Of a stretch of DNA of 26,280 nucleotides, positions 1 through 26,280 are shown piece by piece. The DNA lies in the IMG/VR virus record IMGVR_UViG_3300047301_000113, positions 1 through 26,280 of that record. One strand, given 5' to 3'. Under the pieces are notes generated by a model. That model was not told the DNA's origin. It worked only from the letters and a program-made list of their open reading frames with translations, and ran no database searches. The DNA is from a virus (taxonomy: Duplodnaviria > Caudoviricetes). Both the position numbers and the translations under genes were made by a program. Numbering within the stretch: the stretch's first letter is position 1; every line of letters starts with the position of its first letter.

Positions 1-438
1 TAGTCCTGCGTTACCCATCATGCCGTCTGGCGTAGCTCCAGCATGATCGCCGTACTCAATAAACACTTGATTACTGCCGTGCGCTGAGACAGACAATCCG
101 GTTGCTGCAACAAACGCCGCCACTGCTTCCGCCTCATTGTCAATGCCCCATTGCATATCAGCAGACACGTAGCTGTCAGATGATCCAGGCATAACCAGGC
201 ACTCGGCGACAGTTTCATTTACATACGTTTTTGCTCCATCTGGCAGCTCGGATTTGTTAATGCACGTCATCAGCCGGTAAAACTGCGATGCAGTAAACCT
301 GCCTAGTCGCTGAGCCAACCAATCTGCCCTAATTTCCTCCGCTGTTTTTAATGGCGCGGATTTTTTAAGCGCAACGACGCCAGTTGCCTTAATCATATCT
401 TCAAAGCCGTCCAAACTTAATGCTGCCGCCATGATCAT
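1..438 (-). CDS. YqaJ/lambda-exonuclease family recombination nuclease (5' part; runs off the window)
   Basis: Not in the ORF track; translated by hand: MIMAAALSLDG...WLAQRLGRFTASQFYRLM...MQWGIDNEAEA...HAGATPDGMMG. Shows the W..R....TAS, M.WG...E and GASPDG-like motifs. ATGA overlap with the upstream gene. Confidence 0.9.
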   Translation of the reverse strand, partial: MIMAAALSLDGFEDMIKATGVVALKKSAPLKTAEEIRADWLAQRLGRFTASQFYRLMTCINKSELPDGAKTYVNETVAECLVMPGSSDSYVSADMQWGIDNEAEAVAAFVAATGLSVSAHGSNQVFIEYGDHAGATPDGMMGNAGL

Positions 439-929
439 TGCTCAGTAACAATCAGCGGGATGATTTGCCAGCGATTTGACATTTTGCCGTTGCCTCGATT
501 TTTCTTTTTGCCGATAAAAGCTATTGCGACGGGCGTTAGCGTAGTCATCGGCACAATGTCACCGCGACTAATCGCATCTTTAATGTTGCCTACAAGCACT
601 TTTGAGGCAGAAATATAACGGCACAACTTGTCCTCTTGCTGCTCTAGCATCATGACGCACTCGACCGAGCCGATCTCTCCAGTGTCCATATTTGGCACAT
701 CGTGATAGCTAACACCGGCAATGTAAACCAACTTTTCTTCCCCCTCAGCCACTGGGGACCAGTACTCAACTGACATGGGGATAAAGCCTTTGTTTTTTGC
801 TTCCAATTTCGGCAATACTGTTTGAGTGCTGATGTTAGCCTCTCCGATTTGAGCGACTGAAAAGCGCGATACTGTGGCTGTTACAGCAATATCGGCGGCA
901 GGTTTAACGGATAGTTGTTGAGTTGACAT
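435..929 (-). CDS. Hypothetical protein, possible ssDNA-binding/recombination partner of the exonuclease
   Basis: 164-aa ORF, AGGA RBS, translationally coupled to the exonuclease; beta-rich with a basic GKKKNR loop. Function inferred from position only. Confidence 0.7.
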   Translation of the reverse strand: MSTQQLSVKPAADIAVTATVSRFSVAQIGEANISTQTVLPKLEAKNKGFIPMSVEYWSPVAEGEEKLVYIAGVSYHDVPNMDTGEIGSVECVMMLEQQEDKLCRYISASKVLVGNIKDAISRGDIVPMTTLTPVAIAFIGKKKNRGNGKMSNRWQIIPLIVTEQ

Positions 930-993
930 AGATTTATTCCTGTTTTTTTTGTTATTTTAAGTAAGCGCCAAGAGGCCTTGGCACCAGTTGGTT

Positions 994-1143
994 TTAGCAC
1001 TCGCCAGAACCATGGCAAGTGTCACACGCTGTATCGATGTACATGCCTTCGCCTGAGCCGCCGCAGTGCTCGCAGCACTCTCCGGTTCTGTCGTCCATTT
1101 CGTCTGATGCAAAATAGCCGATCAAGCTGATGTCTTCGTCCAT
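994..1143 (-). CDS. 49-aa DnaJ-type zinc-finger microprotein
   Basis: Hand translation MDEDISLIGYFASDEMDDRTGECCEHCGGSGEGMYIDTACDTCHGSGEC; two CxxCxGxG motifs; GGAG RBS upstream. Confidence 0.8.
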   Translation of the reverse strand: MDEDISLIGYFASDEMDDRTGECCEHCGGSGEGMYIDTACDTCHGSGEC

Positions 1144-1153
1144 TTTTCTGCTC

Positions 1154-1336
1154 CTAATGCGCTAGATAAAGCGTTTCGACTACAACAGCATCAAGCATTT
1201 TTGTTTTCGCCAACGCGACTTCGCTTGCGTGATACGCACTAAATGCCTCGATTGTGACAAATGAACTGCTCAGCGTTAAAACCCCTTTCACTGATCTTTC
1301 GCCGGTCAACTGCACTTGATATTTAGCTTTTTCCAT
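1154..1336 (-). CDS. Hypothetical protein (60 aa)
   Basis: GGAG RBS 8 nt upstream of the ATG; lies in the leftward operon. Confidence 0.65.
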   Translation of the reverse strand: MEKAKYQVQLTGERSVKGVLTLSSSFVTIEAFSAYHASEVALAKTKMLDAVVVETLYLAH

Positions 1337-1496
1337 TATCTTTCTCCGCTTTTTTCGCTGGAATTTTTAGCGTCAACACGCCTTGTTGTTCATTGTGCTT
1401 GACCCAATCGACATCAGTGATTGGGGTATTAAGCGTTAAAACCCCTTTCACTGATCTTTCGCCGGTCAACTGCACTTGATATTTAGCTTTTTCCAT
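1272..1496. repeat. Exact 65-bp direct repeat (1272-1336 and 1432-1496)
   Basis: agcgttaaaacccctttcactgatctttcgccggtcaactgcacttgatatttagctttttccat occurs twice with a 160-bp offset. Confidence 0.95.
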
Positions 1497-1508
1497 ATCT
1501 CCATTCAT
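1323..1508 (-). CDS. Hypothetical chimeric protein (61 aa) sharing 22 residues with the downstream ORF
   Basis: GGAGG RBS, ATGA overlap with the upstream gene; contains one copy of the 65-bp repeat. Confidence 0.55.
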   Translation of the reverse strand: MNGDMEKAKYQVQLTGERSVKGVLTLNTPITDVDWVKHNEQQGVLTLKIPAKKAEKDNGKS

Positions 1509-1792
1509 TCATCACCTCCAACACCGTAAAACTTTTCCGCAAATCCTACCCCTGCTTCAAACCCACAATCCCATTCGGTACTCAAAGGATCGCGCTTTGG
1601 TGGCGAGGTGTCACTAAACCCTTGTTTATACCCTTTCTCGTACCATTCAATTTTTATCACTGCTATGTCTGACTCTTGCTTAGATTGGGCGAGCAGTTCT
1701 TCTATCTCCTCACGCAACATATTGCAATTATCTCTATCGCCATCTAAATCTTCCCAGACTTTTCTTAGCAACTCTCTTTCTTTACTTTTCAT
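1505..1792 (-). CDS. Hypothetical phage protein (95 aa)
   Basis: ATGA-coupled on both sides, GAGG RBS. Confidence 0.75.
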   Translation of the reverse strand: MKSKERELLRKVWEDLDGDRDNCNMLREEIEELLAQSKQESDIAVIKIEWYEKGYKQGFSDTSPPKRDPLSTEWDCGFEAGVGFAEKFYGVGGDE

Positions 1793-1989
1793 AATTCCTC
1801 ACTCAAAGGCTCGCATTCTGGTAGTGACGTGTAAACAATTCGCACAGTTGCACTCCCCATGCGCTTGTTGTAATCATAGCTTTGCTTTTTTTGGTCAATC
1901 CAAGAGCCATCCGGCTTTTGATACTGATAAATTTCCACAGGCCCTACCTTATTCCCAACCTGGTCATCATATTCTCCGATTGTCCACAT
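1789..1989 (-). CDS. Hypothetical phage protein (probable start MWTIGEY at 1989)
   Basis: ORF 1789..2037 in the track; the ATG at 1989 minimises overlap with the upstream gene. Start uncertain. Confidence 0.55.
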   Translation of the reverse strand: MWTIGEYDDQVGNKVGPVEIYQYQKPDGSWIDQKKQSYDYNKRMGSATVRIVYTSLPECEPLSEEL

Positions 1990-2182
1990 GATCGCTACCA
2001 AGCTTGTCAGTAGCACTAACGCCAGCACTGCTACCAAACATCAGTATCGCGGCAACAACAACAATAAAAACAAACGTCACAAACGCAATCAGCATGCGAG
2101 ACATCAGATGACTAAAGCTCAACTCATCGTCAAAATGAGATTGATTTTGTTTTTGATCGACCATGATAATTTTAATTGGCAT
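1967..2182 (-). CDS. Small single-pass membrane protein
   Basis: AAGGA RBS; hydrophobic stretch LIAFVTFVFIVVVAAILMF. Confidence 0.65.
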   Translation of the reverse strand: MPIKIIMVDQKQNQSHFDDELSFSHLMSRMLIAFVTFVFIVVVAAILMFGSSAGVSATDKLGSDHVDNRRI

Positions 2183-2197
2183 AATAATCCTTGGTTG

Positions 2198-2920
2198 TTA
2201 GTTAACGCCCGAGATCAGCATCTCAGACAACTTTGTAATGCCCTTAGGTAGCAGCAGCACTTGCTCAACCACTTTTTCACTGCCGTCTGAGCGCGTTACG
2301 GTGGTGATTTTGTGCTCGACTAGCCCTTGCTGGATTTTGTCTTGATAGCCCAACCAGTTTTTGCCCCCTGCGCGCTTGTAGATCCAATGCACTTCTTGCA
2401 AAAATGAAAACAGTTTTTTGGGCTGCATTTTTAACGCTTTGGCGGAATCCGTAATGCACTGGGAACCTTCGCTGGATGAAATCCTGTCAAGCGCGTTGGC
2501 CTTTGGCTCTAGAATTTTTACAGTTGATTCCAGGGCTATTACTTTTTCCGTGTACGTTAGCAATAATCCTCGCATCATCCCCGCGTCACTCAATACCGTG
2601 GCGTAGTCAAACGCAGGCTTTTGCTCCAGCTCCGTCATACGATCATACACAGCCGCCTGCACTTTGTAGTTTTCAGACATCACCATCAAATTTGCTTCGC
2701 GCTTAGGGAGGGCGTAGCATGGTTTTTCCCGTTTGTAAGCGTCAAAATAGATGGCGTTAAATTTTACGGCATCTTTTATGCCTAATACTTTTACTATCTT
2801 TTTCATAAAGTTATCATGCGCTAAAACAGCCGCATCCGCTTCACGCATGTCATTAATGATTTTCACGATCTCAGTTGAGAGCATGGTTTTTGCTGTTGTT
2901 AATGTTGTTAATCCACTCAT
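2198..2920 (-). CDS. Phage antirepressor (Rha-like N-terminus plus KilAC/ANT C-terminus)
   Basis: N-terminal TMLSTEI...HDNFMKKI...Y.D...REKPCY.L; C-terminal LEPKANALDRI...ITDSAKAL...LFSFL...WIYKR...YQDKIQQG...PKGITKL. GAGG RBS. Confidence 0.9.
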   Translation of the reverse strand: MSGLTTLTTAKTMLSTEIVKIINDMREADAAVLAHDNFMKKIVKVLGIKDAVKFNAIYFDAYKREKPCYALPKREANLMVMSENYKVQAAVYDRMTELEQKPAFDYATVLSDAGMMRGLLLTYTEKVIALESTVKILEPKANALDRISSSEGSQCITDSAKALKMQPKKLFSFLQEVHWIYKRAGGKNWLGYQDKIQQGLVEHKITTVTRSDGSEKVVEQVLLLPKGITKLSEMLISGVN

Positions 2921-2947
2921 TTAAACATCCTCATTAGATTAATAAAT

Positions 2948-3339
2948 GCCCGATTCTCACGGGCTTGGTATCTGATACACAATCAGGATGTGTGATAATA
3001 CCTAGTGTCTGCCTATAAAAATTAACCCTTGTTTATAAAGGATAATTTTTATAAAAGCCGCTTACGGTTGCGGCACCAAGCCTTTCGGTTTGGTCGTAGA
3101 AACATCGGCCCCTTTGCTGGTTAGAGCGGAGGAAATTCCGTTTACTGGGCCATGCCCCATCTTGAACTTATATCCCGAGTTTCAAGTACGGTGGAAAAAC
3201 AACTTAGTAAAACCGACTGGCTTGTGTTCATGCGTAAAATCACTAAAAACAACATGGACTGCACGGCTCTTTTTTCGGTGGTCGTGGACACCGGCCAATC
3301 GATTTTTTAAAACACCCTTTATAAAGATGCTTTAAAAAA
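2948..3339 (-). other. Structured non-coding leader with two long AU-rich stems (about 3013-3053 and 3303-3339) and several small hairpins
   Basis: Minus-strand TTTTTTAAAGCATCTTT-ATA-AAGGGTGTTTTAAAAAA pairs fully only as minus-strand RNA, using G-U pairs. TATAAAAATTATCCTTT...AAGGGTTAATTTTTATA is similar. Confidence 0.6.
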
Positions 3340-3354
3340 CCCCGCGTCTGCGGG
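3334..3354 (-). terminator. Intrinsic terminator after the first pL gene (tL1-like)
   Basis: Minus strand CCCGC-AGAC-GCGGG-G-TTTTTT. Confidence 0.7.
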
Positions 3355-3386
3355 AAAGAGGATTCCGCTAATGAGGTCGGAATGGG

Positions 3387-4091
3387 TTAAGCGATTTTCT
3401 TGACTGGCTCTATCGCCGATATAAAACCACTGACTTCTTTATGCAAAAGTGACTTGCGGTCTTCATAAGGAATCTTTGCGCCGATTAATACAGAGTTGCG
3501 GTTTTCGATCTTTGCTAATAGGGTCAGTTCATCAAGGCTTAATGAATCACGATCTCGGCCTTCATAGCTTCCGGTTATGACAAAATTAACCATCCTTGCT
3601 TCATTAGAAAAATGGTAAGACTTTATAACTTTACCGTCTTGCTCCCTAGTAAACTGAACCATGTCGGATTGAAGCTTGTAAGTTGCCGATGAAATATGAC
3701 GAAGCTTTTTTCGATCAAGCTCCATTAATTTTCCAGTTGCGTAGTCGTCGAATACTTTGTAAACCTTAAATTTGAACTCAGGACTTAACCATGCTGCATA
3801 GTCATAAACAAGTTCTTTGCAAACGTAAGTGCCTGAGGCTTTGCCGCCCTTTTTTACTGAAGTTGGAGCTAAGCAGGAATTCTTGCTTAGGTTTTCTTCC
3901 ATAGACATAAAGGCGTTATCCCGCCCTTTTAAATATTCAACCCCTTCTTGTGTTGATTTGTTATTTAACCAAAAAGATGGACGCTTGGTGTTTTCGCTCC
4001 CACTCGCTCTCCATAAATCGGTCAGCGAATAACGACCCTCTGCATCCTGGTGGATGGCAATACTGTCAATTTCAATAATGTTTTTGGGCAT
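3387..4091 (-). CDS. KilA-N domain DNA-binding protein
   Basis: IHQDAEGRYSLTDLWRASG...RPSFWL...GG...GTYVCKELVYDYAAWLSPEFKFKVYKVF. Start moved to ATG 4091 (GGAG RBS, downstream of pL). Confidence 0.92.
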   Translation of the reverse strand: MPKNIIEIDSIAIHQDAEGRYSLTDLWRASGSENTKRPSFWLNNKSTQEGVEYLKGRDNAFMSMEENLSKNSCLAPTSVKKGGKASGTYVCKELVYDYAAWLSPEFKFKVYKVFDDYATGKLMELDRKKLRHISSATYKLQSDMVQFTREQDGKVIKSYHFSNEARMVNFVITGSYEGRDRDSLSLDELTLLAKIENRNSVLIGAKIPYEDRKSLLHKEVSGFISAIEPVKKIA

Positions 4092-4134
4092 ATCAATCTC
4101 CAGTTCAGTTTCAGCGGTTGGGCTGATGGTTAGT

Positions 4135-4179
4135 ATTATTCGCCGATAGCGAATTAATGTCAACAGCCAATAGCGAATT
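4135..4179 (-). promoter_or_regulatory. pL promoter with two operators (4139-4153, 4163-4177)
   Basis: TTGACA (4163-4158), 17 bp, AATAAT (4140-4135). Operators TTCGCTATCGGCGAA and TTCGCTATTGGCTGT match the pair at pR. Confidence 0.85.
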
Positions 4180-4244
4180 ATTTCAAAAATAAATCACCCA
4201 AGGCGGGCTTTACACTTATTAATACACGCTAAATTTTAGGCAAC

Positions 4245-4267
4245 AAAAAACCCGCCGGAGCGGGTTT
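4245..4267 (-). terminator. Intrinsic terminator of the immunity (cI) transcript
   Basis: Minus strand AAACCCGC-TCCG-GCGGGTTT-TTTGTTG. Confidence 0.8.
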
Positions 4268-4325
4268 GGGGGGGGATTTTGGGCAATAAATGCCACTGCA
4301 AGTTATTACTTAACTATTTAATTAA

Positions 4326-4526
4326 AGCAAGTATGACGCTGAGCTGGATGTTGCTGTGCTTGAAAATAAACAAAGAATTGTCACGCTAACTGCGGTTTTT
4401 AAAGCGCTTGATAGACCCATTCGTGGTAATTCGCGTTTGATCAACATGCCTACATTTATGGATGCAAAGAACCTACAGCCCTTTATTGGCGCAGACTTAA
4501 GCGGTGTGATCAACTATGAGGCTTAG
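4326..4526 (+). pseudogene. Fragment of the N-terminal region of a P63C-domain phage protein
   Basis: Hand translation ...DAELDVAVLENKQRIVTLTAVFKALDRPIRGNSRLINMPTFMDAKNLQPFIGADLSGVINYEA*. Resembles P63C-protein N-termini from memory; no start codon at the 5' end; early stop. Confidence 0.7.
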
Positions 4527-4672
4527 CGATCACTTTCTCTGGCTTCACTTTTACCCACGTCATCTATCTCATCCGCAATATGCTCCAGATCCAGCAGCTC
4601 AAAACGACCAGCGCGAATAAAACCGGCCTGTTCCTGCGCCCACGCAACAATATCCTGGTTATACGTTGTCAC
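4523..4672 (-). pseudogene. Truncated DUF29 family gene (49 aa)
   Basis: AAGGA RBS, GTG start, MTTYNQDIVAWAQEQAGFIRAGRFELLDLEHIADEIDDVGKSEARESDR*. This is the typical DUF29 N-terminus; the LLKW..Q part is missing. Confidence 0.85.
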
Positions 4673-4768
4673 TTTTAATCCTTATATCGATCATACATGC
4701 TGAGCATCTCGCTAAAGCTCAAGCTCAGTGCAAGCTTATGCTCACAAGCGTAATCACTGCACCCCACT

Positions 4769-5194
4769 TTATCCGTTATTAAGCATGGTTTTTTTTACAG
4801 TTTTCACCCCCCCCCCCACATTTTCTGTTGCGGGTGTCAAGGGTTTATTTTCGTTATTTTGGGGTTTATTTTGGGATAACTGATAAATCATTCCGCTCAC
4901 TAATTCCCGTTGCTCATTAGTAAGCCCATTCACATTGACGTAACCTTGCAGGTCAGTCTCTTTGCTTTGTAATGATAAATCTTTTCCAGTCAATAGCCAC
5001 ACAACACAGCAATTAAGTTTTTTAGCTATATCAAGAGCCGTGTCCATAGACGGCAATTTTTCACCATTTACCCAGTCGCTAACGGTCGCTTGTGAACAAC
5101 CAAGCCGCATAGCAAGTTCCTTTTGATTCTTTGGTGGCGCGCCCGATTCTTTCCATGCCCGCTTAAATCGGGCTGCATATTCAGGATATTTCAT
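4769..5194 (-). CDS. cI: CI-like XRE-family repressor, 141 aa, no S24 peptidase domain
   Basis: HTH NQKELAMRLGCSQATVSDWVNGEKLP...IAKKLNCCVVWLLTG; divergent from cro. Start moved to ATG 5194. Confidence 0.88.
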   Translation of the reverse strand: MKYPEYAARFKRAWKESGAPPKNQKELAMRLGCSQATVSDWVNGEKLPSMDTALDIAKKLNCCVVWLLTGKDLSLQSKETDLQGYVNVNGLTNEQRELVSGMIYQLSQNKPQNNENKPLTPATENVGGGVKTVKKTMLNNG

Positions 5195-5267
5195 AAGCTC
5201 ATTATCAACTAAATTCAATTCGCTATTAACTGTTGCTTTTAATTCGCTATCGGCTAATAATAGACAC
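5195..5267. promoter_or_regulatory. Divergent pRM/pR control region with two operators (5219-5233, 5243-5257)
   Basis: pR: TTGCTT (5233-5238), 17 bp, AATAAT (5256-5261). pRM on minus strand: TTAATA, 17 bp, GATAAT (5206-5201). Operators TTCGCTATTAACTGT and TTCGCTATCGGCTAA. Confidence 0.85.
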
Positions 5268-5480
5268 ATGAGCATATTCCTAAAGATTACAGAAAATTAC
5301 GGCAACCAAGAAAAAGCGGCGCGTGCGCTGGGCGTAGCGCCATCAACTTTTTCAGACTGGGTTGCAGGTAAAAAAATACCTAACAAAAAAAACATTCGAG
5401 TACTTATTAGCGCTGGATTCACAGCTAATGAGATAGTGGAAACATGCTTTAACACCGGCTCATCAGATGCCGACCTTTAA
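5268..5480 (+). CDS. cro: Cro-like HTH regulator
   Basis: YGNQEKAARALGVAPSTFSDWVAGKKIP; 70 aa; divergent from cI. Confidence 0.88.
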   Translation: MSIFLKITENYGNQEKAARALGVAPSTFSDWVAGKKIPNKKNIRVLISAGFTANEIVETCFNTGSSDADL

Positions 5481-5506
5481 AATCTGACATAAAAGAGACC
5501 ATCAAC

Positions 5507-5695
5507 ATGGCAAGAGACCTCCGAGAAGAGACCAATTTTAACGCTCAAGAATGGGCGCTGTTCAAAAAAGGCGCGGAGTCAGTAGGCCTGACCAAAGCGA
5601 CTTTTTTACGATTTGCCGCGCTCCAGGTTGCCGAGAAGTATATGCGCGAAGACGCTAAAAAGGCAGCCGAAAGAATCTCGGAATTTGACCGATAG
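5507..5695 (+). CDS. Small DNA-binding protein, probable ribbon-helix-helix, at the cII position
   Basis: Strand then EWALFKKGAESVGLTKATFLRFAAL, an RHH-like pattern. Confidence 0.65.
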   Translation: MARDLREETNFNAQEWALFKKGAESVGLTKATFLRFAALQVAEKYMREDAKKAAERISEFDR

Positions 5696-5709
5696 GTGCT
5701 AATACCTAC

Positions 5710-5982
5710 ATGAAAAACTGCTGCCTTGATTGCACCGACTTCACTAAAGACACCATCGGTTTTGGTGCAGGCATTGGACGCTGTGAATCGTATGAAGCGG
5801 GACTGTTAAAGAATCCCAGTGCTACACAAATCAAACAAGCCAGGATGGCGAGAGGAAATGCCCCGGACTATGGAGTGTTCTGGGGCGGTACGGGGAAAAG
5901 GAGCTGTAAGAAATTTCAAGCAAAAAAAAAGCCCTGCATCCGAGAAGATTCACAGGGCTTTAAAATTCAACTAACGAGGTAA
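5710..5982 (+). CDS. Hypothetical Cys-containing protein
   Basis: AGGTG RBS; CCLDC...GIGRC...C..F pattern, possibly metal-binding. Confidence 0.7.
   Translation: MKNCCLDCTDFTKDTIGFGAGIGRCESYEAGLLKNPSATQIKQARMARGNAPDYGVFWGGTGKRSCKKFQAKKKPCIREDSQGFKIQLTR
5922..5975 (-). ncRNA. Putative OOP-like antisense small RNA
   Basis: Minus-strand extended -10 TGGTATAAT (5990-5982), followed by AAGCCCTGTG...GCAGGGC-TTTTTTTTT terminator; same position as lambda oop. Confidence 0.55.
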
Positions 5983-5989
5983 TTATACC

Positions 5990-6163
5990 ATGAATACAGA
6001 GATTGAAAAGGCTATATCGAGCCGGGTTAGCATGGCGCTGGTGCATTTGCAGCAAGGCCAGGTGTGTGAGTGCGAGCGGCTGTTAAGACAGCTTAAAGCG
6101 GTACTGCTCCAGCCTGAATTAAGGCATGTTAAGGCGGCTAAGGTCAGCGGAGTAACGCTATGA
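5990..6163 (+). CDS. Hypothetical protein (57 aa)
   Basis: Hand translation MNTEIEKAISSRVSMALVHLQQGQVCECERLLRQLKAVLL...; GAGGT RBS; ATGA overlap with the initiator gene. Confidence 0.65.
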   Translation: MNTEIEKAISSRVSMALVHLQQGQVCECERLLRQLKAVLLQPELRHVKAAKVSGVTL

Positions 6164-7026
6164 AATGGTTTAAGCATCAATCAACTGCAAGGAATGATGA
6201 AAAGATTGCGCTACTAGAAGATTTGGCCGGTCTTGAGGGCTATGGCTTCTATTTTAAAGTGCTGGAGATCATAGCGGAGAGTATGGACGATTCAAGTAAA
6301 AATCATGCTGAGTATAGCGTCAGTATGTGGTCAAAAAAGGTCAATGTTTTACCGGCTAAATTTAAAAAATTGGCATTGGCGTGTGCTGAAGTAGGTGTGT
6401 TTTTAGTAGAAAACAATACAAAAAACGAGCAAAAAGAGAGCAAAAACATAGCAAAAAGAGAGCAAAAACAGAGTAAAAACAGAAGTGAAACATACAAAAT
6501 CACATCACCTAACATATTGAAATTTAGGGATAACTACACAAAAAACTTGCAAGTAGCTTCTAAGCAAGAAGAAGAAGAAGAAGAAGATAAAGAAAGAGAA
6601 GTAAAAGAAACAGCAAAAGCAGTCGCTATCGCTCCCGCTATTTCGCCTGCTTTGCCTGATGAAAAAAAACCCGCCAAGTCCATCACGCCTACCGAGCTTG
6701 CGTTGCTGTTAGCGCTAGGTATCGACCGTCAACTGTCAATCGACTTTTTGACACTCAGGAAGGTCAAGAAAGCGCCCCTCACGCAAAAGGCGCTGGAAGG
6801 ATTGACCAGGGAAGCGGGCAAGGCTGGAATTTCGCTAGATGACGCCATTGGCATCTGCATCGATCGCAGCTGGACGGGATTTAACGCAAGCTGGAATTGG
6901 CAAACCAAGACAAGCCAATTCGGCCAAGGCAAAGGCGAAAAGCAAATATCAAATCTGCACGATGCTTACCATGCCTTCACGCAGTGCGATATGCCAAGCC
7001 AAGCGGGTATTCGCCATGAAAATTGA
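6160..7026 (+). CDS. Phage replication initiator (O-like; Lin1244/DUF4373-type N-terminus)
   Basis: MKWFKH...DEKI..L....GLEGYGFYFKVLEII; internal iterons; C-terminal DFLTLRKVKKAPLT...W.GF...W; upstream of loader and DnaB. Confidence 0.85.
   Translation: MKWFKHQSTARNDEKIALLEDLAGLEGYGFYFKVLEIIAESMDDSSKNHAEYSVSMWSKKVNVLPAKFKKLALACAEVGVFLVENNTKNEQKESKNIAKREQKQSKNRSETYKITSPNILKFRDNYTKNLQVASKQEEEEEEDKEREVKETAKAVAIAPAISPALPDEKKPAKSITPTELALLLALGIDRQLSIDFLTLRKVKKAPLTQKALEGLTREAGKAGISLDDAIGICIDRSWTGFNASWNWQTKTSQFGQGKGEKQISNLHDAYHAFTQCDMPSQAGIRHEN
6420..6480 (+). repeat. Iterons / probable replication origin
   Basis: AGCAAAAAGAGAGCAAAAACA at 6428-6448 and 6450-6470; A5 tracts at about 11-bp period from 6421 to 6479; GAA purine run at about 6567-6610. 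Confidence 0.75.
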
Positions 7027-7297
7027 AGACAAGCAACAATTCGCTCAGGCGTTAATCAAATCGGCACTGAATTATTCCAAGGATTTGACCAAGGAGCACA
7101 TGGCGATGTTGTGGGATGACCTGGTTGACTACGACATTGACGAAGTTGAGCAAGCAATAGCGCTGCAACGGCAAACAGGGGATTTTTTCCCCAAGGTGTC
7201 AGACATTATCGCGCTGATCCCTAGCCGCAAAACCAACAAGCTCAAGCCCGGTCAGTTTCTGATTGAGGGCGGCCGCAAATACAGGATGCTGAACTGA
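7016..7297 (+). CDS. Helicase loader/inhibitor, G39P-like
   Basis: LWDDLVDYDIDEVEQAI...FFPKVSDII pattern; between initiator and DnaB. Start moved to ATG 7016. Confidence 0.65.
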   Translation: MKIEDKQQFAQALIKSALNYSKDLTKEHMAMLWDDLVDYDIDEVEQAIALQRQTGDFFPKVSDIIALIPSRKTNKLKPGQFLIEGGRKYRMLN

Positions 7298-8577
7298 TGC
7301 AAGCGGCTAAACACAAAAATACCGAGGAAGTGGTCATTTCTGCGATTTTACACACGCCGTCATTGATTTTGACCCAACCGCTAGAGGCTCGCTGGTTTGT
7401 TGCGCACCGGAAGATTATCGAAACCATGCAGCATTTGGCGGCAACCGGGGTTGAAGTCGATGCGTTCAGCGTGTCGGATGCGCTTAACCAACCGGGCTTG
7501 CTGGCGGTACTGGTCGATATTCAGAAAAACGTCTTTGGCCGTGAGGGTAATTACACCGGGAATGTTGCTAAATTGCGTGATTACTTTGAGTCCAGCGCTA
7601 TCCATGCGTCGATCAAGAAAGCGGATCGTGACATTGGCGACGGTGAAGCGCCTGCGGTGGTCATGACTGGCTTGATTGCTGATGCTATCAAGATTTCCAG
7701 TGCTGAGGGCAAGAGCGCGGTGTACAACGCCAAAGAAGCGATGAGTGTTTTTATCAATCGCCTGGATGAAATTTACGACGCTAGAGATACCGGCGGCACC
7801 GGCTTAAAAACCGGCATTGCAACGCTGGATGAATCAATGGGCGGGATGCACCCGTCCGATATGGCGATTGTTGGGGCGAGACCGGGGGTGGGCAAAACGG
7901 CGTTTGCGGTGTCGATTATGCGCAATGTGGCGAAACAGGGTAAGCGCGTCGGCTTTTTCTCAACGGAAATGAGCGTGTTTCAGGTAATGAGCCGCTTTGC
8001 CAGTATCGAATCGAAAATTAACGCGCACAAGCTAAGGCAAGCGGACTTGGATGAGATGGATTTTGCCAGGATAACAGCCGCAACCAGCACCATCATGGGC
8101 TTTAACCTGCGCATTTGTGACAAGCCCGCCATCACCATTGGCGAGCTATCAATGCAAGCTAGAGCGTGGGCGGCGGATGGCGGTTTGGACTTTATTGCAG
8201 TGGATTATCTGACCCGGCTACACCCTGACAAAGTGGGCTTTAATCAAAACTTGGATGTTGGTCTAATTGTGACTGGACTGAAAAACTTAGCGCGTAATTT
8301 GAATATTCCAGTGATGGTGTTGGCGCAGCTAAACCGCTCTGGCGCACAACGCAAAGACAAGCGCCCTGTGATGTCAGACCTGCGTGATTCCGGCATTATC
8401 GAACAGGAAGCCGATCAAATTTTGATGTTGTACCGGCCTGATGAGGACAGCGAGACCGAGTTTCCACCTGAAATCGTTATTGAAAAGAACCGGCACGGAG
8501 AATGCGGGATTGTGCGCTGTGAGTTTGAAAAATCGACGATGCATTGGCGCGATGTTGAGGCTGGCTATGATGCTTAG
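7297..8577 (+). CDS. dnaB: DnaB-like replicative helicase
   Basis: GARPGVGKT Walker A, FSTEM, VDYL, LAQLNR, RPVMSDLRDSGIIEQEAD, KNRHG. Confidence 0.97.
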   Translation: MQAAKHKNTEEVVISAILHTPSLILTQPLEARWFVAHRKIIETMQHLAATGVEVDAFSVSDALNQPGLLAVLVDIQKNVFGREGNYTGNVAKLRDYFESSAIHASIKKADRDIGDGEAPAVVMTGLIADAIKISSAEGKSAVYNAKEAMSVFINRLDEIYDARDTGGTGLKTGIATLDESMGGMHPSDMAIVGARPGVGKTAFAVSIMRNVAKQGKRVGFFSTEMSVFQVMSRFASIESKINAHKLRQADLDEMDFARITAATSTIMGFNLRICDKPAITIGELSMQARAWAADGGLDFIAVDYLTRLHPDKVGFNQNLDVGLIVTGLKNLARNLNIPVMVLAQLNRSGAQRKDKRPVMSDLRDSGIIEQEADQILMLYRPDEDSETEFPPEIVIEKNRHGECGIVRCEFEKSTMHWRDVEAGYDA

Positions 8578-8797
8578 CTGGCCAATACTGGCTTTACCCC
8601 CGATAAATTTATGGAGCTTTCCTGTGCAAACAAAACGTAATGTGAAATTAGACAACCGGGCTAGAAGTCTAAAATTAAACCCACGGCCAAGACCGAAAAA
8701 GGCCAGTCAGCCGATCATCGAGCCAGCTAAAGGCGAGGTCCACGGCTACGAAATAGCACGGGCGATGCACTGCGCTTGCTTTAGTGCAAAACGATAA
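8567..8797 (+). CDS. Hypothetical basic protein
   Basis: GAGG RBS, ATG overlapping the end of dnaB; fills the gap to the next gene. Confidence 0.5.
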   Translation: MMLSWPILALPPINLWSFPVQTKRNVKLDNRARSLKLNPRPRPKKASQPIIEPAKGEVHGYEIARAMHCACFSAKR

Positions 8798-8812
8798 TTA
8801 ACAAGGAAAGCC

Positions 8813-9520
8813 ATGAGAAACGCATTACAAATTTTGCCGACTGCAAATAAAACAACGATGTCATCAACTGAAATTGCCGAGCTGACTGGTAAGCGAAAAA
8901 ATGACATTAACCAGGACATAAAAACACAGCTTTTTATTGGTCTTTATGACTTAAAAGATGGTGGAGATTTCCACCATCAACAAATTCAAGGCATTACGAT
9001 TGTTCTTGATAATCGCGATTACTGGTCTGAGGTGCTGCTCGATAAGTATCACACCGACATTCTTATTTCCGGCTACGAAGTTAAGTACCGCGCTGCCATT
9101 GTGAAGCGCTGGCATGAGCTTGAGCAACGCAATCATATTGTGATGCCTAACTTTTCCGATCCTGCCGCCGCCGCTATCGCTTGGGCGGAACAGTACACTC
9201 TTGCACAAAACGCAATAGCCACTAAAGCCGAAATTGGCAACCGCCGCGAAGCCACGGCAATGAATACCGCCAGCCAAGCCGTTAAGCAAGTCAAAAAACT
9301 GGAAGTCGAACTGGACAGGTCAAAAGACTACTGCACGATTAAGCGCATGGAAATGCTGTATCACGGGCAAAAGTTTAATTGGCGGCTGTTAAAAGGCGCA
9401 TCTACTGATTTAGGTATTGAGCCGCAAGATGTATTCGATGCCAATTACGGTACGGTCAAAGCTTATCACATTGACGCCTGGCAAGAAGCCTATGCCATTA
9501 GCCATTTAGAAGCGGCATAA
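8813..9520 (+). CDS. Rha-family/antirepressor-like regulatory protein
   Basis: TMSSTEIAELTGKRK...LISGY...R..IVKRWHELE...PNFSDPAAAAIAWAEQY...FDANYGTVKAY. Confidence 0.85.
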   Translation: MRNALQILPTANKTTMSSTEIAELTGKRKNDINQDIKTQLFIGLYDLKDGGDFHHQQIQGITIVLDNRDYWSEVLLDKYHTDILISGYEVKYRAAIVKRWHELEQRNHIVMPNFSDPAAAAIAWAEQYTLAQNAIATKAEIGNRREATAMNTASQAVKQVKKLEVELDRSKDYCTIKRMEMLYHGQKFNWRLLKGASTDLGIEPQDVFDANYGTVKAYHIDAWQEAYAISHLEAA

Positions 9521-9575
9521 AACCCAATAACCCGGAAGCCGACCCCGGTGTTGGTCGGCATAATACGGAATAACT

Positions 9576-9998
9576 ATGGCTCTCAATAATTGCTGTTTCA
9601 TGGGAAATTTAGGCGCTGATCCCGATAAACGGGTTTTGCCCGATGGCACGGTGGTAGTGAATCTATCTATCGCGTGTAGTGAAAAGTGGAAAGACAAAAT
9701 CACCGGCGAAATTAAAGAGAATACCGAATGGGTGCGGGCGGCCATCTTTGGCAAACGCGCCGAAGTGGTGGCTGAACATTTCAAAAAGGGCAATCAGATT
9801 TATGTGCAAGGCAAGATGCGTACCCGCTCTTACGAAAAAGACGGGGTTAAGCATTGGGTGACTGAAATTATGGTCAATGATTTTCAGTTTTGCGGAAATC
9901 GCCCCGGCGGCGATAACACCAAGGCGCAGCAGCAGGCTGAGGCTTATGGCGCGGGGGCTAATTTCGACGCGCCTTTTGACGATGACATCCCGTTCTAG
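9576..9998 (+). CDS. ssb: Single-stranded DNA-binding protein
   Basis: GNLGADP...SEKWKDK.TGE.KE.TEW...KKGNQIYVQGKMRTR; acidic tail FDDDIPF. Confidence 0.97.
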   Translation: MALNNCCFMGNLGADPDKRVLPDGTVVVNLSIACSEKWKDKITGEIKENTEWVRAAIFGKRAEVVAEHFKKGNQIYVQGKMRTRSYEKDGVKHWVTEIMVNDFQFCGNRPGGDNTKAQQQAEAYGAGANFDAPFDDDIPF

Positions 9999-10000
9999 TC

Positions 10001-10099
10001 ATGCGCTGGCTGGCTGCGTTAGGGATTTTGGCATTGGCGGTCATTATCATTGTGGTGATGGCGGTTAGGGAAGTCTTGGGCTTGGGCAATGAGCACTAG
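10001..10099 (+). CDS. 32-aa membrane microprotein
   Basis: Hand translation MRWLAALGILALAVIIIVVMAVREVLGLGNEH; starts 2 nt after the ssb stop and overlaps the HNH start. Confidence 0.5.
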   Translation: MRWLAALGILALAVIIIVVMAVREVLGLGNEH

Positions 10100-10337
10100 C
10101 CAACACGCCGCTTATCGGCGCTACATCAAGTCCGACGCCTGGAGACTGAAACGCCGCGAAGTGCTGGCACGAGATCGAGGCCGGTGTCGCTTATGCGGCA
10201 ATGCCGGTAAAGGGCTGGCGGTGCATCACTTGACTTACGCCCGCTTTAAAAACGAATTGTTAGATGATTTATTAACCCTGTGCCACGGCTGTCATGCGGC
10301 GGTACACCAAAACAAACGAGATGCTTATCATGGCTAA
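10089..10337 (+). CDS. HNH endonuclease
   Basis: W...R..VL.RD...CRLCG...VHHLTY...LLTLCHGCH..VH. Confidence 0.9.
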   Translation: MSTSQHAAYRRYIKSDAWRLKRREVLARDRGRCRLCGNAGKGLAVHHLTYARFKNELLDDLLTLCHGCHAAVHQNKRDAYHG

Positions 10338-10677
10338 AAAAGTAGAAGTGCAACAAGATTTATTCCCGGTGGCCGTTGAAATTTACGGCTTGGGCGTGTC
10401 CGAATTTAAGATCAAGGAGGATTGTGTGATTGCGACGCTGAACGGCCGCACCGGCATTACCGATGTGGCGCATGTGACTAATGAGGTTTGGCGTAAGGCG
10501 ATTGCTGAATGGCTGGTAATGCTGTGCGGTAATGAGGGCACGTGCATTGATGGCTATATCAACGAGGCGAGGATGCGACTGCACCAGCTGGCAGATGAGC
10601 GCGCGGAAGCATTGGCGCTGGTGAATAATTCCAAAGTGTCACAGTTTCCATCGAAAGCAGCAGGGGCGTTGGCGTAA
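10330..10677 (+). CDS. Hypothetical protein
   Basis: ATG at 10330 overlapping the HNH stop; N-terminal QQDLF. Confidence 0.7.
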   Translation: MAKKVEVQQDLFPVAVEIYGLGVSEFKIKEDCVIATLNGRTGITDVAHVTNEVWRKAIAEWLVMLCGNEGTCIDGYINEARMRLHQLADERAEALALVNNSKVSQFPSKAAGALA

Positions 10678-10795
10678 TGGAAATTATTATTACCTTTATG
10701 GCGGGCATTTGCGCCGGATCGTTGATTGTTATTTAGCTTGATGAGCGATGCAAAAGCAGCGGTAACAACTTATTTATCATAACCGGGGAGGGTTA

Positions 10796-11014
10796 GTGGC
10801 AAGACAAGAATTGATCGAAGAAATAAGTACAACGCACCGCGAAATCGAAGCGAATCGAAAAGAGTCACAGCAGCTAGTTGATCGTGTGCACAGATTAGCC
10901 AACAAAATACATTGCGAGCTGGCGCCGGCTAATGTGATTGCGCGTCGCGATTTAGGCATGCTGGACCTGATTATTTTTTGCAACACGGGCAAATACCCGA
11001 CTAAAGGGAGCTAA
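10796..11014 (+). CDS. Hypothetical coiled-coil protein
   Basis: GGAGG RBS, GTG start. Confidence 0.7.
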   Translation: MARQELIEEISTTHREIEANRKESQQLVDRVHRLANKIHCELAPANVIARRDLGMLDLIIFCNTGKYPTKGS

Positions 11015-11018
11015 AGCG

Positions 11019-11201
11019 ATGACAGAAAAAGAATTTACCCGCAACGGCATGCGTTTTGTGGCGGTTGAAGGTGACGATTGCAGTAAGTGCTATTTTGAGA
11101 ATAGATGCATATCCGACATCCACCCCTGCATGACTATGGGGCGCACAGATCGGATGGACATAGTGTGGACTAAAGTTAGTGTGGATTATCATGCCAATTG
11201 A
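11019..11201 (+). CDS. Hypothetical Cys-containing phage protein
   Basis: GGAG RBS; C..C.F...C......C....R.D pattern. Confidence 0.7.
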   Translation: MTEKEFTRNGMRFVAVEGDDCSKCYFENRCISDIHPCMTMGRTDRMDIVWTKVSVDYHAN

Positions 11202-11274
11202 GTATTTAGTTTTTTGTGTATTTATTATGATATCGCTAATGTGCGCCGCAGAATTTGGCGCTGGAGATGATTAA
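11191..11274 (+). CDS. 27-aa membrane microprotein
   Basis: Hand translation MPIEYLVFCVFIMISLMCAAEFGAGDD; TAATG coupling to the next ORF. Confidence 0.5.
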   Translation: MPIEYLVFCVFIMISLMCAAEFGAGDD

Positions 11275-11408
11275 TGAGCGCTATTTTTGCTGAGATAATC
11301 TGGTTTTTTGTTTTGTTAGCTACGTTTTTAGTGGTTATCCCTATGGGATTTATTGTGATTAGTTTGGATTATTTGATTGAGGAGGCGTGGATGTGGATGT
11401 CAAAATAA
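11274..11408 (+). CDS. 44-aa membrane microprotein
   Basis: Hand translation MSAIFAEIIWFFVLLATFLVVIPMGFIVISLDYLIEEAWMWMSK; GGAG RBS. Confidence 0.55.
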   Translation: MSAIFAEIIWFFVLLATFLVVIPMGFIVISLDYLIEEAWMWMSK

Positions 11409-11502
11409 CAAAGCTTTGCAAAAGCTGCTGCTCTATAACAAAAAATGATGAAAAAAACCCGTATGAGTAACGAAAAAAGGAAATCGGCGATGAACACTAA
11501 TT

Positions 11503-11706
11503 ATGATTGAGATCTTAATAACGGCACTGCTAGCGGCAGTTTTGATCGCATGGATGCACGAGATTGCTGTGCATTACAAAACAACCAGGCCATGCCAGCA
11601 CCTGGCAAAGCTTAGCTATCACAGCTTAAAATTGCACCAATGCGTGGATTGCGGGGCAAAAATACCGATGGACGATAACACTGCAAAAATAAAACATCAA
11701 CGATGA
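11503..11706 (+). CDS. Small protein with N-terminal hydrophobic segment and C.H / CxxC
   Basis: ORF track; ATGA overlap with the next ORF. Confidence 0.6.
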   Translation: MIEILITALLAAVLIAWMHEIAVHYKTTRPCQHLAKLSYHSLKLHQCVDCGAKIPMDDNTAKIKHQR

Positions 11707-11867
11707 CAAAACCAAGGCTGTGGAAAAACGGCGGGTACTGGATGTGCCGAGTGCTAGGCGATAGTAGCGTGGTATTTTGTGGTGCAGGCGATACACCCAG
11801 TATAGCGTATGCTAACTGGGCTAGGCAGGCAAGAAATAAGGAAGGTTGTAAACAATCCCCGACCTAA
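11703..11867 (+). CDS. Hypothetical 54-aa protein whose last codons come from the inserted element
   Basis: Hand translation MTKPRLWKNGGYWMCRVLGDSSVVFCGAGDTPSIAYANWARQARNKEG|CKQSPT. Confidence 0.6.
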   Translation: MTKPRLWKNGGYWMCRVLGDSSVVFCGAGDTPSIAYANWARQARNKEGCKQSPT

Positions 11868-12012
11868 AGGACGGGGCTTTATGGTAACTAAAATCGTTCC
11901 ACATTAGGACGGCTTGCAGCGCCCCTTGATAGGCTGAAAAGCCTGTCAAACTTAGCGATATTCGACGCCGCATTGACGTTGCTGTGAGATAAGTGACCAC
12001 AGTTTTTACAAT
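11830..12012 (-). ncRNA. Putative TnpB omega-RNA (reRNA) plus flanking guide; ends approximate
   Basis: Promoter TTTATT-17-TATAAT (12045-12017); hairpins TTGACAGGCT-TTTC-AGCCTATCAA, GGGGCG-CTGCAAGC-CGTCCT and the right-end hairpin; guide AACCTTCCTTATTTCTTG. Confidence 0.6.
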
Positions 12013-12105
12013 GATTATTATAGGGCAGAAACAATGCAAAATAAAAGCCAAAAGCACACCATTCCTCCCCGCCCTGAAGGGGGGGGGTCTCCTGGAGCTT
12101 TTCTG
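11848..12105 (-). mobile_element. Non-autonomous IS200/IS605-family mini element (PATE-like), 258 bp
   Basis: Left end: TTCAT|CAGAAAAGCTCCAG-GAGA-C9-TTCA-GGGCGGGG. Right end: AAAG-CCCCGTCC-TTTA-GGTCGGGG-ATTGT-TTAC|. tnpB 3' remnant inside; no target duplication; removal restores RBS+ATG of mor. Confidence 0.9.
11888..12013 (-). pseudogene. tnpB: tnpB 3'-terminal remnant
   Basis: HCKNCGHLSHSNVNAASNIAK matches the TnpB C..CG...(A)D.NAA.NI zinc-finger/RuvC-III motif, with the catalytic D replaced by N. Confidence 0.85.
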
Positions 12106-12483
12106 ATGAAGGCTGCAATAAATCTATTGCCTGAGTCAATCGTAGAAATAATCAGTATAATCGGGGAACACGAGACCGGTCTGCTGATTAAATATTTTTC
12201 TGGTCGGGCCGTATTTTTCCCTAAGAACCCTGGAAAAAACCCTGGCGCGATAAGCCCGTCCTCGTGGGCTACCCTATGCCTACACTTTGGTGGCAGCCTG
12301 GTATTTATTCCACGCTGCCACAAATCGCTGTTACATAGCAGGAATCAGCGAATAAAAGCGGACAGGAGCAACGGCTTGTCTATTGCTGAATTAACTGGAA
12401 AGTACACGTTAACCGACCGGCAAATCTTTTCTATCCTCGGCAAAGAAGTAAACGCCCAACAAAATGACCTGTTTTGTCTTTAG
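12106..12483 (+). CDS. mor: Mor/C-family transcription activator (late-gene activator)
   Basis: LLPES..EI...IG......L...F.G..VFFP...HFGGSLVFIPRC...RNQRI...G.SIAEL..KY.LTDRQIFSIL; immediately upstream of lysis genes. Confidence 0.9.
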   Translation: MKAAINLLPESIVEIISIIGEHETGLLIKYFSGRAVFFPKNPGKNPGAISPSSWATLCLHFGGSLVFIPRCHKSLLHSRNQRIKADRSNGLSIAELTGKYTLTDRQIFSILGKEVNAQQNDLFCL

Positions 12484-12526
12484 TGAAGCGCTTCATCTGC
12501 TATTTAGCCACCATAAGCCCTACACT
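12481..12526 (+). promoter_or_regulatory. Activator-dependent late promoter 1 (lysis/packaging)
   Basis: TAGTGAAGCGCTTCATCTG, 21 bp, TACACT; same layout as 19024-19069. Confidence 0.75.
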
Positions 12527-12553
12527 AAAGACAAAATAATCAGGGGATTTATT

Positions 12554-13015
12554 ATGGATCAGTTAATAGCGCAACTTAAGCGGCATGAAGGCTTTAAGGA
12601 ACATGTTTACCGCTGTTCAGCCGGCAAGTTAACCATTGGCTATGGCTATAATCTTGATGCTAACCCGCTAGAGCTTAGCTCAGTAGAGATTAATTTTGCG
12701 CGCATGTATGGCATGGCGGAGCAAGAGGCCGAACGGTTATTAACCCGGATGGTTGGGCGCTGCATAGGTCAACTCGATACCGCGCTGCCGTGGATAGATA
12801 ATCTAGGTGATGCACGGGAAAACGTACTCATTAACATGGCTTACAACATGGGTATTGTCGGCCTATTGAAATTTACTAAAACCTTGGCGTTAATTAAGTC
12901 AGGCGATTACCCCAAGGCAGCAGACGCGATGCTAAAAAGCAGGTGGGCTGCACAAGTTGGCCGAAGAGCAGTTGAATTAGCTGAACAAATGCGGAGCGGC
13001 ACTTATGGCGCTTGA
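12554..13015 (+). CDS. Endolysin, T4-lysozyme-like (GH24)
   Basis: HEGFKEHVYRCSAGKLTIGYG (E-x8-C-x5-T), LINMAYNMG...LLKF, ML.SRWA.QVG.RA. Start moved to ATG 12554. Confidence 0.93.
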   Translation: MDQLIAQLKRHEGFKEHVYRCSAGKLTIGYGYNLDANPLELSSVEINFARMYGMAEQEAERLLTRMVGRCIGQLDTALPWIDNLGDARENVLINMAYNMGIVGLLKFTKTLALIKSGDYPKAADAMLKSRWAAQVGRRAVELAEQMRSGTYGA

Positions 13016-13412
13016 TCCGTTCACTGCTGGATTTGACTTAATAAAAACCGGACTCGACAAAATTTTCCCCGACGCTGACACCGAGCTAAAGGGCAAACTC
13101 GCCGAGGCCGCTACTCAGATCAATAACGACTATCAACTGCAATTAGCACAGTTAGATATTAACAAAATAGAAGCGGCTAGTTCGTCGCTGTTCGTTTCAG
13201 GATGGCGGCCCGCTATCGGTTGGGTCTGCGGGTTTTCGCTGTGCTACGCGGCTATTATTGAGCCTATTGCGCGTTTTATAGCGTCGGTCATTTTTTTGTA
13301 TGCGGGCGCTTTTCCGGTCATCGATACCGACATTACTATGCAGATTTTGATGGGACTGCTCGGGTTGGCCGGTATGCGAACATTTGAAAAACACAAGGGG
13401 GTGGTAAAATAA
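13005..13412 (+). CDS. Holin of the 3TM (GTA-type) family
   Basis: INKIEAASSSLFVSGWRPAIGWVC...LMGLLGLAGMRTFEK. Confidence 0.88.
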   Translation: MALDPFTAGFDLIKTGLDKIFPDADTELKGKLAEAATQINNDYQLQLAQLDINKIEAASSSLFVSGWRPAIGWVCGFSLCYAAIIEPIARFIASVIFLYAGAFPVIDTDITMQILMGLLGLAGMRTFEKHKGVVK

Positions 13413-13460
13413 TGGACGACATAATCGCAGCGATCGTGCAAAAAACATTGCAGGTAAAAA

Positions 13461-13694
13461 ATGAGTGACGATGATTTGAATATCAGGTTGGTTAAGGTCG
13501 AGCAGCGGCTAGAGTCGCTATGCCGCGAACTAACAGAAGACAAAGCCGAGAGCAAGCATCAGCTAGAGCGCATTGTTGAAGCGCTTGATGATCTAAAAAA
13601 AGAGTCATCAAAAAACCGAGGATTTTTCGGTGGCATCGTTTTTGCAGTGTCAGCGTGTTTTGCGGTGATCGTTTATGCGCTGGGAAAAATGTAA
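13461..13694 (+). CDS. Small coiled-coil protein with C-terminal membrane anchor
   Basis: RLVKVEQRLESL... then FFGGIVFAVSACFAVIVYAL; TAATG coupling to the next gene. Confidence 0.75.
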   Translation: MSDDDLNIRLVKVEQRLESLCRELTEDKAESKHQLERIVEALDDLKKESSKNRGFFGGIVFAVSACFAVIVYALGKM

Positions 13695-14158
13695 TGGCTG
13701 ACTGGGACCTGATAGAGGCTAAGTACAAAGCGGGGCGGGACTCCGTTTCTGCAATCGCCAGGACTCAGTCTATATCAGAAGGCGCCATCCGTAAACGCGC
13801 AAAGAAAAACGGATGGGTTAGAGACCCGGCGGCGACAGTTAGGGAGAAAATTAAAGCGCATTTAGCTGGCGCTAGTACGAGCGAGGGCACTGCCTCACAA
13901 ATTCGTACTATGATGGATGTGGCCGCGCAATCGGGTATTGCCGACATGGAGTACGGGCTAAGCAATAGCCGCAAAATCTTATATCAAGTTGGCCTTAATC
14001 TATCCGTTGCCGAAGATGCTCTCATTGAGCCACGGATACTGAAAACGCTAAACGAAGCCAATGCCGGAGCAATTGAAACTATCCGGCGGATTAGGCAGCT
14101 AGATGAGCCAGCGCAAAAAACCGAATTGCTAGCCGGGTTTAGAATGGTGTCAGAATAA
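13694..14158 (+). CDS. terS: Terminase small subunit (putative)
   Basis: MADWDLIEAKYKAG..SVSAIA....ISEGAIRKRAKKNGWVRD HTH; directly upstream of terL. Confidence 0.8.
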   Translation: MADWDLIEAKYKAGRDSVSAIARTQSISEGAIRKRAKKNGWVRDPAATVREKIKAHLAGASTSEGTASQIRTMMDVAAQSGIADMEYGLSNSRKILYQVGLNLSVAEDALIEPRILKTLNEANAGAIETIRRIRQLDEPAQKTELLAGFRMVSE

Positions 14159-15381
14159 TGATACTAGAGGCAAGCGGAACGGCTTCTCAAATAGCATTTG
14201 TTCACTCAAGAGAGCTTTTCCCTGCGTTCGTTGCAGGCTACGGCAGCGGCAAAACTCACGCGCTATCGCTACGAGCAATCAGGCTATTGATTGAGGATAA
14301 GACCGATATTGCTTACTACATGCCATCTTATGATTTAATCCGCCTAGTTGGGTTCAAGCGTTTGCATGAACTGCTGGTCGGCGCTGGAATTGCCTGCAAG
14401 TTAAATTTAACCAACTTTACTATTGAAGCTTTGGGCTATGGCACGGTAATTTTCAGGACAATGGACGATCCTGAGCGCTTAGTTGGTTATGAAGTGGGCC
14501 ATTCCCTAGTTGACGAGCTAGATACCTTGCCAGCCGCTAAAGCCGAAGCGATATGGAGGCGCGTGTTATCACGTAATCGCCTGAAACTTAAAAACGGCAA
14601 TAGAAATACCATAGCGGTAGGCACTACGCCAGAAGGCTTTCGCTTTGTCTATGAGCAGTGGGGCCGGGACACCCAAAAAGCCGAAGCGAATGGCTATAAA
14701 TTGTATCGTGGCAAAACCTCCGAAAATAAGCATTTACCGGCTGATTACATTGAAAATTTGCGCAATCAATACCCTAAAACCTTGCTTGATGCCTATTTAA
14801 ACGGCGAGTTTGTCAATCTGAGTAATGGCATTATCCAGCGCCAATGGTTTAAACAGTCAACTATCACACCAGATAGTCTATGCATGGGGGTTGACCTAGC
14901 GATCAGCTTAAAAGACAGCGCTGACAGTAGCGCTTTGGTTGTCGGCGGTCTGCAAGATGGGACATTCCATGTAATCTATGCCGAAGCCAAAAAGGGCACG
15001 TTTCACGAGGTGCAGCAATGGATCAAGGAAATTGCCGCCGCCTATCGTCCTACGATTATTTTTATCGAGGCGGTGCAATATCAACTTGCAGCGGTACAGG
15101 AATTGATGCGCACCTCAACACTGCCGGTAGTTGCTGCACGACCCGACAAAGACAAAGCCTCGCGACTAATGCCAGTTGCAGCTCGTTACGAGCAGGGTTT
15201 TGTTGCCCATGCTCCAGCAAACAGCGGCAATGCGATCAAGCAACTGGAAGATGAGCTGGCGGCCTTCCCAAATGGCGCACATGACGATTTAGTTGACGCG
15301 CTGGTGTATGCGTATCTAGCCGCCGCACAAAATTACAACAGCGCACCTGCCGCACGCGCGCCTTTAAAATCCTGGGGATAA
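14158..15381 (+). CDS. terL: Terminase large subunit
   Basis: AGYGSGKT, LVDELD, TTPEG, GVDLA, FPNGAHDDLVDA. Confidence 0.95.
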   Translation: MILEASGTASQIAFVHSRELFPAFVAGYGSGKTHALSLRAIRLLIEDKTDIAYYMPSYDLIRLVGFKRLHELLVGAGIACKLNLTNFTIEALGYGTVIFRTMDDPERLVGYEVGHSLVDELDTLPAAKAEAIWRRVLSRNRLKLKNGNRNTIAVGTTPEGFRFVYEQWGRDTQKAEANGYKLYRGKTSENKHLPADYIENLRNQYPKTLLDAYLNGEFVNLSNGIIQRQWFKQSTITPDSLCMGVDLAISLKDSADSSALVVGGLQDGTFHVIYAEAKKGTFHEVQQWIKEIAAAYRPTIIFIEAVQYQLAAVQELMRTSTLPVVAARPDKDKASRLMPVAARYEQGFVAHAPANSGNAIKQLEDELAAFPNGAHDDLVDALVYAYLAAAQNYNSAPAARAPLKSWG

Positions 15382-15383
15382 CT

Positions 15384-16856
15384 TTGTACAATCCATTTAA
15401 AAAACCAAGCGCCGTAGCAGCTGCAACTACAATCGCCACGGCAACCAAGAGCGACAGCGCCTTAAGCGATGATGTCGCTAATCGGCAGCTTTACCAATGG
15501 CTCTGGCAATATCCAGACCCGGACGAGATGCTGCGCAAAGCTGGGTTATCGCGTTCGGCGCTAAAAATAACGGAGTACGATGACGAAGTTAGTCAGTGTA
15601 TGGACACGAGAAAAGAGGCAGTAGTGGGTACGCCGTGGTGCCTTGAGCCGAATCAAACCCGCATCAGTAAAAACATGACAGCAATGTTAGAACCGCATAT
15701 GGAGAACCTAGTCCGTGGCGCAATGGATGCGGTTTTTTATGGCTACTCGGCCATCGAGGTGGTTTATAAAGGCTCGCCGGGGTCCATCAGTATCGATCAC
15801 CTATCACTCAAGCCGATGGACTGGTTTACCTTCAACGCCGACGGCTGGCAATACATCGATGATGGTGGCGCACATTACCCGCTGGATCCTCGTAAGTTTA
15901 TTGTTACCGTCCGCGCCCCAACTTTTATCAATCCGTACGGCGAGGCGCTACTGTCACGAATCTGGTGGGCGGTATTTTTTAAAAAACATGGTCGTCAATC
16001 CTGGGCTAGGTTCTTGGAGCGCTTTGGCGAGCCATTATTAATTGGCAAAACCGCCGACCAAAAAAAGTTTATTGATGATCTGGTTGCATTAGGCATGGCC
16101 TCCGGGCTGCCCGTCCAGCCAGATGACGATGTTATACCGGTGACAGTGTCGCAGGCGGGCGAGTTTGAGCGCTTTGAAAACGTGCTGTGCCGGTCAATAC
16201 AAAAATTAATCTTAGGTCAAACACTAACCTCCGATGCCAGTAGCGGTGGAAGTTTTGCCGCTGCTAAAGTACACAACGACATCCGGGAAGATAAGCGCCG
16301 AGCTGATACCCGCTTAGTGGCTGCCAGCGTCCAACAGCTGGTCAACACCTTGGCAGAGTTAAATGGCTGGGCAGCGCCTAAATTTATCATGGCAGACGAC
16401 TCGGGGCTGGAAATGAAACGAGCCGAGCGTGACGTACTGCTAGTCAACGGCGGCGTGTTGTCGCTGTCAGAAACTTATTTGCTAGATCGTTATGATTATC
16501 GGCAGGGCGATTTTACCATCCCTACTAATTCAGTATTGCCAACACCGACGCAAGGCCCACAAGATACATCAATGAGTTTTTTCGCATTAGATAAACCACC
16601 CATAGTCAATGGGAGCATAGCTTTTACGCAAGATCAGCAAGTCATCGAGGATTTAGCCGACGCGGTGCTAAATGCACTCAACTCGCCTATTGATCCTGCT
16701 CTTATTGCTACGGCAATCCGGGCCGCTAAAAATCCACAAGACCTTGAAGATCGTTTGGCCGCTGTGCTAACCAGCGCCGACATTAGCAGTTTTAGCAGCA
16801 CACTGGAAAAGGCTTTATTTGCCGCAGATATAATGGGTTATGCCCATGCCGGGTGA
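15384..16856 (+). CDS. Portal protein (Mu gp29/DUF935-like)
   Basis: DAVFYGYSAIEVVY, NPYGEALL, W..FLERFGEP, ILGQTLTS, AAAKVHNDIRED; TTG start. Confidence 0.92.
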   Translation: MYNPFKKPSAVAAATTIATATKSDSALSDDVANRQLYQWLWQYPDPDEMLRKAGLSRSALKITEYDDEVSQCMDTRKEAVVGTPWCLEPNQTRISKNMTAMLEPHMENLVRGAMDAVFYGYSAIEVVYKGSPGSISIDHLSLKPMDWFTFNADGWQYIDDGGAHYPLDPRKFIVTVRAPTFINPYGEALLSRIWWAVFFKKHGRQSWARFLERFGEPLLIGKTADQKKFIDDLVALGMASGLPVQPDDDVIPVTVSQAGEFERFENVLCRSIQKLILGQTLTSDASSGGSFAAAKVHNDIREDKRRADTRLVAASVQQLVNTLAELNGWAAPKFIMADDSGLEMKRAERDVLLVNGGVLSLSETYLLDRYDYRQGDFTIPTNSVLPTPTQGPQDTSMSFFALDKPPIVNGSIAFTQDQQVIEDLADAVLNALNSPIDPALIATAIRAAKNPQDLEDRLAAVLTSADISSFSSTLEKALFAADIMGYAHAG

Positions 16857-18279
16857 TCCACTCGCTATAGGGCTTAATGTTCCCTTTGCTCAAGCTATCA
16901 AGGCCGCGCAACAGCGCAAAGTTGTTTTACCTGACATTTATTATGGCGAACTGCAAGGGCTTGAGCGTCAACTTGCATTTAGTATTGCGGGCGTTGCTAG
17001 TCTCGATCAATTAACAATAGTCCGTGATTCGTTAGCGGCAAAGCTGCAAAGTGGGCAGACGTTTAATCAATGGAAAAAAGATATACTCGAGTCAGGAACA
17101 CTGGATTTACCCCGGCATAGACTAGATAATATTTTTAGAACCAATATACAGGGCTGTTACAACCGGGGGCGTTGGGAACGCTTTGTTGCGGTAAAAGATG
17201 AGCGGCCTTATCTGATGTATGACGCGATTAATGACAGCCGCGTTAGGCCCTCGCATTTGGCAATGGATAATATCATTAGGCCGGTGGATGATGCGTTCTG
17301 GGCTAGCCACGCGCCGTCCAATGGGTATCGTTGTCGATGTCGGTTAATCTCGCTTACAGCCGAGCAAGCCCAAGCGCGATCAGGAGCAGGACATGGGTTA
17401 AATAAGGCTGTTAATGGCGTGGAAATGGAACCCGATAAAGGCTGGGACTATAATCCCGGACAAGATTTATTGGCAGGGGTTAAGTCGGCAATGGCTAACA
17501 AGCAGGGGAAGAGTGGCCCTGTGTTATTATCGGCGCTTAATACAAAAATAGCCGCTGATATGAAAATAATAACTTTACCCGGTTTCGCTGTTGTCCAAGA
17601 AAAACTAGCCGACATAGCCAGTAAAAACCCTGAATGGTTCCCATTGGGCTACAGTGGGATTCATGCGGTTAGCAATCCTGAACTGTATGCCGCTTTTAAT
17701 CCAGAAAAAGCGCTGTTTTACGTGTCCGCAGCGGATGATCCTGTATTAAATTTTAATGCTGCACAAGAATTAACAGCTGCATTAGAAAGCATTAAAGCAC
17801 AGCGTCCTTTGACATTTAAAAATGAGTACGCCATAGAAACGCTATGGCACGAAATAATTCACGGAATAACTGGGATTGCGCCGGTAGTACGGGAAATCGG
17901 GAAAGACTCTATTCAGGAGGGTGTTGTACAGCTGATAGCGCGGCATAGCTATCACAAGCTGGCTATCGCGCTAGGTTATTCAGCAGCGCATCAAAGCGCA
18001 ATTATTAATGGAGGTTATGCCTACCGCCAAGCGACGGGGAACCTTTTATCGATGGCGGATATGGCGGGGGTGGATGTATTTTCATTCGCCGAATTAATCA
18101 TCAAAGAAAGCAACGATTGGCGGCTGATTTTGTCGCAATTATTGGCGGACGGGATGAACCTGAAAGCAGCAGATATGCAGCCGCTATTTAATCAAGCTGA
18201 GCGAATAAACACAGGTGACTTTAAAGAGAAAATTAAGGTAAAAATCAGGAATGCCCGGCGCAACAAGGGCGCATTGTAA
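16840..18279 (+). CDS. MuF (Mu gp30/SPP1 gp7-like) minor head protein with C-terminal HExxH extension
   Basis: RLDNIFRTN...RPYLMYDAINDSRVRPSH...DDAFW...P.NGYRCRC...PDKGWDYNPG, then about 270 more residues with LWHEIIHG...IQEG. Confidence 0.92.
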   Translation: MPMPGDPLAIGLNVPFAQAIKAAQQRKVVLPDIYYGELQGLERQLAFSIAGVASLDQLTIVRDSLAAKLQSGQTFNQWKKDILESGTLDLPRHRLDNIFRTNIQGCYNRGRWERFVAVKDERPYLMYDAINDSRVRPSHLAMDNIIRPVDDAFWASHAPSNGYRCRCRLISLTAEQAQARSGAGHGLNKAVNGVEMEPDKGWDYNPGQDLLAGVKSAMANKQGKSGPVLLSALNTKIAADMKIITLPGFAVVQEKLADIASKNPEWFPLGYSGIHAVSNPELYAAFNPEKALFYVSAADDPVLNFNAAQELTAALESIKAQRPLTFKNEYAIETLWHEIIHGITGIAPVVREIGKDSIQEGVVQLIARHSYHKLAIALGYSAAHQSAIINGGYAYRQATGNLLSMADMAGVDVFSFAELIIKESNDWRLILSQLLADGMNLKAADMQPLFNQAERINTGDFKEKIKVKIRNARRNKGAL

Positions 18280-18514
18280 GTTGACGACGAAAGCTGCCGT
18301 CTTCAATCTGATTTAGAAAAAACGCCGCTTTATTTTCATCGTGACGCATCGTATAAAGGCGAAATAAATCAGCATAGGCGCTATCTTGGCTTAGCGCATA
18401 AAAATATTCTTCCCTAGTTTCAGGGTAGCCGTCGGTTAATTGCAATATTTCAGCATCGGTAATACTGTGATCGTAAATAGTTTCTATATGACTTTCTTTA
18501 ACAACAGCATTCAT
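18245..18514 (-). CDS. 89-aa hypothetical protein convergent with muF; candidate immunity/moron gene
   Basis: GGAGG RBS (18525-18521), ATG 18514, extended -10 TGCTATACT (18549-18541); fills the muF-gpG gap. Confidence 0.8.
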   Translation of the reverse strand: MNAVVKESHIETIYDHSITDAEILQLTDGYPETREEYFYALSQDSAYADLFRLYTMRHDENKAAFFLNQIEDGSFRRQLTMRPCCAGHS

Positions 18515-18552
18515 GGCGCGCCTCCAATAATTCAACTTTGAGTATAGCACAA

Positions 18553-18984
18553 ATGACCACCATCAACATCGGCATAGACAGCGCCGCCGTAAATAACGCA
18601 CTACGGCAACTACTCAGCAACGTGGACGATATGACGCCTGCGTTTAATGCAGTTGGCGAGCACATTGCCAGTCTGGTTGACCTTAACTTTAGAGATGCTT
18701 CTGATCCCTATGGTACGCCTTGGCTACCACTAAAGAAGCCTAGAAAAAACGGTAGCAGTAAGCCGCTCAACGATACCGGTATATTGAAAAATTCAATTAC
18801 CCAGCACCCTACAGCCGATAGCGTAACCATAGGCACCAACGAGCTATATGGCAAGCACCATCAGTTTGGCACTAAGCATGTCCCTCAACGTGCTTTTTTA
18901 CCCACCGAAGATCAAGGCTTACCATTCGACTGGGAGCAGGAAGTAGTAAACATCATCCGCCAACATATAGCCGCCAGCTTTTAA
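18553..18984 (+). CDS. Phage virion morphogenesis protein (Mu gpG-like)
   Basis: F....DPYGTPW.PL...PLNDTG.L.NSI...V.IGTN..Y...HQFG...P.R.FL. Confidence 0.9.
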   Translation: MTTINIGIDSAAVNNALRQLLSNVDDMTPAFNAVGEHIASLVDLNFRDASDPYGTPWLPLKKPRKNGSSKPLNDTGILKNSITQHPTADSVTIGTNELYGKHHQFGTKHVPQRAFLPTEDQGLPFDWEQEVVNIIRQHIAASF

Positions 18985-18989
18985 ACATC

Positions 18990-19014
18990 AAAGCCGCTTA
19001 ATTGCGGCTTTTTT
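18990..19014 (+). terminator. Intrinsic terminator
   Basis: AAAGCCGC-TTAATT-GCGGCTTT-TTT. Confidence 0.85.
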
Positions 19015-19023
19015 GTAAAAATG

Positions 19024-19069
19024 TAGTGAACTCCTTCACCTGTTGCCCATAAGTTAGATGGAATAGAAT
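19024..19069 (+). promoter_or_regulatory. Activator-dependent late promoter 2 (head/tail)
   Basis: TAGTGAACTCCTTCACCTG, 21 bp, TAGAAT. Confidence 0.75.
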
Positions 19070-19098
19070 TTAGTCACAGCTTAATTTGTGTGGCGCTT

Positions 19099-20070
19099 AT
19101 GACTATTCAAACTCTTACCTTTGCGGTTACTCCTCTCATATCATCAGATAGCGAACAAACACGCTTTAGTGGCGTGGCCTATTCCGGCGGGTTAATTCCT
19201 GGCTATGGAAATTATGGCGATGCGGCGATTGATTTAAGTTCGATCACGTTACCAGAAGAAGTATTTGCTCTCGTCGATCACGACCCCGGACAACGCGCTG
19301 GAAAAGGCTCATTAGCTATTATCGGCAATGAGCTGGTATTTTCAGGCGAGTTATTCAAAAGCACCTCCGCAGGTCAAGAAGTCGCCTCACTATTTGCCGA
19401 GGGCGCACCCTGGCAAATGTCAGTAGGTATCCAGTCAAAACCCGAATATAGCAAAAATCCGCGCATTATTGCAGTTAATTCACAAAATTTAAGCCTAAAT
19501 ACTCTCTTTACCCATGCCAGCGTGAGGGAAGTTTCTTTCGTCCCTATAGGCGCAGACCCCAACACTTCAGTTTCTGTTTTCTCACCCGCTTTAGGATCAA
19601 CCATTATGGATCAAGACGAATTATTAGAACGCTTACGCTACATGCTCAACCTGCCAACGCTCTCAACGCTAGAAGAAATCCTGGCAGAACTGGATAAACT
19701 AAAAACCGTTATTTCAACGCCCGAAGATACTACTCAGGGTTTGTCGGCTTATCTATCCGCACAAACAAAAGCACTGGAAGCGGCTAACAAGCAACTGGCA
19801 GATATTAGCCTGGCTGCACGAAAAGCCGATATTGAAGCATTATTCTCTGGATCAGAATTAACAGACGCTGAAAAGCAGCCGTTTTTTGACATGGATAATG
19901 TGCAATTTAGTGCGGTTAAAGCGCATTTTTCCAGTGCTAAACCAAAGGAAATCGACCTATCCCTGACACAAGAGTTCGCAGTCAACGGCAAAAAGCCAGA
20001 GGCGGTGGAATCGCTGCAATCACTTAACGCACAAATGCGTTTACAAGTATCAAATCACAAAAAAGGTTAA
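19099..20070 (+). CDS. Prohead protease/scaffold protein
   Basis: FSGVAYSGG, LVDHD, PWQMSVG, REVSFVPIGAD, then a helical scaffold region. GTG 19090 is an alternative start. Confidence 0.88.
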   Translation: MTIQTLTFAVTPLISSDSEQTRFSGVAYSGGLIPGYGNYGDAAIDLSSITLPEEVFALVDHDPGQRAGKGSLAIIGNELVFSGELFKSTSAGQEVASLFAEGAPWQMSVGIQSKPEYSKNPRIIAVNSQNLSLNTLFTHASVREVSFVPIGADPNTSVSVFSPALGSTIMDQDELLERLRYMLNLPTLSTLEEILAELDKLKTVISTPEDTTQGLSAYLSAQTKALEAANKQLADISLAARKADIEALFSGSELTDAEKQPFFDMDNVQFSAVKAHFSSAKPKEIDLSLTQEFAVNGKKPEAVESLQSLNAQMRLQVSNHKKG

Positions 20071-20074
20071 TTAA

Positions 20075-20710
20075 ATGACAGCTTACACAGAAGCGGCGCG
20101 CAATACCGAAGTATTGCTATCAGAAGCCCCCGGCTCTTTAAGTCGGGAAACCATTACCGTTATTTCAGGCGCTGGAGCATTAGCGGCGGGAACGGTACTA
20201 GGCAAAATCACTAAAGGCGCAGCAACAGCGGCACTCGTTGCGGGCGGCACAGGTAACGGCACATTCTCAGAAGTAACGGTAGGTAATAATTCGCTGGTTG
20301 GCGCATATCGCTTGATAGCGACCGCAGCGACTAAATTTAATCTTGAAAATCCATTGGGCGTATTTCTTGGCGTGGTCACGTTAGGCACTCAATCAACCTT
20401 AGGCGGCTTAACCTTTACTTTTACCGCAGGTGGAACGGCGCATGTTGCAACCGATCAAGCAACAATTACTGTTGCTGCTGGATCTGGAAAATATCTAGCT
20501 TTTGACGCGGATAATTTGGACGGTACAGAAGTAGCTGACGCCGTGCTGTTGTATTCGACCGATGCGACCAGTGCTGACGTTAACGCCGTGGTCATTACCC
20601 GTGCCGCTGAACTTAAATTAGCGAAAGTCGTCTGGGCCTCAACCAACACTGCACCCAACATCGTTATTGGCAAGGCTAATTTAGCCGCCAAAAATATCAT
20701 CATCCGTTAG
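20075..20710 (+). CDS. Head decoration protein (lambda gpD-like) with an inserted beta-rich domain
   Basis: LLSEA....SRETIT..SG...L.AGTVLGKIT...GKY...D....DGTEVA.AVL. Confidence 0.85.
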   Translation: MTAYTEAARNTEVLLSEAPGSLSRETITVISGAGALAAGTVLGKITKGAATAALVAGGTGNGTFSEVTVGNNSLVGAYRLIATAATKFNLENPLGVFLGVVTLGTQSTLGGLTFTFTAGGTAHVATDQATITVAAGSGKYLAFDADNLDGTEVADAVLLYSTDATSADVNAVVITRAAELKLAKVVWASTNTAPNIVIGKANLAAKNIIIR

Positions 20711-20719
20711 GAGTTTATT

Positions 20720-21676
20720 GTGGATTTATTTAAAGATTACTTTACTCGCGAGACTCTCGCCAAAACCTTATTAAAAACACCTTATGTCCCTGGACGTTTG
20801 GGCGAGACTGGCCTATTTGCAACGCGCGGTTTAACCAGCACCACCGCATTGATTGAAGAATTACCTGCTAACGCGGTAACTGCCGATGCTAACAGCATCG
20901 TCCGTGGCGCACCTGCAATTAGTCAGGCGCTTGATTCTCGTAAAATGCACTCCTTTCAAGTCGCATCTTACGGCTGGAAAGCCCGTGTATTAGCGGACGA
21001 AGTGCTCAATGTACGTGCAGCAGGAACAGGCGCGGCTGAACTTATCGCCTCACGAGTCGCTGATAATATTGCTAAATTACGCAGAAAAGCCGATTTCCAG
21101 GCTGAATATTTGCGCATGGCGGTATTAAAATCGCCGTCTAACACCATTGGTAATGCACCTGCCGCTGAGGTTATCGCGGTGCAAACTGACGCGACCAAAT
21201 TGCGTGACCGTCTGTTTAACGCTATCACTATCCCGATTGAAACGGCGCTGGGCGGGATTCCTTACACCGGCATTCGTGTTTTTTGCTCAGACGGTTATTG
21301 GACAAAGCTGATTGAAAACAAATGGATTAAAGATACTTATTTGCAAACGAGTAATGCAACGGTGTTACGAGATTCCGGTCTGACAGAGGAAGTTAGAATA
21401 GCGGGCGTTGCATTTGAGCGTTATCGCGGTCAAGGCACGCTGGCAATTGCAACTGATACTGCTATCGCTGTGCCTGAAGGCGTTGATGAATTATTCCTGC
21501 AATGCTTTGCGCCTGATGACACTCTGGACTCAGTAGGCGTGGGCGCTATTGGCGCACCTTACTATGCACGATCAGAATTAATCCCAGGAAATAAAGGCTG
21601 GGACTTGATTCTTCAATCTCACCCCGTCATGGTCTGTACTCGTCCTGAAGCTGTGCTGGCAATCGCACTGGCTTAA
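20720..21676 (+). CDS. Major capsid protein (lambda gpE-like)
   Basis: 318 aa after the decoration gene; P.VPGRLG..GLF, EYLRM, FERYRG, FAP.D, QSHPV..CTRP. Confidence 0.9.
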   Translation: MDLFKDYFTRETLAKTLLKTPYVPGRLGETGLFATRGLTSTTALIEELPANAVTADANSIVRGAPAISQALDSRKMHSFQVASYGWKARVLADEVLNVRAAGTGAAELIASRVADNIAKLRRKADFQAEYLRMAVLKSPSNTIGNAPAAEVIAVQTDATKLRDRLFNAITIPIETALGGIPYTGIRVFCSDGYWTKLIENKWIKDTYLQTSNATVLRDSGLTEEVRIAGVAFERYRGQGTLAIATDTAIAVPEGVDELFLQCFAPDDTLDSVGVGAIGAPYYARSELIPGNKGWDLILQSHPVMVCTRPEAVLAIALA

Positions 21677-21678
21677 TA

Positions 21679-22101
21679 ATGACTTACACCAGTTCACAGC
21701 AGCTCATTGATCGCTTCGGTGAAGCTGAATTAATCCAGCTTACCGATAGAGACGGCCTGGGCAGCATTAATGCCCAGGTAATCGCTCAGGCGATCAGTGA
21801 TGCGGGCGCGGAAGTCGATGCTTATTTACGCGCTCGTTATCCGCTACCGCTGCTGGCAGTGCCTGATGAGTTGGTGCGAGTCGCATCTGATTTAGCACGT
21901 TATCAATTGTATGACAATCAAATGATTGTCCTGGTACAAGACCGGCGCGATCAGGCGATTAGCTTTTTAAAAGGCTTGTCAAACGGTACGGTTGCACTCC
22001 CAGCCGAGTGTATTAATGCTGTTGCGGGTAAAGCTACGTTAGCGACACCCACAACGCGCATTAACATTTATAGCGATGCTCAACTGGCCGTCATGCTGTG
22101 A
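21679..22101 (+). CDS. Head-tail adaptor (Mu gp36/DUF1320)
   Basis: Y....L.DRFGEAELIQLTDR...AI.DA..EVD.YL..RY.LPL..VP..L....D.ARY.L. Confidence 0.9.
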   Translation: MTYTSSQQLIDRFGEAELIQLTDRDGLGSINAQVIAQAISDAGAEVDAYLRARYPLPLLAVPDELVRVASDLARYQLYDNQMIVLVQDRRDQAISFLKGLSNGTVALPAECINAVAGKATLATPTTRINIYSDAQLAVML

Positions 22102-22523
22102 TTAATTTAAGACCACTCATAGAAACGCGGCTTAAAACGATAACGGATTTTAAAGAGGTGGCAGGAGCCGCTGATTTAGCCAATATCCTGCAAGGTCGCA
22201 TGAGTGATCCAGGTTGTTATGTTTTTGAAGAGCGTGAAACCGCTGGAGAAAACTCACTAGCAACCGCAGTTGTACAACGCGTTATGCAGCAATTCTCGGT
22301 GATTATTGTGGTACGTAACGTCAAGGACAGCAAAGGCGCGGATGCAGCAGATACTAGCTATAGCTTACAGGCTAGTGTTATCACTGCCTTAGTGGGCTGG
22401 ACTCCCAGCGCTAATGCAGAACCGCTTGAATATGTGTCGGGCAGTCTAGTATCTTTTGAGAATGGCTTTCTGATCTACAAAAACACCTTTAAAACCGCTC
22501 AATATTTACGCGCACTAGGATAA
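22098..22523 (+). CDS. Tail completion/terminator protein (Mu gp37-like)
   Basis: V.GAADLA...F.V.IVV.N..D..G.....ALVGWTP; position. Confidence 0.8.
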   Translation: MINLRPLIETRLKTITDFKEVAGAADLANILQGRMSDPGCYVFEERETAGENSLATAVVQRVMQQFSVIIVVRNVKDSKGADAADTSYSLQASVITALVGWTPSANAEPLEYVSGSLVSFENGFLIYKNTFKTAQYLRALG

Positions 22524-22526
22524 ACA

Positions 22527-22670
22527 ATGAATGAAGAGCCCGAACAACTAAAACCGCTATTAACCCAAGAGGAACTCTTAGCGATTTGGCAACTTGATGA
22601 ATATTGGGGTGAAGGTGGCTCATACCTATCTGACCCTTATACCGGCATCCGCACTTTAAATAAGGAATAG
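22527..22670 (+). CDS. 47-aa hypothetical tail-module protein
   Basis: Hand translation MNEEPEQLKPLLTQEELLAIWQLDEYWGEGGSYLSDPYTGIRTLNKE; AGGA RBS; fills the gap. Confidence 0.7.
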   Translation: MNEEPEQLKPLLTQEELLAIWQLDEYWGEGGSYLSDPYTGIRTLNKE

Positions 22671-22672
22671 AA

Positions 22673-23626
22673 ATGGCATTAACTAAAAAAGTCATGATTC
22701 TAGCCAAGTTGGAAACAACTTATGGCACTGACTCAGTACCAACAAACATCGCTAACGCGATTTTATGCGGTAGTTTAAATATCACCCCGTTAAATGGGGA
22801 TACCGTTTCACGAAACATCATCCAGCCGTTCTTTGGTTCTCAACAAAAAATCCTGGTAACACAAAACGCATCAGTAGACTTTGAGGTTGAATATGCCGGT
22901 AGTGGCATAGCAGGAACAGCGCCACATTACGGCACGCTGTTAAAAGCCTGTGCTTTTGCCGAGACCATATTAGCAGGCGCTAGCGTTACTTATGCGCCAA
23001 TTACGTTAACATCAACTATACAAGCCAATACATCAGTATCAATCTACTTCCAGCGAGACGGCATTAAGCACGTCTTGCTCGGTGCTCGCGGCACCTTCAC
23101 GCTAGATTTAACGGTAAAAACACTGCCTAAAATTAAGTTTAATTTTACTGGATTGCTGGGCACGATCACCGACACTGCGCTAGTGACAACCGGACTGGTC
23201 TATGTTGCCGCCGTGCCGGTTGCAGTATCAACAGCAAACACTACGCCCGCAACTATTTACGGTTTCACGCCGGTGATGGAGTCATTTACGTTAGACATGG
23301 CTAATACCGTAGCTTATCGCTCCCTAATCGGCACCGAGTCTGTTGTCATATCTGACCGCGCACCCAAAGGCACTCTAAAAATAGAGTCGCCCGATCTGGC
23401 AACTAAAGATTTTTTTGGTATTGCGCAAGCAGGCGCATTGGGCGCGTTTAGCATTAAGCACGGCCAAACCGCAGGGAACATTGTAACGCTAGCATCCAAT
23501 GCCACCGGCATGGCGATTGAAGCGCCAAAATACGGCGACAACGCAGGCGTAGTAATGTTGGATATGAGTTATGCACTGATTCCGACATCCGCTGGCAACG
23601 ACGAATTAACTCTTTCATTAACATAA
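22673..23626 (+). CDS. Major tail tube protein
   Basis: ILAKLETTYGTD..P, F.VE.AGSG.AGTAP.YG.LLKAC, GARG; no sheath gene alongside. Confidence 0.85.
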   Translation: MALTKKVMILAKLETTYGTDSVPTNIANAILCGSLNITPLNGDTVSRNIIQPFFGSQQKILVTQNASVDFEVEYAGSGIAGTAPHYGTLLKACAFAETILAGASVTYAPITLTSTIQANTSVSIYFQRDGIKHVLLGARGTFTLDLTVKTLPKIKFNFTGLLGTITDTALVTTGLVYVAAVPVAVSTANTTPATIYGFTPVMESFTLDMANTVAYRSLIGTESVVISDRAPKGTLKIESPDLATKDFFGIAQAGALGAFSIKHGQTAGNIVTLASNATGMAIEAPKYGDNAGVVMLDMSYALIPTSAGNDELTLSLT

Positions 23627-23635
23627 GGAATAAAC

Positions 23636-23983
23636 ATGGCTTTTGTCATTAAGAAAAATCAATCTCTAGCAGTATTTTGCACTATTTCAGAACCCAATAG
23701 CGTAGGCGGCTTTAGCACTTATAAAGTGCCGCTCATTTTTAAATTGATTTCACAAGGCCGCATCGACGCGATCATTCGTAATGACAACGATGACGACATC
23801 AACATTATGGATGAAATATTGGTTGGATGGGAAGTAGGCGCGTTTAGCAATGAAGATGGCACAGACATTCCATTTAATGAAGAAAACAAAGCCTTGGTTT
23901 TAGACGTTCCTTATATCCGCAACTCGATGGTACAGGCATTTTTTACCTCAATTGCAGGTAAAAAGGCTAAAGCAAAAAACTAA
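23636..23983 (+). CDS. Tail assembly chaperone (G-like)
   Basis: EILVGW...EDG..IPF.EEN; ends AKN* on the slippery A-AAA-AAC. Confidence 0.88.
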   Translation: MAFVIKKNQSLAVFCTISEPNSVGGFSTYKVPLIFKLISQGRIDAIIRNDNDDDINIMDEILVGWEVGAFSNEDGTDIPFNEENKALVLDVPYIRNSMVQAFFTSIAGKKAKAKN

Positions 23984-24324
23984 TCGACGCGGCTGAATAC
24001 TACTGTAATCAGTCCAACGAGAACACTGATGAACTGGAAGCCTCCGCCCAAGCCTGGGGGGTAGCGCTTCCAGAGCAGGAGGAAGCCGAAGCTTCTGACT
24101 TCGAGATATTCAAAAGCAACGCGCCGGTCATTAGCGCGTTTTATGCGCTCGGTGGCTGTGCCTGGAAACATACTGGCATGGGCGACCTGGTAGGTTTGGA
24201 TTATATCGCTGCCGATATTATCTGGCGCTACCAAGGCATTAAATTAACAAAGGAGCAATTCAGCGGCTTAATGCTGTTTAGCTCAGAAATAGTCAACATC
24301 CTCAACAAGCGCAAGGAAAAATAA
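23980..24324 (+). CDS. -1 frameshift extension of the chaperone (T-like, DUF1799-like)
   Basis: Hand translation LIDAAEYYC...FEIFKSN...W..TGMG.LVGLDY...NKRKEK*; no 5' start codon; TAATG coupling to the tape measure gene. Confidence 0.85.
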   Translation, partial: LIDAAEYYCNQSNENTDELEASAQAWGVALPEQEEAEASDFEIFKSNAPVISAFYALGGCAWKHTGMGDLVGLDYIAADIIWRYQGIKLTKEQFSGLMLFSSEIVNILNKRKEK

Positions 24325-26280
24325 TGTCAGCACCGATTGTTTTAGGCATAACCATACGCGCAAACGGCAGTTCTCAAGTACAGGGAGAGTTAAATAATAT
24401 CCGTACCGGCTTAGATAATGCCGGACGCTCAGCGGAAAATACCAATAGATCATTTGCAACCATGGCGCGTGAAACGCTAGGTGTGGGAGATGCGTTAAAA
24501 GGGCTTATGGCGGGTTTTGCTGCGCTGGCCTTATATCAGTCGGCGAAAGATATAATCATGCTGGCCGACCAAATGACGCTGTTAGACAGCCGCATCAAAA
24601 TCGCCACCTCCAGCCAACAAGACTACATCAACTCATCAAAAGAGCTGGTTGCCATTTCCATGCGCACCGGCACCGAATTTGCAGCCAACGCCACCATCTT
24701 TTCACGCATCAATAAAGCGATGGAAGGCATGGGCGGCACGGCAAAACACACCACCGCACTGACAGAAACACTGTCTCAGTCGATAAGAATATCGGGCGCA
24801 AGCGTAGAAGAAGCCGCGTCAACCATTCGGCAGTTGTCACAGGCGATGGCGTCCGGCGTATTGCGTGGAGATGAATTTAACAGCGTCATGGAAAATGCGC
24901 CACGACTGGCGCAAGCGCTGGCCGATGGAATGCACGTCAGCATCGGAGCATTGCGAGCAATGGCCGAAGCAGGCGAACTGACATCAAAAAAAGTTATTGA
25001 GGCGATACAAAGTCAAAGCGCTGTAGTTGCCGCCGAATTTGCTAAAATTCCGCTGACAGTCGGCGCGGCGATGACGAATATTAGCACCGCGTTTGGGCAG
25101 TATATTCTCGAAGCGAACAAGGGCGCAGGCGCAACAGAGGGACTGGCGCAAGGTCTTAATGTGCTGGCAAATAATTTAACGCCGGTGATTGATAGCCTAT
25201 TGACGCTGGGCACGGTAGCCGCCACGGTGTTCGCTGGGCAGATGGTGATTGCTTTGTCAGCTTACGTCACCGCGAAATATACTGCCGTTACCGTTGAAAT
25301 GGCCCACGCTGCCGCGATCACGATGGATCTGGAGCGCACCGTAGCACTAACAGCGGCACAAGCCGCCAACACCACGGCCACAGTCGCCTCCTTACAGGCG
25401 CAACTTGCCAGCACCACGGCAATGGGCACACGCATGGCAGTCGCCAACTCGCTGAATGTTGCCTTGGTCGCGCAAACCTCAGCCACAGCAGCCGCGACAG
25501 CTGCCACCGAGGCATTGGCCGCGAGCAGCGCCACCGCAACATTGACGCTTACATCGTTATGGAGCGTCGCGTCATTGGTCAATATCGCGCTGGCCTTTCT
25601 GGTAGGCTGGGAAATCGGCACGTTCCTCAACAAATTTGAATCTGTACGCCGTGTCGCCAATGACTCGCTATATGCGGTGCTGTCATTAATCGAAGCGGTC
25701 AGTTATCGCTGGGAAAAGATGTTCAGCAAGCGCGATACCGCCAGCATTGACGCCGATCACGCTGCGGTCACTGCATCATTAGATGACCTAGTATCGTCAA
25801 CAAATACGTATGTTACCGCTGGCGGCGAGGTAGTTGCTATATCAGACGAGATGAAATCCGCGCTTGAGTCTCTTAAAACACCACAACAAATATATAACCA
25901 AGCCATTGAGGACGCGACAGCACTAAGCAAGGTGCTTAATGCCGAAACAAAGCAGCTAATGATAACCGAAGAGCAGCGACTTGAACTCGGGGCTAAAGCA
26001 CTGGTAAAGTGGCAGCAAGCTAATGCAGCCGAGGCTGACGCAAAGCTGACTAAAGCCGGAAAAGAGATCGTTACGCTGCAAGATCAGTATGACAAATTAA
26101 CGCTGTCATCTGAAAAATATAATCAAGTCCACGCATTGGCGATGGAAGGAACTGCATCAGAAATTAGCGAGGTTGAGCGCTTATCAAATGCTATTCATGG
26201 CCTCGAGGAGTCCAGAACATTAGACAAAAAAGCCATGTCGGACTCAGCAGCAGAAGCCATAAAAGTGGCTAAAGCCGCCG
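24324..26280 (+). CDS. Tail tape measure protein (5' part; runs off the window)
   Basis: MSAPIVLGITIRANG...QLSQAMASGVLRGDEFNSVMENAPRLAQALADG; Ala-rich helical sequence. Confidence 0.93.
   Translation, partial: MSAPIVLGITIRANGSSQVQGELNNIRTGLDNAGRSAENTNRSFATMARETLGVGDALKGLMAGFAALALYQSAKDIIMLADQMTLLDSRIKIATSSQQDYINSSKELVAISMRTGTEFAANATIFSRINKAMEGMGGTAKHTTALTETLSQSIRISGASVEEAASTIRQLSQAMASGVLRGDEFNSVMENAPRLAQALADGMHVSIGALRAMAEAGELTSKKVIEAIQSQSAVVAAEFAKIPLTVGAAMTNISTAFGQYILEANKGAGATEGLAQGLNVLANNLTPVIDSLLTLGTVAATVFAGQMVIALSAYVTAKYTAVTVEMAHAAAITMDLERTVALTAAQAANTTATVASLQAQLASTTAMGTRMAVANSLNVALVAQTSATAAATAATEALAASSATATLTLTSLWSVASLVNIALAFLVGWEIGTFLNKFESVRRVANDSLYAVLSLIEAVSYRWEKMFSKRDTASIDADHAAVTASLDDLVSSTNTYVTAGGEVVAISDEMKSALESLKTPQQIYNQAIEDATALSKVLNAETKQLMITEEQRLELGAKALVKWQQANAAEADAKLTKAGKEIVTLQDQYDKLTLSSEKYNQVHALAMEGTASEISEVERLSNAIHGLEESRTLDKKAMSDSAAEAIKVAKAA

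Follow-up and report, generated by a model that had tools for sequence, protein, structure and literature searches.

Small derivatives of IS200/IS605 elements that carry no genes have been described before, as has RNA-guided homing between replicons. The PATE-like IS605 derivatives of G. stearothermophilus keep both element ends and the omega-RNA region and need TnpA and TnpB in trans; TnpB is described as cutting the donor joint, so that the element is retained, and the role expected of PATEs is that of omega-RNA donors in trans (Meers et al., bioRxiv 10.1101/2023.03.14.532601). A 271-nt PATE-like element of Halanaerobium hydrogeniformans consists of a left-end hairpin, a tnpB tail and a right end (PMC7290912). 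A separate category has been named for homing onto co-resident plasmids or phages, described for TnpB-encoding plasmid elements (PMC13565253), and TldR prophage repressors place a phage-borne guide RNA of TnpB type at a regulatory junction (bioRxiv 10.1101/2023.11.30.569447).

Here we analyse a 258-bp insert in a 26,280-base virus record (the window), which lies between the purine-rich ribosome-binding site and the ATG of a Mor-family activator gene. Its layout is nearly that of the H. hydrogeniformans element and, like the PATEs, it is gene-less and would need both proteins in trans; unlike them, it sits in a phage, on a start codon, with the tnpB promoter fused directly to the omega-RNA region. 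With IS608, ISDra2 and the tnpB-only IS1341-type elements it shares subterminal hairpins with guide tetranucleotides at their feet, insertion 3' of a fixed motif without duplication and a right-end omega-RNA with a pseudoknot. IS608 uses TTAC and TCAA and ISDra2 targets TTGAT, whereas here the target is TTCAT, the end is TTAC and tnpB is deleted. By its sequence the element forms a new family from Methylococcaceae. The original prediction had seen in it a stand-alone guide-RNA cassette aimed at the mor start of element-free phages. We put the probability at about 0.74 that it is instead a decaying PATE-like derivative of an IS1341-type element, one copy of a mini element present many times in a Methylococcaceae genome. 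The phage copy is probably an ordinary transposon relic rather than a purpose-built anti-phage weapon.

Anatomy of the insert

The insert is an IS200/IS605 element with tnpB deleted, and its anatomy is as first described (Table 1). It contains no intact ORF, and its ends are common to the full-length parent. The guide tetranucleotides AAAG and GAGA were found at the feet of the two hairpins; the extra C that the original prediction allowed for proved private to the phage copy. AAAG with TTAC is a guide/cleavage pair quoted for IS608 (PMC5934647); the pairing of GAGA with TCAT would hold if positions 1, 2 and 4 of the guide are those that read the cleavage site, a rule derived from two IS608 pairs. 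Comparison of the filled site with an element-free related contig (L001) revealed no target duplication. The zinc-finger remnant of TnpB matches PF07282 at E=0.008, below the cut-off.

Table 1 Features of the insert and its surroundings, in window coordinates
Feature	Position	Strand	Remark
Small upstream ORF, now ending inside the element	11703..11867	+	
Predicted guide, flanking phage DNA	11830..11847	-	over mor's original ribosome-binding site (+ 11838-11845)
Gene-less IS200/IS605 (IS1341-type) mini element, PATE-like, 258 bp	11848..12105	-	matches G001 copies
Omega-RNA core	11848..11949	-	covariation across 19 sequences
Omega-RNA stem	11949-11926	-	
Omega-RNA nexus stem	11924-11907	-	
Pseudoknot	GCAAGC (11917-11912) with GTTTAC (11853-11848)	-	
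Guide tetranucleotide, right-end hairpin and TTAC end	AAAG 11880-11877; hairpin 11876-11857	-	
Last 40 codons of tnpB (zinc finger, RuvC-III motif) and stop	11888..12010	-	D of SDVNA reads N in phage copy
Deletion junction, internal TCAT (12014-12011) joined to zinc-finger TGT	12010..12014	-	
Promoter-like site TTTATT (12045-12040)-17-TATAAT (12022-12017)	12017..12045	-	native to tnpB
Outward 24-codon frame	12034..12105	+	upstream ATG at 12034
Left-end hairpin and guide tetranucleotide GAGA (12091-12088)	12067..12091	-	
TTCAT target motif and predicted TnpB TAM	12106..12110	-	ATGAA start of mor on + strand
Mor-family activator gene	12106..12483	+	PF08765, E=3e-10

The absence of tnpA and of nearly all of tnpB, and a promoter close to a tail of some 165 nt, had been read correctly from the letters: 163 nt remain from the deletion junction, placed at 12011/12010 by comparison with full-length copies, to the right end. 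That the deletion fused promoter and tail is right insofar as the two now adjoin; the promoter, however, is native to tnpB. In full-length copies the -35 box is TTGATT, 17 nt from TATAAT, and the tnpB ATG follows 8 nt past the -10 box, and a promoter created by the deletion was rejected because it already exists in these copies. A consensus promoter scan missed the phage site because its -35 box has only three of six matches. The G-to-T change in this box, at element position 63, is found in nine mini-type copies, while ten full-type copies have G. Full elements have TTCC before the zinc-finger TGT, the junction is without microhomology, and contigs of the DNA runs show loose ends at 12011. 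The deletion also joins the left cleavage motif, TCAT, to the base after TTCC, which is one letter off the right cleavage motif, TTAC; in this one case, read post hoc, the arrangement resembles a donor joint that TnpA made within the element.

Directly downstream of mor are lysozyme, holin and terminase genes and then Mu-type head genes, and a CI-like repressor, DnaB and SSB are encoded further upstream in the record. We infer from this position that mor is the late activator. Between the gpF-like and virion-morphogenesis genes, on the strand opposite to the head genes, is a 101-aa ORF (18248-18550, minus strand) with only a weak match, to DUF6947 (E=0.08).

Copies and full-length parents in a Methylococcaceae genome

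A 24-nt right-end motif was found at 17 contig ends of one Methylococcaceae MAG (G001) and in one metagenome contig, with no hits among the viral contigs. Searched with the whole insert, G001 gave 38 matches from the 40 of 197 candidates scored. Among the 33 matches examined, ten span the same deletion junction, giving at least ten mini copies, and another ten are left ends of the full type that continue into the N-terminal part of TnpB. One copy (L020, on contig C138) is covered over all 258 nt and is 97% identical to the phage copy. Against plasmids and phages the element gave only short matches to its end hairpins, none covering 80%. Because the junction and the -35 change are shared, the supposed stand-alone cassette arose once within the element family, and the phage holds one copy of it; the same anatomy at many host sites argues against a design specific to the phage. 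Judged from these copies, the mini element most likely originated in the bacterium and then spread.

Full-length tnpB elements with the same ends and a TTCAT target, for which a search of the host had been proposed, do exist: besides the full-length tnpB left ends in G001 there is a complete, parent-like copy (L019), about 1.27 kb long. Its TnpB has 374 aa (NF040570, 182 bits) and retains all three acidic motifs of RuvC, near residues 182, 265 and 345. The tnpB of G001 is represented solely by fragments of its N- and C-terminal parts, located at the ends of contigs and about 91% identical to the L019 protein, and of 301 genomes of the order to which G001 belongs, one alone has the element near full length. 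The suggestion that a dead TnpB might use the phage guide for repression thus found no footing, as no dead TnpB was found and the full-length relative retains its acidic motifs. The locus resembles the TldR systems in having a guide RNA of TnpB type carried by a phage at a regulatory junction; it differs in that the guide is the copy's own flank rather than a fixed, domesticated one, and a TldR repressor was rejected on the grounds that the element has no tldR or other tnpB-type gene and that the L019 catalytic motifs are kept.

Many unrelated flanks surround the element in contigs of four DNA runs, and these show its past mobility. A cognate tnpA was not found among six Y1_Tnp matches in the fragmented MAG; the nearest of them has a frameshift and is 34% identical to the tnpA that neighbours a related tnpB, and more distant relatives of the element have tnpA in tandem. 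Contig depth, which sums over organisms and is not a copy number, is 16- to 200-fold higher over the element than over the phage flanks in X1 (1,144-3,079 against about 72), X3 (10,156-37,253 against 176) and X6 (2,255-5,880 against about 29); in X5 the values are 14-80 and under 5.

So deep a repeat in the same samples could have been stitched into the phage contig by assembly, and the phage-specific bases inside the element are indeed absent from contigs. Contigs drop rare variants, however; the junctions are precise at TTCAT and TTAC; and one X1 contig runs from 11300 to 11875 without a difference, reaching 28 nt into the element, just under the 31 nt set as the rule for bridging. We give an assembly chimera next to no weight.

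The phage itself likely infects a methane-oxidising bacterium of the Methylococcaceae. This link is drawn because the element is shared, because four phage genes have 75-86% DNA matches in G001, and because Mor homologues (32-45%) occur in 13 of 301 genomes of the family of G001. A terminase search returned one distant locus that was uninformative on the host. The element thereby ties a freshwater phage (runs with a small share were left out of the habitat naming) to a likely methanotroph host.

Insertion at start codons

Among 18 distinct left flanks in G001, 17 are TTCAT and one is ATCAT, all 18 thus sharing TCAT. At six of the 18 insertions a frame of at least 150 aa opens at the flanking ATG, and four of these six frames have Pfam hits (LpxK, a receiver-LuxR regulator, an aminotransferase and an outer-membrane efflux protein) that begin near the N-terminus or fit the whole protein. 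In one case (L039:496-1500, on G001 contig C189) the gene on whose start codon a mini copy directly sits is intact and lpxK-like (Pfam LpxK, E=1e-105). lpxK is usually needed for lipid A synthesis.

The landing on the mor start follows from the target, because TTCAT is the reverse of ATGAA. Using a crude, ORF-based classification of ATGAA sites, we counted 55 start-like ones among 1089 in 400 kb of G001, a background that 6/18 exceeds (p=2e-4); by the same classification, 55 of the 268 ATGAA sites outside long ORFs are start-like, and 6/18 is not above this (p=0.15). The target motif together with the purging of intragenic insertions is therefore sufficient, and with 17 of 18 flanks TTCAT and a third of the insertions on start codons, the landing on the mor ATG needs no aim. 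We accordingly rejected the start-codon landing as a sign of aiming, and the claim of a cassette directed at mor finds no support in a mini element that is multi-copy in a bacterium and lands likewise there. A limited literature search found no published account of IS605 elements landing on start codons.

The predicted omega-RNA and the divergence of the phage copy

Compared with shuffled sequences, the 181-nt RNA has a better predicted fold (z -2.65), and a search of Rfam to E=1 gave no match. In the alignment of 19 right ends, 93% of cells in the structure are paired and 18 of 27 pairs show two-sided change, a score reached by none of 500 shuffles and compared with 31-48% in slid controls, although the structure was hand-drawn from the same 19 sequences, which favours its own score. 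For the pseudoknot the family-level figures are 98.2% paired, with both sides changed in three of six pairs. At the level of the family the omega-RNA structure, with its covarying pseudoknot, is thus real, and the family has the make-up of an omega-RNA donor acting in trans.

The phage copy departs from this family: 7 of its 258 positions are not as in the host majority, compared with 11 of 4681 (0.23%) among host copies, a divergence about 12-fold higher that makes it the most diverged copy; since the contig ends of the MAG may carry a consensus of host copies, host diversity is possibly understated. Its changes comprise two in the left-end hairpin, two lying upstream of the -35 box, two that fall within the tnpB tail, and a single one in the pseudoknot. 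The GCAAGC/GTTTAC pairing with one mismatch was present where predicted, and the mismatch is private to the phage: a U-A pair, which all 18 other sequences of the alignment retain, has become C-A, and 18 of 18 host copies have T at this position. In the left-end hairpin a G-to-C change (12083) and an extra C (about 12079, absent in 16 of 16 host copies) weaken the predicted DNA fold from -13.4 kcal/mol in a host copy to -9.1. No change affects the -10 box, the two stems or the right-end hairpin.

TnpB systems have the pseudoknot as a conserved feature (PMC10097598), and mutations in it abolished cleavage in another TnpB (bioRxiv 10.1101/2023.11.20.567912). One mismatch among six pairs may only reduce activity. 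On this comparison the phage-copy mutations likely weaken its predicted guide RNA. Nor does the insert look like a conserved phage cassette: it is absent from the one related contig that covers this site, its right-end motif had no hits among the viral contigs, and it is more diverged than the host copies.

The guide and its empty site

The predicted TAM is taken, after Meers et al., to be the insertion target motif. A guide that matches the copy's own empty site is a property of every IS605 copy and so is not specific to the phage. When the guide was compared with the window, with two contigs of related phages and with 400 kb of G001, the only near-match was the empty site in L001/L151, and within those 400 kb of the 2.9-Mb genome there was no off-target. 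This contig, the only related phage contig that covers the site, is 92-94% identical nearby and element-free. Its mor starts with GTG, which puts TTCAC at the TAM position, and the guide is mismatched at positions 11 and 18. The claim that guide and TTCAT together match only the empty allele is thus true in the sense that it is true of every copy, while the empty allele actually seen is GTG/TTCAC, and the proposed search of phages for the guide yielded one near-match, itself with these two mismatches. TnpB and IscB are sensitive to TAM changes (Meers et al.), and double mismatches within positions 1-12 abolish cutting (PMC10097598). The GTG start and the mismatch at guide position 11 make the L001-type allele a poor target.

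Further alleles were few. The L001-type GTG allele also occurs in X3, as a contig of depth 176 (contig 9), and X3 contig 14 has a mor allele starting ATGG, with unrelated DNA upstream; the predicted ATG empty allele with TTCAT was not found among these two element-free allele types. A motif from the upstream flank had two viral hits, L155 (which is L001) and L156, and none in the genome contigs; L156 was rejected as a relative, being a chance 20-mer in an unrelated gene. The 365 pattern hits to mor in the metagenome contigs included no relative, and a capsid search found two contigs, one of which does not reach mor.

RNA contigs over the right end were found in three of four RNA runs compared, with host alleles only. 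The expected guide transcript thus failed to appear: among contigs of four of the six listed RNA runs, which cannot show absence, none carried the phage alleles, flank or guide. In two studies the host-allele RNA contigs end at 11986 and 11991, which hints weakly at a host omega-RNA of roughly 140 nt.

These results bear on whether the phage guide, with a host TnpB, now cuts or represses element-free relatives at the mor start. A promoter-like site, scaffold and guide are all in place, full-length TnpB parents occur in the likely host and in the same samples, and action in trans is what Meers et al. expect of PATE omega-RNAs. We nevertheless regard a currently active cassette as highly improbable, given the private pseudoknot mismatch, the roughly 12-fold higher divergence, the lack of a matching target or of an RNA contig with phage alleles in the material searched, and, for repression, a related TnpB whose catalytic motifs give no sign of TldR. 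Phage-versus-phage immunity, as first proposed, is hard to reconcile with the most diverged copy of the family, a mismatched pseudoknot and element-free relatives that, where seen, have no TAM. Taken together, the pseudoknot mismatch, the weakened left-end hairpin and the want of a well-matched target make it likely that the phage copy is a weak or inactive guide today.

A cassette active in the past would leave a different record. With host TnpB, the copy could have cut co-infecting element-free phages at the mor start and then homed into them, as a filled allele would cut and convert the empty allele on a co-resident replicon in the described TnpB gene drive (PMC13565253), except that the nuclease here would come from the host. 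Only alleles that had escaped through the TAM would then survive, and the guide RNA would decay without targets. Both element-free mor alleles do have no TTCAT (GTG in L001 and X3 contig 9, ATGG in X3 contig 14), TAM and guide together hold three changes in 23 nt, and non-restorative homing between co-resident replicons has been described (PMC13565253). However, three changes in 23 nt are within chance at the local divergence (p=0.06-0.15), the L001 GTG overlaps the stop of the upstream ORF and may be ancestral, and only one filled phage lineage is known from contigs, the right-end motif having had no viral hits. We consider a past drive unlikely. Its more detailed form, in which survivors of a sweep escaped by ATG-to-GTG and a seed-base change and the winner stayed viable through the element's ribosome-binding site and an in-frame Mor leader, seems to us similarly doubtful. 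If true, it would be a case of RNA-guided homing and start-codon escape between wild phages with a borrowed host nuclease, of which a limited literature search found no report.

The junction with mor

In element-free L001 the stop of the small upstream ORF overlaps the mor GTG, which suggests an old coupled arrangement. The small-ORF region upstream of the element is variable among relatives: in place of about 130-140 nt of the window (11375-11502), L001 and contigs from X1 and X3 have a short sequence that differs.

On the plus strand the element contributes an outward frame whose ATG lies 72 nt ahead of the gene's ATG in the phage, against 71 nt in host copies and 83 nt in L019. The TGA that closes this frame in host copies and L019 overlaps the ATG of the following gene; the phage copy, with its extra base, reads through in frame into Mor and so would give a 24-residue extension. 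A GGAG lies at 12094-12097 (+), 8 nt before the mor ATG, and GGAG/GAGG-like words are found 5-8 nt from the junction in L019, L096, L123, L124 and L126 and are absent in L075 and L076. The outward frame and GGAG may be the reason why such insertions are tolerated, also beside lpxK.

It follows that the copy might be kept for its effect on mor, an outward promoter, the GGAG site and the in-frame extension replacing mor's leader and so changing the timing or level of late gene activation. The spacing of GGAG, the upstream ATG that is in frame in the phage copy only, the similar words near other junctions and the host copy adjoining the lpxK start all agree with this. Yet outward promoter-like sites are at chance level (three found, 2.0 +/- 1.4 expected), the GGAG is predicted to be mostly paired, and the extra base, a single example, lies in a G run, where slips are common. 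We find this role very unlikely.

A probable relic of host transposition

A decaying transposon relic would accommodate these observations as follows. TnpA acting in trans likely moved a host mini element into the phage. In the host, mini copies would be transcribed from the old tnpB promoter into omega-RNA, and host TnpB with this RNA would cut a copy's own empty site, recombination then restoring the copy, as in the retention model of Meers et al. The phage guide would simply be the flank beside which the copy landed. The insertion was presumably tolerated because it is intergenic, and the element's reverse strand may supply Mor with a substitute ribosome-binding site and an upstream frame. 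The element would thus be a tidy example of known IS200/IS605 biology, and it offers a natural test pair in host-type versus phage-type omega-RNA, with filled versus GTG empty allele.

Other IS200/IS605-derived sequences

Several further sequences were observed in G001 and in the full-length copy. A 47-nt, single-hairpin version follows TTCAT on contig C22 (L097:1069-1115), its ends fused via two similar hairpins, and its left-right joint recurs in X3 and X6 contigs. On contig C3 a second, independent and more decayed mini element also follows TTCAT (L096:about 1000-1231); here too a TATAAT box directly adjoins the zinc-finger tail of tnpB, a recurrence hinting that promoter-to-omega-RNA fusions have been selected more than once. 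A mini copy on C138 splits a Y1_Tnp (RAYT-like) gene (L053:165-566), the outward frame of the element continuing in frame into its C-terminal part. Another IS200/IS605-type left end in G001, of different sequence, also has a TTCAT flank (L055:about 1050-1130). In the full-length copies L043-L049 and the relatives L075, L076, L129 and L131 tnpB starts within about 10 nt of a -10-like box and has no ribosome-binding site, which suggests a leaderless tnpB mRNA. Finally, a 341-codon antisense frame (L019:879-1904, minus strand) covers most of the full-length tnpB and ends about 100 nt before the left junction, just ahead of the short outward frame.
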